Shown here piece after piece: positions 1 through 64,000 of a DNA stretch of 64,000 nucleotides; position 1 is the stretch's first letter; the number at the start of each line of letters is the position of its first letter. A program made the translations under genes and the position numbers. The notes under the pieces are model-generated. The model worked only from the letters and a program-made list of their open reading frames with translations, was not told where the DNA came from and did no database searches. Origin of the DNA: Candidatus Micrarchaeota archaeon (GTDB taxonomy: Archaea; Micrarchaeota; Micrarchaeia; Anstonellales; Bilamarchaeaceae); contig JBDRPL010000009.1 of assembly GCA_043827025.1 (NCBI GenBank), forward strand, positions 4,075 to 68,074, read 5' to 3'.

Positions 1-1
1 T

Positions 2-301
2 TTTTTCACTTTCCTTTAGTTGCCCATATTCTTTTTTGCTTATTTCGATAGGCATGCCTATGTATCCGCATTTGGTGCAGGTTATTTTGGTTTCTATTGA
101 AAAAGAACCCATCTCAGAAAGTTTGTCATCTTCAAAATCCTGTTCGCCAACTATGTGCTTGCATTTCGGGCAAATGATTAGGTCATTTTCGTTCTCTTCT
201 TTGCCTTCTTCTGCCTCTTTTTTCCTTTTTGCGGCTTCCTTGTCTTCGTATTCATCCATCTTTTTCACTGCATCGTTTATCTCTTCCTCTTCAGTAGTCA
301 T
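2..301 (-). CDS. Small acidic zinc-ribbon protein, partial (runs off window start)
   Basis: Not in ORF track. ATG at 301 reads MTTEEEEINDAVKKMDEYED...CPKCKH...CTKCGY...; two CxxC motifs; frame open to window edge. Confidence 0.75.
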   Translation of the reverse strand, partial: MTTEEEEINDAVKKMDEYEDKEAAKRKKEAEEGKEENENDLIICPKCKHIVGEQDFEDDKLSEMGSFSIETKITCTKCGYIGMPIEISKKEYGQLKESEK

Positions 302-470
302 GGTATCAACAACTCTATTTTATTTTATATCTCTTTCGTTTATTCTCTTGCAATTTGTTTAAACACAAGAAACAAGAGCTTTAGCGTAAAATTTCCTTTT
401 AGGTCTCTTGAAAAAGCACTAGGCAGTGACCTTGTGGTCACTTCTAGTCTTTTTTCTATTAAGAAAAAAG

Positions 471-634
471 CGCTAGGGGAGAGATTTGAACTCTCGAACG
501 GTTACCCGCAGCAGGTGTCCAAACTTTTAGGAAATTATTAACTTCCATCAAAGGTTTTTTGGGTACCAAAGCCTTTTTTTACAAAAAAGGCTTTGTTAGC
601 AACCTGCCGCCCTACCGGACTAGGCGACCCCAGC
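471..634 (-). tRNA. tRNA-Ser(GCT) with 80-nt intron at 37/38 (intron 517-596)
   Basis: Acceptor GCTGGGG/CCCTAGC + G73, anticodon stem GCAGG/CCTGC with loop TT-GCT-A|A, long variable arm, T arm GAGAG-TTCAAAT-CTCTC. Confidence 0.93.
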
Positions 635-692
635 ACAAACACTAATCGTTGTTTGTAGCCTAAGAAAAGGGATAAACAATTTAATAAATTAA

Positions 693-1868
693 CTATTGAA
701 GTTTGCCCCAGCCGGAAAGTTTCCATCTCTGACCTATTTTCCTGCTGATTGCAATCTTGTAATTGCTTTCTATGACTATCGGTTTCTTGAGTTTTATCTG
801 GTAAGTTCCCTTGTGAATCTTCATGACAATTCCAACAGAAGTTGCAGTCTGTGCATTTACAACAACTGGCTCGCCTTCTTTCAAAGGAAGTTCCTGACTA
901 CCCTTTCTTTTCAGGACTTCGTATTTTATCCTGAATTCCTCCAAGGCATCAGGCAGTTCATTAACATGGCCTACAACTGCGCCTACAAGTATATCTGTTT
1001 TTGTTATCGCCGGGTCAAGGTCGGTTCCTATTGCTATCAGCCCGCCTGGCTTTGCCTCAGTGAGTTTTTCATTCTCTTCCCTAAGTGAATTTATGGTGAA
1101 TTTCAATGGCTGAACCTTTCCACCTTCTTTCATGGCAATGCCTGGCTTTAATTCCACCTTATCACCAATCTTAAGAACGCCTTGTATTATCGAACCTCCA
1201 ATAACACCACCTTTCAACTCTTTTATAGGAGTTCCTGGCTTGTTAATATCAAAGGATCTTGAGATGTGCATTCTTATCTTCGCCTTTTCATCTCTTTGCG
1301 GTGTTTTGATTGTTTCCTCGATCATCTTAATGAGTTCAGGTAGATTTATGCCGTAATTCGCAGCAACAGGCACTATGGGTGCATTTTCCGCAACTGAGCC
1401 CTTAAGGAATTCCTTTATCTGCTTGTAATTCTCAAGCGCCTTTTCCTTGGTTGCAAGATCTATCTTTGTCTGAACAACAATTATGTTTTTTATGCCTATT
1501 GAATTCAGGACCATCAGGTGTTCTGCAGTTTGTGGCTGAGGACATTCCTCATTGGCAGCTATCAGGAAAAGCGCGCCGTCAAGTATGCTTGAGGCTGAGA
1601 TCACAGTTGTCATCAGTGTTTCATGGCCAGGGGCATCAACAAAAGATATCCTTCTGCTGAATTCATAGCCTGGCTCTTTTTTCAATGAGTATTTGCCTGT
1701 TTCCTTGTTATGATAAATTTCAGCGTTTGCATAGCCTAGTCTTATGGATATTCCTCTCTTAATTTCTTCGCTATGGGTGTCAGTCCATTTACCTGTAAGG
1801 GCTTTTGTAAGAGTGGTTTTGCCATGGTCAACATGGCCAAGTAAACCTATGTTTATTTCAGCCTGCAA
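693..1868 (-). CDS. eif2g: Translation initiation factor 2 gamma subunit
   Basis: GHVDHGKT, HSEEIKRGISIRLGY, FVDAPGHE, QTKID, RSFDINKPG motifs. Confidence 0.98.
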   Translation of the reverse strand: MQAEINIGLLGHVDHGKTTLTKALTGKWTDTHSEEIKRGISIRLGYANAEIYHNKETGKYSLKKEPGYEFSRRISFVDAPGHETLMTTVISASSILDGALFLIAANEECPQPQTAEHLMVLNSIGIKNIIVVQTKIDLATKEKALENYKQIKEFLKGSVAENAPIVPVAANYGINLPELIKMIEETIKTPQRDEKAKIRMHISRSFDINKPGTPIKELKGGVIGGSIIQGVLKIGDKVELKPGIAMKEGGKVQPLKFTINSLREENEKLTEAKPGGLIAIGTDLDPAITKTDILVGAVVGHVNELPDALEEFRIKYEVLKRKGSQELPLKEGEPVVVNAQTATSVGIVMKIHKGTYQIKLKKPIVIESNYKIAISRKIGQRWKLSGWGKLQ

Positions 1869-1874
1869 CTAAAA

Positions 1875-2261
1875 TCAGCTCTTTTTCTCCTGTTTTGGGA
1901 ACAGTTGGTCAAGAGGTGCTGTGCCTGCCGCGGTTACTACGCAGTTTATCTGCATCATATCCGAGGAATATGTGTTTCCATGCACCATCTTTCTTCGTCT
2001 TTCGCCATTTCTTTTTGTGTGGAATCCCACGCCTTTTGTAAGAAGGATCTGTCTTTTGGTGGCCCCCCCTACATCTTTTCTCATTGGGAATCCGCTCGTG
2101 TCGCTTCCGCCGCTAAGCTTGAATTTGTAGCCTGCTGCTCCAAACATTCCACCATCGATCTCCTCGCCGAGTTTCTTTCCGATTACGGTCGACTCTTGTT
2201 CGGGAGTCATGTCTTTCTGATAGCTTTTTCCTGTTTTTGTGTCAGATACGACTAATTTCAT
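1875..2261 (-). CDS. rps6e: 30S ribosomal protein S6e
   Basis: GGSDTSGFPMRKDV and GERRRKMVHGN motifs; usual adjacency to eIF2-gamma. Confidence 0.96.
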   Translation of the reverse strand: MKLVVSDTKTGKSYQKDMTPEQESTVIGKKLGEEIDGGMFGAAGYKFKLSGGSDTSGFPMRKDVGGATKRQILLTKGVGFHTKRNGERRRKMVHGNTYSSDMMQINCVVTAAGTAPLDQLFPKQEKKS

Positions 2262-2445
2262 GAATACACCTCATAATTTGTAAATAGAAGTGTATGGTTA
2301 AATTAAAAAAGCTTGTGAGGGGGATTGAAATCAGGTTTTTATTTGCTTCTGACGATTATGTCTTCATAAAGAACTCGACAACAATACAGATACAGAAGGG
2401 AAACGCGATAACCTGAAGCTCGGACTGCAGATCCTGGCAGTACTT

Positions 2446-2673
2446 TTGGTGCTTATGCTAGCATTTTTCCTAATCTCGCCAATCATTTCCTTGTTGCTTA
2501 TATTTGCTTCTGCCATTTGTTCATTGGCAGTGATGATACTGGCAACCATAGAGGTTGTCAAATCGAAAAAATCTGATGATTCCAAGGCCCTTTGGATACT
2601 TGGAATCTGGTTGTTGCTAGGTCTGTTAGGAGTAATACTTTATTATTTCATAGGAAGGGAAAAGAAACAATAA
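2446..2673 (+). CDS. PLDc N-terminal-like small membrane protein (start uncertain)
   Basis: Two hydrophobic helices with K(A)LWIxxIxxLxxLGxILYYFIGR pattern; frame open upstream to 2353 without ATG. Confidence 0.65.
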   Translation: MVLMLAFFLISPIISLLLIFASAICSLAVMILATIEVVKSKKSDDSKALWILGIWLLLGLLGVILYYFIGREKKQ

Positions 2674-2681
2674 AATTATTT

Positions 2682-3062
2682 CTACCTTTTTTGAGTATAC
2701 CCTATACCTATAACAAACTCATCACAATATCTTGACAAGTATGCGGACCTTGGCTCCAAGTTCTTGCAGTTGGGTTTGTTCAGGCTCACCAATTTTTTTA
2801 TTATCTTCCTTATATCAGCTACTGTTTCTTTTATTTTTGTCACGTTACGGGCGAGTCCAAGAGTATTTTCCTTATCCGCTATCTCTAGGAACTTTTTGAT
2901 GCCCATGTTGATACCTGAGACTGGCTGTTTTAGTTCTAGGTTCCTAAATACCCACCCTGGTTTCATCTGCGAGCTGAAATGGTTCATAAAGTTGAATTTT
3001 CTATCTTTCAGTTGGACGAAATTTCCGTTGAAATAGTAATAACTATCCATTGTGTCCGGCAT
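2682..3062 (-). CDS. Hypothetical protein
   Basis: Open frame downstream of TPR gene; ATG at 3062 removes the overlap; no motif recognised. Confidence 0.55.
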   Translation of the reverse strand: MPDTMDSYYYFNGNFVQLKDRKFNFMNHFSSQMKPGWVFRNLELKQPVSGINMGIKKFLEIADKENTLGLARNVTKIKETVADIRKIIKKLVSLNKPNCKNLEPRSAYLSRYCDEFVIGIGYTQKR

Positions 3063-3063
3063 C

Positions 3064-3573
3064 TTATCTCTTCTCAAGCTCAAGTATCTTTGTCTCTAAT
3101 TTCTCCTTTGCTTTTTCATTTATTTTCGGGTTGTTCTTGAAGAATGTCCTGAAGAATTCTTTCAATAGTGAGATGGTTTTCTTTTTGTCTGCATCATATG
3201 CGAGTTTCAGGAGCTCCTTGGATTTTGCATCATTCAGGAACATGTACCCTATTGCAAGGAAGAAGTATGTTTCAGCATCCTTCTTTATCTTTTCAGCTTC
3301 CTCGAATTTTTGCACTGCTTCATTCACTTCGAATGTTTCCATGTATGCCATGCCGTCTGCCTTGAAATATTCAGGTTTTTTCTTTATGGAAACGGCGTGT
3401 TCAAAACATTCATGCGCATATGGATAATTATCCAGTTTAAGTGAGATTATGCCCCTAAGATACCATAACTCGTCATTTTTATACTGGCTTTTAAGTAGCG
3501 AATCTATTATTTTGGCTGCTTCCCTGTGTTTGCCTTGTGAAAGTAGTTTTTTTGCATTTTCCAGTTCGCTCAT
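3064..3573 (-). CDS. Tetratricopeptide repeat protein
   Basis: TPR-like patterns (WYLRGIISLKLDNYPYAHECFEHA; AVQKFEEA; YFFLAIGY). Confidence 0.85.
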   Translation of the reverse strand: MSELENAKKLLSQGKHREAAKIIDSLLKSQYKNDELWYLRGIISLKLDNYPYAHECFEHAVSIKKKPEYFKADGMAYMETFEVNEAVQKFEEAEKIKKDAETYFFLAIGYMFLNDAKSKELLKLAYDADKKKTISLLKEFFRTFFKNNPKINEKAKEKLETKILELEKR

Positions 3574-3625
3574 GTTGATATCTTGTTACTCTAGCCTTAA
3601 ATAATTTTGCCATAGAGAACTCATT

Positions 3626-4006
3626 ATGAAGAAAGTAGTACTTGATACGAATTTCCTTCTTGCGCCTTACCAGTTTAAGATAGACATATTCACCCAGCTT
3701 CGGGATATGATACCTACAAATTACGAGTTGTATGTGTCCAAGAGGATATTGCACGAAATAACCAGGTTGTCACAGAGCACAGGAAGGCATGCCTCAGCTG
3801 CGCGATTCGCTCTCAAACTTATTGCAGTAAACAAGGTGAAAGTAATTGATTCGGATGAATTTGCAGATGATTGGATTGTCAAGTATGCGGAAGAAGACGA
3901 AGATGTCATTGTCTGCACGAACGATATATTTCTAAAGAACAGAGTCAAGGCGCGTAAGAGAAAAGTCGTTGGAATGAGGACAAAGGCGAGACTTGCTTTT
4001 CTTTGA
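3626..4006 (+). CDS. PIN-domain nuclease, Fcf1/Utp24-like
   Basis: VVLDTNFL, ADDWIV, CTNDxxLK motifs; typical neighbour of eIF2-gamma/rpS6e. Confidence 0.9.
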   Translation: MKKVVLDTNFLLAPYQFKIDIFTQLRDMIPTNYELYVSKRILHEITRLSQSTGRHASAARFALKLIAVNKVKVIDSDEFADDWIVKYAEEDEDVIVCTNDIFLKNRVKARKRKVVGMRTKARLAFL

Positions 4007-4045
4007 TGCCAATTCTTTTTTATATCTTAACTTAGTTATCTTTTC

Positions 4046-5002
4046 ATGCCTAACCACCCTATCCTTCTTTACCGCGGAGGCGAGTTCGATGCGAACTTCT
4101 ATCACTATTCAAATCTTGACATAGACAACGGAATACTTTTGGTAGATGGAAACAAAAAGACATTGTTCATCTCGAAGATGAACGAAACCTTCGCAAAGAA
4201 ATGGTTCGATGGAAAAGTAGTTGTTTACAAGGAAACTAAGGAACTAGCTAAACACATCAAATCCAAGAAATTGTTTTTCGATTCCAAATCTATGACTGTA
4301 AGAATCCACAAGCGTCTCTCTAAATTATTCAAACTGGAAGATGCTTCCGAGCAGCTTGCATTGGCGCGAGTGAAAAAAACAAGCGATGAGGTTTCAAAAA
4401 TAAGAAGAGCAGTTTCACTGTCAAAGAAAATATTTGGCGAACTCGATTTTTCGAACTTCAAAACAGAAAGCGATGTTCGTAAATTCCTTCTCGTGCGAAC
4501 CCTGGAGTTGGGATTGGAGCCCGCATTTCAGCCGATAGTTGCATCTGGAAGAAATGCCTCCATGCCTCATTATTCCGAGTTCAATTCAAAACTTTCTGAT
4601 TTGGTGCTAGTGGATTATGGAGTAAGATACAAACACTACAATGCGGATTTGACAAGATGTTTTTTCTTGAAAAAAGACAATAAAAAGGAACAGGCATATG
4701 AATCAGTAAAGCAAGTCTTCAACGAGCTTGTTGATAATTTCCAGAACTTCAAAACAGCAAAGCAGTTTGCAGAATTTGGCGCCAAACAAATGAAAAAACA
4801 GGGACTGCCTGAAATGATTCATTCATTTGGCCATGGCATTGGATTAGATGTGCATGAGAAGCCAAGGCTAAGCGTTTTTTCAAAGGACAAACTCTTGCCA
4901 AAGACTGCAATGGCAATCGAGCCTGCTGCTTACTTCAAGGATTTTGGAGTTAGATATGAAGAAACTGTTTATTTTGATGGGAAGAAAGCAAGAATATTGT
5001 AG
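4046..5002 (+). CDS. Xaa-Pro aminopeptidase (M24 family)
   Basis: DYG, ADLTRC, HSFGHGIGLDVHE, IEP, GVRYEE metal-ligand motifs. Confidence 0.92.
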   Translation: MPNHPILLYRGGEFDANFYHYSNLDIDNGILLVDGNKKTLFISKMNETFAKKWFDGKVVVYKETKELAKHIKSKKLFFDSKSMTVRIHKRLSKLFKLEDASEQLALARVKKTSDEVSKIRRAVSLSKKIFGELDFSNFKTESDVRKFLLVRTLELGLEPAFQPIVASGRNASMPHYSEFNSKLSDLVLVDYGVRYKHYNADLTRCFFLKKDNKKEQAYESVKQVFNELVDNFQNFKTAKQFAEFGAKQMKKQGLPEMIHSFGHGIGLDVHEKPRLSVFSKDKLLPKTAMAIEPAAYFKDFGVRYEETVYFDGKKARIL

Positions 5003-5005
5003 TGC

Positions 5006-5407
5006 TTAATAAATTATCACTTCTAATTTTTCGATTTGATCAAAGTGTTTCTTGTTTCTCGTAATTATCTTAGATATTCCGTTGCTCAGGCAAGCTGCGG
5101 CAATAAGATAATCAGGTTCATCTATCAGGATGCCTTTCTTTCGTAAATTGGCGTATAGTTCAGCTGCTCTTTTTGAAACTTCAAAGTCTATGTCTAACAC
5201 ATATAGATTTGAAACAATTGCTTCCAATGCGCTGAAATGTTTTTCTCTATTATGGGGTAAAAGATAGATCCCTCTCAAAACTTCGTAAACATTTATTGTA
5301 GTAGTATAGAATGCATTCTCTTTCTTCAATTGCTCTATGATGGCTATTGCTTTCTGTTCGCCTTTCAGAATGTCAATCAAGACAGCTGTATCCAGCAGAA
5401 CCTTCAT
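5006..5407 (-). CDS. vapC: VapC PIN-domain toxin
   Basis: LLDTAVLID, INVYEV, DYLIAA, ITRNKKHF. Confidence 0.92.
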   Translation of the reverse strand: MKVLLDTAVLIDILKGEQKAIAIIEQLKKENAFYTTTINVYEVLRGIYLLPHNREKHFSALEAIVSNLYVLDIDFEVSKRAAELYANLRKKGILIDEPDYLIAAACLSNGISKIITRNKKHFDQIEKLEVIIY

Positions 5408-5631
5408 TGCGTGTCAGCTCTCCACTTTTGTTTCCTTGCCTTATTTGTTTCTTCCTCGATAAATTTAAGGTCATCTTTGTAGTTCGCAAGAAGGCCGTAG
5501 CATTTGCTTATGTCTTTTTCTTCAACAAGGCTTCTGATAATATCTGAGAAGCTTTCATCGTCCTTCTTAAGCCTCTTCAATAGAGTGTAAACATCTTCGG
5601 TTATGGATATGTTGATACTGCCCATACTCAT
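5404..5631 (-). CDS. VapB-like antitoxin (archaeal DUF217-type)
   Basis: NISITEDVYxxLKRLKxxxESFSDIIxxL; 4-nt overlap with vapC. Confidence 0.85.
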   Translation of the reverse strand: MSMGSINISITEDVYTLLKRLKKDDESFSDIIRSLVEEKDISKCYGLLANYKDDLKFIEEETNKARKQKWRADTQ

Positions 5632-5668
5632 ATATGTACATGGATTAATTTATAATGCTTTGTATGAG

Positions 5669-8353
5669 CTATTTCCTCTCCCCATATTCCTTCAAGAACG
5701 CACTGTACTCTTTCAGCATATCTTCTGTCAAAGATGGCCTTCTTGTCTTTATTATCGCGGCAATGTTATCGGTGGTCATCTTTACCTTCTTTCCAGCTAT
5801 CTTCTGCCTAAGAATATCCATCTTCACCTGCTGGCAGATTGAATAAATGTCTGCACCTGTGAACCCAAGTGTCATTTTTCCAAGTTTCTTAAGATCAAGC
5901 CCGTCTGAAATATCTCCAAGATATAACTTGAACATCTCTGCCCTTCCTCTTTCATTTGGAGGTGGGATGTAGAATATCTTATCAAATCTTCCTGGTCTCA
6001 GAATCGCAGTATCAAGTGCACCAGGCCTATTGGTAGTCCCGACAACAACGACTCCCTTCAATTCGTTTATACCATCCATCTCTGTCAAAAATTGCCCTGT
6101 TACTTCAGAAGCCATGGTGCCCCGTGACGGTGCAATACTTTCAATTTCATCAACAAATATTATTGCAGGGGTATTCTCACGCGCACGGTTGAACGTTTCT
6201 TTTATTATTGAGACGGCCTGGCTATAACCTCGTTTCACAATTTCTGCTCCGGTGAGCACCTGGAAAGATGCCTTTAATTCTCCTGATGCTGCCTTTACAA
6301 TAAGGGTCTTACCTGTTCCTGGCGGACCGAAAAGCAGAATTCCTTTTGCAGGCTTTATTTTCATTTTTTTCATTTCTTCTTCATGCAATAAAGGGAATTC
6401 AATTGTTTCAAGGAATGCCTGTTTTACCCGATCCAACCCAATGACCTCTTCCCATTTTACAATCTCTTTCTTTTCTGTTTCTTTGGCCCCTATTCTCCTT
6501 TCGAAATCTGTCCTGAATTGCTTGAAGTTGTCAAGGCTTGCAATGCTTGTACTTGGCTTCACTTTGCTGATTATATCAATCACATGCTCTGTTTTCAATG
6601 GCACTACGACTCCTTTCTTCATAGCTTCCTTTGCAGCAAGTTTCACAGCCTCATTTATTATATTTTTTATGTCTGCACCGGAGAATCTCTCTGTTTTTTC
6701 TGCGAATTTTTTGTAGTCTATCTTGTCCTCAATAGGCAGGTTCTTGAGGTGGACTCTGAATATCGCTTCCCTTGTTTTCTTGTCAGGAAGAGACATATAT
6801 ATTATCTTATCAAGCCTTCCAGGCCTTAGCAATGCCTCGTCAATCTGGTCAGGCACATTCGTGGCGCCTATGAGTATAACTGGCTTCTTGGATTTTATTC
6901 CTCCATCTATCTGCTGGAGCAGAATGCTGAGCACTCTCTGTGCCACATCATCATTTTGCAGGCTCCTTTTCTTCCCTATGCTATCGATCTCATCGAAAAA
7001 CAATATGGACGGTGCATTCTTTCTGGCGATTTCGAAGACTTCGCTTACATTCCTTTCAGATTCGCCGTGCCATTGGCTCATGATATCGGATGCCTTCACA
7101 TAATAGAAACCATATTTCAGTTCCTTTGCCAATGCCCGCATGAGCATGGTTTTACCTGTTCCAGGAGGACCGAACAAAAGAATGCCTGATGGTGCCTTCA
7201 TCCCATAAGTATATGCAAGTTCTTTCTTTTCCAGAGGGACAACTATGGATTCCTTTAATTCATCCTTTACATCATCATAGCCCCCTACGTCTTTCATGGA
7301 GACTTCGCTGGAGCCAAGGCCCATGTCCTGCAAGCCGAACTTCCCGAATTTTTTCATCTTTTCAGTGCGGTTTATCTCTTCTTCCTTGCTTATCTTCACT
7401 TCGAATTGTTCGAGTATTGCTATTAAAATTACTGAAGATGCAACCATTCCTACGAATTCCATGTGGAATTCGGTTGAGGTCAGAGTGGCTATAAAATAAT
7501 AAATTGGGATTATAAGCAAATATGCTAAACTCGCAATGCTTTGTGACCTTCTGTTTCTCATTGTTCCTGAAAGGGAGCTGACGAGGTAAAGTACAACTGC
7601 CCACCCTAGTATCTGGATAATCCCAGTATCAGAGAATAGGACAAGCCAGACATTGCTGAATGTTTTTCCCATTGCATTGTCTAATTCGCTCACAGCCTCC
7701 CAGGTGGCAAGTCCTGCAAGCGAACTCAACCCTGTTGGAATGATTTGTACAATTTCCGTAGGGCCCTTGGAAATCATCAGGTCTTGACTTGCAGGCTGAT
7801 ACAACGCTATGTTCACTGGAAGGTATGCGCTATTTTCCATGAGCCATATGGAGGAAAAGAGGAGGATGAGAAATACAGATGCGCTTGCAATACCAAGGCT
7901 TTTCTTTGATCCGAAATGAAATGCAGCAATAAGCATTCCGAATATGGTAAACCATCCGAAGAACGAACCAAAAGGTGTGCCATGGAATGCAAATGGCGAT
8001 AGTATCAGTATCTGCAGGGCTGAAATTATTGCCCATTGGGTGAACATCTGGAAAAAGGTAAGTGATATCAATAATGTAAAGAGCCATGCAAGGGGGGCGG
8101 ATTGGTATGCAACTGCAGGGAATGCCAAGACCATTCCAAGGCCTGTGCCTGCCCATGGGACTTTATATGCCACGGCCCCGCAGATTATGGCAAGAATTAT
8201 ATTTAGTGGATTTGGGTAGAATGTAAAAGTGTTGAACAAAAACAGTGTTCCTAGAAATACAAGCATTGAGTTCCAGAACTCTTCATTATCTTGTATCATT
8301 TTTAGGTATGCCCGGACTTTTTGATGTGCCAAGGAGGTTTGCTGAGTTGCCAT
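5669..8353 (-). CDS. Tandem AAA+ (CDC48/VCP-like) ATPase with polytopic N-terminal membrane domain
   Basis: Two GPPGTGKT Walker A, FFDEID/FVDEIE Walker B, LLRPGRLD/ILRPGRFD arginine fingers; first ~320 aa carry about 10 hydrophobic helices. Confidence 0.92.
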   Translation of the reverse strand: MATQQTSLAHQKVRAYLKMIQDNEEFWNSMLVFLGTLFLFNTFTFYPNPLNIILAIICGAVAYKVPWAGTGLGMVLAFPAVAYQSAPLAWLFTLLISLTFFQMFTQWAIISALQILILSPFAFHGTPFGSFFGWFTIFGMLIAAFHFGSKKSLGIASASVFLILLFSSIWLMENSAYLPVNIALYQPASQDLMISKGPTEIVQIIPTGLSSLAGLATWEAVSELDNAMGKTFSNVWLVLFSDTGIIQILGWAVVLYLVSSLSGTMRNRRSQSIASLAYLLIIPIYYFIATLTSTEFHMEFVGMVASSVILIAILEQFEVKISKEEEINRTEKMKKFGKFGLQDMGLGSSEVSMKDVGGYDDVKDELKESIVVPLEKKELAYTYGMKAPSGILLFGPPGTGKTMLMRALAKELKYGFYYVKASDIMSQWHGESERNVSEVFEIARKNAPSILFFDEIDSIGKKRSLQNDDVAQRVLSILLQQIDGGIKSKKPVILIGATNVPDQIDEALLRPGRLDKIIYMSLPDKKTREAIFRVHLKNLPIEDKIDYKKFAEKTERFSGADIKNIINEAVKLAAKEAMKKGVVVPLKTEHVIDIISKVKPSTSIASLDNFKQFRTDFERRIGAKETEKKEIVKWEEVIGLDRVKQAFLETIEFPLLHEEEMKKMKIKPAKGILLFGPPGTGKTLIVKAASGELKASFQVLTGAEIVKRGYSQAVSIIKETFNRARENTPAIIFVDEIESIAPSRGTMASEVTGQFLTEMDGINELKGVVVVGTTNRPGALDTAILRPGRFDKIFYIPPPNERGRAEMFKLYLGDISDGLDLKKLGKMTLGFTGADIYSICQQVKMDILRQKIAGKKVKMTTDNIAAIIKTRRPSLTEDMLKEYSAFLKEYGERK

Positions 8354-8518
8354 TGGAACTATTTTACCTTTTATGTTTTTTAATCTTCCCTGCCAGACTT
8401 TTCCGGTGATTATGCAGATACTAAGAAATTTTTAGTTTCAGGAATTGCAGTGTCTAAGCTGGGCGAATGAAAAAATATAAAAAAAAACAAAAAACAAATA
8501 AAACTGTTTTTTCTTTTT

Positions 8519-9715
8519 TTATCTACAAGCCAATTTCGTATATTCCTCAGAATATTTTCCAGCAGTAGGCGTGCCTGTGCTTCCAAGTACAAATCTCGTA
8601 AAGAAGACTTTTGATGCACCGTTTCTCAAAGCTCCAAGGAATGAAGGTGCCATATCTGCCTTTTCCTTGTATTCAGCCTCGGTTATCCATATTGGTTTGC
8701 TGATGTTGACAGCATTAAGCTGTTCCTTCCATTTTTTAGTATTTAGGTTGGTGACATCCCCACTTTTTACATAGTGCATGTTGGTTATGTCTATATAATC
8801 TCCAAGTCCTTTTTGGTATTCTACTTTCCAGTATAGCAAAAACGTAGTTGTGGTTCCTGCTGCGCCACCTTGTACTATCTTGCAGTCTTCGCAAGTCTCT
8901 TTGATTGCCCCATAGCTTGCCTTTACGACATCCAGATAATCCTGCTGGTCTCCTTTGAAGAAGTTCAGGGTACTTGATTCCAATTCAGGTTCATTTATTA
9001 TTTCCCAATATTTTATCGGGTATTTCAAGCCAGGCATATCATTGATACCATCTCCATCATATCTTTCAACCAGCTTGGTCAGGAACTTCGTATAATCTGC
9101 CATGCTATATGGTTTACATCTCATGGCAGGTATTCCCTTGTTGGTTCCACTTGGATAGAATTCATCCTCCTTTCCTACACTACAATCCTTTGAGTATTTC
9201 TTCTGGTCCCAGTCTGCAAATGGCCAGATTGTTGCGAGTATTGTTACGTTATTTTTCTGGGCGGCAATGGCATATTCATCAGTTCTGCTGAAATCGTATT
9301 TCTCTGCCTCAGTTGGCTGGACGAACCCCCAGACAAATGGGCCAGGGTGTGGTCTTACCCAGCTTGCACCTATTGTATTTACTGTTGACATTTCTTCAGG
9401 AGTTCCGACAAGGAATCCAATACAGTTTCCCTCTATTTCTGGAGGTATGGACAACTTTTCGGTTTTTGCTGGTTCCACTACGGTGGTTTCCTCCTTTGGA
9501 GGCTCTACGACAGGAAGTTCCTGTGTTTTATTTTCAACGGGTATAATCGGAATCTGATCAATCGGTTTTTTTTCTGGTTCGATTACTGTCACCTTTTCCT
9601 GTTCTACCACGATCTTTACGTTCACTTCTTCAGGTGCTTCCTGCTTTTTAGCAGTACTCTGTGTGCATCCGAAAACCAGCATCAATATCAAGATAGCAGC
9701 CATCAGCCTTTTCAT
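8519..9715 (-). CDS. Lipoprotein glycoside hydrolase, clan GH-A-like TIM barrel
   Basis: Lipobox-like VFGC, Pro/Glu-rich linker, WEIINEPE acid/base motif and WITE nucleophile motif. Confidence 0.75.
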   Translation of the reverse strand: MKRLMAAILILMLVFGCTQSTAKKQEAPEEVNVKIVVEQEKVTVIEPEKKPIDQIPIIPVENKTQELPVVEPPKEETTVVEPAKTEKLSIPPEIEGNCIGFLVGTPEEMSTVNTIGASWVRPHPGPFVWGFVQPTEAEKYDFSRTDEYAIAAQKNNVTILATIWPFADWDQKKYSKDCSVGKEDEFYPSGTNKGIPAMRCKPYSMADYTKFLTKLVERYDGDGINDMPGLKYPIKYWEIINEPELESSTLNFFKGDQQDYLDVVKASYGAIKETCEDCKIVQGGAAGTTTTFLLYWKVEYQKGLGDYIDITNMHYVKSGDVTNLNTKKWKEQLNAVNISKPIWITEAEYKEKADMAPSFLGALRNGASKVFFTRFVLGSTGTPTAGKYSEEYTKLACR

Positions 9716-9736
9716 ATTTTCACCTTTTCTTTATCT

Positions 9737-10003
9737 TTATTCGATCTTTATTTCCACGCTTGGATTTATCTTTCTCCATTCTCCCATGTAGTTCTCCCAC
9801 AACGCCCTTATGGTCGAATCATATACCAAATTGTATTTTGATGCGACCTCTTTTGGCCTGTCGATTTCTATAAGAGGAAACCGCCTCATGAAGGAGATCT
9901 CGTCACGGAAGGGATTTCTTTCAATGACATATAGTCTTTTCTTTTCTCTTTTCTTGTCCTCACACCATTGGATTACTTTTTCAATTTCGTCCTTGGTTGT
10001 CAT
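9737..10003 (-). CDS. Hypothetical protein
   Basis: 88-aa ORF, protein-like composition, co-oriented with the hydrolase gene. Confidence 0.7.
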   Translation of the reverse strand: MTTKDEIEKVIQWCEDKKREKKRLYVIERNPFRDEISFMRRFPLIEIDRPKEVASKYNLVYDSTIRALWENYMGEWRKINPSVEIKIE

Positions 10004-10134
10004 ATTGTCATTTCACATGGGTTGTTTAAAATGTTGCCTTTTTTGTTAGCCTAAATGCAGCACGTTCGTCTTTTGTCGTCATTTTCTTCCAGTCCAAGTG
10101 ACAATTAAAAAGCTTTTGGTGGCATATTATTTTT

Positions 10135-10941
10135 ATGTTGGCTGAAGAGATTTTATCGCAGATAGATGTATTGCCAGTTAAAGAACTTTTACCTCATGAA
10201 GAAACGATATCTCTTAATCTGAAGAAGCTCAAGGAAGCAATGCTTAACATAGGCCATCTTGTAGATCCTGTTGTCATAGACAAAAAGACGAAACTGGTTC
10301 TCGACGGTCACCACAGAAGAAAGGTCCTTGACCTCATTGAATGTCCTAATGTCACCTGCCAGACTGTTGACTATATGAGTGACAAAATAACTGTTGGTTC
10401 GTGGTATCCTATATTTGACAATAAAAGTATTCGGGACGTCATTGCGACTCCGAATTTGAAATCAGAAGAGGTTGATTTTGAGGCTGGCCTCAATGCAGTG
10501 AATAAACTCCAGGCAGCATTTCTGATGTACCAGAATATTGATGGAAAGAAAAAAGCTTATTTGTTGAATCCTGGACATTATAAACTGAGAGAGATGATCG
10601 AAGAGCAGAACTTCGTATTCTCTACTATAAATGGTTCTATTAACTGGAGGTATATTTCAGACGATCTTGCAAGCAACTACCTTGAGACTGGGAGTACTGT
10701 GCTTTACAGGAGAATCTATTCAAAAGCAGAGATTGTGAAGATGGCACAGGACCACACCCCTTTTCCTCCGAAATCCACCCGGCATTGCATTCCTGACAGG
10801 ATTATCAGATTAAATATGAAATTAGGATGGTTGCACGAGGATAAGGACGAGGCATTCAACTATCTGAAGTCAATGCTTGAAAAGCGCCTTTATGAAGGCA
10901 ATGTAAGAAGGTATTCCGAGCCTGTGATTGTAATTTATTAA
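10135..10941 (+). CDS. serK: SerK-like ADP-dependent free serine kinase (ParB/Srx fold)
   Basis: PHEE, LDGHHR, WYP and FPPKSTRH match the Thermococcus SerK motifs PHEQ, VDGHHR, WYP, FSPKTTRH. Confidence 0.75.
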   Translation: MLAEEILSQIDVLPVKELLPHEETISLNLKKLKEAMLNIGHLVDPVVIDKKTKLVLDGHHRRKVLDLIECPNVTCQTVDYMSDKITVGSWYPIFDNKSIRDVIATPNLKSEEVDFEAGLNAVNKLQAAFLMYQNIDGKKKAYLLNPGHYKLREMIEEQNFVFSTINGSINWRYISDDLASNYLETGSTVLYRRIYSKAEIVKMAQDHTPFPPKSTRHCIPDRIIRLNMKLGWLHEDKDEAFNYLKSMLEKRLYEGNVRRYSEPVIVIY

Positions 10942-10972
10942 TTTTATTCGATTATTGCACTGTTGGTTCTAC

Positions 10973-11863
10973 ATGATCAAAAATCTCCTAAGGCAGACTT
11001 CAGTCATATTTTTGCTTGCGCTGGTTTTTGCATTTGTATCTCCTGGTTTTTCAACCACTGTAGATGATTATCTAACCCCATTGCTCATAGTTGCAATGAC
11101 CTTTTCTATTGTAGAAGTAAAATTCGATCTCCATACTTTCATAAAGGGAAAGGCATACCTCGCAAGGGCGTTTTTCTTTAATTATGTGGTCTGCACTGGA
11201 GTCACCCTTTTGCTTACCTACTTGCTAATTCAGGATCCTGACACTTTCAAGGGCATGGTGCTTTTTGCCTCAATTCCTTCTGCAGTTGGCGTTCTCTCCT
11301 ACTCGAAAATCCTGAAAGGCAATGGCGAATATGTCTTGAATGGGCAGATAATCCTCTATCTTGCCTCGCTTGTCTTGATGCCTTTAATAGTTTATTCCAT
11401 ATTGGGAACCTCAGTAGATACCTCAAAGCTTGTGGAAAGCCTTTTTCTTATGATTCTCCTTCCTCTTATTTTCTCTAGAATCGTAAGGAGGATGAACATC
11501 AAGAATCTTGCAGAATATGAAAAGATAATAATAAACATAGCATTCTTTTTCGTTTTCTATGCAGTACTTGGGCCGAACATGGACAAACTTGTTTTGAGTT
11601 CATTGACAATCGCTCTTTTCATGGTTTTCTTTTTCAGGAAGTTCATTGTGGGTACAATTGTCTTCTTTGCAGACAGATACTTAAAAGTGCCAAAGGATAT
11701 CGCAGTTGACGATGTTCTTTTCTCTACGTATAAGAACGAAGGGCTTGCAGTTGCGCTTGCAATGGCTCTTGCAGGCCCAGTTGCAGTATTTCCAGGGGCT
11801 ATAGTCACCATAGTTTCCGTATTCCTTTTCATTTATCTTGAGCAGATGTTTAAGATGTATTAG
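10973..11863 (+). CDS. Bile acid:sodium symporter (BASS) family transporter
   Basis: About 9-10 TM helices, PSAV/GNGE and KNEGLA Na-site-like motifs; ATG at 10973. Confidence 0.8.
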   Translation: MIKNLLRQTSVIFLLALVFAFVSPGFSTTVDDYLTPLLIVAMTFSIVEVKFDLHTFIKGKAYLARAFFFNYVVCTGVTLLLTYLLIQDPDTFKGMVLFASIPSAVGVLSYSKILKGNGEYVLNGQIILYLASLVLMPLIVYSILGTSVDTSKLVESLFLMILLPLIFSRIVRRMNIKNLAEYEKIIINIAFFFVFYAVLGPNMDKLVLSSLTIALFMVFFFRKFIVGTIVFFADRYLKVPKDIAVDDVLFSTYKNEGLAVALAMALAGPVAVFPGAIVTIVSVFLFIYLEQMFKMY

Positions 11864-11938
11864 TTGGCAGGGATTATGTCACCAGAGTTTACAGCACCTA
11901 TTTATTTTTTTTGTTTCATATTATTGGATGGTGAAATT

Positions 11939-13027
11939 ATGGTTTTATTAGGTCCAGGTCCGGTTCCTGTGCTACCCGAGATAAGCAATGCACAGACAAA
12001 GGAAATGATAACTCACAGAAGCAAGGAATTCACAGCACTTTATTCTGACCTTTGCACCAGATTAAGAGGTTATTTTGGCGCTGAGGAATCGTATGTCATC
12101 ACAGGTTCAGGAGCTCTTGGCCTTGAAGCACTGTTTGCTAATTTGACATTCAAGGATAAAGAAATAATCTGTTTTGCAAATGGGGAGTTTGGAGATAAAT
12201 TGGTTGAGACTGCGAATGTCTATACTGATTTTCGGGGATTCAATATAGGAGGGGTATTGCCTGAGGGAGGCATTGGCTGGAATCTTGAAAGGGCAAAAGC
12301 CCAGATTGACATTTCAAAGGCACAAGTCCTGGGAATGGTCTATAATGAGACTGGTTATGGCGTACGCAATCACATCAAGGAAATATGCAAGTATGCAAAA
12401 TCAAAAGGAATGATTACAATCATAGATGGTATTTCAGCATGGCCTGGAACTGAATTCAACATGAAGGAATTCCATGTGGATGGTTTTGTTACAGGGAGCC
12501 AGAAAGGCATCGGAGCGCCTCCTGGCATGGCCATGATTGGCCTGAGCAAAGAAGCTGTTAACATTTTTAGCAAAAGGAAAAGCATTCCTAGTTATTATCT
12601 TGACCTAAGAAGGCACAAGAAAAGATATGAAAAAGATCAGCAGACTCCAAATACACCTGCAATAAGTTTGTTTTGGGCATTGCAGAAGGCATTTGATATT
12701 CTTGATCGAGGCGGGGGGTTGCCAGCTTGCGTTAAACGTCATGCAGATGCAGCATCTCATGTTCGTTCGCGATTGACAAAGATGGGCTTTAGGTTGGTTG
12801 CAGAAAAAGGATTTGAATCCAATACAGTAACAGGTTTTGTTTGCGAAAGCCCAGAGCAGGCAAAGATGATAAAAGATAGATTAGACAAGGAGTTCCAGAT
12901 AAAGATTGTTGGCTGTAGAGGCTATTTCCTAAACAATGGACTAAGGATAGCTCACATGGGCAACTTCCAGATGAAATGGCTTGATGATTGTCTGGATGGG
13001 ATTGAGAAGATCATAAAAAAAGAATAA
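11939..13027 (+). CDS. Class V PLP aminotransferase (serine-pyruvate / phosphoserine aminotransferase-like)
   Basis: LGPGPVP, TGSG, NETG, IDGISA, TGSQKGIGAPPG (PLP Lys), NTPA; GGTGA RBS before ATG 11939. Confidence 0.9.
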   Translation: MVLLGPGPVPVLPEISNAQTKEMITHRSKEFTALYSDLCTRLRGYFGAEESYVITGSGALGLEALFANLTFKDKEIICFANGEFGDKLVETANVYTDFRGFNIGGVLPEGGIGWNLERAKAQIDISKAQVLGMVYNETGYGVRNHIKEICKYAKSKGMITIIDGISAWPGTEFNMKEFHVDGFVTGSQKGIGAPPGMAMIGLSKEAVNIFSKRKSIPSYYLDLRRHKKRYEKDQQTPNTPAISLFWALQKAFDILDRGGGLPACVKRHADAASHVRSRLTKMGFRLVAEKGFESNTVTGFVCESPEQAKMIKDRLDKEFQIKIVGCRGYFLNNGLRIAHMGNFQMKWLDDCLDGIEKIIKKE

Positions 13028-13029
13028 AG

Positions 13030-13434
13030 TTAAGCAGGCCGTCTTGTTTTTCCTGTCTTAACTGGAGTAGTTGCCTTAGGTTGTTCAAAGCTACCGGTAG
13101 CTGCTGGTAAACAGGCATCTCTTACTTGTCGAATGTATGTAGTTACCCTCTCTTGAGGCGTTTTTAATCCTGCAATCTTTTCTTCTCCAGCCCTTCTTAC
13201 AGCATCGCTCAAATCCCTTCTTTCAAGCAGTTTAGCAACAACACCAATACTTCCATTATGCTCATATGATTCTATGCTCCTAAGCAATGCCGGTTCTATT
13301 GCTTCTGTTAGTTGTGTAACTCCTTGTGATTGAACGTAATAATCAGCTAATGCATTCAACTTCTAGCTTCTAGCAAGCGCATCCAATGCATCTACAAAAT
13401 CTTCTTTGGTAACGTTATTCACTCCAGTTGTCAT
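13030..13434 (-). pseudogene. Orphan helical protein gene interrupted by an in-frame TAG (13363-13365)
   Basis: ATG 13434 with GAGTGGAG-like RBS reads MTTGVNNVTKEDFVDALDALARS*KLNALADYY..., continuing in frame into the 13030-13359 ORF. Confidence 0.6.
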
Positions 13435-13580
13435 ACATATCTCCACTCAAGAATATTAGACCTAACTGTTTTTAAATGTCGTGTTAACATATGTTAAATA
13501 CTGATTTATTAATGATCCCTACCATAACGAATGTATAAAAATATCATCTGTTTATCAACATTGAATTTTTTGGTGGTTTT

Positions 13581-13859
13581 ATGGTAGAACTGACGTATAA
13601 AGAAGACAATTACAAATCAGGCAGCGGTAAGGTCCTTTTGCAGACTTTGTATATAAAAAACAAAGGCAAGGTCATATGTGAATTATCTGGAAGAACAATT
13701 GGTGGCCTGCAGCAAATGAAGAAGTCTGATCCTAAGAATTATGAATCTACAATCAAGAGATATCTTGGGGAAGTCGTTAGGGGCTTGCCAAAAGAGGAAG
13801 CGGATGCAGTTATGAAGGAAGTTACTGAAAAGCTGAATTCATATAAGGATCTAATGTAA
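13581..13859 (+). CDS. Hypothetical protein
   Basis: 92-aa ORF with GGTGG RBS; no motif recognised. Confidence 0.75.
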   Translation: MVELTYKEDNYKSGSGKVLLQTLYIKNKGKVICELSGRTIGGLQQMKKSDPKNYESTIKRYLGEVVRGLPKEEADAVMKEVTEKLNSYKDLM

Positions 13860-13919
13860 GGATTCTAGTTATGCGAATGCTCTTGGCATAGCAAAAAAAT
13901 TAAAGGAGATGGTGAAACT

Positions 13920-14078
13920 ATGGGATGTGCAAAATGTGGTGCAAGCTCTATAAAGTCGACAGCTACGTGTTCTAAATGCAATGCAGGTTTTGGCCTTTGC
14001 CAGAATTGCATAAACAGTTGGAAAACATATGCCTGTCCTAGTTGCAAGACAACCTTTGCAAGCTGGAAAGGCATATAA
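13920..14078 (+). CDS. 52-aa protein with four CxxC motifs (double zinc finger)
   Basis: Below ORF-track cutoff. GGTGA RBS then MGCAKCGASSIKSTATCSKCNAGFGLCQNCINSWKTYACPSCKTTFASWKGI. Confidence 0.85.
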   Translation: MGCAKCGASSIKSTATCSKCNAGFGLCQNCINSWKTYACPSCKTTFASWKGI

Positions 14079-14157
14079 CCTTTTCTTTTTTTATCGAAAC
14101 ACAATTGTTTTAAATTCTTATTTCTTTATCTTATGCTATACTTTTAGGTTGATTTCT

Positions 14158-14355
14158 ATGGGAATAAAAATAAATCACGATGGTTGTATCCTATGTGTTG
14201 GATGTTCCTCAGTATGTCCTGCAGGGGCAATTGAAGTCGTAGGTACAAGGATGAAGGTTGACAACAGCAAGTGTATAAATTGTTCAATATGTGTAAAGGG
14301 CTGTCCTGCAAATGTTATCCATATGGATAAGGGACTCAAGACTTCTGAGGATTAG
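14158..14355 (+). CDS. 2x[4Fe-4S] ferredoxin
   Basis: CILCVGCSSVCP and CINCSICVKGCP motifs; ATG at 14158. Confidence 0.95.
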   Translation: MGIKINHDGCILCVGCSSVCPAGAIEVVGTRMKVDNSKCINCSICVKGCPANVIHMDKGLKTSED

Positions 14356-14370
14356 TCCCTATTTATCAAG

Positions 14371-15597
14371 GTGAAATTTATGGATTATGATCATGACATG
14401 ATTATCATTGGCGGCGGGCCATCTGGCTCAACATTGGCAAGGATTGCAGCAGGTGCAGGCCTTGATGTGTTAGTGGTGGACAAGAGGAAGCAGATTGGAG
14501 TTCCAGTCAGATGTGGTGAGGGTCTTGGGGAGCGAGAAGTGGTGGCAGAAGGCCTTGATCTTCCGAAGCAATGTATTTCAACAGACATTCACGGTGCAAA
14601 AGTAGTTGCGCCTAATGGCAAGTCTATAGTGTGGAAAGATGAACAGACAACTGGCTGGGTTCTTGAGAGAAAGGTGTTTGACCAATGGCTTTCAGAACTG
14701 GCAGTCAAAAAGGGAGCACAGTTTTTGACTTACACTCGAGCATCCGACATTCTAAAGGATGAGAAAGGAAAGCCATGCGGTGCAGTTTTGTCCAATGGCG
14801 GACGCGAACCTTACGAAGTAAGGGCACCATTGATTGTTTCTGCTGAAGGAATGGAAGCAATGATGGCAAGGAAGATGGGCTTCAAAACAGTTCATCAGTT
14901 GTATGACGTTGACACTTGTTATCAGTATGAGATGCAGGAATATGATCATGAGAATTTGATTGAATTATATTTTGGTAACCAAATCGCACCAAGAGGCTAT
15001 GTCTGGATTTTTCCAAAGGCAAACAAGAAAGCTAATGTTGGAATCGGAGTTGGTGGCCTTGTCACAAACGGAGATAAGCTTGGCGGAGTAAAAGGCGCAG
15101 CACCAAAGCCTTTGCTTGATGACTTTATTGAAAAGAATGATCAATTGAAGAAGGCAAGCAGACTTTGTAATTTTGGAGGGGTAATCTCAGTTGGTGCACC
15201 GTTGAGCGAGTTCGTTAGTGATAATTGCATGGCAATTGGAACAGCAGCAAAACAAGTCGATCCGATCCATGGAGGTGGAATCGCACTTGCAATGGAATCT
15301 GGGGTATTAGCTGCTGACACAATATTGAAAGCGTTTGAGAAGAAAGATTTTTCTAAGAATGCGCTTATGCCTTACCAGAACAACTGGAATTCAGGTCCAG
15401 GAAAAAAATGCGCCAAACGTCTATTGCTGAGAAAGGTAATGGAAAAGGTTAGTGATGATGATCTGAACTACATCTTCAACACAATTACGCCTAAAGACTT
15501 GGATGATACAATGGTGGGAAAGTTCGCAGGCCCGGTTGCAAAGGTCTTGGCAGGAAGACCAGGATTGTTGAAGATATTGGGTGCGTTGATAAGCTGA
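14371..15597 (+). CDS. Geranylgeranyl reductase family (digeranylgeranylglycerophospholipid reductase-like)
   Basis: IIGGGPSG FAD motif, VRCGEG, GYVWIFPK, DPIHGGGI. Confidence 0.9.
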   Translation: MKFMDYDHDMIIIGGGPSGSTLARIAAGAGLDVLVVDKRKQIGVPVRCGEGLGEREVVAEGLDLPKQCISTDIHGAKVVAPNGKSIVWKDEQTTGWVLERKVFDQWLSELAVKKGAQFLTYTRASDILKDEKGKPCGAVLSNGGREPYEVRAPLIVSAEGMEAMMARKMGFKTVHQLYDVDTCYQYEMQEYDHENLIELYFGNQIAPRGYVWIFPKANKKANVGIGVGGLVTNGDKLGGVKGAAPKPLLDDFIEKNDQLKKASRLCNFGGVISVGAPLSEFVSDNCMAIGTAAKQVDPIHGGGIALAMESGVLAADTILKAFEKKDFSKNALMPYQNNWNSGPGKKCAKRLLLRKVMEKVSDDDLNYIFNTITPKDLDDTMVGKFAGPVAKVLAGRPGLLKILGALIS

Positions 15598-15930
15598 TTG
15601 GATTACTGGAAATTTCTCCTATCCTATAATTTCAGTTATCCCAAGCCCGTCATTGCCATGTTTCAAATAGGCGTCTCCAAGCTCACCAACAATTGAACTT
15701 AGGCGATTATGGCCAAATATATCAAGCGCAATTTCGAATACCTGCGTTCCAATTTCTCTTTGTTTGCCTATTGCATAAAAGGCCAAAGCCATTTGCATAT
15801 CTTTTCCACGAACTCCAAGTCCTTTTCCTTCAAGCCGTTTGTATGTCCATCTGAAAAGTATACTAAGTTCTGCAGGAGTCATTCGTCGGCGTAGCGCAGT
15901 AAGTTCTTCTGAAGCATTTTGAATCTCAGC

Positions 15931-16611
15931 CCAAGGGGGGCACCCCCTTAGTCCGAGACCGCCCAAACCCCCCGCAGGGCTGAATTCCATCCGGTCTACG
16001 ACCGGTGGTCACCTGAGAAATGCCAAATTACTTATTCCTAAATAGAAAAAATCACACCAGTAGCCGGCGTGCCGCAGAGCGGCACACGGACCTTCACGAA
16101 AGGGGGCTACTGGATGTGAACATATGCAATATGTTAGCTATAGCTCTAGAAGAGGAAGACACCTGCTGCACATTTGCTTTAAGGTAAAGTATTGCCACAA
16201 TATATTTGACGACAAGAACATTCAAAAACGTTGTGAGGGCATTTTCAGGCAAGTGGAATCTCAAGAGAATAAATTTACCATTGAAGAACGGGGGTTTGAC
16301 AGAAATCATGTTCATTTTCTGGTTGAGCTGAGTCCAGATGCAAGTGAATCTTATTTTGCAAAGAAATTGAAAGGGACCTCTGCAAAATTTCTGCTTAGAG
16401 AATTTCCCTATCTGAAAAAGCAGTATTTCTGGGGTAGTGGACTATGGAATCCAGGTTATTTTTGTGATTCTGTTGGAGACTCTACCTATGACAGGGCAAA
16501 AGACTATATAAAAAATCAAGGTCTTCCTAGAGGCCAAACAACAATAAGCGGATTCTTCAATTAGGCGCTCAGGGATAGAAAACCACCAGTCTCTGACTGG
16601 TGGTCCTGAGC
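15931..16611 (+). mobile_element. IS200/IS605-family element, tnpA only, 681 bp
   Basis: Y1 transposase; GC-rich hairpins at both ends; boundaries fixed by in-frame host gene reconstruction; no target duplication beyond AGC microhomology. Confidence 0.85.
16124..16564 (+). CDS. tnpA: IS200/IS605 HUH Y1 transposase
   Basis: DRNHVHFLV (HUH), LKGTSA, LWNPGYF, catalytic YIKNQ. Confidence 0.95.
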   Translation: MQYVSYSSRRGRHLLHICFKVKYCHNIFDDKNIQKRCEGIFRQVESQENKFTIEERGFDRNHVHFLVELSPDASESYFAKKLKGTSAKFLLREFPYLKKQYFWGSGLWNPGYFCDSVGDSTYDRAKDYIKNQGLPRGQTTISGFFN

Positions 16612-16613
16612 GC
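16565..16613 (+). repeat. Right-end subterminal hairpin of the IS200-like element
   Basis: ACCACCAGTC-TCT-GACTGGTGGT (16582-16604) enclosed by GCGCTCAGG/CCTGAGCGC. Confidence 0.85.
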
Positions 16614-16802
16614 TAGTTAAGTATTTATTTTTCGGTTCGGATTTCGGTTTGGGAAGTGATATTTTTTCAGTAGGTATCAGTGTCCTTCCAATTACCTTTG
16701 TTTTTTGCATACTATTAAGGTGTTAAAAACTATTTAAAAATGTACCTTATGATTCCAAGACTTCTAAACAAGCTTTTTTAATCTGCCTTTCGATGTATCA
16801 AC

Positions 16803-17858
16803 ATGAAAGATGCTCCAGCTAAATCGTCAAGGGAAAGGCAGTTTAATATGATAACTGCAGCGATCCTTGTTTTGTTCCTGCTTTTTGTAGTGGGCTCGGC
16901 CATATGGGGTTATCTTGACTTCCTTTTCCTTGCACTTTTCCTTTTCGTGCTTCTCAATCCTGTTTATAAATTCCTAAGAAGCAAGGGGCTTGGTAAGACC
17001 ACTTCAGGTTTAGGCGCAATGTTAATAGGTTTCCTTGTCGTAGGCATTCCAGTTCTCATAGTTTCTGATCTGCTGGTGAAACAGACCCTGGGCATCATGG
17101 CAGAGGCCAAGCTATTTGATCAGAATACTCTTTCCCAAGGAGTTTCAGCATTGAATAACAACCTTAATTCATTAGATGGTATGTTCCCAGAATTGAACCT
17201 AAAATCCATAATCATAGATGGAGTTGGCAAAGCAGTCTCTGGTTTTGTAAATTTCATGACTTCACTTGTCATAAATTCCATTAAAAACATAGGTACTTTT
17301 GCTTTAGGTGCGCTGGTCACTGTTTTCACATTATTCTATCTATTGGTTGAGCAGGATATTTTTGCAAAGAACCTGAAAGAGTTATTTCCATTCAACCAGA
17401 AAAACACTAACATTTTATTCAATGAATTCAAGAAAATATTGTATTCCGCATTATTATGTACTGGTTTGGTTGCAGTGCTTCAGGCAGTTCCACTTACCCT
17501 GGTTTTCATGTATTACGGAGTCCAAGGCTCTGTTTTCTGGGGATTCGCTGCATTGGTATTGGCATGCGTGCCTTTTGTAGGCATACCCTTTGTTTGGATA
17601 CCTATTGCCGCAGCGGAGGCCCTGACTGGAAACCCTGGCGCAGCAATCGGAATTACAATAGCAGGTGTATTGCTTGCACTCTTGGAATACATAAGGCCTG
17701 CGCTTCAGAAAAAAGTAGGCAAGATCCATCCGCTGATAACAATAATTGGTTTGATAATCGGCCTTGCCAATTTCGGGATTCTCGGTCTTCTTATGGGTCC
17801 GATTTTGCTGAGCTTTTCGCTCCTGACCATAAAGATGTTCAAAGAGGAATATGTTTAA
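16803..17858 (+). CDS. AI-2E (PerM/UPF0118) family transporter
   Basis: Multiple TM helices, VPFVG, YIRP, IHPLITIIGLIIG...FGILGLLMGP. Confidence 0.9.
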   Translation: MKDAPAKSSRERQFNMITAAILVLFLLFVVGSAIWGYLDFLFLALFLFVLLNPVYKFLRSKGLGKTTSGLGAMLIGFLVVGIPVLIVSDLLVKQTLGIMAEAKLFDQNTLSQGVSALNNNLNSLDGMFPELNLKSIIIDGVGKAVSGFVNFMTSLVINSIKNIGTFALGALVTVFTLFYLLVEQDIFAKNLKELFPFNQKNTNILFNEFKKILYSALLCTGLVAVLQAVPLTLVFMYYGVQGSVFWGFAALVLACVPFVGIPFVWIPIAAAEALTGNPGAAIGITIAGVLLALLEYIRPALQKKVGKIHPLITIIGLIIGLANFGILGLLMGPILLSFSLLTIKMFKEEYV

Positions 17859-17871
17859 CCTTTAATTATGC

Positions 17872-18516
17872 TCATGCCAAAATCCCTGATCGGATGATGA
17901 AATAGATTCCAAACCCGAAGAATATCAGGCATACGAGGAGTTTTCCGTATTTTTTAACTGCTCTGTTTAGTCTGTCAAGGAATGGCTTTGATTTTTCAGG
18001 CATGAATGTAAATGCGACAAGCGGAAGAAGCGCTGGCATTATGAACAACATGTCTGCAAATGCAATAAGAACAAGTTTGTAAATGTTAGAAATGTCTGCA
18101 GCTGCAATTTCCTTGGCTGCTGTGAAATTAAGAAAAACAGCATCTATATTCGTTCCATTGACCATTACTCCAAGCAGGAAAAGCTTTAGCATTGCCGATT
18201 TTGATTCGCCTTTGACATTAACGTTGCCTTCCTTTGAAAATAGGCTGTAAAAACCGAAGACCATCATCAGCGAACCTATCAAAAAGTCTGCCATTTGCGG
18301 ATTCTGGAATTGGATCACTCCGTAGTTTCCTGAGCTGACAACAAAGCCTGCCAGCGCAAGAAGTATTGCAATGACTAATCCGCCAAGAATGAATGCAATT
18401 ATATTCGCTTTTTTTTCGGGGTTGCGCGCGAGCAGATATATGCTTATTGCAAGTATGCCTGGCGAAGCCATTGATGCAATTCCCAGCAAAAGGACGCTTA
18501 TGAATAATTCAAGCAT
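17872..18516 (-). CDS. GAP family (LysE-superfamily-like) membrane protein
   Basis: Six TM helices, MASPG near the N-terminus, NGTNID, LLPL pattern. Confidence 0.7.
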   Translation of the reverse strand: MLELFISVLLLGIASMASPGILAISIYLLARNPEKKANIIAFILGGLVIAILLALAGFVVSSGNYGVIQFQNPQMADFLIGSLMMVFGFYSLFSKEGNVNVKGESKSAMLKLFLLGVMVNGTNIDAVFLNFTAAKEIAAADISNIYKLVLIAFADMLFIMPALLPLVAFTFMPEKSKPFLDRLNRAVKKYGKLLVCLIFFGFGIYFIIRSGILA

Positions 18517-18518
18517 AG

Positions 18519-18998
18519 TTACTTCTTCGCCTTTCCTTTGCCTTTCAGTAAGGTCTTCTCATAGGATTGAATGAGTTTTTCGATTGTCTTTGATTCTTCT
18601 TTCAAAGCCCTTCCGACTCCTTCCAACATCTCTGGATTAATTTTCTGTGGATCCATTCCGGCAAGCGGTGATTGTTTTCCTGCAGCTGCTGCGCCTGGAT
18701 CTGTAACTTCTTGTTTCACAGCCATCGCTGCCCCGAGAATCTTCATGAATGAGCTCATTACCTGCTGTTTCAATGGCTCAGGCAATGCATTAAGCGCACC
18801 CTGGCCATTAGCCTCTTTGTCAGAAGCTTCAGCTATGAACTTTGCAAATTCCTTAGGCCTTTTCTTCTGTATTTTTGCTATGTCCAAGATCATTTCGCCT
18901 ATGTCTTCGACAATAGCATTCAGGTCGTTCAGTATGACGATTGATATGGGTTCCGTATCTTCCAAATAATCTTCATTTGATCTTTTTGCCCTTGGCAT
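18519..18998 (-). CDS. Hypothetical helical protein
   Basis: 159-aa ORF with GGTGG RBS, co-oriented with the GAP gene. Confidence 0.7.
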   Translation of the reverse strand: MPRAKRSNEDYLEDTEPISIVILNDLNAIVEDIGEMILDIAKIQKKRPKEFAKFIAEASDKEANGQGALNALPEPLKQQVMSSFMKILGAAMAVKQEVTDPGAAAAGKQSPLAGMDPQKINPEMLEGVGRALKEESKTIEKLIQSYEKTLLKGKGKAKK

Positions 18999-19067
18999 AT
19001 TACCACCGGAAGTATTGCTTCGCTAAGATTTATATTGTTTCTTCACCATATTCTTGCAGGTGTTTTC

Positions 19068-20669
19068 GTGTTTTCAGAAGAAGAAAAAAAGATACTAGAG
19101 CAATTCATGACCAACATGGACAAATCCATTTTTGTATTGAAGAATCTGCCTGAAGTAGTTAAGGGCGCCCTATTTGCAAGATATTCAAGAAGTTCAAAAT
19201 CCCTTCGCGAAGTCCTTCTTCGTGAATTCATCCAGATGCCTGAATCTGGATTTAAGGATATTGTTAATTATTCAAAGGGTTCAGGCCATGATGAAGTGGT
19301 TGCAATAAAGAAGGCAGAGGAGTTCTATGATCGCGTTTTAGTTGGCTATGGTGATGATTCTGTTGCTGAATTGGCTGGAGTTCACATCGCAATAGAAGAC
19401 GTCTCAAATATTGCAGTGAAATTCATCCAGGATGCCAGGATTGGCATCTGTCCGCTTGAGAAATCAACAAGATATGTTTATTTTGATGAAAAAGATAAGA
19501 ATGGAAAATGGCTCTATGTTGAGGAACCCGGGATAATGCAATCTGAATTCGCAGACGACTATATAATGACTTGTAATCGCCTTTTCGAAACCTATTCCAA
19601 ACTCAAACCTCAGGTTTCCAAATATGTGGAAGAAAAGTATCCGCAGGGAGAAGAATCTGAACGTGCATATAAGAGCACTATACGGGCAAAGACCTGCGAC
19701 CTGTTGCGAGGATTGCTTCCTGCTTCAACAAAGACCAACATGGGCGCTTTTGGAAATGGAAGGGCATTTGAATATCTTCTGACAAGAATGTATGCCTCTG
19801 ATTTGGAGGAAGTTAGAAGTGCAGCATCTTCTATTTATGAAGAGCTTAGGAAAGTTATGCCTTCTTTTGTGAAACGTTCTGGCAGTGAGCAGGGCAAAGT
19901 CATTCAGGAATATTGGAAAGGCATAAGGCAGAAGATGGTTGATGAAGGCACAGGTTTCCAATTGCCCTCAACAGCAAACCTGCCTGTTAAATTGGTTGAT
20001 TATGACAAAAATGCATTGAACAAGTTGGTTGCGTTTGCATTATTTGAATATACGCGATTGCCTGTTGAATCGATTTTGCACGAGGTTTCATCAATGCCTG
20101 ACGATTACAAACTAAAAATATTTTCGATGTATGTCGGTGACAGGAAGAATCGGAGGACAAAGCCAGGAAGGGCATTTGAAAATGTCTATTATACATTTGA
20201 CATCTGCGCGAATTTCGGCTGCTTTAGGGACATACATCGTCACCGCATTCTGACTCAACAGCGCCAGTTTCTTACAACTGCGCATGGCTACACAACTCCG
20301 AAAGAATTGAGTGAGGGTGGTTTTGAGCCGGAGTTTAAGGATGCGATGAAACTGGCTGATGAAACTTACAAGAAAATCGTTGTGAAGATGCCAGAGGAAG
20401 CGCAGTATATTGTTCCATTTGCCTACAATCTCAGATGGTACATGACGCTTAATCTGAGGGAAGCGTATCATTTCTGTGAATTGCGTTCAACACCTCAAGG
20501 GCATGTTGATTATCGAAGAGTAGCGCAACAGATGTATCAGGAAATAAAGAAAGTGCATCCATTTGTTGAAATGCAGGTTGACATGAAGGAATATGGATTA
20601 GAGCGCCTAGAGGCTGAGAAATGGATAGACAAAAGATTGGAAGAAGTAAAGAAAAAATACAGCAACTAG
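19068..20669 (+). CDS. thyX: FAD-dependent thymidylate synthase, duplicated two-domain type
   Basis: N-domain EKSTRY and C-domain RDIHRHRILTQQRQ; ELRSTPQGHxDYR; GTG start 19068 after AGGTG. Confidence 0.9.
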   Translation: MFSEEEKKILEQFMTNMDKSIFVLKNLPEVVKGALFARYSRSSKSLREVLLREFIQMPESGFKDIVNYSKGSGHDEVVAIKKAEEFYDRVLVGYGDDSVAELAGVHIAIEDVSNIAVKFIQDARIGICPLEKSTRYVYFDEKDKNGKWLYVEEPGIMQSEFADDYIMTCNRLFETYSKLKPQVSKYVEEKYPQGEESERAYKSTIRAKTCDLLRGLLPASTKTNMGAFGNGRAFEYLLTRMYASDLEEVRSAASSIYEELRKVMPSFVKRSGSEQGKVIQEYWKGIRQKMVDEGTGFQLPSTANLPVKLVDYDKNALNKLVAFALFEYTRLPVESILHEVSSMPDDYKLKIFSMYVGDRKNRRTKPGRAFENVYYTFDICANFGCFRDIHRHRILTQQRQFLTTAHGYTTPKELSEGGFEPEFKDAMKLADETYKKIVVKMPEEAQYIVPFAYNLRWYMTLNLREAYHFCELRSTPQGHVDYRRVAQQMYQEIKKVHPFVEMQVDMKEYGLERLEAEKWIDKRLEEVKKKYSN

Positions 20670-21310
20670 GAACCACTATTCTTGAAAGACTGCATTTCCT
20701 CAGCCAAATGTATTAATTCCTTTGCCCTGTTTCCAACTTCACCCTTTACCCTTGCTATTTCTCCAACTATTCCTGCCTCTCCATTAAGTGCAAGTACTTC
20801 AACAGCAGCCAATTGTAGCGGGACAGTCAATTTGTCGCGTTCCATTTCTCCAAGTGCTATGCATTTGAGGACTTGACCCTCTTTTCTTTGGTTATTTTCA
20901 CGTATCAGTCTTTTTGTCATTAGGCCTACCATAACTCTGTGGTAAGCGTCTTTTGCATCACTATGAAGGGGTTCATTTCCAAAGGACGAATCTGCAATCT
21001 GTCTTAACAAATGGTGCGCTTCAAGCCTTTCGAGTTTACTTAATGCATTTGAATTTCCTCTTCCAGCTTCCACGAAAAGCCGTGACCTGTTTTGGCCATC
21101 GGTTTCTCTGGAGGGTTCTTTTGCCATTGAAGCAATTTTCCTTAGGCGTGCAAGAGTAGTACTCCCCCCTATTACTCGGCATTCAGGTTCAGTAAGCGGA
21201 ATAGTTGCAACAAGCCCTAATCTTGTGCTTTGCGGTCCTCCGCTTCCATCTCTGCAGGACAGGAATCTTCCACCTGCTCCATGTGTTCCTTTTTGTGCGA
21301 AACTGGCCAT
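20666..21310 (-). CDS. Hypothetical orphan protein
   Basis: 214-aa ORF, unstructured basic N-terminus and helical C-terminus. Confidence 0.6.
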   Translation of the reverse strand: MASFAQKGTHGAGGRFLSCRDGSGGPQSTRLGLVATIPLTEPECRVIGGSTTLARLRKIASMAKEPSRETDGQNRSRLFVEAGRGNSNALSKLERLEAHHLLRQIADSSFGNEPLHSDAKDAYHRVMVGLMTKRLIRENNQRKEGQVLKCIALGEMERDKLTVPLQLAAVEVLALNGEAGIVGEIARVKGEVGNRAKELIHLAEEMQSFKNSGS

Positions 21311-21374
21311 TCCATATTTACAAATTTATTTCTATTTAAACATTTGTCACAGAATTATTCCAAAAAGAATATAC

Positions 21375-22589
21375 TCAGAACATTTCCCCAAGTAAATAAA
21401 TGCTTCCGCAAACCAGTATCATATCTTTTTTCTTAGCTTTCTTCTTTGCCTCTTTCAATGCCTTTTTGCAGTCTTCGATTGCAATTGCCTCAGTGTAGTT
21501 CTTTGCCAACTTCAAGACATTTTTCACCCTTTCACATCTTTCTGTTTTTATCTGCGTACAGATGAACAAGTCTGCCTGTGGAGCAAGAAGATGCACCATC
21601 TCCTGCCAATTCTTGTCTTTCATCACTCCGAAAACAATGATGAGTTTGTCATAGTTGAATATATGTAAATTGCCAATCAGTTCTCCGATTCCATTCGGGT
21701 TGTGCGCGCCATCTATCACAAGAAGCGGGTTCTTTCCGATTATCTCGAGCCGTCCGGAGTTCTTGGTTGCGAGAAGCCCTTTTCTTATAGCCTCTTCACT
21801 TACTCCCAATTCTTCAGCAGCTATTACTGCAAGCGATGCATTCTTTGTCTGGTGCCTGCCAAGTAATTTAATTTCAAGATTGTCATGGAATTCATGACCA
21901 ACGAATTCAAATAGCCCATGCTTGTTGTTGTACTCCTTGGTTTTGATATAGAAATCTTCATTGAAAATCTTCAATGGAATTCCAAGCTTTGTCGCATTCT
22001 CCTTTATGACATCCAAACCTCTTCCTTTTGTACCAGTTATGCATAGGCCCTTCTTCATTATGCCTGTTTTTTCGTAAGCTATTTCGTCTATTGTTTTACC
22101 AAGCCTGTTTGTATGGTCTAATTCTATATTAGTAATTATAGAAATGGCTTCCTGCGCTACATTCGTTGCATCCTGCCTTCCGCCTAATCCTATCTCCATG
22201 ACTGCAAAGTCGCATTTTTCATCTGAAAAATATTTATACGCAACTGCAGTCAATGCTTCGAATAGGGTTATGTTGTTCTTGTTTTTCTTGGCATATGCGA
22301 GTACTTCGCTCTCGTATTTGCTAAATGTTTTGTCACTAATTTCTTTTCCATTGATACGGATGCGTTCGTTGTACTTTTTAAGATGCGGTGAAAAATAGCT
22401 GCCAACCTTATAGCCCTCTTCCTTCAAGATGGAAGCAAGATAGGCTGTAACAGAGCCTTTGCCATTGGTTCCTGTGATAAGAATTACCTTGTAATCCTCT
22501 TGCGGGTTTCCCCAAAGCTTGAGAAGTTTCTCTATCCTGGACAAACCCAGTTTCATATCCTGCTTCAATGCTTTCTCGAGTTTTTTCAT
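21375..22589 (-). CDS. folC: Folylpolyglutamate/dihydrofolate synthase
   Basis: GTNGKGS, SPHL, EIGLGGRQDATN, DHTxxLG, IDGAHN. Confidence 0.95.
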   Translation of the reverse strand: MKKLEKALKQDMKLGLSRIEKLLKLWGNPQEDYKVILITGTNGKGSVTAYLASILKEEGYKVGSYFSPHLKKYNERIRINGKEISDKTFSKYESEVLAYAKKNKNNITLFEALTAVAYKYFSDEKCDFAVMEIGLGGRQDATNVAQEAISIITNIELDHTNRLGKTIDEIAYEKTGIMKKGLCITGTKGRGLDVIKENATKLGIPLKIFNEDFYIKTKEYNNKHGLFEFVGHEFHDNLEIKLLGRHQTKNASLAVIAAEELGVSEEAIRKGLLATKNSGRLEIIGKNPLLVIDGAHNPNGIGELIGNLHIFNYDKLIIVFGVMKDKNWQEMVHLLAPQADLFICTQIKTERCERVKNVLKLAKNYTEAIAIEDCKKALKEAKKKAKKKDMILVCGSIYLLGEMF

Positions 22590-22605
22590 TCAAACACATT
22601 TCAGT

Positions 22606-23463
22606 TTATCTTTTTTTATTTCTGTCTGCAGCTTTCATAGTATTCGCCAAAAGCATTGCAACTGTCAATGGCCCTACTCCTCCAGGAACTGGTGAGCAAT
22701 TTGCTTTTTTAATGACTTCATCAAAGACGACATCTCCAACTACTTTTTCTTTGCCATCAACCATTACTCTTGTGGTGCCGATATCAATCACAGTGGCTCC
22801 TTCCTTCACCATTTTTCCAGTTATGAGTTTTGGTGATCCGGCTGCTGCAAGAATTACGTCTGCATTGGTTGTGTGCTCCGCCAAGTTTCGAGTTTTGGAA
22901 TGGCACAGGGTGACAGTCGCATTCTTATGAAGCAGCATCATCGCCAGTGGTTTTCCAACAGTATTTCCCCGTCCAATCACAACTGCTTTTTTGCCTTCAA
23001 GCTCAATTTTATAGAATTCAAGCATTTTCATTACTCCAAGAGGAGTGGCTGGCCAGAACGTCTCACCATCAACTATGTTCTGCATTACTTTCCCCATATT
23101 TATCGAAGTGTATCCATCAACATCTTTTTTTGGGTCAATCGTCTCGATTACCATGTTCGTGTCAATGTGCTTTGGAATTGGAGTCTGTACAATGAATCCA
23201 TCAATTTTTCTGTCATTGTTCAGTTTTTTGACCTCTTCAAGCAGCTTGTTTTCAGAAATAGATCCAGGGAACTTGTAAACCTCAGCTTTCACTCCAATCT
23301 CAGCAGCCTTCTCGCATTTCTTTCTAACATAAACTTGCGATGGCTTGTCCTCACCTATCACAACTATCCCCAGGACGGGTGCCAAGCCTTTTTCCTTTAT
23401 CTTTTTTTCCAATTCTTCAGTTATCTTCCCTGCAACTTCTTTTCCAGAAAGCGTTTTGTACAT
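22606..23463 (-). CDS. folD: Methylene-THF dehydrogenase/cyclohydrolase
   Basis: SQVYVRKK, KDVDG, PATPLG, GRGNTVGKP, PVPGGVGPLTVA; ATG at 23463. Confidence 0.97.
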   Translation of the reverse strand: MYKTLSGKEVAGKITEELEKKIKEKGLAPVLGIVVIGEDKPSQVYVRKKCEKAAEIGVKAEVYKFPGSISENKLLEEVKKLNNDRKIDGFIVQTPIPKHIDTNMVIETIDPKKDVDGYTSINMGKVMQNIVDGETFWPATPLGVMKMLEFYKIELEGKKAVVIGRGNTVGKPLAMMLLHKNATVTLCHSKTRNLAEHTTNADVILAAAGSPKLITGKMVKEGATVIDIGTTRVMVDGKEKVVGDVVFDEVIKKANCSPVPGGVGPLTVAMLLANTMKAADRNKKR

Positions 23464-23669
23464 GTGGAAAACAATATCGTGAAACAAATAAAAACCATCA
23501 GGATTCCTTTTTTTGGTAGTTACCGAACGAGCGTTGCTAATAAACCCCTAGGTTTTGCCTACTTTCTGAGCAACCTTCAGACTTTATGAGCAAACGGGAC
23601 TATTTTAGGAACGTTTACCGAACAGTAAGCTTTATAAATCTGTTTTTTGAAAAGGTATCAGGCGTTTTT

Positions 23670-26009
23670 ATGAATTGTCGAAACATCATGTTGGTTCTTC
23701 TGGGATTGTTATTGGTTAGTGGGTTTGGATTTTCAGCTACTATTTTTGTTAATGGCACAGATACCCAAGCTCCCAATTGTGGTGGTTTTGATAGCCGGGG
23801 TTATGCAAATTATACTACAATCAGTGATGCCATAAGTTTTGCATCTGCAGGAGACCAGATAATTATATGTAAAAAAGATGGAGGGTATTTTGAAAACATC
23901 GTTGTTAACAAGTCTTTGAATATCACTACTCCAAACAATGGTTCTGCAGCAACACTTTATGCTCTTAATACAAAATTGCCAGCCATAAACATAACAGCTA
24001 ACTGGACAAACATATCATTTTTACATATCTCTGGTGCAGGTGTGAATGAGGTGGTAGGTGCTCCACCCGCTGGAATTCGCATAAATGCATCCCACATAAA
24101 CATTTCAAACGTAAATATCTCCAATTGTACTTATGGTGTTTATCTTGATGTTACTTTGGAGCATGTTGAATTTAGGGACAGTACCAGACCGCTCTATAAT
24201 TATTTCTATAACAATAGGGTCTATAATAATTCTATAGGGTTTTATCTGGCAGGCAATGGTACTTTTGTGAATAACACAGTTTTTGATAACTGGTTATATG
24301 GATTTTATATAAATGGAACTGCGAGCTATTCAACGTTCATAAATAATACGGGATATAATTACACTGAAGCCGGAAATACCTCCGGCCAATTGGCTGGTTT
24401 CCAGGTGGAAGGGGCAAGCTACCTTAATTTTACCAACAATACGGCATACAATAACAATGTCGGATTTAACATAAGTACTTCGAATTATCTTAACCTTTCG
24501 AACAATACAGGTTACAACAACACTTATTATAATTTCGGATTCAGTGGAAGCAGTGCAAACCTAAGCCACAACAATGTGACTAACATCTCAAGGGGTGTTG
24601 GGTATCAATTCGACACTCGTTCCAATGTATCCTTTGCACAGAATAATTATGTATGGAACAGGACTGCAATTGGAATAGATATAAACATCAGTGGAGGAAG
24701 CGCAGTTACTACCTATTTCAATTCAATTTTCAATAATTTAACAACTACAAACGGCTCCATATTCTTTGATGCTGCTAAGGAGCTTCAAATCGTTGTATTC
24801 AGCCCTTCAAGCAGTGGGGCACTTCAAGACACTACTTGTGCAGATTCTGCTTCCCGTAACAACTGTACCAGGGTTACATATTACAATAAAGATTATGTGA
24901 ATTTGACTGCTAATTCAGTAGCTCCATCGATACTCCTTGGTTTGTATTATAATACAAGCACTGATGCTACAACAAGTGATCTTGCAATTGGAAGGATCGG
25001 GTTGTACATCACAAGTGGAAGTGCATGGGAGCATCTTGGTGTTGATACATTAGATACTAGCAGAGGTACTGTGAGGAAAGTGTTGACTTCTCCAGAGGTA
25101 AACACTTCATCAATGACGTATGGAATTTCCAACTTAATTCTTCTTTCGACGTCTTGGGTATCCAGTCCTTCGACTACAAGCACCAAGTCATTCACTCTTT
25201 CAAAGGAATTCGACTGTAATACTGGGAAACTGACTGTTGAGACTGGCGGTGTTTCATATGTTGATGTCAGTTTGGTTGAAACTTCTCCAATTTATGTTCT
25301 TATAAGTATGGAAACTACGACGGCAGATGGAGTGGAATTTACCATTACACAGAGCGGAACTTATAAGCTTCTGGCTGCTAGGTCAGGATACTATTCAGAA
25401 CAGATAGTAGACATGGATCTGACTTTGTGTTCCGAACCAACTCCTCAGACAACTCCAGAATGCACAACTGATTCAGATTGCCTTAATTCAGAAACATGCA
25501 TTGGTGGAAGCTGTGCAGCAGTAACTGGAGTATGCGGTTATGCTTCAGACCACGAATGGGTGGCATATGATTGTTGCATGGATTCAGATTGTTTGTCAGG
25601 TTACTCATGTGTCTCCCATGAATGTGTTTCAGTTGTTTCAGAACTGGAACAGCAGGCTCGTGAAGCACTTGAAAATGCAAATGCCAAGATCGCCATGGCA
25701 AAGGCAGAAGGAAAGGATGTTTCAGGAGCAGAGGCCAAATACATGGAGGCAGAACTCCTGTTCCAGGGTAATGATTACGAATCTGCAGTTTCAGTTTCAA
25801 CACTTTCCGTGTCTTTGATAAAGGATAAACCAAAGGCAAGTAGTGTGCCTCCGAAGACAACTACTACAACGACAACGCCAACAACACCTGCAAATCAGGA
25901 ACTTCCTAAGCAGGATATGGGGGGCCTTATTTTGATGTTAGGTGCAGGTGTAGTCTTATTAGTTGTTCTTGTTGGGGCTTACTTTGTGATGAAGGGAAAG
26001 AAAAAGTAA
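23670..26009 (+). CDS. Secreted surface protein: parallel beta-helix (NosD-like) region, Cys-rich module, Thr/Pro linker, C-terminal TM anchor
   Basis: Signal peptide, Asn-rich NNTxYNN-G repeats, YDCCMDSDC module, terminal hydrophobic helix followed by KGKKK. Confidence 0.85.
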   Translation: MNCRNIMLVLLGLLLVSGFGFSATIFVNGTDTQAPNCGGFDSRGYANYTTISDAISFASAGDQIIICKKDGGYFENIVVNKSLNITTPNNGSAATLYALNTKLPAINITANWTNISFLHISGAGVNEVVGAPPAGIRINASHINISNVNISNCTYGVYLDVTLEHVEFRDSTRPLYNYFYNNRVYNNSIGFYLAGNGTFVNNTVFDNWLYGFYINGTASYSTFINNTGYNYTEAGNTSGQLAGFQVEGASYLNFTNNTAYNNNVGFNISTSNYLNLSNNTGYNNTYYNFGFSGSSANLSHNNVTNISRGVGYQFDTRSNVSFAQNNYVWNRTAIGIDINISGGSAVTTYFNSIFNNLTTTNGSIFFDAAKELQIVVFSPSSSGALQDTTCADSASRNNCTRVTYYNKDYVNLTANSVAPSILLGLYYNTSTDATTSDLAIGRIGLYITSGSAWEHLGVDTLDTSRGTVRKVLTSPEVNTSSMTYGISNLILLSTSWVSSPSTTSTKSFTLSKEFDCNTGKLTVETGGVSYVDVSLVETSPIYVLISMETTTADGVEFTITQSGTYKLLAARSGYYSEQIVDMDLTLCSEPTPQTTPECTTDSDCLNSETCIGGSCAAVTGVCGYASDHEWVAYDCCMDSDCLSGYSCVSHECVSVVSELEQQAREALENANAKIAMAKAEGKDVSGAEAKYMEAELLFQGNDYESAVSVSTLSVSLIKDKPKASSVPPKTTTTTTTPTTPANQELPKQDMGGLILMLGAGVVLLVVLVGAYFVMKGKKK

Positions 26010-26137
26010 TCCCTTATTTTTTATCATTTTTTCTTTTCATCTCTTTTTTCCATCCTTCGTTGTTGTTTTCACTTTTTTTGTCTTTTTTCATAGGCATATT
26101 TATAAATATAGTTCTCGTAGTTTTTTTAGGTGAATAT

Positions 26138-26371
26138 ATGGTAAAAAAATTAGTCAAGAGAGGGGATTCCTTCAAAGAGGCAAAGCTCAGAGCTTCCCTT
26201 AATCGTGCAGGCGTCCTTCCAAAACAATCTGGAGAAATCGTGGTATTGGTCAAAAAATATGTTGCAAAGGAAAGCAGGCCAACGACCTTGGGTGTAAGAA
26301 AGATTGTCGAAGTTTATCTAAAGAAAGAGAATCCAAAAGCCCACAAGAAGTACCACGTACATAAAAAATAA
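26138..26371 (+). CDS. Stand-alone ATP-cone domain protein
   Basis: GGTGA RBS, then VKRGDSFKEAKLRASLNRAG...TTLGVRKIVEVYL pattern. Confidence 0.7.
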   Translation: MVKKLVKRGDSFKEAKLRASLNRAGVLPKQSGEIVVLVKKYVAKESRPTTLGVRKIVEVYLKKENPKAHKKYHVHKK

Positions 26372-26410
26372 AAAATAATTTTTTTTCTTGTTTTTTTATT
26401 TTTTTGTATC
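26372..26410. terminator. A/T-tract inverted repeat between convergent genes
   Basis: AAAAAATAAAAAATA followed by T-tracts, usable on both strands. Confidence 0.45.
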
Positions 26411-26417
26411 CTAATTT

Positions 26418-26894
26418 TCAGTCAATGACATTTATCTGGATTGATTTGGTTATGTCCATTGACATGGGTACATCAAGGATTGCCTTAAGGCGCCATATGA
26501 CTGGTGTTGCACTTGGTGTGCCAATTCTTCCAGCCATGAATGAACCTGCTCCACCCATGCCCGGTATTGCTGCGGGTGGGGATATATTCAGTTTTGGAAC
26601 TGCTATTTCAAATGGGTATTTTTTGCTGGTATACTCCCTTTCTTTGTCAAGTGTGAGTGCAAATGAATAAAGCACTTCAGTATCTGTTGTTGTTGTCGGG
26701 GTTTGCCCTGGTTTGATTTCAACTCTTTTTACTTGCCTCTCAGCACGTATCTCTACCCTGAGTTCATTTGCCTTTTTTGGCTTTGGCAAATCAAGCACAA
26801 CTTCTCCCTTTATTTTACTCCCTTTTTTTACATTGGGGTCCTTGATAGTTATGCCTATCTTTCCTTCTCCGAAACCTAAAAAACCAAACATCAT
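26418..26894 (-). CDS. Arrestin-N/SpoOM-like beta-sandwich protein
   Basis: IKGEVVLDL, YPFEIAVP, WRLKAILDVPMSMDI pattern. Confidence 0.65.
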   Translation of the reverse strand: MMFGFLGFGEGKIGITIKDPNVKKGSKIKGEVVLDLPKPKKANELRVEIRAERQVKRVEIKPGQTPTTTTDTEVLYSFALTLDKEREYTSKKYPFEIAVPKLNISPPAAIPGMGGAGSFMAGRIGTPSATPVIWRLKAILDVPMSMDITKSIQINVID

Positions 26895-26952
26895 ATCATC
26901 ACAAAGCTAATTCGAAAAGAAGATTAATTAATGTTTACTCCTGGGATTTGGC

Positions 26953-28848
26953 TCATTTGAGTCTTATTGCCTCGAGATTTGCCATTGCCCTTCCTTCCTT
27001 GCCAAGCATCATCTGTGCTCCTCTTGCAAGTTCGTCTGTCTTTCCCCAGTCTCCATGCATTGTAATGACTCTTTCTGGGCTTGGCCTTATATTTTTTATA
27101 TACGCCATTAGCTGGGCTCTGTCTGAGTGGCCTGAGAATCCTTCTGCAGTTTCTATTTGCATATTTATGTTGAGTATTTTTAGTCTGCCGTCATCCCCTG
27201 TTATTGGTATTTCTTTCAAGCCCCTTTGGATCTTACTTCCAAGCGAGAGCGCGCCCTGATATCCCACAAACACCAGTGTGTTCTTTGGGTCATCTGCCAT
27301 GAGCTTGAGGTATTCATAAGAAGGGCCACCATTAAGCATTCCTGAGGGCGCCAATATGATTGCAGGTTCTCCATTCGTTATTAATTCTTTTTCAACGCCT
27401 TTCGCAACCTTTATCATTGGAGATTCAAATGGGCTGTTATTCGAAAGTATCCTTCTTTGGAGCTGTTCTCTAAGATACTCTGGGTATGCAGTGTGTATAG
27501 CAGATGCCTCAAGCACCATTCCGTCAATATATAATGGTATATTGAAATTTGGGTTCATTCTGTAATACTCTTCAAGCACAAGCATGATTTCCTGGCTTCT
27601 TCCTACTGAAAATACTGGGATAAGGACCTTTCCTTTTCTGTCAATTGTCTGTTGGATTAGATCTGTTAATTTCTTCTCAGCTTCAACTCTTTTAGCCCCT
27701 ATGTCATTTCTTCCTCCATAAGTACTTTCCACCATTAAGGTTTCTACTCTTGGGAAGTGGGTGTTTGCAGGTTCGAATAATTTTGTGAAGCCGAATTTTA
27801 TGTCTCCAGAATATACTAAGTTGTGCGCACCTTCTCCTATGTGAAGGTGTACGCTTGCGCTTCCTAAAATATGACCTGCATTATAGAATGTCATTTTTAT
27901 TTCAGGGGTTATATCCACAACTTCGTTATATGGGACAGTTATCATGTGTTTGAGTTCTTTTTGTATGTCCTTCTTGGAATATGGCGGGTCTACGCCAAAT
28001 GCTCTTTTTGTGAGGTTGACATAGTCTTGCTGAAGCAGTATTGTAAGGTCTCTTGTCGGTGGAGTGCAATAAACTGGCCCGTCATACCCGTATGCATAAA
28101 GGTAAGGTACGAAACCCGAGTGGTCTGTGTGGGCATGGCTTAGTACAACTGCATCCAATTCCTCAACAGAGAAACCCATCATATTAAGGTAAGGATATGC
28201 TTTAGTTGGATCGCCTGTTGAAGTATTGACTCCGCAATCAAGTAGTATTTTGCTGTTAGGGGTCTGGACAAGTACGCAGGACCTTCCGATTTCTCTGAAT
28301 GCGCCTAGCGATACTATTCTTATCCAGTCGCTTGTAGGCGGGGGTTGGCATATCTTCTTGCCGAGAGACACCAGGAATTTCTTTCTTTCAGCTGCCTCTG
28401 CTATCAAGCTCTTTCTTATCCCATCTATTGTTGAAGATGGCATTGTTGGTGCCCTTTTTGCAATAGGGGTCCAGTTCGTCTGCATCATCATCTCTTTAAG
28501 TATTGAGCCGCCCTTTCCTATTACTAATCCTGGCTTAACTGCCTCTATGAACACTTCAGAAAATTCAGGGTTGAATCTTATGTCTTTCAACTCTGCTTCT
28601 TTTGGGATTATGCTCTCGATTATCTTTTTTGCGGATTCAGGTTCCATGAGAGCTGAAGGGTCTACTCTAATACTGACCTTCTTCTTCAATGTTCCTGCAA
28701 TCTCTTTTATGAGCTGGTCATTCTTGTAGAACTCTTTTATGTTTCTTATGTAAATCACAGTTTCAAGTCCTTCTGGCTCGACTTTTGTGATTTCACATGT
28801 CTTTGGCATTATTGCATGTACTGCTTTTTCAATGTCTTTATAGTGCAC
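26953..28848 (-). CDS. aCPSF1: Beta-CASP ribonuclease aCPSF1 (KH domains + MBL)
   Basis: KPGLVIGKGG, SHAHTDHSG, GHILGS, FSGHSDR; next to psmB. Confidence 0.97.
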   Translation of the reverse strand: MHYKDIEKAVHAIMPKTCEITKVEPEGLETVIYIRNIKEFYKNDQLIKEIAGTLKKKVSIRVDPSALMEPESAKKIIESIIPKEAELKDIRFNPEFSEVFIEAVKPGLVIGKGGSILKEMMMQTNWTPIAKRAPTMPSSTIDGIRKSLIAEAAERKKFLVSLGKKICQPPPTSDWIRIVSLGAFREIGRSCVLVQTPNSKILLDCGVNTSTGDPTKAYPYLNMMGFSVEELDAVVLSHAHTDHSGFVPYLYAYGYDGPVYCTPPTRDLTILLQQDYVNLTKRAFGVDPPYSKKDIQKELKHMITVPYNEVVDITPEIKMTFYNAGHILGSASVHLHIGEGAHNLVYSGDIKFGFTKLFEPANTHFPRVETLMVESTYGGRNDIGAKRVEAEKKLTDLIQQTIDRKGKVLIPVFSVGRSQEIMLVLEEYYRMNPNFNIPLYIDGMVLEASAIHTAYPEYLREQLQRRILSNNSPFESPMIKVAKGVEKELITNGEPAIILAPSGMLNGGPSYEYLKLMADDPKNTLVFVGYQGALSLGSKIQRGLKEIPITGDDGRLKILNINMQIETAEGFSGHSDRAQLMAYIKNIRPSPERVITMHGDWGKTDELARGAQMMLGKEGRAMANLEAIRLK

Positions 28849-28978
28849 TTTTACACCTCGAATTTTATCTATGGTTTTATGGATAATATGTTCGCTTTAT
28901 TTTAATGTAAAAAATTAAATAAGAAAAATCAATAACTGAAATCTATTTAGATTCTAAGTTTATTTTGCCATGATTTAA

Positions 28979-29623
28979 TCAGGATTCAATTATTTTTTTG
29001 ACATCCTCCTTCCTCATCCTCTGAAATCCGTTCTTGTCTATTACGACCAAATCTACTCTTTCACCGCTTGCAGCATCTCTTTTCATTGCAGATGTGACTG
29101 CCTTTGCAGCTATAAGCAGATTCTCATGTACTGTGGCATTGTCGGTGTAAAGGTCTTCAATGACACCGTATGCAATTGGCGAACCGCTGCCTGTGGATGT
29201 CAACTTCTCTTCAGTGACTCCTCCGAGCATATCAATACTATATAATCTTGGTTTGCTGTCATATCCGCCAAGGAGTATCTGCACCCAAAAGGGGTAATAT
29301 TTATGCCCTGCCAGTATGTTTGCAAGTAATGTAGCTGCTGCCTGTATTGATGCTTTTTTACTGTGTTTCAATTCATATAATTTCAATTCTGCAGACATCC
29401 ACCTTATGAGTGTTTGTGCATCTCCCACGCTTCCTGCGATAGTCATGCCTATGTGCTTGTCTATTGGATATATCTTATCAATATCCTTGCTTGCGATCAA
29501 GTATCCCATCGTGGCACGTCTGTCCGATGCCAGGACTACGCTGTCCTTTCCGACTAATCCGACAGTTGTTGTACCGGTTTTGATGATCCTCTCGTTTTTC
29601 ATGCTTTCTTTTTGGTCATCCAT
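28979..29623 (-). CDS. psmB: Proteasome beta subunit
   Basis: Propeptide ending KTG|TTTVG, ASDRRAT, GSGSPIAYG, RDAASG. Confidence 0.97.
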   Translation of the reverse strand: MDDQKESMKNERIIKTGTTTVGLVGKDSVVLASDRRATMGYLIASKDIDKIYPIDKHIGMTIAGSVGDAQTLIRWMSAELKLYELKHSKKASIQAAATLLANILAGHKYYPFWVQILLGGYDSKPRLYSIDMLGGVTEEKLTSTGSGSPIAYGVIEDLYTDNATVHENLLIAAKAVTSAMKRDAASGERVDLVVIDKNGFQRMRKEDVKKIIES

Positions 29624-29725
29624 TTTAAATCATCTCGGGAGAATAAGTTATTATTAACTTAGACACTAATCTTTTTAAAGCTGAGTCTCCTCTGTTTTTA
29701 ATAATCTTACCTTAGAAACCTAGGT

Positions 29726-32251
29726 ATGCATAGCCAGGACATTTCAGAAGTCATGAAGCAACTTTTCTCAGCTGGTGATGGTCTTTCTTCAGAAGAAGCA
29801 CAAAAAAGACTTGAAAAATATGGGAAGAATGAGCTGGGTGATTCATACAAGCGGACTGCATGGGGCATACTCACAAGCCAGTTCAAGAATTTTCTTTTTT
29901 TCCTGCTCATTGCAGCAGTAATAATTTCCCTTGCCATAGGGCATACTATTGATGCAATTGCAATTTCTGTTGCTATACTTCTTTCAGTTGGTTTTGGATT
30001 TTTCCTTGAATATCGTGCTGACAAGAGCCTTGAAGCCCTGAAGTCAATTGCAGAATCAGAGGTTGTGGTCAAGCGTGATGGGGCCAATAAATTAGTTTCA
30101 TCTTTGGAACTTGTTCCCGGTGACATTGTTTATCTGACTGAGGGTTCGAAAATATCTGCTGATGCAAGGCTTTTGAGCGCCCTTGAACTGGAAGTCAATG
30201 AAGCTTACCTCACAGGTGAATCAAGGGCAATACGAAAGGCAGTGGATGTGCTTCAGGAGAACACCATTCTGGCAGAAAGGAAGAACATGGTGTATTCGGG
30301 GAGTTTCGTCACAAAAGGCGAAGGCAGTGCCATAGTTGTTGCAACGGGGAATCTTACAGAACTAGGAAAGATATCTTCTGCGCTTGCCAAGGTTGAAAGT
30401 GGCGAGACTGTTCTCCAGCGATCTCTTAATGACCTTGGAAAAAAAGTCTCCATAGCTTCCATATTAATAATCATTCTCCTTTTCGCAGTGGGTTTGCTTC
30501 AGCAAAAGAATCCTGTTGATCTATTCGTACTTTCTGTCTCGCTCGCAGTCGCAGCTGTGCCTGAGGGCCTTATAACCGTATTGACAATAATTCTTGCCCT
30601 TGGCGTAAGAAGAATGGCTGAGCATAATGCCCTTGTGCGTAACATCCAATCTGTAGAGACGCTTGGAACATCCACAGTGCTTGTTGTGGACAAGACAGGA
30701 ACACTAACTCTTGGAAAGATGAAACTCACTACAATATTCACAGACAATTCTTTTTATGGGACAAAAGATGTTCCCAAGAAAAACAAATCTATCTTCTATT
30801 CAATTCTCTGTACCTATGCAAAGGTGACTGATAAGGGGTTTTTCGGAGACGAAATGGACAAATCTATATTAGAATCAGGGGAATCGCTTGGATTTGACGT
30901 GAGGGAAATCAAGGATTCCAACCAGCCCATAGAAGCGTATCCATTTGATAATGAGAAAAAAAGAATGAAGATGTTGTTCAACATAAGCGGCAAGGAAGTC
31001 ATGATCATGAAGGGCGCGCCTGAAAGAATCATTTCTTTGTGCCACAAGGCGGATGTGAATGGAAAGATAGTTGATTTTGATAAGAAGGAGCTTGATGATG
31101 AATTGCTTAAATTTACCTCTGATGGCCTGAGGGTGCTTGCCTTGGCCTATAGAAAAAACAATAGCAAAGACATTATTTTTTTGGCATTGCTCGGATTCCA
31201 GGATCCTCCACGGAAGAATGTGCTTGAGACGCTCAATGAAGCAAAATCCCAGGGATTGAGGATAATCATGCTTACTGGGGATAATCTGGAGACTGCCATT
31301 TCAATAGGCAAGCAGGTTTGCCTTGTTACAGATGAGTCCCAGGCAGTGCTGTGGAAGAGTCTTGAGCAGCTTGATGATAAACAGCTTAAGCAGAAACTTT
31401 CAAATATTTCCATAATTGCAAGGTCAACCTCGCTTAGTAAACTTAGGATAGTTGAGATGCTCATACAGATGGGTGAGATAGTTGCAGTTACAGGGGATGG
31501 TGTAAATGATGCGCCTGCATTGAAAAAAGCTCATGTAGGGGTTGTTATGGGCTCAGGAACCGATGTCAGCAAGGAAGCTGGCAAATTGATTTTAATGGAT
31601 GATGACCTCTCTACGTTGATTGCTGCCATTCGCTACGGGCGAACAGTATTCAGCAACATAATAAGTTTCATAAGATTTCAGTTCACCACAAATGTGTCGA
31701 CCCTGCTCTTGTTCATTACTACCTTTTTCGCAGGTATTCCTTCGTTGCTTACTCCGGTCCAGATACTTTTCATTAACATAATCATGGATGGCCCGCCTGC
31801 GCTTGCACTTGGTTTTGAGGATTCTGCAAATACTAACAAGGTCCATCGAAAGATCTTTTCTAAGAATGTCCTCTGTTCCATTGCAGTATCAGCAGTTTTC
31901 ATGGTGCTTGTGACGTTGTATATTTTTTCATCATTTGATCCTCAGAAAGTCCTTACGGGCACGTTTGTTGTTTTTGTTCTGATGCAGCTCTTCAATTCAT
32001 TGAACTGTCGTTCTCTTTCTAACTCGTTTTTCTACAAGCCACAGAACAACAAGTACATCTTCGGCACATTCTTTGCAATGCTTGCAATACTTTACCTCAT
32101 TGTAGAGCTTCCTTTCTTTGAGACATACATGGGCACAACAGGCCTTTCTCCGAACGAATGGATTTATCTCTTGGCAATAAGTGCATCAGTGCTTGTTCTC
32201 GAAGAGGTGAAGAAGAGAGTTTTCAAAAGGTATTTTTTGCAGGAGGAGTAA
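29726..32251 (+). CDS. P-type ATPase, type II (Ca2+-type)
   Basis: TGES, VPEGL, DKTGT phosphorylation site, MLTGDN, TGDGVNDAPAL. Confidence 0.96.
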   Translation: MHSQDISEVMKQLFSAGDGLSSEEAQKRLEKYGKNELGDSYKRTAWGILTSQFKNFLFFLLIAAVIISLAIGHTIDAIAISVAILLSVGFGFFLEYRADKSLEALKSIAESEVVVKRDGANKLVSSLELVPGDIVYLTEGSKISADARLLSALELEVNEAYLTGESRAIRKAVDVLQENTILAERKNMVYSGSFVTKGEGSAIVVATGNLTELGKISSALAKVESGETVLQRSLNDLGKKVSIASILIIILLFAVGLLQQKNPVDLFVLSVSLAVAAVPEGLITVLTIILALGVRRMAEHNALVRNIQSVETLGTSTVLVVDKTGTLTLGKMKLTTIFTDNSFYGTKDVPKKNKSIFYSILCTYAKVTDKGFFGDEMDKSILESGESLGFDVREIKDSNQPIEAYPFDNEKKRMKMLFNISGKEVMIMKGAPERIISLCHKADVNGKIVDFDKKELDDELLKFTSDGLRVLALAYRKNNSKDIIFLALLGFQDPPRKNVLETLNEAKSQGLRIIMLTGDNLETAISIGKQVCLVTDESQAVLWKSLEQLDDKQLKQKLSNISIIARSTSLSKLRIVEMLIQMGEIVAVTGDGVNDAPALKKAHVGVVMGSGTDVSKEAGKLILMDDDLSTLIAAIRYGRTVFSNIISFIRFQFTTNVSTLLLFITTFFAGIPSLLTPVQILFINIIMDGPPALALGFEDSANTNKVHRKIFSKNVLCSIAVSAVFMVLVTLYIFSSFDPQKVLTGTFVVFVLMQLFNSLNCRSLSNSFFYKPQNNKYIFGTFFAMLAILYLIVELPFFETYMGTTGLSPNEWIYLLAISASVLVLEEVKKRVFKRYFLQEE

Positions 32252-33050
32252 TGGTTGCTCCGAAAAGATATTCATTGTAATTCAAACCGCCAGGTGGGCA
32301 GAATATATTTTCCTCGCAATTTTCTTCATCCATAACTACTTCGTATCTATTTGCCAAAAGCAGTGCTCTGATTGATTCTGGGCTAACCAGGGAATCCATG
32401 GCTATGAATAGAATTCCATCTTTTGTAAGCAATTCTGGAAAAACATTCTTGAACGGCAGTTCGATTAACATCATTTTCATGCCTTCAAGTATTGGATAAA
32501 GCGGTTGGCTTTCAATACATTTTGGATCAATCCCGAATCTGCTGGTGATTATTTCCATAATCGGAGATCTTAGCTCTTCGAACATTTCTTTTTCAGGCTC
32601 AGTTTTGCCAGAGGCAATCCTTTTTTCCTTAGTGTGCTTTATGGTTTCAAGTAAGTCTATAGGAGGGCTTGGATTAAAGAGAGTTATTATATTGAATTTT
32701 CCCAGAAAGTGTCCCATTTCCGGGGAACAAGTTAAAAGTTCAAGAGGCCTGAGGAATGTTGCATAAATTTCAGCGCCTTTCAGCCCGACATATCTTTTTT
32801 CCGCTTTCCCATAGGAATCTATACCGATGAGTCTTATCCTTCTTGGTGAAAGCATTCCTCTTAGCCCATCAATTGCAAATTTCAGCGCCACTGCTGTTCC
32901 AATTCCAACTGATCCAGAACCGTCTGCGCATCTGAAGTCCAATATGCGTATGATTTCTTTTCTGCCTAATCTTTCTTCCACAATTGGGTGTGCCAAAAAT
33001 CTTTGCATTGTCTTGAATGCCTTTTCCTGGCGTTGTTGGGCGAATTGCAT
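32223..33050 (-). CDS. Orphan protein, possible divergent Rossmann methyltransferase
   Basis: ILDFRCADGSG, LIGID and LLTKDGILFI resemble class I MTase motifs I, II and VI. Confidence 0.5.
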   Translation of the reverse strand: MQFAQQRQEKAFKTMQRFLAHPIVEERLGRKEIIRILDFRCADGSGSVGIGTAVALKFAIDGLRGMLSPRRIRLIGIDSYGKAEKRYVGLKGAEIYATFLRPLELLTCSPEMGHFLGKFNIITLFNPSPPIDLLETIKHTKEKRIASGKTEPEKEMFEELRSPIMEIITSRFGIDPKCIESQPLYPILEGMKMMLIELPFKNVFPELLTKDGILFIAMDSLVSPESIRALLLANRYEVVMDEENCEENIFCPPGGLNYNEYLFGATITPPAKNTF

Positions 33051-33121
33051 TGTGTTTAATGATGTTCCAAAAAGTTTATATTTTTGACATAATCAAGTAA
33101 ATCGGATAAAAAGAGAAGATT

Positions 33122-33275
33122 TGGGGTCATAGGGATTCGAACCCTAATATGCAGATAACGGCTCTTGTTTGCCTGTTTGTTTCCAAACAGGCTAGATCTG
33201 GAGTCTGCCGTGTTACCTGGTTGTGCGCTTCTGTGCACAAATTTGAACGCAGTTCAAGCTTTGCACCATGACCCC
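33122..33275 (-). tRNA. tRNA-Trp(CCA) with two introns: 15/16 (33221-33260, 40 nt) and 37/38 (33157-33197, 41 nt)
   Basis: Acceptor GGGGTCA/TGACCCC + A73, anticodon stem GCAGA/TCTGC with loop CT-CCA-G|A, T arm TAGGG-TTCGAAT-CCCTA; D-loop intron has BHB with GTGC/GCAC central helix. Confidence 0.9.
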
Positions 33276-33340
33276 GAAGCCATGAATTCTCGTCATCTGA
33301 TCGAGAGCATCTATTTTTAGGAGGCGACGATTTTAAATTC

Positions 33341-34489
33341 CTATTCCTTATGTATGAAAACTATCCAGATCCAGCCAATCCCAAGAACAGCGATCAGATA
33401 AATTCCAATCCCTGAAATCACATCCCTGAATCCTACACGTCCGCATTTATGATCTTTTATTCTGGTTCCATTCTCGCATTTCAAATCAACACACTTGTTG
33501 TTTTCACATCCCTGTGTTTCACTGCAATCTGCTCCAACCATGCATTCGTAATCTACGCACATGTGGTTCTGCGGGTACTGGGCATACTTGCATAATATAC
33601 TTTCACACATCTTTTCGAAGCACCTCTGGCTTGCTAGGCATTGGTTGTCAGAACAGCATTCATATTTTATGCACTGATGGTCCAAGATATGTTCGCACGG
33701 TTCGCACATGAATGGAATGCATTTATTCCCTAAGCATTTGCTTTCTTCAGAACAATCCGAGTTTTCTGCGCATTCGTATTTCGTGCATTTGTTTTGGTCG
33801 CAGTATTGCCCGCTCTTGCAATCTTCCTTCGAGCAACATTCATATTGAATGCAGGTGTGGTTTTGGACATGTCCGCAGCTGCAGTCTAGATCAATGCAGA
33901 AATTGCTACTGCATTTCTGGCCGGCTCCGCAGTCAGCATCAGCACAGCACTCATAAGGTACAAACACATGGTCTACGAAATGGCCGCATTCATTGTTTGT
34001 TTGTATTGGTTTGCATTTAGTGGTACACCCGCTTATGCTGCAATACTCGTCGCTTCCGCAATTTGCATCAGTGTAGCATTCATGGCTGGACTTTCTGGTA
34101 ACTTGTACGTTGTCATTACGGTCCATACAGTACCAGCCTTCGTTGTTTGTACCTCTTCCCTCGACAAATACATATGCGCACTGCTTGAACATCAATATAT
34201 TGCTCCCAGTGGGTGCAGGGAATCTTCCAGTGAGGCTTACCTGCATTTCTTCGTTCGGCCCAAGGGTTTTTTCTAATTCTTTCATTCCGAAAATCCCAAC
34301 ATCTTCAATGTAATGCGCCATCTTGGTGACTGTGATTGTCTCGTCGCCTGTGTTTTGGATATAAACTCTTGACAAGTATGTTCCTTCTTCGACACAGCAT
34401 CCGTTGCAGTCAAAATCAGAATCCATTTCCATAGTAACTGTGCTGAAAGAAAAGGTCAGCACTAACAATACTAGAAGCAGTCTTTTCAT
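33341..34489 (-). CDS. Cys-rich surface protein with C-terminal TM anchor
   Basis: Signal peptide, FDCNGCC domain, about five YECx(5)C modules, terminal TM helix. Confidence 0.85.
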   Translation of the reverse strand: MKRLLLVLLVLTFSFSTVTMEMDSDFDCNGCCVEEGTYLSRVYIQNTGDETITVTKMAHYIEDVGIFGMKELEKTLGPNEEMQVSLTGRFPAPTGSNILMFKQCAYVFVEGRGTNNEGWYCMDRNDNVQVTRKSSHECYTDANCGSDEYCSISGCTTKCKPIQTNNECGHFVDHVFVPYECCADADCGAGQKCSSNFCIDLDCSCGHVQNHTCIQYECCSKEDCKSGQYCDQNKCTKYECAENSDCSEESKCLGNKCIPFMCEPCEHILDHQCIKYECCSDNQCLASQRCFEKMCESILCKYAQYPQNHMCVDYECMVGADCSETQGCENNKCVDLKCENGTRIKDHKCGRVGFRDVISGIGIYLIAVLGIGWIWIVFIHKE

Positions 34490-35514
34490 TCTAACTCACT
34501 CAGTTTATTTTTTATGCCTGAGATGGAAAGTATCTCATTTGTATCATAGGAATACGTCCTGAAGTCATCCTTTGTAAAAAGCCAGTAAACATCTGTCATT
34601 ACATTTCCATTTCCCATTCCGTCAAAATTTCCATCCTGAGGTTCTACTATATAAATATCCTCAGGATTCTCCTTTCCTTTTTGACCTATGCCCGTTTCCA
34701 TATGGTAAGTCCCGCCGATTTTTGTGACATATCCTCCGATGGAATAGAAGTTACACGGGCACTGGACATATGTGTCCATGTCTACCTTGACTCTTATTTC
34801 TGATTCCCTGCAGCTCGACTGCAAATTCTTGTATTCAGTTCTCAGCCATGCTGCCATGTAAAGCGCAAAATCATCACAGTCACCCTGCTTGGAAAGCCAG
34901 AATGTGTTTAAATCGAATATTCTCTGTCCGTCTGCAAAGTTTGAGGTTGTTTGGTCGTCTACCCATACGAATCCAAGGCATTTTGTCATGTCTCTTCCCA
35001 TTTTGTTTGCGTCTATAATGCAATTTTTAGCCGGATTTCCACAATAGCTGTGGATTTTATTTTCCTGTTCTTTAGATATCAGACTGTTGGAGCTTACGAA
35101 GTTTTCAAGGTTGTCCAGGTTGTATATGATGTTTTCCACTTCTTTTTTTGTGGTTAATAATTCTTCTGCCTTTAATTTCAGGAGCGCATTGTTCTCCATG
35201 ACTTTGTCCTGAAGGGCATCAGCCCTTTCAACTTCGCTTTCAAGACGAGCCTGCAGGTCTGAATTGTCTGTTTCCTTGGCTTGCAGTTCGTCTTTGCAGA
35301 CACCGAGCTCCTTTTGTTGCTCTCTTCTGAGGTTTGTTTCTTGTTTTGTGTTGTTCCCCTGCACTAAGTACATGTTCATATATTTTTCTTTTTCATCACT
35401 TTCTTTTGCATATAATGAGAAATGTCTTTCATTTTCGATGAAAAAGTAGACTGCCAAGAGTATCACCAAAAAAGGCAAAGCCATTGAGATTATGTTTTTG
35501 ACATTGATTTCCAT
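34486..35514 (-). CDS. Membrane-anchored coiled-coil protein with transglutaminase-like Cys protease domain
   Basis: N-terminal TM, heptad region, GDCDDFA motif, later H and EPQ; 4-nt overlap with downstream gene. Confidence 0.75.
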   Translation of the reverse strand: MEINVKNIISMALPFLVILLAVYFFIENERHFSLYAKESDEKEKYMNMYLVQGNNTKQETNLRREQQKELGVCKDELQAKETDNSDLQARLESEVERADALQDKVMENNALLKLKAEELLTTKKEVENIIYNLDNLENFVSSNSLISKEQENKIHSYCGNPAKNCIIDANKMGRDMTKCLGFVWVDDQTTSNFADGQRIFDLNTFWLSKQGDCDDFALYMAAWLRTEYKNLQSSCRESEIRVKVDMDTYVQCPCNFYSIGGYVTKIGGTYHMETGIGQKGKENPEDIYIVEPQDGNFDGMGNGNVMTDVYWLFTKDDFRTYSYDTNEILSISGIKNKLSELE

Positions 35515-35681
35515 GCTTTTATCTTTAGCTGGAAATTTAAAATCGTTTGCAAAATCAGTTTTGTCCTTTCCTTTCTAAATGAAAAACATGTATTTTTAAA
35601 TTGTTATAATAAGTAAACTATTAAGGTTGAAAATAAGAAAAGATTTTTAAATATATTTAGTATAAAACGTGTTGAACAAAA

Positions 35682-36113
35682 ATGGAAGAATTAGTACATT
35701 TGCATTTGACTGTGAATGCCCGGGTCGATCCAACCTTTGCAGAATTTTCAAAGGAAAAGGCCCAAGCATTTGTGGATGAATTAATGGGAATTACTGGCAT
35801 GAAGCCTTTAGGCCCTCTAAACTGGGCCGATGCCACTGATTTGGATTTTCCAGGCCAGAGCATCGTTCAGATGATAACGACCAGTCATTCAAGTTTGCAT
35901 TATTTCTCTGATACCAAGGAGATCTACTTTGATATTTACTCCTGCAAACAGTATGATTACAAAAAAGTGCTGAAGTTGCTGGATAGGACCTTCATGATCA
36001 AGGAATGGCATGGTGTATTATATAATCGGGCGAATGGCAAAGAACCAAAGGTAAAATCAGTTGGTTCCGAGAAAGTTATTATAGTTGCAAGGGAACCAAG
36101 CCTGTTTAAGTGA
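35682..36113 (+). CDS. Pyruvoyl-dependent decarboxylase proenzyme, AdoMetDC (SpeD)-like
   Basis: QMITTSHSSLHYF self-cleavage region and FDIYSCK motif. Confidence 0.75.
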   Translation: MEELVHLHLTVNARVDPTFAEFSKEKAQAFVDELMGITGMKPLGPLNWADATDLDFPGQSIVQMITTSHSSLHYFSDTKEIYFDIYSCKQYDYKKVLKLLDRTFMIKEWHGVLYNRANGKEPKVKSVGSEKVIIVAREPSLFK

Positions 36114-36135
36114 AAAATGGAAAAACTTATTTTTA

Positions 36136-36252
36136 TCATGCTTCGGCAATATTAGCATCGGTGGCCTCTGCTGCCACCCCATAATTTCGGGCCGTTAAAT
36201 AAGATGCATTTTCCAAATCAACAATCCTTTTTTGAATTTGAACTCTTGCCAT
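36136..36252 (-). CDS. Putative 38-aa small protein
   Basis: GAGGTGG RBS 4 nt before ATG; MARVQIQKRIVDLENASYLTARNYGVAAEATDANIAEA. Confidence 0.45.
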   Translation of the reverse strand: MARVQIQKRIVDLENASYLTARNYGVAAEATDANIAEA

Positions 36253-36359
36253 ATTTCCACCTCAAACTAGATTTGATATGCGTTAATATTAAGAATCTAA
36301 TTGAACGAGACATCGGCAAAGCTTCAAGAATAGAACGTTCCAAATTATGCATTTATAAT

Positions 36360-38114
36360 CTACTCTTTCTTTTCCTTTGTTTTCTCTGTTGTACTGTCTT
36401 TTAGTTTGGGCCTTGTTCTTAAGTATACGAGCGTAAGGGCAGCGGTTATCACAACAACTATCAGTAGTGCATAATCCAGTTTTTCATCATCAAAAATTAT
36501 TCCGCGTTTCTTCTTTTTGTCAATTTCAGTGTCTGTTTTATCTGCCATTGTGCTTCCTGATGCAATTGGCGTTCCGTTCTTAGAGAACTTAAAGTCATAA
36601 ACTCCTGCATTGTCTGCCATTAATATTGCTCTTCCCTTTTCATCAGTTATGATTGTTTTCTTCTCCCCATTAGGGTCTGTTATCGTGACAGTTGTTCCCT
36701 GGGATGGCTTTCCGCATTCATTCACTTGTATGTTTATGTTGTCACCAACATTTACTGTTGGAGGGATTGTTGTCTGGTATTCTGTGCAATCTTTCATATC
36801 TGTGCATTCTCCTGCCCTGCAATACTCGGTGTCTGCACAATCCTGGCTTGTGGTGCATTTGGTTTTTCCCCCATTATTCCCATTAGGGGGTGTTATCCCG
36901 CCATTGCAATTGAAATCATAATCCGTTTCATACATCCCGCCATCTGTGTATCCTGAAGCATATACGCTTATTCTGTGAGTTCCGTAATTTAGGTTCATAC
37001 TTGTCTGGCCTGAGGCGTCTGTCTGGAAAGGCACTTCATCAACAGTTACATATGCGTTTTGGATAGGCCCGGTTACTGAATCTGTAACTGTGACTATAAT
37101 TCCGTTTGGGCAATCATTGCTTATTTCCACTTCAATATGGCCTTTGTCCATACACGCGTGGTCATAGCATATTTTACCTGTGCCGCATTCAGTATCAGAG
37201 CAGCAGGTATATGTGGTCCATGCATGATGTTCTATCTTTCCGCATGTGCCATGTGTTTCGACTTCCCTGCATTTTGAATAGCATGAGGTTCCGGCATTAT
37301 AACAGTATTCATTGTCCTTGCAGTCATCATTTGTTTCGCATTCGTAGCTTGTCTTGGAAGCCAGCTTGAATATTTTAGGTTCGCATTCGATCATTTCGTA
37401 AGGAGTTCCCTGATTGTTTTCAAAATAAACGCAAACATCATATTCCAAATTGTATTCCTTTGTTTCTGGCAATTCCCCTGAGATCTCAAAGGCGTCATTT
37501 TCCAGCATGTTTATTCTGGTCCCTGTTGCATCAGTGTAATTTCCAAATAGCATCCCATCCTTTGTTTTCAGCTCGATTTTCTTTACCTTTATTTCATTGT
37601 ATGGGTTATTGTTAGTCACCTCTGCAATTCCAAGGTATGTGCTTTCCGAGAAGCAGCATCCGTCTTGGCATCTGAAGTGGACGTTAGTTTCAATTCTATC
37701 GCTCGGATTATATGTGCACTCTACTTCTGAGTCATAGAGATGCACACTTTTCGTTCCGCTGCAATCCCATTGCGTATTCCCTGGAGTCCCTCCGATTTCC
37801 TCGTACTGGGCACATATAAAATAATATGCGTCATTCTCATTTGGGAGTAATCCGCTTACTAAGTATGTTCCTGAAAGACCAACTGAGATATGCTGTCCAT
37901 TTAGGTCAGTCCATGTTCCGAAAACCTGGTTGTTTGACATCAGCCTGAGTTCTATGGCATATATATTTATTGCAGCGTTGTGGTCATTTACTATTTCCAC
38001 ATTTGCAGAATATGTCTGGCCTTTTGTGCAGCAGCTTCCGCAGTTGAATGCTGCAGTTCCATCAATTGCAAACAGTGTTCCAATGACCAATAGTAACAAA
38101 ACGAGCTTTTTCAT
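36360..38114 (-). CDS. Cys-rich surface protein with duplicated N-terminal domain, Ig-like domains and C-terminal TM
   Basis: Signal peptide, FNCGSCC and FRCQDGCC repeats, YTCCSDTEC module, QTDASG/ITDEKG Ig-like turns, terminal TM helix. Confidence 0.85.
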   Translation of the reverse strand: MKKLVLLLLVIGTLFAIDGTAAFNCGSCCTKGQTYSANVEIVNDHNAAINIYAIELRLMSNNQVFGTWTDLNGQHISVGLSGTYLVSGLLPNENDAYYFICAQYEEIGGTPGNTQWDCSGTKSVHLYDSEVECTYNPSDRIETNVHFRCQDGCCFSESTYLGIAEVTNNNPYNEIKVKKIELKTKDGMLFGNYTDATGTRINMLENDAFEISGELPETKEYNLEYDVCVYFENNQGTPYEMIECEPKIFKLASKTSYECETNDDCKDNEYCYNAGTSCYSKCREVETHGTCGKIEHHAWTTYTCCSDTECGTGKICYDHACMDKGHIEVEISNDCPNGIIVTVTDSVTGPIQNAYVTVDEVPFQTDASGQTSMNLNYGTHRISVYASGYTDGGMYETDYDFNCNGGITPPNGNNGGKTKCTTSQDCADTEYCRAGECTDMKDCTEYQTTIPPTVNVGDNINIQVNECGKPSQGTTVTITDPNGEKKTIITDEKGRAILMADNAGVYDFKFSKNGTPIASGSTMADKTDTEIDKKKKRGIIFDDEKLDYALLIVVVITAALTLVYLRTRPKLKDSTTEKTKEKKE

Positions 38115-38200
38115 GCTAAACTATCTATTATTCCTCTTTTATTTCTTTCTGTGGCGGAGATAAGTTGCATTTATAATACTTTTGTGGAATATATTTACTA

Positions 38201-38359
38201 ATGCCAATCCCAGGACCAAGAGGTTCGCCGGGCCATCTGTAGCCTGCAGCGGAATGTCAGGACAAAGAACTTTATAGAAAAATAGGCCGGATAAGAAGGG
38301 AAATGACCCGCGAACGGCAGAGAGGAAATCAAAACTGGAAAGCATTGGTAATTGCTTAG
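38201..38359 (+). pseudogene. Possible short leaderless ORF interrupted by an in-frame TAG (38240-38242), or a structured ncRNA
   Basis: MPIPGPRGSPGHL*PAAECQDKELYRKIGRIRREMTRERQRGNQNWKALVIA*; GC-richer than flanks; T-tract follows. Confidence 0.3.
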
Positions 38360-38391
38360 TTTTTTTAGCCTATCTGACCAAATCCTAGTCT

Positions 38392-39174
38392 ATGTCGTCC
38401 AACCTTATCAAATTTGCAGAGGAGAACAAAACTGTTTTATGTTTCGGTGTTGATCCTGTAAAGGAGAAGATGCCGTCTGGCGTTTCAATCTCGAACTTTT
38501 TCGGTTCAATGATTGACACGCTTCTCAACGAGCACCAGATTGCTTCCATAAAGCCTAACTATGCTTTCTTTGCTCAGTATGGGTTTGATGGCCTGAAAGA
38601 GCTAAAGCATTTGCTTGACAAATACAAAAACAAAACACATATCATACTTGATGCAAAACGCGGAGACATTGGAAACACAGGCAAGGCCTATGCAAAGGAA
38701 ATATTCGATTTCTGGGGTGCAGATGCTGTTACCATTTCGCCTTACATGGGATTTGATTCAGTCGAGCCCTTCCTGAGGGAAGGAAAAACAGTTTACATGC
38801 TCTGTAAAACATCAAACAAGGGTTCGAATGATTTTCAGGAAATAGCTGATTCAAAAGGAGAAAAACTATACACGCACGTAGCAAAAAAGGCAGTTGAATG
38901 GAAAACTGGTTTGGTTGTTGGAGCAACAAGTGATTCCATCGATTCAATTATAAATATTACAAAAGGACAAATTCCATTCCTGATTCCAGGAGTTGGAACA
39001 CAAGGTGGGGATTTGGAAATGGTTCTCAATGCCATTAAAGCAAATCCAATGATACACAGGATAAATTCTTCTTCTGGAATCTCTTATGCCTATCAAAAAA
39101 CAGGAGAAAAGCCTGAAGTTTCGGCATTGAATGAGGCAAAGAAGCTCAATTCCCTGATTGGCAGATTATTCTAA
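38392..39174 (+). CDS. pyrF: Orotidine-5'-phosphate decarboxylase
   Basis: GVDP, IKPNYAFF, ILDAKRGDIGNT, CKTSN, VVGAT, PGVGTQGG. Confidence 0.96.
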   Translation: MSSNLIKFAEENKTVLCFGVDPVKEKMPSGVSISNFFGSMIDTLLNEHQIASIKPNYAFFAQYGFDGLKELKHLLDKYKNKTHIILDAKRGDIGNTGKAYAKEIFDFWGADAVTISPYMGFDSVEPFLREGKTVYMLCKTSNKGSNDFQEIADSKGEKLYTHVAKKAVEWKTGLVVGATSDSIDSIINITKGQIPFLIPGVGTQGGDLEMVLNAIKANPMIHRINSSSGISYAYQKTGEKPEVSALNEAKKLNSLIGRLF

Positions 39175-39918
39175 TTTTTCATTTGTCCCTTCACTTTTAT
39201 TCATCTCTTCAATTTCTTCCTGGTTTTTGCCTTCCACTTTTTTCTTTTCATCCTTTTTTTCTTCGCGTTTCAAATACTCAGGCATTTCCTTTTCCTTTGC
39301 CCTATTCTCTGCAAGCCTCATGAGCACCCAGCTTGCAACGCCAATAACTGCGAATACTATCATCAGAGTCACAAGAAGGCTTTTTGTCCAGTCCGTTATG
39401 ATTATCTGGAACTTTGCAACCATTGCCTTATTTTCCGATGTCTGAGAGATATCTGAGAAAAAGTTCGGGAAAATCGCGCCAAATATGATTGGGATTATAA
39501 GCCAAAGCACCGCCATGCTGACAACATACATTATGGAATTGTTCCTAAAGCTGCGGAATATGTCTGTGAATGTAAGTGCAATATTCCTGTTCTTAAGATA
39601 AAGCAAAAATGAGGCAATTGCTATAAGTATGATTATTGCAGGGAACACAATGTTTTTCATTTGGTTAAGTCCTATCTGCTCGCCTATTGTTCCGAACTGC
39701 GAATCCAACATTTTATCAAAATCGTCAGAATTTTGTTGTGGTACATTTACAAATTCCTTGATCTCTTTCTTGAGCTCAACAAGCTTGTCCGGGAGTATGG
39801 CTCCGGTGACTGCAAGAAATATCAGCAGAAATGCAACTAAAAAGGCCAGCCCTGCAAGCTTTCCCAAAACAAAATCCTTTATTCCCATAATAAAAACCTG
39901 ATTTTCATACTTGTGCAC
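39166..39918 (-). CDS. Hypothetical membrane protein
   Basis: Four hydrophobic helices and a charged C-terminal tail. Confidence 0.7.
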   Translation of the reverse strand: MHKYENQVFIMGIKDFVLGKLAGLAFLVAFLLIFLAVTGAILPDKLVELKKEIKEFVNVPQQNSDDFDKMLDSQFGTIGEQIGLNQMKNIVFPAIIILIAIASFLLYLKNRNIALTFTDIFRSFRNNSIMYVVSMAVLWLIIPIIFGAIFPNFFSDISQTSENKAMVAKFQIIITDWTKSLLVTLMIVFAVIGVASWVLMRLAENRAKEKEMPEYLKREEKKDEKKKVEGKNQEEIEEMNKSEGTNEKLE

Positions 39919-40164
39919 TTAAACCTGTATTCCAATGAATTTCAATACTATCAATATCAATAAACCCGGTATTCCGCCTATTGCTGCAACAATTACAGTG
40001 ACTGCAGTTATAGGAAGTATCCCGAAGAAATAGCACAGAAAGAGCCCTACGATTGAAATCACAGTTTGTATTAATAGTTTGGCAATGCTCTTCAATACTT
40101 TGAAAAGCACGAAGCTCAATACCACTGCAAGCCCAGTATATCCAAGAATTCCAATGACATCCAT
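39919..40164 (-). CDS. BofA-like small membrane protein
   Basis: Three TM helices, LPITAVTVIVAAIGGIPG motif. Confidence 0.75.
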   Translation of the reverse strand: MDVIGILGYTGLAVVLSFVLFKVLKSIAKLLIQTVISIVGLFLCYFFGILPITAVTVIVAAIGGIPGLLILIVLKFIGIQV

Positions 40165-40235
40165 GCTTTTGATTCGAATCGCAAGTATTAAAATAGTTCT
40201 GTCTGAATCTATTCTAGAATTTCAGAGGTGGTAGA

Positions 40236-42221
40236 GTGGTAACATTAGCTTTGTCTTTAGCATTTGCAATTGGCATCATTACCCTGTTGTATGCAGGATG
40301 GCTTACAAGGGGAGTGATGCAGGCAAAGAGCGGAGACGCAAAGATGCAGCAGATATCCAAAGCAATACAGGAGGGCGCTAATGCTTTCTTGATGAGGCAA
40401 TACAAAACATTGTTGCCCCTTGTCGTGGTTCTGCTTGCAATAATTGGATATTTCATAAGTTTCAATACAGGAATTGCATTTCTTGCAGGAGTATTATCTT
40501 CTGCTTTGGCAGGATATGTCGGCATGCAGGTTTCTGTTCGTGCAAATGTAAGAGTGGCTCAAGCAGCCAGTTCTGGCCTGGATCAGGCACTGAGCCTTGC
40601 ATTCAGAGGCGGTTCTGTAACTGGAATGGCATTGACGGGTCTTGGATTAGTTGGCCTTTCTGCTCTTTACTTTGCATTTGGTGCAGATCAGGCAGCACTT
40701 GTTCCCTTGATTGGATATGGGTTCGGTGCATCTTTGATTTCACTGTTCGCAAGGGTTGGCGGCGGAATCTACACAAAAGCAGCAGATGTTGGTGCTGACC
40801 TTGTTGGTAAAGTTGAGAAGGGAATACCTGAAGATGACCCAAGGAATCCTGCAGTGATTGCAGACAACGTTGGAGACAATGTTGGTGATTGCGCAGGCAT
40901 GGCAGCAGATGTGTTTGAATCATTTGTTGTCACCATAATCGCAGCAATGCTTCTTGGCGGTGCGCTGGTTAACAATATGGAGATTCCACTTGCAATAGGT
41001 GCATTGGGAGTTCTCGCAAGCATAATTGGCTCGTTATTTGTCAGATTGGGAAAGAGCAAGAAAATCATGGGCGCATTTTACATGGGTATTGGCGTAAGCG
41101 CAGTGTTCCTGTTGATCTTGTCATATGCATACTTGAATTACATAGGGGACGTTTCATTGTTTCCTGTAATCATAGTGGGTGCATTGGTGACTGGAATAAT
41201 GTTTTATGTAACTGAATACTACACAGGAAAGGAATACGGGCCAGTGCAGCAGGTCGCAGCAGCATCAAAAACAGGTGCTGGAACAAATATCATACAAGGT
41301 CTTGCAATTGGAATGCAGTCTACTGTAATTCCAGTATTATTAATTGTAATTGCAATTGCCATTTCGTACACAGTAGGTGGATTGTTTGGAATAGCAGTTG
41401 CTGCAGCAGCAATGCTTTCATTGTCTGGCATAGTGATTGCAGTTGACTCATATGGTCCAATCACTGATAATGCAGGTGGAATAGCTGAGATGAGCGGATT
41501 GCCTCCAAATGTGAGGAAAATAACTGATGAGCTGGATTCTGTTGGAAACACAACAAAGGCAACGACAAAAGGTTTTGCCATAGTTGGTGCAGCACTTGGC
41601 GCACTTGCGCTTTTCGCTGCTTTCAGCGAAGCCACGGGCTTGACAGTGATTAATCTGTTGATGCCACAGGTTACTATAGGTCTGTTCATCGGAGCAGCGC
41701 TTCCATTCATCTTCTCCAGCCTTTTGATGACTGCTGTTGGTAAAGCAGCATTTGAGATTGTTGAAGAGGTAAGGAGACAGTTCCGTGAGATAAAGGGATT
41801 GATGGAAGGCACTGGAAAAGCTGACTATGCAAGATGCGTTGACATTTCGACAAAAACAGCTTTGAAAGAACTTGTTGTTCCTGGAATCATCGCAGTCTTC
41901 ACTCCATTGGTTGTTGGCCTTCTGTTCGGTGCAGAGGCTCTTGCAGGCCTATTGGCAGGGGTTATTGCATCTGGTCTGCTCATGGCATTGTTCATGTGCA
42001 ACGCAGGCGCAGCCTGGGACAATGGAAAGAAATACGTTGAAGATGGCAACTTCGGTGGCAAGGGAAGCGATGCTCACAAGGCAGCAGTTGTTGGTGACAC
42101 AGTTGGGGATCCATTGAAGGATACGGCCGGTCCAGCATTGAATGCTTTGATTAAAGTAGTAAATACGGTTTCACTTGTGTTTGCTTCTTTGATATTGGCG
42201 TATGGGATACATCTGATTTAG
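40236..42221 (+). CDS. hppA: Membrane-integral H+-translocating pyrophosphatase, predicted K+-independent
   Basis: GGGIYTKAADVGADLVGK, EDDPRNPAVIADNVGDNVGD, GNTTKATTKG, GDTVGDPLKDTAGPA. Confidence 0.96.
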   Translation: MVTLALSLAFAIGIITLLYAGWLTRGVMQAKSGDAKMQQISKAIQEGANAFLMRQYKTLLPLVVVLLAIIGYFISFNTGIAFLAGVLSSALAGYVGMQVSVRANVRVAQAASSGLDQALSLAFRGGSVTGMALTGLGLVGLSALYFAFGADQAALVPLIGYGFGASLISLFARVGGGIYTKAADVGADLVGKVEKGIPEDDPRNPAVIADNVGDNVGDCAGMAADVFESFVVTIIAAMLLGGALVNNMEIPLAIGALGVLASIIGSLFVRLGKSKKIMGAFYMGIGVSAVFLLILSYAYLNYIGDVSLFPVIIVGALVTGIMFYVTEYYTGKEYGPVQQVAAASKTGAGTNIIQGLAIGMQSTVIPVLLIVIAIAISYTVGGLFGIAVAAAAMLSLSGIVIAVDSYGPITDNAGGIAEMSGLPPNVRKITDELDSVGNTTKATTKGFAIVGAALGALALFAAFSEATGLTVINLLMPQVTIGLFIGAALPFIFSSLLMTAVGKAAFEIVEEVRRQFREIKGLMEGTGKADYARCVDISTKTALKELVVPGIIAVFTPLVVGLLFGAEALAGLLAGVIASGLLMALFMCNAGAAWDNGKKYVEDGNFGGKGSDAHKAAVVGDTVGDPLKDTAGPALNALIKVVNTVSLVFASLILAYGIHLI

Positions 42222-42310
42222 GTCTTGGGTCTAGCGTCCTGAGTTTCGAATCCTTATTTTTTATTTTTCTTTTCTTATTAGGCGCTATCACATCTATTTT
42301 TAATGACAGC

Positions 42311-42670
42311 CCAAGGGGGATGCCCACTCATCGTGAACGAAGTTCACGAGTGTGCCCGTGACCGTGTGTTAAGTTGTCCTGAAAAGGATGCGACTGTAGG
42401 GGGATCCAAGCAACAAAAGCAAAGCCTCCAAAATTAAGAAGCTGATTAAACTGGCGCGTGCTAAGAAATAGTTTCTATTCCATACGGATTCCGTATTTTC
42501 GTCTCATAGAGCAGCCTTTATATGCTCTGCTACTCAGAAGAGCACTCGGCGAGATGATCTATTCTCCGATAAAACGGCGTTCCGTTTTATGGATCATAAA
42601 TCGATGCGTCGATTTATCGGTCGTGCCAAATTTGGCATAGTCGTGCTAAACAGGAGTAAGATCTCTGATC
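42311..42670. other. Palindrome-rich non-coding segment between convergent hppA and tRNA-Leu
   Basis: At least seven stem-loops; begins with CAGC|CCAAGGGGG, identical to the IS200-like left junction. Confidence 0.5.
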
Positions 42671-42679
42671 TAATATAAA

Positions 42680-42861
42680 TGCAGGGGGCAGGAAATTCCG
42701 TTTCCAGTTCCCGGTTTTCGGTTTTGGAAACTTTTGAACCTGCGGACTCACTAAGAGACTGGATGTCTTATTGCTTTTTAGCAACCGTGTTTTTGGGCTG
42801 CCTTTTTCCTAAAAAGGCAGACTTAAGTCCAGCGCGTTTGACCGAGCTCTGCCACCCCTGC
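42680..42861 (-). tRNA. tRNA-Leu(TAA) with two introns: 37/38 (42765-42821, 57 nt) and 59/60 (42694-42732, 39 nt)
   Basis: Acceptor GCAGGGG/CCCCTGC + A73, anticodon stem CTGGA/TCCAG with loop CT-TAA-G|A, long variable arm, T stem GCAGG/CCTGC interrupted by a BHB intron. Confidence 0.92.
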
Positions 42862-43027
42862 GAACGAAGTGAGCAGGGGGCATTGACCAATAGGCCAATC
42901 CAACCCCTGCATGCAGAAGATAAAAATACCTACGAACAATTAATAAAAGATGTACAATCCGGTTTCAATTGCGTTTTTGCAAACATTTAAGTCTATTATC
43001 ATATATGTTTAATTATGGTATTAATTT

Positions 43028-43819
43028 ATGCAGATGCGTTATCGAAAAGAAAGGCATGGTTTTCAAAAGCCAAATGTACTTGGCATCCCAGGCCATGTCT
43101 TCGGCAGGCATTGGCACCAGAGGAGAGGCGCTAAGGTTCCATCTGATAATGCTGAGATGAGAGACGAAGTTCATATCCGATGGCCCACTGCCATAGAAGT
43201 AAAAATGCATCTTTTTCCTGGTAGATGCCCCTTCATCTTGCCTAATGATGATCATTGGGGTGTAACTCGTACAAAACTTGATGAAATTGAAATGGCTCAG
43301 CAGTTTCCAATCTCGGTTCACTGCAGAACTCTTGTGTCTCAAGTAATCATGCCGGTTATCCTTTACTGGGGTTGCGGCAGGGGAACTGCGGTTCGAACTT
43401 TGGCAGAAGATCCTGAAATCAAGGGAAGAGCCCTTATTTTTGGCTATGGTGACCTTTAGTACTCCGAATGGAATGAAATTCAAGGAGTCAAATTCCTCTT
43501 CTTTGTCAAAGAACATCTTGCAGAATACTTCAGAAGGATGAAATTACGTATAGATTTTATTTTCAGTAATTGTGCAGTGGATTATCTGCATGGACAGGTT
43601 TTAATAGATCATTTGACGGATTTGGCCTCGGTGATGTCTCCGGGCGGAGTTCTTCTTTTTCCAGGAATGTGTAATCGACCTGAAATGACCAGGCTTATGG
43701 ATTTATTTGATGAACTGGGTCCATACCCCGCTGCTTGCAGTGAAATCCAGTTCATCAAAGCTGTGACCGAATGGGGCATACCCTATCAGCTTGCTGTGGG
43801 GTCCCTTCGGTCACATTGA
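43028..43819 (+). pseudogene. Class I SAM-dependent methyltransferase interrupted by an in-frame TAG (43457-43459)
   Basis: ILYWGCGRG (motif I) before the stop; IDFIFSN and MSPGGVLL (later motifs) after it in the same frame. Confidence 0.75.
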
Positions 43820-43940
43820 TTTGAGATTAGAACAATCGATTATGAACATGGCGGTCTTTCTCTTCCATCTGCATATGTCCTTACCAAAAAGCCAGAAACT
43901 GGAAACCCATGATCCAAGACGCTGGACTCTAGACTGGAGA

Positions 43941-45242
43941 CTAATACAAATATCCCCACATGGCCAGCCTGTCGCTGTCTTCTGCCCACTTGGCGCCTAT
44001 GTCTGTCCTGTAGAACATGTTTGGTATAATTATGTTCTTTATCCTGTTGTAGACCAGCCTTCTTGTTTCCTCCATGGTGGTTCCGGAAGCTGTTATTATG
44101 AGTGAATAGCCGCAGTTGCCTGCAAGCCTCCAATCATTCTCAACCAGTTTCACATCTCCAAGGTGGACTCCGTCCATATTGGATTTCTTGAAGATTATGG
44201 ATGCATCTTCTGAATATCTTTTGAAGGATTCAGGGTCATTGAAAGGGAATGGAGGCACTGCAATCACAACTCCTATCTCAAAAGCCCTTTTAGTCCTTAA
44301 TTCTGGCTTCTCTTTTTTGGCCATGCCGTAGAGGAACGTGCCCCATTCATTCAGTACGCCTTCCATGACAATGCTTATGTGGGGATAGCCGAATCTGCTT
44401 GTGAATTCAAGAGGATATATTCCTCGTGAGTTGGCGATGCAATTTATGTCTATGTATCCAACGTAGCCGCATGCTGCCAGTTTCTCTTTCATCTTTAGTA
44501 GTGTCGCATCAAACAGCGGGCTTCTGTTGGTGAAGAACATCGAAGTGCCCATCTCCCCAGTACTTGGTCCTATGTCCCCGGGAAACATTCTTTTGTGTTC
44601 GAAATTTATGTTTATTGGGTAAAGGAACTCCTCGCCATTGAAGAATGCTCCCACTGCAACTTCGACACCAGAGATGTGTTTCTGTATCTGGAATTCCTTT
44701 ATTTTTTTGCCCCAGTTTTTCTTGTACCTTTCAAGCATCTCTACGATGTCTTTTCCATCATCTTCCTGTCCGACAAACAGAAGTTCCTTTTCGTTCTGCG
44801 CTATTCCGCTTGGCTTTAACACATACCTATCAGGAGTCTTTACAATGAATTCCACTGCATCGTCAAAATTGGTGAAATTCCATCTTGGGATTATGTTTAT
44901 GCCAACTGATTTCATCTCGGATTGGCCAAATTCCCTGTCCATCTCCAGTTTGTCAGTATAAACGCTTCCTCCAACTACAGGTTTCCCTGATTTTCTTAGT
45001 TTCTCTGCATCTTCGCCAAATCCAAAATCATCGAATACAATCAGGTCTGCCCAGTCCACATGTTCCTTCCAGTTGTCAACTTTATCTACAAATCCATCGC
45101 AAACATCTTTCTGGTCTTCTTCTTTAATGTAATATTTTACCTCATGGCCTTCTTTTTTGATGGCCCAAGCCATATCGCCTATAAGCGCATCAATTGAAAC
45201 AAACAGTATTTTCAATGTTTTTTTATGATTGTTGCCATTCAT
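43941..45242 (-). CDS. PurD-like ATP-grasp ligase (divergent)
   Basis: KLEMDREFG, YVLKPSG, GVEVA, FEHKRMFPGDIGPSTGEMGT, LEFTSRFG; lacks the canonical PurD GGREHA motif. Confidence 0.85.
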   Translation of the reverse strand: MNGNNHKKTLKILFVSIDALIGDMAWAIKKEGHEVKYYIKEEDQKDVCDGFVDKVDNWKEHVDWADLIVFDDFGFGEDAEKLRKSGKPVVGGSVYTDKLEMDREFGQSEMKSVGINIIPRWNFTNFDDAVEFIVKTPDRYVLKPSGIAQNEKELLFVGQEDDGKDIVEMLERYKKNWGKKIKEFQIQKHISGVEVAVGAFFNGEEFLYPININFEHKRMFPGDIGPSTGEMGTSMFFTNRSPLFDATLLKMKEKLAACGYVGYIDINCIANSRGIYPLEFTSRFGYPHISIVMEGVLNEWGTFLYGMAKKEKPELRTKRAFEIGVVIAVPPFPFNDPESFKRYSEDASIIFKKSNMDGVHLGDVKLVENDWRLAGNCGYSLIITASGTTMEETRRLVYNRIKNIIIPNMFYRTDIGAKWAEDSDRLAMWGYLY

Positions 45243-45359
45243 ATCTATATTGGGGGACAAATATTTATTTGCATTTTGGTATTTTTGCAGATGTATCCAT
45301 TTTTTTACAACAATCCACAAAAATAAGCTTTTTATATGCTCCTATTGTAGTTTATACAA

Positions 45360-46148
45360 ATGGATCAGCTCAAAGGCATTGCTTTGCGCAATTACAATGG
45401 TGATAAGCGCGAAGGTTCTCGGCACGCATACATTTTGAATGAGCTTAGAAAAAGAGGCTGCAAGCCTATTGTGGATTCCCATATGAACATTTGGGTGGAA
45501 AAAGGGAAAGGCAGGCCAGTTGCCTTGTTTTCTTCGCACATGGATATTGATCCAAAGATAAAAAAGCCGGTTTTCAAGGAAATTAATAAAAAGGGCCGCA
45601 AATCTGTTTTTGGAGTTTTGGATAATTGTATAGGTTGCCACATCAATCTTGTTCTTGCAAGCAAAAAGCCGAAAAAAGGCACAGCGATTTACGTTTTTAC
45701 AGCTTCTGAGGAAGTCAAATGGAATTGCCCGAGAATTTTCTCCCGCAGTGCCAAGGAAGTGGTTACTGAGCTTAAGCGCAGGAATATAGAACCAGATTTT
45801 TGCATTGCCATTGACGTTACTTATCCTAGGCAGATACGGGTCCACAAAGGTCAGGACCTAAACAAGAACTATAAAAAATTTTTTGATATTTCAGACAAGA
45901 CTCACTGCTATGTTGATTGCTATGCCAACCAGGTTTCAAGAAAGCTTGGGAAGTCTCTTGTCAGAAAATTCAATGACTCAAAAGTCAAGTTCCGCAATCT
46001 TCATGGCCATGATGAATCTTATGTCTATGGTAGGATTGCGCCTTCATTTGGTTTCGGGCCGGTTGTTTACGGTGCATTCGACAAGCCGAAACAGCTGATG
46101 CCCCTGTCGCACATGAAGAGCGCAATACGTTTTTTGCGAAAGTTTTAA
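45360..46148 (+). CDS. Zn-dependent exopeptidase-superfamily hydrolase (M20/M28/M42-like)
   Basis: SSHMD, GVLDN, FTASEE, IAIDVT metal-ligand motifs. Confidence 0.75.
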   Translation: MDQLKGIALRNYNGDKREGSRHAYILNELRKRGCKPIVDSHMNIWVEKGKGRPVALFSSHMDIDPKIKKPVFKEINKKGRKSVFGVLDNCIGCHINLVLASKKPKKGTAIYVFTASEEVKWNCPRIFSRSAKEVVTELKRRNIEPDFCIAIDVTYPRQIRVHKGQDLNKNYKKFFDISDKTHCYVDCYANQVSRKLGKSLVRKFNDSKVKFRNLHGHDESYVYGRIAPSFGFGPVVYGAFDKPKQLMPLSHMKSAIRFLRKF

Positions 46149-46173
46149 ATAACATTGTATTTAATGTTATTTT

Positions 46174-46728
46174 ATGTACAAACTTCAAGGGCCAAGAAGA
46201 TTACCCAAGTCGCACATTATGTGTGTTATCCGGGATCATCCCCCACGACCTGAAGATATAATGGGCAGATCTCATTTGCAGGTATCAAAGGGTACTGGAA
46301 TTTCCAGAGACTATGCGAATCAATTTAATTCTATTTTCAGTGCACTGCTGATCTTTATTCGGTTTAAGTCGCTAGGTCGGGATCCAAACTTTGCAATTAA
46401 TAAAATCAGGCAATTCATATCAAAGACTGTGCACTATCAGGTTTTTCTGAAAAGTAAGTTAGCTCTTTATGCCAATACGCCTTCTGGAGCGGCAATGGAT
46501 GCGGATTCGACATTGAGGACATTATGTTCTCCCAAACAAAAAATAAAAATGCTTGACCATCTTGTTGATTCCTTACATACTACTGGATCAGAAAGTTCTC
46601 TTGACATTATCCGTATTCTTGATGTTGTTTTAGAGGCGTTTTCATTGATTTACTCTCGAAAAGAGGGTGCCAAGATTTTGAAACAGATTGCTGACACAAG
46701 GGATGACTTGGCTGCATCTTTAAAATGA
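46174..46728 (+). CDS. Hypothetical orphan protein
   Basis: 184-aa ORF with no antisense competitor; no motif recognised. Confidence 0.6.
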   Translation: MYKLQGPRRLPKSHIMCVIRDHPPRPEDIMGRSHLQVSKGTGISRDYANQFNSIFSALLIFIRFKSLGRDPNFAINKIRQFISKTVHYQVFLKSKLALYANTPSGAAMDADSTLRTLCSPKQKIKMLDHLVDSLHTTGSESSLDIIRILDVVLEAFSLIYSRKEGAKILKQIADTRDDLAASLK

Positions 46729-46747
46729 CTTCATTCAATTTCCTGCG

Positions 46748-47782
46748 CTAGTCGTCACCCATGAATTTCAATGGCTTGTTCTTTTTGTGCTTCAGCGCCT
46801 TTTTGATGACCTTGGAGAATACCCAGACGAGGAAGATTACAAACACCACGAGTATTCCTATTATCGTTTCTCCTGAAACCTGAAGCAGAACTCCCAGGTT
46901 CGTGATAGTATTGTAGGCCATATGCACTATTATTGCAGGTATGACTGCAAAAGGAAGGTACTTGTCATCATTTGGATCTTTGTTCTTTCGTATAAGGCCC
47001 ACGATTCCACCCGTTATTCCAGTGAAAACCCCGTGGAGCAAACCGCTTCCGAATATCCTCAAACCCACCAGGCTAAGCCATGGCACAAGCCCGATTTCAA
47101 ATGGAGAATAAAATGTATAATATCCCCAGTTTTCCATAAAAGAGAATCCCACACCTATGATAAAACCATAAAGTATGCCATCCATCATGTCATCCATTTC
47201 GTGATGGAAAGACATCACAATAACTCCGCTTCCCTTGATTATTTCTTCTATCACTGGGCCTGCGATTGAGATCACTATTGCTCCTGCAATGACTGTTCCG
47301 AAAACAGCTGTTAATTCTGTTTCAGCGAAATCATTTGCAAAAGCTGAGATGAATGTTGCGATACAACCTAGGAGGAATAATGTAGGCACGAATCTCAAAG
47401 GCTCTCTTTCCCTTGAATCAATTATCCACATTATGACTGCGTATGCAAAAGAAAATGCAAGAGCGATTGCGCCGGCAGCAACAAAAGTGAAGATCACCTC
47501 TCTTGTGTTTGGCAGGTCTATTGAAATCATATAGACATAAATTCCTATGAACGCAAGCCCAATTATCCAGAAATAAATTGAAACAAGGAATGAAGTGATT
47601 TTTTGGGAGAAGGTCATTCCAGGCCTGAAAGGGCGGAACAATGTTTTTGATGCATACTCTCCCTTATACGCCTCGACATTCTTTTGCCTTTTTGAGTAGC
47701 GGTACATCAAGTATGCCCCTCCTATGACAAAGAGGAGCATTATGAATATGAAAACTGTGTCAACGATATAGATATCTTCCAT
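46748..47782 (-). CDS. PrsW family intramembrane metalloprotease
   Basis: EEIIKG, GFSFMEN, LLHGVFT, HMAYN motifs in TM helices. Confidence 0.9.
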   Translation of the reverse strand: MEDIYIVDTVFIFIMLLFVIGGAYLMYRYSKRQKNVEAYKGEYASKTLFRPFRPGMTFSQKITSFLVSIYFWIIGLAFIGIYVYMISIDLPNTREVIFTFVAAGAIALAFSFAYAVIMWIIDSREREPLRFVPTLFLLGCIATFISAFANDFAETELTAVFGTVIAGAIVISIAGPVIEEIIKGSGVIVMSFHHEMDDMMDGILYGFIIGVGFSFMENWGYYTFYSPFEIGLVPWLSLVGLRIFGSGLLHGVFTGITGGIVGLIRKNKDPNDDKYLPFAVIPAIIVHMAYNTITNLGVLLQVSGETIIGILVVFVIFLVWVFSKVIKKALKHKKNKPLKFMGDD

Positions 47783-47788
47783 AATACA

Positions 47789-48505
47789 TCATCCATACAT
47801 GGACCCAGTAGGCTTCTTGGAGATTATCTTGGATTTTATCATCTTGTTTTTCATCTGTTTTTCCATGTCTTTGGCTTCTGTTTGAAGCTCTTTTATGTCA
47901 ATTTTTATGTTCAGTATTTTTGATAGCGCTAATATGGCATTTGCAGCTGCCTTTGGATCCAATTCGTCCTGGGATGATTCTGCAAGTATTGAAAGTACTG
48001 GAAATTTCAGGACTGTTCCCATTGTAAGAAGAGTTCCTGCGACTCCTGTGGTTGCACCTTCTTTTATTGAGTTGGCTATCTTTTTCTTTTCCAGTTCCTT
48101 GACCTTGCCTAGGTCTGTGGATATTGCATATATCTTGTCCTCACCTTCATGCATGCATATGCCTCCAAGTGTGATTGCTTCCTTGGCTTTTATGGACGTC
48201 ATGTATTCGTATATCTTTTGGGCAAGTTCCATTGAGGTTGCAACTGGTATGGACATTTCTGAAAGTATGACTACTAGGTTGTATTGTTCTGAATAATGTA
48301 TTCTTGCTGCTGGGAGTGGAACATAATCATGGATGGCTGCGAGTGGTGCAAAGCTTTCGCTTGTTATATAGCCTACGAACTCAAGCTTCAGACTGTCGAT
48401 TATCTGGCTTGCTGCCACGCTTCCGACAAGGCCTGTGCCTGGAAAACCGATAATAACAGTAGGATTCTTCGTCTTTATGTCTTTTATTTTGTGGATTTCG
48501 ACCAT
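47789..48505 (-). CDS. PAC2 family proteasome assembly chaperone
   Basis: GFPGTGLVGSVA, ITLGG, DPKAA motifs. Confidence 0.9.
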   Translation of the reverse strand: MVEIHKIKDIKTKNPTVIIGFPGTGLVGSVAASQIIDSLKLEFVGYITSESFAPLAAIHDYVPLPAARIHYSEQYNLVVILSEMSIPVATSMELAQKIYEYMTSIKAKEAITLGGICMHEGEDKIYAISTDLGKVKELEKKKIANSIKEGATTGVAGTLLTMGTVLKFPVLSILAESSQDELDPKAAANAILALSKILNIKIDIKELQTEAKDMEKQMKNKMIKSKIISKKPTGSMYG

Positions 48506-48571
48506 GGAGGTATAAATGAAGCCAAAGTTTATATATTATTTGAATCTATCTTATACTATTGAGGTAATGTC

Positions 48572-48742
48572 ATGTCTTGGAAATCACAAAGCGTATCAAT
48601 GCCAATGACTTCAGCAGGTATTGTAGGCATCGCAGCAAATGAACAGCTTGCAGGCATACAGATAGATCCGAGGGTTGTAATCCTGGCAACACTTGTTTTT
48701 GTAGGAGTCGTAAAAATAGCAAGCATGCTTGTGATGGGATGA
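48572..48742 (+). CDS. secG: Preprotein translocase subunit Sec61-beta (archaeal SecG)
   Basis: Below ORF-track cutoff. GAGGT RBS; MPMTSAGIVG...IQIDPRVV followed by one TM helix; 56 aa. Confidence 0.85.
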   Translation: MSWKSQSVSMPMTSAGIVGIAANEQLAGIQIDPRVVILATLVFVGVVKIASMLVMG

Positions 48743-48749
48743 ATTTTTA

Positions 48750-49493
48750 CTAATCCTTTATTTGGTCCCACATAAACTCGAAGAATTTTTTATATCCATC
48801 AGCCAGTTTTCTGCCTTTCATCACGAATTGAATCGGCTCTTCGTCTAATTGGCCTGGCCCGATACCTACAAATGTAACTACTCGGTCGCCAAATATGTCA
48901 ACTGCAGTCTGGCTCGAATATTTTTTCGGAAAGAATTTGTACGGTTTGTCGACCAGTTTCAATATCTCTGGTTTCTGCTCCTTTACTTCGTAATCGAAAA
49001 TGTGCCTGAACTCAATTCCTCTTTTTTTCCGCTCCTGGTCGAACTTAACCAGAAAATGCTTGAGTCTTGGGTCAAGCCAGAATGCCTTTGCCCCTATGAA
49101 ATAAACAGTCTCGCCAGTGTCAAGTATGTCCTGCAAATACTGCTTGAAACCATTGATTCCTTTATAGACATAAGCCGTTTCGTCTTCTTCATACCTATTG
49201 AATTTCTTTTCCAAATCCGGCAGTATCTCATTTAGCTTCTTTTCCTTTTCCTGTATCAAATCCAATAGCCGAGAAGGGTGAATGGCGTGATACTCTTTTC
49301 GGTTGTGAATAAATGTTTCAGATATTAGCCCTTTTTCCAGCAGTTTGGCAAGCACATCATAGATATTTCTTCTATGGACTTTTGATTTGGTCGCCATTTG
49401 CTCTATTGAAGAGCTTCCCAATGACAGGAGTGATTCATAGACCTTGGATTCATTTTGGCCAAGACCGAGTTCTTCTAATATTTTCTCATACAT
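48750..49493 (-). CDS. TrmB family transcriptional regulator
   Basis: LGLGQNESKVYESLL...VHRRNIYDVLAKLLEKGL wHTH, C-terminal PLD-like sensor region. Confidence 0.9.
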   Translation of the reverse strand: MYEKILEELGLGQNESKVYESLLSLGSSSIEQMATKSKVHRRNIYDVLAKLLEKGLISETFIHNRKEYHAIHPSRLLDLIQEKEKKLNEILPDLEKKFNRYEEDETAYVYKGINGFKQYLQDILDTGETVYFIGAKAFWLDPRLKHFLVKFDQERKKRGIEFRHIFDYEVKEQKPEILKLVDKPYKFFPKKYSSQTAVDIFGDRVVTFVGIGPGQLDEEPIQFVMKGRKLADGYKKFFEFMWDQIKD

Positions 49494-49498
49494 GTTTC

Positions 49499-49711
49499 TC
49501 ACAACAATGCAATAAGTTCTTCCTTCGAAAGGCCCATGACTCTCAGAATTTGCAAAAGGGTTCCTTTTTTGAGTTCCTTATGCTGAGGGATAACGAGAAG
49601 TACAGATTCCTTTTTTAGAATAAGGTGGCTGCCTTTTTGCCTGGTTATTGCAAAACCGATTTTTACTGCCACTTTGGTAAGTTCTGCACCGCTTATAACT
49701 GGCAGTTTCAT
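49499..49711 (-). CDS. hicA: HicA mRNA interferase toxin
   Basis: GFAITRQKGSHLIL, VIPQHKELKKGTLLQIL. Confidence 0.93.
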   Translation of the reverse strand: MKLPVISGAELTKVAVKIGFAITRQKGSHLILKKESVLLVIPQHKELKKGTLLQILRVMGLSKEELIALL

Positions 49712-49715
49712 ATCT

Positions 49716-49943
49716 TCACGAAGAGAATGCGGATGGTTCTACGACAGTAATGTTCTTTAGGATTGATCGAAGCTTGGAACCTTCTATCTCTTCCATGTAT
49801 ACCTCTGCAGCTTCCTTTATGTTGGCGAATGCTTCCTCTTTTGTTTCTCCTTGTGAGATGCAACCTGGAAGTTCAGGAACATATACGGTATATCCGCCTT
49901 CTTCTTGTTTTTCCAAGACTACATGGTATTTCATATTATTCAT
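49716..49943 (-). CDS. hicB: HicB antitoxin (short form)
   Basis: EEGGYTVYVPELPGCISQGETKEEAFANIKEA. Confidence 0.93.
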   Translation of the reverse strand: MNNMKYHVVLEKQEEGGYTVYVPELPGCISQGETKEEAFANIKEAAEVYMEEIEGSKLRSILKNITVVEPSAFSS

Positions 49944-50051
49944 TATATTCCACCTTGTTTTTATTCTTACTGTTTTTCTTATGGTGATAAATGCCACCAA
50001 CATTATTTAAGTATTCCATATGTCATAATAAAAATCAAAAGGTGTTTTTAT

Positions 50052-50720
50052 ATGAAAACAAGAAATCGTATAACAAAGATTGCAACTGCGACTGTAGCAG
50101 CAATAACAATCGCAGCATTATGTTTTCCATTCAAGGCAAAAGCTGACGAGCTCTCGTTAACTCGAGGAACTGCAGCACAACTTTTTTATCAAACTAACAG
50201 AGAACAAAGACAGAAAGTAGGAATAGGATTTGATTCGACTTTCAGTTTAAGGGATTTTTCACTTGGTTTAGGTACTTCTGTTGTTTCTGAACTTGGAAAA
50301 GGTAACACTTCGCTTGAACGGGCAGGTCTTTCATTCGGTTTTCCGCTTCCTTTTGGTCTGAGTGCAACAACCTATGCTCAGATATATCAGTTCTTAGGTG
50401 GACAACGTGCATTTGGCGGAGTGCTTCATTTGCCCTTAGGACAAGTGACTTTGCAAGCTGGTGGAGAAAGAGATGTTGCAGGTGCAACCCCTGTTTTTGC
50501 AGGCGCGGATTTTCCCATTGGACCAGTTCTTATTTCACCAACAGCAATAGCTCCAATGGTTGATGGACAAGATTATCCTAACCTAGGAGGAACAGTAAAA
50601 CTAACCTGGAAAACAAAAGTAGCAAATTTCTTCCTGCAGGTTTTTGGAATGACAAATCCAGAGAAGAAAGAGCTTTTGGCAGGAAATGTGCAGGCAGGAG
50701 TGGAAATTCCAATCAACTAA
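50052..50720 (+). CDS. Secreted protein with amphipathic beta-strand patterning (candidate transmembrane beta-barrel)
   Basis: Signal peptide ending AKA|D, about 11-12 alternating strands with PLG/PIG turns, C-terminal QAGVEIPIN. Confidence 0.55.
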   Translation: MKTRNRITKIATATVAAITIAALCFPFKAKADELSLTRGTAAQLFYQTNREQRQKVGIGFDSTFSLRDFSLGLGTSVVSELGKGNTSLERAGLSFGFPLPFGLSATTYAQIYQFLGGQRAFGGVLHLPLGQVTLQAGGERDVAGATPVFAGADFPIGPVLISPTAIAPMVDGQDYPNLGGTVKLTWKTKVANFFLQVFGMTNPEKKELLAGNVQAGVEIPIN

Positions 50721-51743
50721 TCAATCTCTGGCCTCTAAAACAAGTATCTTATTTCTTTTTGCCCCGCTTAATTTAAGCGCCTTAATCAATTCAGACAATT
50801 CAGTTATTGGAACCAATTTGTCTCCTGCTTTGACTTTGAAATCTATCCCCTTTTCAGGGTAAGGCAAATCGATTATCATTCCATTTCCGAATTTTTGCTT
50901 CGGAAGCGAGTCAAGTTCTTTGATTGCCTTATACAACTTTCTGTTTAGTATTCTTTCAACAAACTCCTTTCCGCTTGTTTTTCTCAGAAGCATCAATGCC
51001 TCGTCATCCCCAAGTCCTAGGAATTCTTCCGCATTTATGTCCTTGTTTTCAATTGCCATTTCAACAGCTTTGCGGAACATTGCAGCCGCTATCCTGGTCG
51101 TCTTATGCAGATAAACGGTAGAGAACATCATGAATCTTGCAATCAGCAATGTCTCGGCAGCTTCCAGCCCCCTTTCTTCAATACAAAGTTCGCCGTTTTC
51201 AATACAGAGCGTGTGGGTGAGCCTGTCAGTATCAATTATTCCATAGGCAACTCCTGTATTGTGGGCGTCCCTTGTCAAATAATCCATCCTGTCAGCACCA
51301 AGGTCTGATGTAACTATTTCACCTTTCTTGCTTTCACCTATTCTCCATATTTCTTTTGCAGAATGATTTTCATTTAATATGTCTGCTATTTCTTCTTTAC
51401 AAACTTTTTGTTCTCCGATTTTTTCATGATCTCCAAGGTATGTTTTCAATATTTTTTCAGAATCATGTGAGAATGCAAGATGGCCGATGTCATGCAGTAA
51501 TGCATAGAGCCTCAGCTCTTGTTTTTCTTCATTGCCTATCTGAAGCTTGTCTGCTATCTGTGAAGTCAGATGCATTGTGCCGAGCGCATGGGCAAATCTC
51601 GTATGTGTTGCTCCTGGATAAACAAGGTAGGTGAGTGCCATCTGTTTTATCCTATGTAGCCTTTGGAATTCTGCAGTATCTATCAATCGCTTTTCTGTTT
51701 CTGAAAAAGAAATAGTCCCGTAAATTTCATCTTTGATTATCAT
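50721..51743 (-). CDS. HD-domain phosphohydrolase (SAMHD1/dNTPase-like)
   Basis: QRLHRIKQ, HTRFAHALG, LLHDIGH, ADRMDYLTRD, VYLHKT. Confidence 0.92.
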   Translation of the reverse strand: MIIKDEIYGTISFSETEKRLIDTAEFQRLHRIKQMALTYLVYPGATHTRFAHALGTMHLTSQIADKLQIGNEEKQELRLYALLHDIGHLAFSHDSEKILKTYLGDHEKIGEQKVCKEEIADILNENHSAKEIWRIGESKKGEIVTSDLGADRMDYLTRDAHNTGVAYGIIDTDRLTHTLCIENGELCIEERGLEAAETLLIARFMMFSTVYLHKTTRIAAAMFRKAVEMAIENKDINAEEFLGLGDDEALMLLRKTSGKEFVERILNRKLYKAIKELDSLPKQKFGNGMIIDLPYPEKGIDFKVKAGDKLVPITELSELIKALKLSGAKRNKILVLEARD

Positions 51744-51755
51744 GCTCTCGCCAAA

Positions 51756-52523
51756 CTATACCAAACTAAACATTCCCTTCTTCTTTTCTATTACTTCCCC
51801 CTCTTCGCCAAGGAACCTTAAAATCACTGTGACAGCATCAGCTTCAAGATTGCACCTCTTTCCAATTCCAACAGCATCACAATCTCCTTCTCCAAGTGCC
51901 TTCTTTATCGCATTTGAGGTTTTTTCATAATATGTTTTAGTGGCAGCGTAGAATTTCTGGTCAAATCCTTTGACTGCGAGTATACTAGATTTTTCACTCT
52001 TCATTTTCTGCGAGAACGCATATGCTTGGTTGCTGTCTGTTAGTATGAGGTAGCCTTTTTTTTTGAGTTCCAATACGAAATCCCCTGGCATCTCTGATTT
52101 TCTTTCTCCTTGTACAACAGGTTTTACTAGGGGTCCGTTTGTTTGTTGGCCTTTCACAAAATTGAAGATGTTGTCAGTTATATTATATACTCCATCAGGA
52201 TATTTCTTGTTTTGGTAGACTGTTATGAGTTTCTTTGACAACAGTCCTGAAAGCGTCTTTCTTTCTGTGTCATTGAGCGTCTTGTCTATCTTTGGAGGGA
52301 CCCTGTCTTCGAACTTAAATGCAAGCAACTTCAATACTAATGTCTTTTCCTCATGGTTGAGAAGTACATCGCCTGTTTTTTGCTTTACTACTTCCACATT
52401 TCCAAGCCTTTTGCTTAGCAGATAAAACCCGTCCTTAAGTTTGAAAAATTCAACATCAGATCCAAGTTCATCTGGCAGTTCCAAGTAGTATTTGTTTTCT
52501 CTTTTCAGAACTCGGGTTTCCAT
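51756..52523 (-). CDS. Hypothetical protein, possible winged-helix domains
   Basis: 255-aa ORF co-oriented with the HD gene; LLSKKLI and FLGEEGEV wHTH-like segments. Confidence 0.65.
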   Translation of the reverse strand: METRVLKRENKYYLELPDELGSDVEFFKLKDGFYLLSKRLGNVEVVKQKTGDVLLNHEEKTLVLKLLAFKFEDRVPPKIDKTLNDTERKTLSGLLSKKLITVYQNKKYPDGVYNITDNIFNFVKGQQTNGPLVKPVVQGERKSEMPGDFVLELKKKGYLILTDSNQAYAFSQKMKSEKSSILAVKGFDQKFYAATKTYYEKTSNAIKKALGEGDCDAVGIGKRCNLEADAVTVILRFLGEEGEVIEKKKGMFSLV

Positions 52524-52604
52524 GTGATATCTAGTATTCGTTGATAATTTTTAATACTATCTCTGGCCAAAGCTTTCGTTTAAAAAAAATAAAAAAAGAT
52601 ATGC

Positions 52605-53216
52605 TTATCCGGAGAGTCCTGGCATATCTCCTTCACAGCTGAGCATTATTGCTTCCTGAGTATCAGGATCATCATAGCCCTCCATCATCATGATGAGTTC
52701 TATGCCGAATATAGTTGTCTTTTTGTTTTCTGCATCTCCTCCCCTCATCATATTTATCACGGGGTTTGGAAGTGTGCATTTCTTGTATTTTCCAGCATAT
52801 GCTTTTTGGTCTTCCATCTGTATGTTGTCAGCAGGGCCATATTGTACCTTGACCATGCATCCGTCACCTGATGGGCCTTCTATAGTGAAGTCCAACCCCT
52901 TATCTGGTTCTGTGACCTTTGCCTTTGAACAGGCAAGTAAATTCTCATAGATGCAGTAATTTGCATTGATGTCGTTATCTGTTGTTGGCGGAACTGTTTT
53001 TTCATAGATCTTGCCGCAATCCGCGTATGTGGGTGCAGTTGTCACCGGCGTTGTCGTTACTGGGGGTGTTGTTTGTGTGCCATCTGTAGTGGTTGTTGTT
53101 TCCGTTGTTGCAGGTGCATTTTGATCTATTGTGCTTGTGCTGGTACAGCCGCTGAGCATCAGCATCGCAATTATTAATCCTATCAAAAGGACCGACTTAT
53201 TTTTTTGAAATTCCAT
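52605..53216 (-). CDS. Lipoprotein with Thr/Pro linker and Cys-containing domain
   Basis: Lipobox LSGC, TTTPPVTTTP linker; GGAGGG RBS before ATG 53216. Confidence 0.8.
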   Translation of the reverse strand: MEFQKNKSVLLIGLIIAMLMLSGCTSTSTIDQNAPATTETTTTTDGTQTTPPVTTTPVTTAPTYADCGKIYEKTVPPTTDNDINANYCIYENLLACSKAKVTEPDKGLDFTIEGPSGDGCMVKVQYGPADNIQMEDQKAYAGKYKKCTLPNPVINMMRGGDAENKKTTIFGIELIMMMEGYDDPDTQEAIMLSCEGDMPGLSG

Positions 53217-53233
53217 TTTATCCCCTCCTTTCA

Positions 53234-54136
53234 TTATTTTTTGTGTAGGTATTCCTTCACCATTTCTTTTATACCTTCGGGTGTCTTCCTTGGCTTGAAC
53301 TTCAGTTCTTTCTTTGCCTTTGCGCAGTTAAAAAACCTGTCGTTGGCAAGTATGTTCAGGTGCTCGGAAGTAAGGAATTGTTTTTTATTCATCAGCTTTT
53401 TTATCATGCCTTGTAATAGGAAAAGCGCTTTGGCGATTGCCACACTTGTTTTTTTCGGCTCCATCCTGATTCTCAGAGCTTTGCAAACCGCCTCATGTGT
53501 TTCTATTTGAGTTATCGGGTCAGCGCAAACAACATAAACTCCTGGTTTTGCATTTACTGAGTTTGCGATTGCTCGTGCAACATCGTCCACATGCACAAAC
53601 GGAAGATGGTTCTTTCCATCTCCAATTATTGGCATCCTGCTCTTTGAAATATATTCAATCATCTTGAAATAATCTTCGAAACCAGGACCATATATCGTTC
53701 CAATCCTAAGCACCACATTTCCCTTGCCTTCCAAAACTTCCTGCTCGCTTGCATATTTGCTCTTTGCATATTCGCTGTCAGGTCTGCATCTTGTTTGTTC
53801 ATTAGCAGGGAGTTCCGCAAGTTTTTTGCCATAGACTGATATGGAACCTGCATAGATTATCCGTGTTTTTTTCGGGTCAATGGAATCACAAATCCTTTTC
53901 GTCAATCCGTAATTCGCATGCCACAATTCTTTCTTGTCATTGAATTTCATGGAGCCTGCAAGATGTATCACTGCATTTGCGCCTTTGAAAGTCTGTTTCA
54001 AATCAAGATTCGAATCGCGAAGATTAACAGGAATGGCATTTGGAATCAACTTTAAGACTGTCTTTCCAAGCCTTCCCTTAGCGCCTGTTATGTATATCTT
54101 CAGGTTCTGTTTAGGTTTCAATATACTCACTTTCAA
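53234..54136 (-). CDS. NAD-dependent epimerase/dehydratase (extended SDR)
   Basis: ITGAKGRLG, VIHLAG, YAKSK, LRIGTIYG, FVHVDDVA. Confidence 0.92.
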   Translation of the reverse strand: MKVSILKPKQNLKIYITGAKGRLGKTVLKLIPNAIPVNLRDSNLDLKQTFKGANAVIHLAGSMKFNDKKELWHANYGLTKRICDSIDPKKTRIIYAGSISVYGKKLAELPANEQTRCRPDSEYAKSKYASEQEVLEGKGNVVLRIGTIYGPGFEDYFKMIEYISKSRMPIIGDGKNHLPFVHVDDVARAIANSVNAKPGVYVVCADPITQIETHEAVCKALRIRMEPKKTSVAIAKALFLLQGMIKKLMNKKQFLTSEHLNILANDRFFNCAKAKKELKFKPRKTPEGIKEMVKEYLHKK

Positions 54137-54176
54137 TTAGAATTAGAAAAAGGAAAGAATAAAGGGATTTCTATTG

Positions 54177-54545
54177 TCAGTTGAGTCCTGGGTATAACTT
54201 TTTATCAATCGGATTGCATTTTTTGCCCAACTCGTCAAGGCCTTCCACTGCCCCTACGTTTACAATGCACATCTTGCCTAATTCATTGACCACAGGCATG
54301 CATTTCTTTCCCCATTCGTCAACGCCATCTACTTGGCCTGGGTTTACAGTGCATTTCTTGCCTGTGAGGATATCGATAGTCATCAATTTCTTTGATGCTG
54401 GCTGTACTGTTATTTTCGTGTCCCCTACAACTGGCGTGACTTTCTTGGCAATAGTCGCCTTCCCAGAAGCAGATTCTCCTTGGATACATCCTGCAAGCAG
54501 TATTGCCATTGCCAAAAGTCCGATTATCAATAGTTTGGTGTTCAT
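54177..54545 (-). CDS. Small lipoprotein with two 28-aa GKKC repeats
   Basis: Lipobox LAGC; DILTGKKCTVNPGQVDGVDEWGKKCMP and NELGKMCIVNVGAVEGLDELGKKCNP. Confidence 0.8.
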   Translation of the reverse strand: MNTKLLIIGLLAMAILLAGCIQGESASGKATIAKKVTPVVGDTKITVQPASKKLMTIDILTGKKCTVNPGQVDGVDEWGKKCMPVVNELGKMCIVNVGAVEGLDELGKKCNPIDKKLYPGLN

Positions 54546-54757
54546 AATTATCTATTGATCCGGGCATGTTTTTATTGGTTTGGGTTATTGCGAATGGCAT
54601 GGCGCAGGCAATTGGCATAATCGACAAAAAAGATTCAAAGCCAGTAATCAATAAGCTGAAAGCCATTGGATTTGATTAATCGAATAGCAGAACGAGTGAA
54701 AAAAGACGCGTATTTATAAACCTACAATTCCATATTTTCACCAATGATCGGTGATAC

Positions 54758-55582
54758 GTGATGGTAAGCCAGAAAACACTTATTTATGGTTCTGTTGCAA
54801 TTGGCGTGCTGGGTTTTTTCCTTAGCCTCATAAATGCTTCAGGCCCTAGTACAAACCCTCTTTTAGGGATGATAGGCGCAATATTTGCAGGGATGGGCGC
54901 GCTTTTTGCGGTAATTTTTGTAAAGTTTGGTTACATTGTGATACCTGCAATCACGAAAAGGACCGGCACTGTGGTTCAGTTTGAGAATTCCTATGAGATA
55001 CCTCCTTCAGAGGATGTGGTTGTGAAGAATGTTAATGGTGCATATTATGCCTCAGCATTCCTTAGCCTGGAGATATTTGAATCCGCCTCGGAAAAGTCCA
55101 ATGAGCAGAATATCGCATACAATGAGTTTTTCGAAAGGGCAATTTCGAACCTGAAATATGTCACAAAAATCTCATACTTAGTGTATGTCGAAGATATCAC
55201 AGAAGAAAGGAAAAGAATAGATACTAGGAGAGCAGAAGCCCAGCTTAGGCTCCAAAGAGAGAGGGAAAAGGGCGAACAGGACGTATTGAGGATCGACAAG
55301 TTTGAGAAAGAGATTTCGATGTTTGATGGCCAGCTTGACAAACTCATACGCGGTGAAAAGCCTATTGGTGTAATTGCAACAGCAATGACCTGCGCAGTTG
55401 GAGTTAGCAAGGATGCTGCAATTGCAAATGTGAAGGCGCAGGCCAATGAACTTACGACTCTATTGTCAAATGCACTTAATGTGAAAGTGGAGCAGCTTAC
55501 TGGAGACCAGATGCTGAAATGCTTTGAATGGGAATCTTTCTTCCCTGCGAAACCGCAGGATTTACAGGATAACTTGGTGTAA
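54758..55582 (+). CDS. Two-TM protein resembling VirB3 plus the VirB4/TraC N-terminal region
   Basis: Two N-terminal TM helices, coiled insert, C-terminal A...A.EL...L.N.LNV.V..LTG..M..CF pattern; directly upstream of the ATPase. Confidence 0.55.
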   Translation: MMVSQKTLIYGSVAIGVLGFFLSLINASGPSTNPLLGMIGAIFAGMGALFAVIFVKFGYIVIPAITKRTGTVVQFENSYEIPPSEDVVVKNVNGAYYASAFLSLEIFESASEKSNEQNIAYNEFFERAISNLKYVTKISYLVYVEDITEERKRIDTRRAEAQLRLQREREKGEQDVLRIDKFEKEISMFDGQLDKLIRGEKPIGVIATAMTCAVGVSKDAAIANVKAQANELTTLLSNALNVKVEQLTGDQMLKCFEWESFFPAKPQDLQDNLV

Positions 55583-55585
55583 GAT

Positions 55586-57124
55586 ATGTTGGGCGGAAAA
55601 TTGCATCTAAGCAAAATCAAGAACGTGGATCTTGCAAGGAGGAATCTTCTTGTGCATCCTCCTGAGCCCCCTATAGAGATAGTGTTTCCCGACCCGCTCA
55701 ATTCCGTTTATGTGGGAAGAACAAAGATATTTAATGTTCCTTTTTACTGGTCCTATGAAAATGTTGCAAATCCGCACATTGCAGTGGTAGGTATCTCAGG
55801 TTCAGGTAAAAGTTATTTCATAAAAACCTTTCTTCTTAGGTCATCCTACGTATGGAATGCGAACGCACTTATAATCGATTGGGCTGGGGAGTATAAGGAC
55901 TGGGTAAGGCAGACTGGCGGGAAAATCATCTCTCTGGGAAAAGGCTCGTTTCTCAACCTTCTTGATCTTGGAGGCATGAAGCCGTATAATAGGATAAAAC
56001 AGATAATGAGGACCCTTGGTATACTTACAGATATTGATCAATATCCTGAGCAAAAAAGGCTGACAGAACAGGCTTTGGAAAAAGCATACATAAAGGCAAA
56101 ATACAAGATGGATCGGAATGACCAGAAGGATGAGCTGGGAAAAGGCCTTACGCCCCCGACTTTAAGAGACGTTGTCAATGAACTGAAGGAGCAGGCGACT
56201 CTGGGCACATATGAATTCCCTGCTGAACTCGAGAATGCTATTTACAGATTAAAACAATTCACTAGAAGCGGAGAGGATTTCTTTGCGCAGCAGAGCACAG
56301 TTTCGCTTGATGAAATAACTACTTCCGGCCTTGTTGATCTTGATTTGTCTGGTTTGCCTGATGAAACCTTTAGGGCATTAGGCGCACTTACTATCCTACA
56401 GTTCCTTAAGGAGAAGATGAGGCTGACAGGATGGGAATCCAAAAAAGGAGTGAAATTTATAATCGTGCTTGATGAGGCTTGGAAAATAGCTGGTGATGAG
56501 AAGAGTGATGCAGTCATGATAATAAGAGAGGGCCGTAAATATAATTTCTGCATGATAGTGGCATCCCAAAATCCTACAGACATCAATGAGGCCATTTTTT
56601 CCAACGTTGGAACAACATTCATCTTGAAGATAAAGTTCGATAAGTATCTGGATTATTTACAATCTACATTAAACTTCAGCAATTATATGCGAAATGCAAT
56701 CTCGAAATTCGGTGTAGGGGAATGTGCAGTCAATATGGCCTTTACTACGCCCACCCAATATCCCCCAACATTCCTGATCAGTAAAATCGAAGGTGAAGAG
56801 CCTGCAGAGGAATATTTCCTTGACTTAGAACTGGCACTTACTCCTGAGCAGAAGAAAAAGATGGAATTCAATACGAGGGTGGCATTCCTTAAGAAAGAGC
56901 TTACAAGGAAACTCGTGCAATATGGTTTGAATCTTGACAAGGTCAAAGAAACGATTTCTGCATTTGAGAAGGAGAAACGGCACCTAGGAGTAGTTAAATT
57001 TGTCATTATGCTTGAGAGGTATGGTATAGCAAGGCAAAACATCTCAAAGCTTCTGAAGGAATCAGGGCTTGACGATCGTGTAATAATCAGTATTTTTGCA
57101 AAAGCCAGAAGCGGAGGTGTCTGA
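55586..57124 (+). CDS. VirB4/TraB/HerA-superfamily secretion ATPase with extra C-terminal helical domain
   Basis: PHIAVVGISGSGKS Walker A, IIDWAGEY, IVLDEAW Walker B, REGRKY, ASQNPTD. Confidence 0.88.
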   Translation: MLGGKLHLSKIKNVDLARRNLLVHPPEPPIEIVFPDPLNSVYVGRTKIFNVPFYWSYENVANPHIAVVGISGSGKSYFIKTFLLRSSYVWNANALIIDWAGEYKDWVRQTGGKIISLGKGSFLNLLDLGGMKPYNRIKQIMRTLGILTDIDQYPEQKRLTEQALEKAYIKAKYKMDRNDQKDELGKGLTPPTLRDVVNELKEQATLGTYEFPAELENAIYRLKQFTRSGEDFFAQQSTVSLDEITTSGLVDLDLSGLPDETFRALGALTILQFLKEKMRLTGWESKKGVKFIIVLDEAWKIAGDEKSDAVMIIREGRKYNFCMIVASQNPTDINEAIFSNVGTTFILKIKFDKYLDYLQSTLNFSNYMRNAISKFGVGECAVNMAFTTPTQYPPTFLISKIEGEEPAEEYFLDLELALTPEQKKKMEFNTRVAFLKKELTRKLVQYGLNLDKVKETISAFEKEKRHLGVVKFVIMLERYGIARQNISKLLKESGLDDRVIISIFAKARSGGV

Positions 57125-57125
57125 A

Positions 57126-57425
57126 TTGACAAACAGCATAAAGATGCTCAAGGATGATTTCAGGAGACGGCTAAGAGCATATGGTCTTTCAGAAGAAAGG
57201 ATGGAAGAGGCATCAAGGCTTTTTGAAAGGAACAATAGCCATGTGGATGTAATTTCATTTGTTCTCATGCTTGAGCGATTTGGAGTTTCAAGACGAGACA
57301 TCCGCGATTTTCTCAAGGAAGCGGGCATAGATGACATCACACTTATAAATGTCTTTGGAAAAGTAGACATCAAGAAAAGCGATTTTTCCAGCAGTGGCAT
57401 AACTCAGGTAGTCCTGGAGGATTGA
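57126..57425 (+). CDS. Small protein paralogous to the ATPase C-terminal domain
   Basis: GGAGGTG RBS before TTG 57126; gapless alignment to the ATPase tail with 30/74 identities counted by hand. Confidence 0.8.
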   Translation: MTNSIKMLKDDFRRRLRAYGLSEERMEEASRLFERNNSHVDVISFVLMLERFGVSRRDIRDFLKEAGIDDITLINVFGKVDIKKSDFSSSGITQVVLED

Positions 57426-57427
57426 AC

Positions 57428-57811
57428 ATGAAAGTCTGCATCATATGCGAAAAAGAAGTAAAAGGCTCGAATTCAGGGGCGAAGAAGGTAAAGATAGATG
57501 TGGTCATCAAAGCCATCAGGTCTATGAAGTCTTTTTTGAAGGTGGCAAAGAACAATGGACTGTATGTGTGCAAGAAAGATTTTGAGTCTTACAGGAAGAA
57601 AAGGGAGAAATTTGAAAGAGATATGGTGCTTGTTTCAGCCATTGCCGCGATAGTTGTATTAGTATTGATAGGAATCCCGCTTCTTTCAGGGCGACTCAAT
57701 CTTCTTGATGTGTTTGCCTCTCTGTTCCTGGGGGTGCTTTTGCTTGCCTTTGGAGTTATCTTTAGATACACGCCTGCAATAGAAGGCGCAGGAAAAATCA
57801 AGGGTGTTTGA
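57428..57811 (+). CDS. Two-TM protein with N-terminal Cys motif
   Basis: CIIC...YVC soluble part followed by two hydrophobic helices; GGAGG RBS. Confidence 0.8.
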   Translation: MKVCIICEKEVKGSNSGAKKVKIDVVIKAIRSMKSFLKVAKNNGLYVCKKDFESYRKKREKFERDMVLVSAIAAIVVLVLIGIPLLSGRLNLLDVFASLFLGVLLLAFGVIFRYTPAIEGAGKIKGV

Positions 57812-57812
57812 C

Positions 57813-58544
57813 ATGGTTGACCAGAAAAGAATGGGGGAACCTTCAGTAGGCGGGTTCAAGATAAAAGGCGTGGTGCTGAAAAAATCTTTGAGTAACGTGG
57901 CCGAGATTTTGAGGACAGTTTCATTTTTGGAAGTTGCTCTTGGAACAGACAAGGTGAATGCAGCTTATGTAGAAAGTAAGGATATCAACAACAATCCTTA
58001 TCTTTTTTCGATAATCCAGATAAGTAAGAATGAAGTTGAAGTTATATATTCCATTACTCCTGAAATTTCTCCTGCTAAAAGAAAGATGGATGTGATAAGG
58101 TATTTCCTGAATATCCTCAGCCTTGTGGGCGAATATTATTCAGTGGACAATAAAGTAGTCTATCAGCTCATCGAAGAATCGCTCACTTCAATTGCAGAAT
58201 CTGTGACTCTTGATTATTCTAAGCTTTATACCTCTTATGACAGCCTTAAGGCAGAGGCTGATACTCTCAGGAAGAAAAATGAGAGGATGAAGGATGAGAT
58301 TCAGGCGCTGAACAATAGGAATTTTGAGCTCAAATCGAAAAATGATGAACTTTCGCTTGTGGTTAATGAATTTGAGGGGCTTTCAGATGAGGCGATTATG
58401 GCAAGGCTTCAGAATTGGGTGCTAGAGCATGATGGTGAAGTGAATGTATATGAGTTCGCAAAGGTGAACAAGGTAATCGAGACAAGGGTAGAATCAGCAC
58501 TGAACAAGCTCGTGAGCGAAGGTTACCTGGAGCTCCTGAAATAA
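57813..58544 (+). CDS. Coiled-coil protein with C-terminal winged helix
   Basis: Heptad stretch YDSLKAEA...VVNEF; C-terminal VNVYEFAK...VESALNKLVSEGYL. Confidence 0.75.
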   Translation: MVDQKRMGEPSVGGFKIKGVVLKKSLSNVAEILRTVSFLEVALGTDKVNAAYVESKDINNNPYLFSIIQISKNEVEVIYSITPEISPAKRKMDVIRYFLNILSLVGEYYSVDNKVVYQLIEESLTSIAESVTLDYSKLYTSYDSLKAEADTLRKKNERMKDEIQALNNRNFELKSKNDELSLVVNEFEGLSDEAIMARLQNWVLEHDGEVNVYEFAKVNKVIETRVESALNKLVSEGYLELLK

Positions 58545-58559
58545 ACTAGAAGGATTGCT

Positions 58560-61115
58560 ATGGTGGATGTTACAAAACTCAGGATTTCAAAGAAATCGTA
58601 CAGGTTCGAGGTAAAGAAGAAATTCGAAAATGCCCAAATCTACAAGCCAGTCAAACGCAGCCTAGGCGAGCAGTTGAAGAATTCACTTTCAAAGATGTTC
58701 AAGCCAAAGCCAAAGCCCAAAGCAGTAGTAGGTTTTATTACTCCACCCAGTGCCCATCATGGATTCAATTTCAAGCTTCTTTTTGGAGCAATAATCATTG
58801 CTTTCATTTTAGTATATGCCGGCTTTGCATTTTATGTCCAGACAATCTCCTCTTTCAACGAGCCTGTTAAAGTCATTGTAAGGGGTTATTTTGATAGTTC
58901 CATTGTTGACAAGGGAATCATAACTGCAGGAGATAGGACTAATAGCAAAAACATAGGCTATGTCCGCCTTGACCATAAGTCCTCTAATATTGATAGTTAT
59001 AGTGTTAACATCTCCGTTTATGATCAGTATCTGCCATCTGAGATATTCGTACTTGACAGTGCAAGATATCAGGCAGATTCGTTTGATGAATTCTTTTTTG
59101 ACCTTAAGAATGATCTCTATTCTATGGGGATGCATGTGACCAAGATTTCGATAAAAGACCTCCATTCCATGCCTGCAGGCGCCATGATCATCGTACCTTC
59201 AGGCCAGATACCAGAGGAGTTCCTTGGGGATTCAGGGCTTCTCAAAAGCCTTACTTCAAAAGGCTCAGTCATAATTTATATTGGAAACAACTTTGACCAA
59301 ATGTTACGCACCTCTTCAGATGGCCAGGGCGTTGTTGTCAAGACTCCTGATGCCCTAAAAACAAACTCCGTAGGATTCACTGCCTCAAGGCCGACATGTT
59401 CTGGTCTTGGGCTATATGATTCATTATATGATGTCAGAGGTTCATCTTCTCTTTATGGTTGTGTGAGCCTGATCAAATATGGCCAGGGTAACATATTATT
59501 CCTTCCTCAAACCCTTGATTCAGGATGGATCTCTAATGGAAGCCCTGACCCAGCTCTTGCATCAAAAGACATATCCAAGATAATTTATGATGCTGCATGG
59601 CTGAAACCCTCTATTGAAAACAAATATTATTATTTCAACAAATCAGAAGATGGTATTACTGATTTTTTCACCAATACTTTTGATGGTGATGATAAATATG
59701 TCCGCTTTGAGATACGAAGCTATTCAAGCAACATAATGTTCCTTGATGTGCGTACACTTCACCTTGCTAAGAATGTAAATGGGGATCTGACAACTGAAGG
59801 GGGATATATTGTTTCAGTAGAACAAACAGATTCCAGAATCAGGATGCATGCCGACCTCAAGGATCCAAAGCCTGAAGAGAAACAACTCTATTTTGTTATC
59901 ACAAAGAATGGTGAATTTGTTGGTGAAAGGACTCCATTTTCAAGAGGTCCTGTAAGTACGATAACTCCTGTTTCAGGAGATGTTTCAGTTGCCCTTGATT
60001 CCGGGGAATATATTGCAGAGCTTGTGGATGACGAAAGTTATGTGTATGCGAAATCTTACCTCAAGGTCGTTTTTCTAGATATAGCGTACACAGGTACAAA
60101 CAACCTGCGGACAATAGCTGGTTTCTCCATTAAGAAAGATGGAAAGCCTTTCAAGGTGACAAGCGAGTTCAAGGTGAGTGCTGACAATGGAAAATTCGGC
60201 ACATACACCTTTAAGGATGTTTCTGATGTGGAAGTTGATGTTTCCAAATATGTTCCTGACGGCCTTCCGAGTGGGGAGCATATATTTACATTTACCATAG
60301 GTAATGTGAAAAAAGATGTCACTGCCCAGACCTTCGGAAGCGCGTGCGTTGGCATATTCTGCAAGGCGGAATTCATAATTGTTGTTGTTTTGGCAGTAGG
60401 AATATTCATTCTTGGATATTACTTTGCAAAGAAAGACAAGCCAATATATCAGATAGATATACCTGATTTCCCTCCTATTATCAGGAGCAAAGTTCCTCTT
60501 AGGACTTCAGAAGTGCTTGAGCTTTTCAATAAGGTCAATGAGGATTACAAATGGAACCACAGCCCGCTTACGATTACTGAGTTCAAGGAAAGTTTCAAGA
60601 CTATCTACCATGGAGGCATGTCATTGAATATAACTGATTTCAATGCAGAATATGTTCTTGATTCGCTTATTTCAAGAGGCCTCGTGAAGGAATGCCTTGA
60701 TTATTATGCACCTTCTTCATGGGAACTGGCTTCTAAGAAAACAACTGTTTATCTTGCTATATTCAGGAAGATAAGGGATATTTGTGTTAATAATGCTGTT
60801 CCTTTCACCCGGATGGGTGAAGTGAAGTCCTGCGACACAAAAATTACTACGGTAGGCCAGGAAATGCTTGTCCATATCTGGTCCGAAAGCGGAGGCAGTT
60901 TACCTGCATTCTTTAAGAATCTCCTGAAGTCATCAAGGGATGGCATAAATCTTGTCATTTTCAAAGACATTGTCTCAAAAGAAGCGTTTTATTCATATCT
61001 GCTTTCGCCAAACCCGCCTATTCTTCTTGTGAAAATGGCTGTTGAGAACGGATCTATACAGTTGATGACTGTTGATGAGTTTGAGAAGATGGTCAAGGAC
61101 TTGAAGTTCGTCTAG
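58560..61115 (+). CDS. Large membrane protein: two TM helices enclosing a ~500-aa beta-rich domain, plus a cytoplasmic C-terminal domain
   Basis: TM near aa 72-93 and aa 607-625; last gene of the co-oriented cluster. Confidence 0.8.
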   Translation: MVDVTKLRISKKSYRFEVKKKFENAQIYKPVKRSLGEQLKNSLSKMFKPKPKPKAVVGFITPPSAHHGFNFKLLFGAIIIAFILVYAGFAFYVQTISSFNEPVKVIVRGYFDSSIVDKGIITAGDRTNSKNIGYVRLDHKSSNIDSYSVNISVYDQYLPSEIFVLDSARYQADSFDEFFFDLKNDLYSMGMHVTKISIKDLHSMPAGAMIIVPSGQIPEEFLGDSGLLKSLTSKGSVIIYIGNNFDQMLRTSSDGQGVVVKTPDALKTNSVGFTASRPTCSGLGLYDSLYDVRGSSSLYGCVSLIKYGQGNILFLPQTLDSGWISNGSPDPALASKDISKIIYDAAWLKPSIENKYYYFNKSEDGITDFFTNTFDGDDKYVRFEIRSYSSNIMFLDVRTLHLAKNVNGDLTTEGGYIVSVEQTDSRIRMHADLKDPKPEEKQLYFVITKNGEFVGERTPFSRGPVSTITPVSGDVSVALDSGEYIAELVDDESYVYAKSYLKVVFLDIAYTGTNNLRTIAGFSIKKDGKPFKVTSEFKVSADNGKFGTYTFKDVSDVEVDVSKYVPDGLPSGEHIFTFTIGNVKKDVTAQTFGSACVGIFCKAEFIIVVVLAVGIFILGYYFAKKDKPIYQIDIPDFPPIIRSKVPLRTSEVLELFNKVNEDYKWNHSPLTITEFKESFKTIYHGGMSLNITDFNAEYVLDSLISRGLVKECLDYYAPSSWELASKKTTVYLAIFRKIRDICVNNAVPFTRMGEVKSCDTKITTVGQEMLVHIWSESGGSLPAFFKNLLKSSRDGINLVIFKDIVSKEAFYSYLLSPNPPILLVKMAVENGSIQLMTVDEFEKMVKDLKFV

Positions 61116-61154
61116 ATATTAATTTTCAAAGAAAGAGGATATAAAAAAATTAAT

Positions 61155-61904
61155 TTATTTCTTCCACTTAATCAATTGTTCAAGCCTTTCCTTGTCAAGG
61201 AAATCCATTTCGTTGTTGCACTTCGTGCATTTGAAGCTGGATTCACTTGCGCTTTCGAATGGTGTGATGCTTTCCATTCCGCAGTCGGTGCAGAAATAGT
61301 GGTCTCCGCTTTCAAGGTATTCCTTATGTTTGCTTTCAATGCTTCCAACGACCCAGTTTTTTATTCTTGCCCTGTTCAATTTCCAGCTGTAAGAATACCA
61401 TCCAGTTTCACTGTCCTTATCTCTGAAATAACTTACCAATCCTGTGCTATGCAATTTGTTTAATGTTGCACGAACGTCGCTTATTTTTATCTTCAGTTTC
61501 TTTGCAATATCATCGTCACTTGGATGTCCTTTGAAATTCCTAACTATTTCCAATGAGTTTTCTCCTGCAAGATCTATGAGCAATTGTCTGGCATATGCAT
61601 CCTGCAAAACTACGTTCAATCTATCTATTTCCATCAGCTCGAGCTTGTCCCTCTCCCTTTGCAATGTCCTTTCATCCGGCATTTTTGGAGGTTCTGGCTT
61701 CTTAAGAATCGCCTTTCCTTTTACAAGCTTCAGGTTTTTTGATGTTTTAGCCTTGATCTTTACAGCCTTTACGATTTTGATAACGTTTTTCTTTGCTGGT
61801 TTTGCCTTTAGCTTTGTTTTAATTGCCCTTACTTTCGCCACGCTCTTTCCAGTTGCCTTTTTGCTTGTTTTTTGTTTTGATTTGGATTTAGATTTAATAG
61901 CCAA
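61155..61904 (-). CDS. tfe: Transcription factor E (TFIIE-alpha) with Lys-rich N-terminal extension
   Basis: DDIAKKLKIKISDVRATLNKL wHTH, RDKDSETGWYSYSW, CTDC...CTKC zinc ribbon; TTG 61904 after AGGTGA. Confidence 0.93.
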   Translation of the reverse strand: MAIKSKSKSKQKTSKKATGKSVAKVRAIKTKLKAKPAKKNVIKIVKAVKIKAKTSKNLKLVKGKAILKKPEPPKMPDERTLQRERDKLELMEIDRLNVVLQDAYARQLLIDLAGENSLEIVRNFKGHPSDDDIAKKLKIKISDVRATLNKLHSTGLVSYFRDKDSETGWYSYSWKLNRARIKNWVVGSIESKHKEYLESGDHYFCTDCGMESITPFESASESSFKCTKCNNEMDFLDKERLEQLIKWKK

Positions 61905-62051
61905 TTTACTCACCTTGCATTCATAATTACGCAATTTTCATATTTAAACCTTTGTATTCACGCCGGAGAAAATGGTCTAAAAACACAGTTTTTTATGAAA
62001 AACAACGGTTTGAGCTGTTTGTTATAAACGGAGGTTTATAATTCCCTATTT

Positions 62052-62669
62052 CTATTTCTTGTTCTTGGCCAAAACCCAGAACTGTTTTTCTCCACCTAGT
62101 TTGAGTATTTTGCTCCACATTATCTCAAAACCAGCATCTTCAATGAGTTTGGATGTCTTTTTGGGACTGTAAAAACTCCAAAACATTGGCACTCCTAGGT
62201 AATCCTTTTCATATCCCTCCCATCCGTTTGCGTCAATTCCAGAAGCATTGATGAATATAATCGCATTAGGTTTGAGGATCTTGTGGAGTTTTTTATATAT
62301 CCTCTCATGTTTTTTACGAGGTATGTGGATCAAAGCATAGAAAGAAACTGCTCCGTCGAAAGAATTCAGCCTGAATCTCATCTTTGTTGCATCCATTCTT
62401 ATAAATTTGGCCTTTGGAACATTTTTTTTGGCAAGTTTGATCATGCCATGTGCAAAATCTATGCCCACTACGCAATATCCCTTCTCAATAAGAAACTTGG
62501 CTATTGGAATGCCTGCACCACAACCCAGATCAAGAACCTTGCCCTTTGGAAGTTGTTTTGAGAATTTAGCTAACAGAGCATTGTTTTTGTATCTGCCTCG
62601 CTGTTCATGATATATTTTAGCAATTTTCGTATATCCTTTACGAACAAGTTCAGATTTTGGTTTTGACAT
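62052..62669 (-). CDS. Class I SAM-dependent methyltransferase
   Basis: VLDLGCGAG, GIDFA, FDGAVSFYALIH. Confidence 0.92.
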   Translation of the reverse strand: MSKPKSELVRKGYTKIAKIYHEQRGRYKNNALLAKFSKQLPKGKVLDLGCGAGIPIAKFLIEKGYCVVGIDFAHGMIKLAKKNVPKAKFIRMDATKMRFRLNSFDGAVSFYALIHIPRKKHERIYKKLHKILKPNAIIFINASGIDANGWEGYEKDYLGVPMFWSFYSPKKTSKLIEDAGFEIMWSKILKLGGEKQFWVLAKNKK

Positions 62670-62728
62670 AGTTTTCGATTGTATGTATAAGGGCCATCTT
62701 TTAATAATCTTTCAAACCATCTTTTTTC

Positions 62729-63319
62729 ATGCCAATCGAGTCTGATGTCTTTGATTCTGTTTACGAGCCTGCGGAAGACACCTACTTGCTGGAGAAACAT
62801 GCAAGGAATCTCAAAGGCAGAGTCCTTGAAATTGGGTGCGGTTCAGGCTATGTTGCAATCTCGAATGCGAAAAACAATCCTGATAATGAAGTGATCGGCG
62901 TTGACATCAATAAGGAAGCAGTTAGAAATGCCATTCATAATGCCAAGAAAAACAACGTAATGAATGCCCATTTCTTCTACAGTAATCTCTTTTCAAAAGT
63001 GAAAGGTAAGTTCGATGCCATATTCTTCAACCCCCCGTACCTGCCGACTGAAAAAAGTGATAAGGTCAAGGGCGAACTGAATAAGGCGTTTGACGGGGGA
63101 AAGGACGGCCGGCTAGTTTTAGACAGATTCCTATCCAAGTTCGATAAGTATTTGAAGAAAGACGGCACTCTATTGCTAGTACAAAGCTCTCTAAATAATA
63201 AAGACAAGTCAATCCAAATTCTGTCAAAAAAAGGCTTTAAGGCCGATGTCATCGACCAGCAAAGCTTCTTTTTTGAGACATTGTTTGTCTTAAGGTCGGA
63301 AAAAAAATCCAGTCATTAG
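62729..63319 (+). CDS. HemK2/PrmC-family N5-glutamine methyltransferase
   Basis: VYEPAEDTYLL, LEIGCGSG, FNPPYLP, FDGGKDGR. Confidence 0.93.
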   Translation: MPIESDVFDSVYEPAEDTYLLEKHARNLKGRVLEIGCGSGYVAISNAKNNPDNEVIGVDINKEAVRNAIHNAKKNNVMNAHFFYSNLFSKVKGKFDAIFFNPPYLPTEKSDKVKGELNKAFDGGKDGRLVLDRFLSKFDKYLKKDGTLLLVQSSLNNKDKSIQILSKKGFKADVIDQQSFFFETLFVLRSEKKSSH

Positions 63320-63321
63320 AA

Positions 63322-64000
63322 CTATGCCCATATTCTACGTTGATGGCTCAGAATCTTTTGGACTTCCTCAGTTAATTCTCGTTGTACTCCTGAATTTGGA
63401 TCACACACTATTCTTCGAAGTGCCGCTAGTTCTTCTTCAGATCTAAAGGTACATACTAGCTCACTAAGAATGCCATCAGCCCTATTCGTCCCTGTCCAAT
63501 ATGCATGCTGAATTGCACTGCTCAAAAGGGTTAGCCTTGCATCTAATGTTTCCATTGGGTGTTCTTTTGAAAGCAAAGCAACTGCTTGTGCCATTGCTGT
63601 TAAGAGGGGATAAAGCCTATTGTTATGCCACATGCCATTATTTCTTGCAAGACGTTCTGCAGTTCTTGCAAATTCCACAGTTATGTCTGGTGCAAGCACA
63701 TATCCTTTTTTCTCATCGTACTTGGTAAACATTTCTCCAGAAATAGGAAGAATGTGTTGAGTACTTAATCTTAATTTAGCAAGAACTGCTACATTTCCAA
63801 TGTCTTGAGGCATTGATTCAAACCTGGGGTCTGCAAGAAGATGAACATTTCTAAGAAGTATCTGAAGTTGTGCTCTAAGAACTGCAGTTTCAAAAACATC
63901 ATAGTGGCCATCATGTCTAGGATCATTCTTTCTATTATTTGTGTGGGATTGGGCAAAAGCACAATTTTGTGCTATACCTCCAAGTACCTCAAAAAATTTG
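63322..64000 (-). CDS. Hypothetical orphan protein, partial (frame open to window end)
   Basis: The 63322-63813 frame has no stop between 63814 and the window edge. Confidence 0.65.
   Translation of the reverse strand, partial: KFFEVLGGIAQNCAFAQSHTNNRKNDPRHDGHYDVFETAVLRAQLQILLRNVHLLADPRFESMPQDIGNVAVLAKLRLSTQHILPISGEMFTKYDEKKGYVLAPDITVEFARTAERLARNNGMWHNNRLYPLLTAMAQAVALLSKEHPMETLDARLTLLSSAIQHAYWTGTNRADGILSELVCTFRSEEELAALRRIVCDPNSGVQRELTEEVQKILSHQRRIWA

Follow-up and report, generated by a model that had tools for sequence, protein, structure and literature searches.

Organization and genomic setting of the locus

Six tightly packed open reading frames, designated g1 to g6, are present on the + strand at positions 54758-61115 of the window, i.e. 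the whole stretch of 64 kb that was analysed. The genes and the boundary elements, the latter taken from the sequence, are as follows:

54713..54720, + strand: archaeal TATA-box-like element, TTTATAAA, about 38-45 nt 5′ of the g1 start
54750..54755, + strand: Shine-Dalgarno-like GGTGAT
54758-55582, + strand: g1, 274 aa
55586-57124, + strand: g2, 512 aa
57096-57425, + strand: g3, 109 aa
57422-57811, + strand: g4, 129 aa
57804-58544, + strand: g5, 246 aa
58560-61115, + strand: g6, 851 aa
61116..61154, no strand assigned: AT-rich spacer with T-runs between the convergent g6 and tfe

The six genes constitute one operon, since they are co-directional, are separated by gaps of -29 to +15 nt (+3, -29, -4, -8 and +15 nt from g1 to g6), and are preceded by the TATA-box-like element, likely the operon promoter, and followed by the T-rich spacer, likely the operon end. 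The GGTGAT motif is located 2 nt 5′ of the GTG start of g1 and 5 nt 5′ of an in-frame ATG at 54761, and the true start of g4 is likely the ATG at 57428. A preliminary description of this DNA had listed six closely spaced genes at this location, three of them encoding proteins with two transmembrane (TM) segments. The positions of the reading frames agree with it, as do the hydrophobic segments detected in g1 (residues 7-25 and 35-53), g4 (69-87 and 95-113) and g6 (73-91 and 605-623); the same scan revealed none in g2, g3 and g5.

The 5′ flank of the cluster contains lipobox-type small proteins, an NAD-dependent epimerase and an HD-domain protein, while TFE (PF02002, E 1.2e-14) and methyltransferases are encoded in the 3′ flank, so that the location between lipoprotein genes and tfe given earlier is correct. 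Flanking housekeeping genes include purB, the HD-domain protein gene, tfe, a glycosyltransferase gene, the PRPP synthase gene and pyrBI. The purB and tfe neighbours recur in the four relatives with annotated flanks, and housekeeping neighbours were found on relatives' contigs of 1.03 Mb, 0.80 Mb, 0.66 Mb and 127 kb, in which no integrase, relaxase or tRNA was found. In the 64 kb window ARAGORN detected no tRNA and the Rfam search no RNA family, and around the cluster neither significant flanking direct repeats nor an integrase, relaxase or replication gene were found. The GC content of the cluster equals that of the rest of the window (0.40-0.42), and g2 is present as a single copy within the window. 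With its housekeeping flanks and the empty searches for mobile-element signs, the cluster is resident and chromosomal, as had been proposed. The assignment to a DPANN-type cell holds as well, the nearest relatives being Candidatus Bilamarchaeaceae / Micrarchaeota.

The ATPase and its membrane-anchored partner

The g2 protein comprises a catalytic domain (about residues 40-400) and a C-terminal helical domain (about residues 427-507). All four motifs named in the preliminary description are present at residues 69-328:

55790-55813, + strand: Walker A, GISGSGKS, g2 residues 69-76
56462-56482, + strand: Walker B, IVLDEAW, g2 residues 293-299
56525-56542, + strand: REGRKY, g2 residues 314-319
56561-56569, + strand: ASQ, g2 residues 326-328

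On sequence grounds g2 is an intact P-loop ATPase of the HerA-FtsK superfamily, and the invariance of the key residues of Walker A, Walker B, REGRKY and Q in the alignment of relatives down to 24% identity indicates an active motor. Pfam searches yielded DUF87 (E 2e-16, best), AAA_10 and P-loop_TraG, each above its own cut-off; the VirB4 N-terminal family (CagE_TrbE_VirB) was not detected in Pfam. Among the NCBIfam models, g2 scored 69 bits with CedB, 68 bits with CedD, 51-67 bits with VirB4-type and 37-46 bits with HerA models, all curated cut-offs being missed by about 5- to 14-fold (700 bits for CedB, 600 bits for CedD and, for TIGR00929 with 51 bits, 643 bits). The CedB, CedD and monoderm-type VirB4 models outscored the HerA models for g2 and six relatives, and most of the g2 length is covered in alignments with the TraC, VirB4 CD1110-type and Mbov_0397-type models as well as with 4ag5, the solved C-terminal domain of VirB4. 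A profile of the ATPase family, however, reached 76-79 bits against solved HerA proteins and 66 bits against 4ag5, and the catalytic domain alone, judged by such scores, is equidistant and fails to separate VirB4 from HerA. Among plasmid genes, TraC/VirB4-family members make up most of the hits that span 80% or more of g2, and of the 2615 plasmids with a match, 2268 are conjugative.

The g1 protein starts with a two-helix membrane hairpin (about residues 5-69); the cytoplasmic part behind it is an alpha/beta domain that contains a long helical hairpin. Its 322 homologues are all unnamed and without Pfam domains. It is colinear with residues 83-262 of a fused 892-aa relative, P0154 (E 6e-5), and an hhalign comparison with the fused family gave an E of 6.5e-5 over 231 columns. 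The fused relatives align to positions 75-587 of the 590 positions of the CedB model (E 7e-42), and a stand-alone g1-like protein at locus L112 matches its positions 5-194 (E 2e-4). In a Foldseek search with the AF2 model of g1 (pLDDT 74.5), the top PDB matches were TrwK/VirB4 of plasmid R388 (best E 4e-3, prob 0.99), which accounted for nine of the 13 top matches; this structural match is only borderline, with E values from 4e-3 to 0.1, a TM-score near 0.3 and the aligned TrwK region unspecified. CedB and CedD have been reported to possess N-terminal domains that are structurally homologous to that of VirB4, a domain that can be divided between proteins (PMC11868833). The sequence and profile alignments show g1 to be a homologue of the N-terminal module found in fused CedB-like ATPases, and it would correspond to VirB3 together with the N-terminal domain of VirB4/CedB, in a gene of its own apart from the ATPase; the two TM segments noted earlier are thus only part of what this protein offers.

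The fused relatives adjoin CedA1-like (E 1.8e-12) and CedA/CedE-like (E 1.4e-16) genes. Given these neighbours and the split N-terminal module g1, the ATPase can be placed on the VirB4/CedB side of the HerA-FtsK superfamily, and the pair of g1 and g2 has the appearance of a VirB3/VirB4-type motor split into two proteins. The term VirB4-like, as used in the preliminary description, is therefore justified by the g1 module and the Ced neighbours of relatives, but not by the ATPase domain alone; a grouping with HerA repair helicases or archaellum/pilus ATPases was not observed.

The third gene had been described as coding for an independent small helical protein, which has to be revised. In an 81-aa alignment, g3 shares 38% identity with g2 residues 427-507 (E 1e-20) and is recognizable as a stand-alone paralogue of the ATPase C-terminal domain, i.e. 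of the last ~80 ATPase residues, and as a lineage-specific accessory. It bears the terminal motif ITQVVLED, which ends the ATPase itself in most relatives, and is a separate gene only in the window and at loci L004 and L079. The comparison with L004 revealed 42 synonymous and 32 non-synonymous codon differences, indicating purifying selection on g3.

Partner proteins and conservation across Micrarchaeota

The N-terminal region of g4 is basic and cytoplasmic and contains a CxxC...C pattern that is conserved in part; a two-helix membrane hairpin (69-113) follows. Its gene was found in 81 of 83 loci, immediately 3′ of the ATPase gene. Among 20 family members, weak Pfam matches recurred, to DUF2207_C in 17 and to the DUF2116 treble clef in 10, and g4 may be regarded as a small membrane subunit without an assigned family. 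In the soluble g5 protein, a coiled coil (about residues 126-195) links a conserved N-terminal domain (about 20-125) to a winged-helix domain at the C-terminus (about 197-245). Coiled-coil and TrmB-type domain matches, together with PDB winged-helix matches to 2xvc (E 3e-4) and PH0140 (E 1e-2), bear out its earlier description as a coiled-coil/wHTH protein. Full-length g5 homologues with 24-25% identity are encoded 3′ of the ATPase gene in the distant relatives L104, L106, L107 and L112, and after g1, g5 is the partner most broadly linked to the ATPase.

The g6 protein begins with a disordered basic N-terminal tail, after which the following elements were delimited:

58770-58850, + strand: TM1
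58872-60344, + strand: ectodomain of about 490 aa with a beta-sandwich, an alpha/beta domain and Ig-like beta-sandwiches
60366-60428, + strand: TM2
60456-60476, + strand: invariant DIPDFPP motif
60504-61112, + strand: conserved cytoplasmic domain with a winged-helix-like part and an alpha/beta part

Identity is 0.49 in the linker and 0.41 in the cytoplasmic part, the best conserved regions, versus 0.32-0.37 in the ectodomain. The searches with g6 gave 22 homologues but no Pfam domain and no PDB sequence match, and the AF2 model (pLDDT 80) retrieved only generic macroglobulin/Ig/FN3 arrays with Foldseek. The gene is present in 76 of 83 loci, the missing cases being contig ends, and at L108 a 648-aa neighbour of the motor has the g6 ectodomain (E 1.5e-8). 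In line with the earlier remark that the partner genes resemble no described system, sequence and profile searches with g4, g5 and g6 yielded no known homologues.

A homologue of the pore (CedA/VirB6) or of the pilin (CedA1/VirB2) was found neither in the cluster nor in the 64 kb window, so the designation as a minimal T4SS-like apparatus rests on the motor and its relatives. Proteins with 6-7 TM segments adjoin the motor in the split relatives L106, L108, L112 and L113, in which g5-like or g6-like genes are also present, and L108 and L112 additionally have a small two-TM hairpin protein. These 6-7 TM neighbours are not demonstrably CedA-like (hhalign prob 1.4%).

Gene order was surveyed in 80 species-representative Micrarchaeota genomes and scored where the contig was long enough. 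Under this restriction the order g1-g2-g4-g5-g6 is kept in 80 of 80 genomes, which is far beyond chance. All six reading frames exist, but the conserved unit comprises five genes and not six, because g3 is a duplicated ATPase tail that most relatives lack as a separate gene. The neighbours are thus conserved together, and the cluster, chromosomal and relaxase-less, is not confined to integrated conjugative elements; it is best read as vertically inherited and chromosomally fixed. At least 583 species genomes encode an ATPase relative, and the most distant relatives keep a g1-g2-g5 core without the large ectodomain protein. In at least 80 species genomes the ATPase has orthologues with 63-81% identity, a level that is unusually high for secretion or conjugation genes and would equally fit a core housekeeping role.

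Relationship to known machines and possible functions

The Ced (CedA, CedA1, CedA2, CedB, CedD/CedE; Sulfolobales) and Ted (Thermoproteales) systems are chromosomal, relaxase-less derivatives of conjugation with a VirB4/HerA-like motor ATPase (PMC9905601, PMC11868833), and the Micrarchaeota cluster shares these three features. CedB and CedD are the top-scoring curated models for g2, the N-terminal module is CedB-like, the VirB4 N-terminal-domain function is spread over two polypeptides as proposed for CedB/CedD (PMC11868833), and fused relatives of g1 and g2 have Ced-type neighbours. However, the g2 scores reach only about a tenth of the CedB and CedD cut-offs, homologues of CedA and CedA1 were found neither in the cluster nor in the window, and none of g4, g5 and g6 is related to a Ced or Ted component. 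Moreover, the Micrarchaeota split separates the N-terminal domain from the ATPase domain, whereas CedB and CedD are two full ATPases, no link to UV/DNA-damage genes was seen at the cluster, and the host is a DPANN archaeon instead of a crenarchaeon. With VirB3-VirB4 (TrwM-TrwK) the cluster has in common a two-TM anchor, an N-terminal domain and a C-terminal RecA-like ATPase, as well as the structural matches of g1 and the alignments of g2 to VirB4 and F-type TraC. It differs in that the N-terminal domain is a separate gene fused to a membrane hairpin, and homologues of VirB2, B6, B8, B9, B10, B11 and D4 were not found at the cluster.

Taken together, there is a somewhat better than even chance that the cluster is a domesticated membrane translocation machine from the conjugation/Ced (T4SS-like) lineage that has acquired new partners. 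In such a machine, g1 and g2 would form a membrane-docked ring motor as VirB3-VirB4 or CedB/CedD do, the g6 cytoplasmic domain and DIPDFPP motif, with the small g4, would couple this motor to the membrane, and the large Ig-like ectodomain would face the cell surface or the host cell. The substrate or assembly adaptor might be made up of a g5 coiled-coil dimer, with its winged helix, and the helical domain at the ATPase C-terminus, of which g3 is the duplicate. Powered by ATP hydrolysis, a polymer would then be moved through the membrane, either inwards or outwards; the parallel with Ced, Ted and conjugation makes DNA the most likely one.

An FtsK-like role, with the cluster as a housekeeping DNA pump in chromosome segregation or cell division, where a g1-g2 ring clears or partitions DNA at division and g5 and the winged-helix-like modules bind the chromosome, appears unlikely, although several observations favour it. 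These are the very high conservation of the ATPase, its single copy in the window, the invariable location amid housekeeping genes, the several winged-helix-like modules in cluster proteins, the persistence of g1-g2-g5 without g6 in the most distant relatives, and inteins at the P-loop and before Walker B in some orthologues. Inteins are typical of essential replication and repair proteins. Against this, Pfam FtsK_SpoIIIE reached 19.7 bits, under its 24-bit cut-off, with the P-loop alone aligned, the nearest differently organised relatives sit in Ced-like sets with CedA1-like and CedA-like neighbours, and the 490-aa extracellular Ig-like domain of g6, a protein fixed in the operon of this lineage, is hard to fit to a purely intracellular function.

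Equally improbable is a machine for surface-structure assembly or protein secretion, not DNA, whose motor would extract small membrane subunits (g4 or others) for a filament or a junction, or secrete proteins in the direction of the host, with g6 as a surface-exposed adhesin or stator. VirB4 ATPases power pilus biogenesis in T4SS (reviews PMC12624023, PMC12102498), g4 is a small two-TM hairpin protein encoded next to the motor, and the Ig-like array of g6 resembles adhesins. In addition, nanohaloarchaeal giant surface proteins contain VirB4-like domains, for which effector secretion has been proposed (PMC10266531). However, g4 has no detectable kinship to VirB2, CedA1 or TrbC pilins (hhalign prob 0.1% with CedA1-like proteins; a TrbC/VirB2 match in 1 of 20 members), its 65-residue basic, Cys-containing cytoplasmic head is not pilin-like, and the helical, winged-helix-like C-terminal modules of the motor, as in CedB-like relatives, weakly favour nucleic acid handling.

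A HerA-type DNA repair helicase or anti-phage HerA defence module is largely ruled out. HerA belongs to the same superfamily, and this reading is favoured by the best Pfam match being DUF87, the 'HerA central domain', by PADLOC HerA models matching g2 (best E 2e-18) and by solved HerA proteins being the best PDB sequence matches, at scores comparable to VirB4. Yet the HerA model alignments are mostly limited to the C-terminal half of the ATPase domain, which begins at about residue 40 and leaves no space for a HerA-like barrel at the N-terminus; in its place, a VirB4/CedB-type N-terminal module is encoded as a membrane protein of its own. No NurA, Mre11, Rad50, Sir2 or other nuclease/effector partner was found in the cluster, which is universal and syntenic in the lineage, unlike patchy defence islands. 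A remnant of an integrated conjugative element or plasmid, suggested by the 22-29% identity of the ATPase to TraC/VirB4 genes of conjugative plasmids, is ruled out for practical purposes by the synteny survey, the conserved purB and tfe neighbours, the uniform GC content and the empty searches for integrase, relaxase, replication gene, tRNA and flanking repeats.

For the proposed translocation machine, an analogy, and no more than that, is the T4SS of Patescibacteria (CPR), a relaxase-less, chromosomally fixed, VirB4-centred cluster found in most genomes of an ultra-small, host-dependent lineage and reported to be essential for epibiotic growth in Saccharimonadia (PMC12102498). In contrast to the archaeal cluster, it is bacterial, nested in the MPF-FATA VirB4 clade, and keeps recognisable VirB6-, VirB2- and other T4SS-like partners. 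A further precedent is provided by the VirB4-like domains of nanohaloarchaeal giant surface proteins (PMC10266531). The role of the Micrarchaeota cluster might be an exchange of DNA or protein with the host, as had been suggested, and the cluster is a good candidate for the passage of large molecules, DNA among them, between these tiny symbionts and the cells that host them.

Organization and conservation of the operon

Six ORFs on the plus strand, here termed g1 to g6, were found at exactly the coordinates reported in the preliminary description, and the predicted membrane segments and quoted ATPase motifs were likewise all found in the sequence. The intergenic distances from g1 to g6 are +3, −29, −4, −8 and +15 nt, and the simplest reading of this arrangement is that the genes form one operon.

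Features of the operon (TATA-like, Shine-Dalgarno-like and spacer elements predicted from the sequence)
54713-54720, plus strand: TATA-like TTTATAAA, upstream of g1
Directly 5′ of the g1 start, plus strand: Shine-Dalgarno-like GGTGAT
54758-55582, plus strand: g1, 274 aa
55586-57124, plus strand: g2, ATPase, 512 aa
57096-57425, plus strand: g3, 109 aa
57422-57811, plus strand: g4, 129 aa
57804-58544, plus strand: g5, 246 aa
58560-61115, plus strand: g6, 851 aa
Between g6 and the convergent gene tfe: T-rich spacer

The window is archaeal and chromosomal, has an even GC content and carries genes for a Cdc48-like AAA ATPase, a geranylgeranyl reductase, ThyX, FttA/aCPSF1, a P-type ATPase, an H+-pyrophosphatase, PurD, an HD-domain protein, an epimerase, TFE and methyltransferases. 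No Rfam family reached its gathering score in the 64 kb and no tRNA was detected there by ARAGORN, though the chromosome is otherwise gene-dense. Directly upstream of the operon, two small proteins with lipobox-like N-termini (…LSGC… and …LAGC…) and without a Pfam match are encoded on the minus strand (52605-53234 and 54177-54545); their position is taken by purB in four relatives with annotated flanks. A further small ORF on the minus strand (49716-50003) encodes a HicB-type antitoxin-like protein (PDB HicB chains, E 1e-3 to 3e-3; TTHA1756, E 2e-4).

More than 1000 relatives of g2 are present in the databases. The best 120 clusters have identities of 66-81% and, wherever a name is given, belong to Candidatus Micrarchaeota or Bilamarchaeaceae (Micrarchaeia, order Anstonellales in the NCBI taxonomy), with some contigs of up to 1.03 Mb. 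In a scan of one genome per species a g2 relative was found in at least 583 genomes, the best 80 of which are all Micrarchaeota (63-81% identity). For the synteny survey, homologues of each window protein were located in the loci of these best 80 species genomes. The order g1-g2-g4-g5-g6 on a single strand was kept at every surveyed locus of sufficient extent. The presence of the individual genes at the surveyed loci was 77/83 for g1, 81/83 for g4, 80/83 for g5 and 76/83 for g6, the misses being contig ends, and typical identities to the window proteins were 55% (g1), 69% (g2), 39% (g4), 50% (g5) and 34% (g6). The five genes are co-inherited throughout the phylum.

Flanks were annotated in four relatives, whose contigs measure 1.03 Mb, 0.80 Mb, 0.66 Mb and 127 kb. 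They consist of housekeeping genes, among them purB on the upstream side, PAC2 and an HD-domain protein close by and, on the downstream side, tfe, a glycosyltransferase, PRPP synthase or pyrBI; neither integrase nor relaxase was found in them. Because the five-gene synteny is kept and these housekeeping flanks are free of both enzymes, the cluster is resident and inherited with the chromosome. This had been proposed from the outset, and the synteny survey contradicts both a lack of conserved neighbours and an occurrence in integrated conjugative elements only. A mobile-element remnant is effectively excluded by the synteny in 80 species genomes, by a distribution that is not patchy and by the absence from the window of integrase, relaxase, replication gene, tRNA and att repeats; meaningful repeats flanking the cluster were not found either.

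The gene g3 requires separate consideration. Residues 427-507 of g2 align with g3 (38% identity, E 1e-20), and g3 exists as a gene of its own at three loci only: the window, its closest relative (L004) and L079. Since g3 is a duplicated ATPase tail that stands separately at few loci, the conserved core comprises five genes; all six ORFs of the cluster as originally described are present, but six genes do not form the conserved unit, g3 being a lineage-limited copy. Between g3 and its counterpart in L004 there are 42 synonymous and 32 non-synonymous codon differences, and g3 is therefore under purifying selection. The ~80-aa helical C-terminal domain of g2 (56864-57106) has thus been tandemly duplicated into a separate selected gene. 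The C-terminal end of g3 is ITQVVLED, a motif missing from the window's shorter g2, and related terminal motifs occur in the 523-530 aa ATPases of other species (e.g. ...VTHVTIE and ...LTQITLE in P0122 and P0123); the motif has passed to the g3 copy and been lost from the window's g2.

The ATPase g2 and the membrane protein g1

The ATPase is intact: Walker A, Walker B and arginine-finger/sensor motifs were located at residues 69-76, 293-299, 314-319 and 326-328, and the catalytic residues are invariant among relatives down to 24% identity. g2 represents a C-terminal RecA-like ATPase domain as in VirB4/TraC/CagE, and its residues 40-380 align to VirB4-type models and to structure 4ag5. DUF87 (the HerA central domain), AAA_10 and P-loop_TraG were the Pfam families above threshold. 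The placement of g2 among VirB4, CedB and HerA was based on a ranking of HMM scores, all of which lie far under the curated NCBIfam cut-offs (325-1177 bits). The two top models were CedB (69 bits, cut-off 700) and CedD (68 bits, cut-off 600), followed by two monoderm-type VirB4 models (NF045975, 67 bits, cut-off 590; NF045971, 65 bits, cut-off 325), TraC (TIGR02746, 56 bits, cut-off 567) and VirB4_CagE (TIGR00929, 51 bits, cut-off 643), with the HerA models ranked lowest (46 and 37 bits). The same ranking was obtained for six other members of the clade. Plasmid matches covering at least 80% of g2 were mainly TraC genes of 22-25% identity, and 2268 of the 2615 plasmids matching g2 were conjugative. 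A comparison of the family profile with the sequences of solved structures was not discriminating, HerA (77-79 bits) and the VirB4 C-terminal domain 4ag5 (66 bits) being inseparable. Judged by its sequence, the catalytic domain alone is enough to assign g2 to the HerA/VirB4 part of the superfamily but not to choose between the two.

Other assignments of the ATPase were rejected. Phage or defence origin found no support in PHROGs and PADLOC, where g2 gave generic HerA/FtsK/terminase P-loop matches and the other genes none. An archaellum or pilus ATPase, named in the preliminary description as a counter-indication, is contradicted by the lack of any T2SSE (PilB/FlaI) match among the Pfam and NCBIfam matches of g2. 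An FtsK/SpoIIIE DNA translocase would have to reach the motor-domain threshold and possess the gamma (winged-helix, KOPS-reading) domain; g2 stays under the threshold, with 19.7 bits against the 24-bit cut-off of FtsK_SpoIIIE (PF01580) and residues 47-84 alone aligned. Large intein-like insertions were observed in P0122 and P0123, g2 orthologues of other Micrarchaeota whose N- and C-terminal parts align to g2; one insertion lies directly before the Walker B sequence VLDEAW and the other within the P-loop GSGKS.

For g1, 322 homologues were retrieved, none of them named and none with a Pfam domain; g1 itself matched neither Pfam nor, in a sequence-profile search, the PDB. An exhaustive g2 search additionally revealed relatives of ~880 aa (P0154 and others), in which an ATPase domain with 29-34% identity to g2 (E 1e-39 to 1e-56) begins near residue 275, after two membrane helices and a ~200-residue domain. 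g1 is colinear with the N-terminal part of these fused relatives (BLASTP matches to residues 83-262 of P0154, E 6e-5, and to the fused protein at locus L095, E 2.7e-6), the g1 and fused families align over 231 columns including the hairpin (hhalign E 6.5e-5), and residue 15 of g2 aligns to P0154 residue 276. Therefore, g1 and g2 together correspond to one fused protein cut at a domain boundary. The fused proteins match the CedB model at positions 75-587/590 (E 7e-42), and one of them was also aligned to TraC from inside the N-terminal domain onward; the stand-alone g1-like protein of locus L112 matches positions 5-194 of the CedB model (E 2e-4). The AlphaFold model of g1 (pLDDT 74.5) shows a helical membrane hairpin and, after it, an alpha/beta domain that contains a long helical hairpin. 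TrwK/VirB4 chains of the R388 T4SS accounted for 9 of the top 13 PDB matches of this model in Foldseek, at marginal values (E 4e-3 to 0.1, best probability 0.99, TM-scores ~0.3).

Wu et al. (PMC11868833) report structural homology of the CedB and CedD N-terminal domains to different parts of the corresponding domain of VirB4. Individually modest, the independent links from sequence and modelling agree with one another and support g1 as the equivalent of VirB3 plus the VirB4/CedB N-terminal domain. The motor is read as VirB4/CedB-like because of this g1 module, the catalytic domain of g2 being non-decisive on its own. HerA-type repair or defence is effectively excluded: no HAS-barrel is present and the N-terminal module is a separate membrane protein. 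The ATPase domain of g2 starts at about residue 40, and the hairpin and alpha/beta domain of the g1 model are not all-beta, so that the HerA N-terminal barrel has no counterpart; moreover, NurA, Mre11/Rad50, Sir2, DUF4297 or other nuclease/effector domains were not detected in g1 and g3-g6.

Partner proteins and gene sets of relatives

The partners g4, g5 and g6 could not be assigned in the searches run, in agreement with the initial view that they match no described system. The N-terminal head of g4 is basic and carries a partly conserved CxxC...C pattern, and a two-helix hairpin comes after it; weak Pfam matches recurred to a treble-clef family (10/20 members) and to DUF2207_C (17/20). A VirB2/TrbC/CedA1 pilin was rejected, since a comparison by hhalign of 20 g4 orthologues with 8 CedA1-like proteins gave a probability of 0.1% and the TrbC/VirB2 Pfam match (E 0.06) occurred in 1/20 members only. 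g5 begins with a conserved N-terminal domain, continues as a coiled coil and ends in a winged helix; in a PDB sequence-profile search it gave only coiled-coil and winged-helix noise. Its winged-helix region bears a weak likeness (hhalign E 0.002, probability 14%) to the C-terminal domain of the ATPase, which in one pairwise alignment reaches into a segment of the fused relatives that is wHTH-like by eye. No signal was obtained between the g5 N-domain and g1 or the g6 cytoplasmic domain. Database homologues of g6 numbered only 22, and neither a Pfam domain nor a match to PDB sequences (sequence-profile search included) was found. Its model (pLDDT 80) shows, in order, a disordered tail, TM1, a ~490-residue ectodomain of a beta-sandwich, an alpha/beta domain and Ig-like sandwiches, TM2, the invariant motif DIPDFPP and a cytoplasmic domain of 200 residues, part of which is winged-helix-like; Foldseek of the full-length model returned generic Ig/macroglobulin/FN3 arrays only. 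The linker and cytoplasmic part are more conserved than the ectodomain, which fits docking on a conserved cytoplasmic motor and a faster-evolving exposed surface.

The ~880-aa fused ATPases are encoded on the metagenome contigs L084-L096. Downstream of the two-TM hairpin, N-terminal domain and ATPase they carry a C-terminus that was judged by eye to be wHTH-like and PD-(D/E)xK-like; g5 or g6 as the equivalent of this part was rejected (hhalign probability <1%). Next to these genes lie CedA1-like and CedA-like ones, together with a gene for a small two-TM protein. One upstream neighbour is an 84-aa two-TM protein matching CedA1 over its full length (E 1.8e-12), the other a 307-aa six-TM protein with full-length matches to CedA (E 1.4e-16) and CedE (1e-14). 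These Ced-like neighbours form a recognisable Ced-like gene set, and by homology the contigs hold a Ced-like system outside Sulfolobales, one related protein being labelled Thermoproteota. Split relatives of 28-44% identity were all found in housekeeping contexts (PheRS, SRP54/FtsY, ribosomal proteins, PcrB, PurH).

Gene sets at loci of split relatives
L104: g1-like, ATPase, g5-like
L106: 316-aa multi-TM protein, g1-like, ATPase, g5-like
L107: ATPase, g5-like
L108 (1566-6971): 79-aa two-TM, 314-aa six-TM, g1-like, ATPase, 648-aa two-TM protein
L112 (5285-9407): 82-aa two-TM, 291-aa seven-TM, g1-like, ATPase, g5-like

The 648-aa protein of L108 has an ectodomain in common with g6 (E 1.5e-8), and the multi-TM neighbours of the split relatives are homologous to one another. 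The combination at L108 and L112 of a ~80-aa hairpin protein, a 6-7 TM protein, the split motor and g5/g6-like proteins may represent a fuller ancestral gene set. Homology of the 6-7 TM neighbours to CedA was not supported (hhalign probability 1.4%; one weak NCBIfam match, E 0.005), and tblastn with these proteins and with CedA-like proteins detected no homologue in the 64-kb window.

Proposed function and implications

By homology and analogy, the cluster is related to Ced/Ted and VirB3-VirB4 and would work alike. It differs from VirB4 T4SSs in that a VirB6-like pore, a VirB2-like pilin, VirB8, a coupling protein and a relaxase were not found in the cluster or the tested flanks, and from Ced in that CedA (6-7 TM) and CedA1 (2 TM pilin), present beside the fused relatives, are absent from the cluster and the 64-kb window. 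Because every curated threshold was missed and the defining pore and pilin genes are absent, the cluster was assigned to neither Ced nor T4SS. Of the T4SS-like translocation apparatus of the preliminary description, the motor relationship is retained, and the pore, pilin and other T4SS parts are not.

In the proposed mechanism, g1 and g2 would assemble into a membrane-docked ring, g4 and g6 would provide membrane and surface parts, and g5 and the ATPase C-terminal domain (duplicated as g3) would act as adaptors, perhaps nucleic-acid-binding ones. Powered by ATP hydrolysis, the assembly would carry a polymer through the membrane; analogy with Ced, Ted and conjugation makes DNA the most likely cargo (PMC9905601). 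The balance tips slightly towards the cluster being a Ced/T4SS-derived membrane translocation machine. One of its two main rivals is a housekeeping chromosome-handling pump, favoured by a very high degree of conservation, by inteins found in some orthologues and by the g1-g2-g5 core of the distant relatives; the other is a surface-structure or protein-secretion machine, for which the small hairpin protein and the adhesin-like ectodomain speak.

Within the translocation reading, a narrower proposal is rather unlikely and is put forward tentatively: the five-gene core might be a new phylum-wide DPANN translocon, in which a CedB/VirB4-type split motor was rebuilt with g4, g5 and g6 for the uptake of DNA, nucleotides or other macromolecules from the host. 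The known candidates for macromolecule uptake from hosts by DPANN archaea are lineage-specific giant surface proteins or generic pili. The closest parallel in lifestyle is offered by Patescibacteria with their relaxase-less chromosomal T4SS (PMC12102498); a further precedent, within DPANN, is given by the giant proteins of nanohaloarchaea that carry VirB4-like domains (PMC10266531). A full-text literature search, with thin coverage of subscription journals, returned no description of the cluster in Micrarchaeota or DPANN; the Micrarchaeota genome papers PMC5498576 and PMC12892359 do not mention it, and it may have been described elsewhere.

Across the sampled Micrarchaeota the operon is a small and sharply bounded gene set of a recognisable motor and three unassigned partners, one of them predicted to be surface-exposed, and it offers concrete targets for work in the few existing Micrarchaeota-host co-cultures. 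It would extend the Ced/Ted theme of conjugation machinery domesticated for chromosomal functions beyond Thermoproteota, and would add a second way to split a VirB4-type protein, with the membrane hairpin and N-terminal domain apart from the ATPase domain. If the housekeeping alternative were true, the cluster would be a new archaeal chromosome-handling machine, likewise of interest; if uptake from the host were true, it would be an archaeal counterpart of the T4SS needed by Patescibacteria for epibiotic growth.
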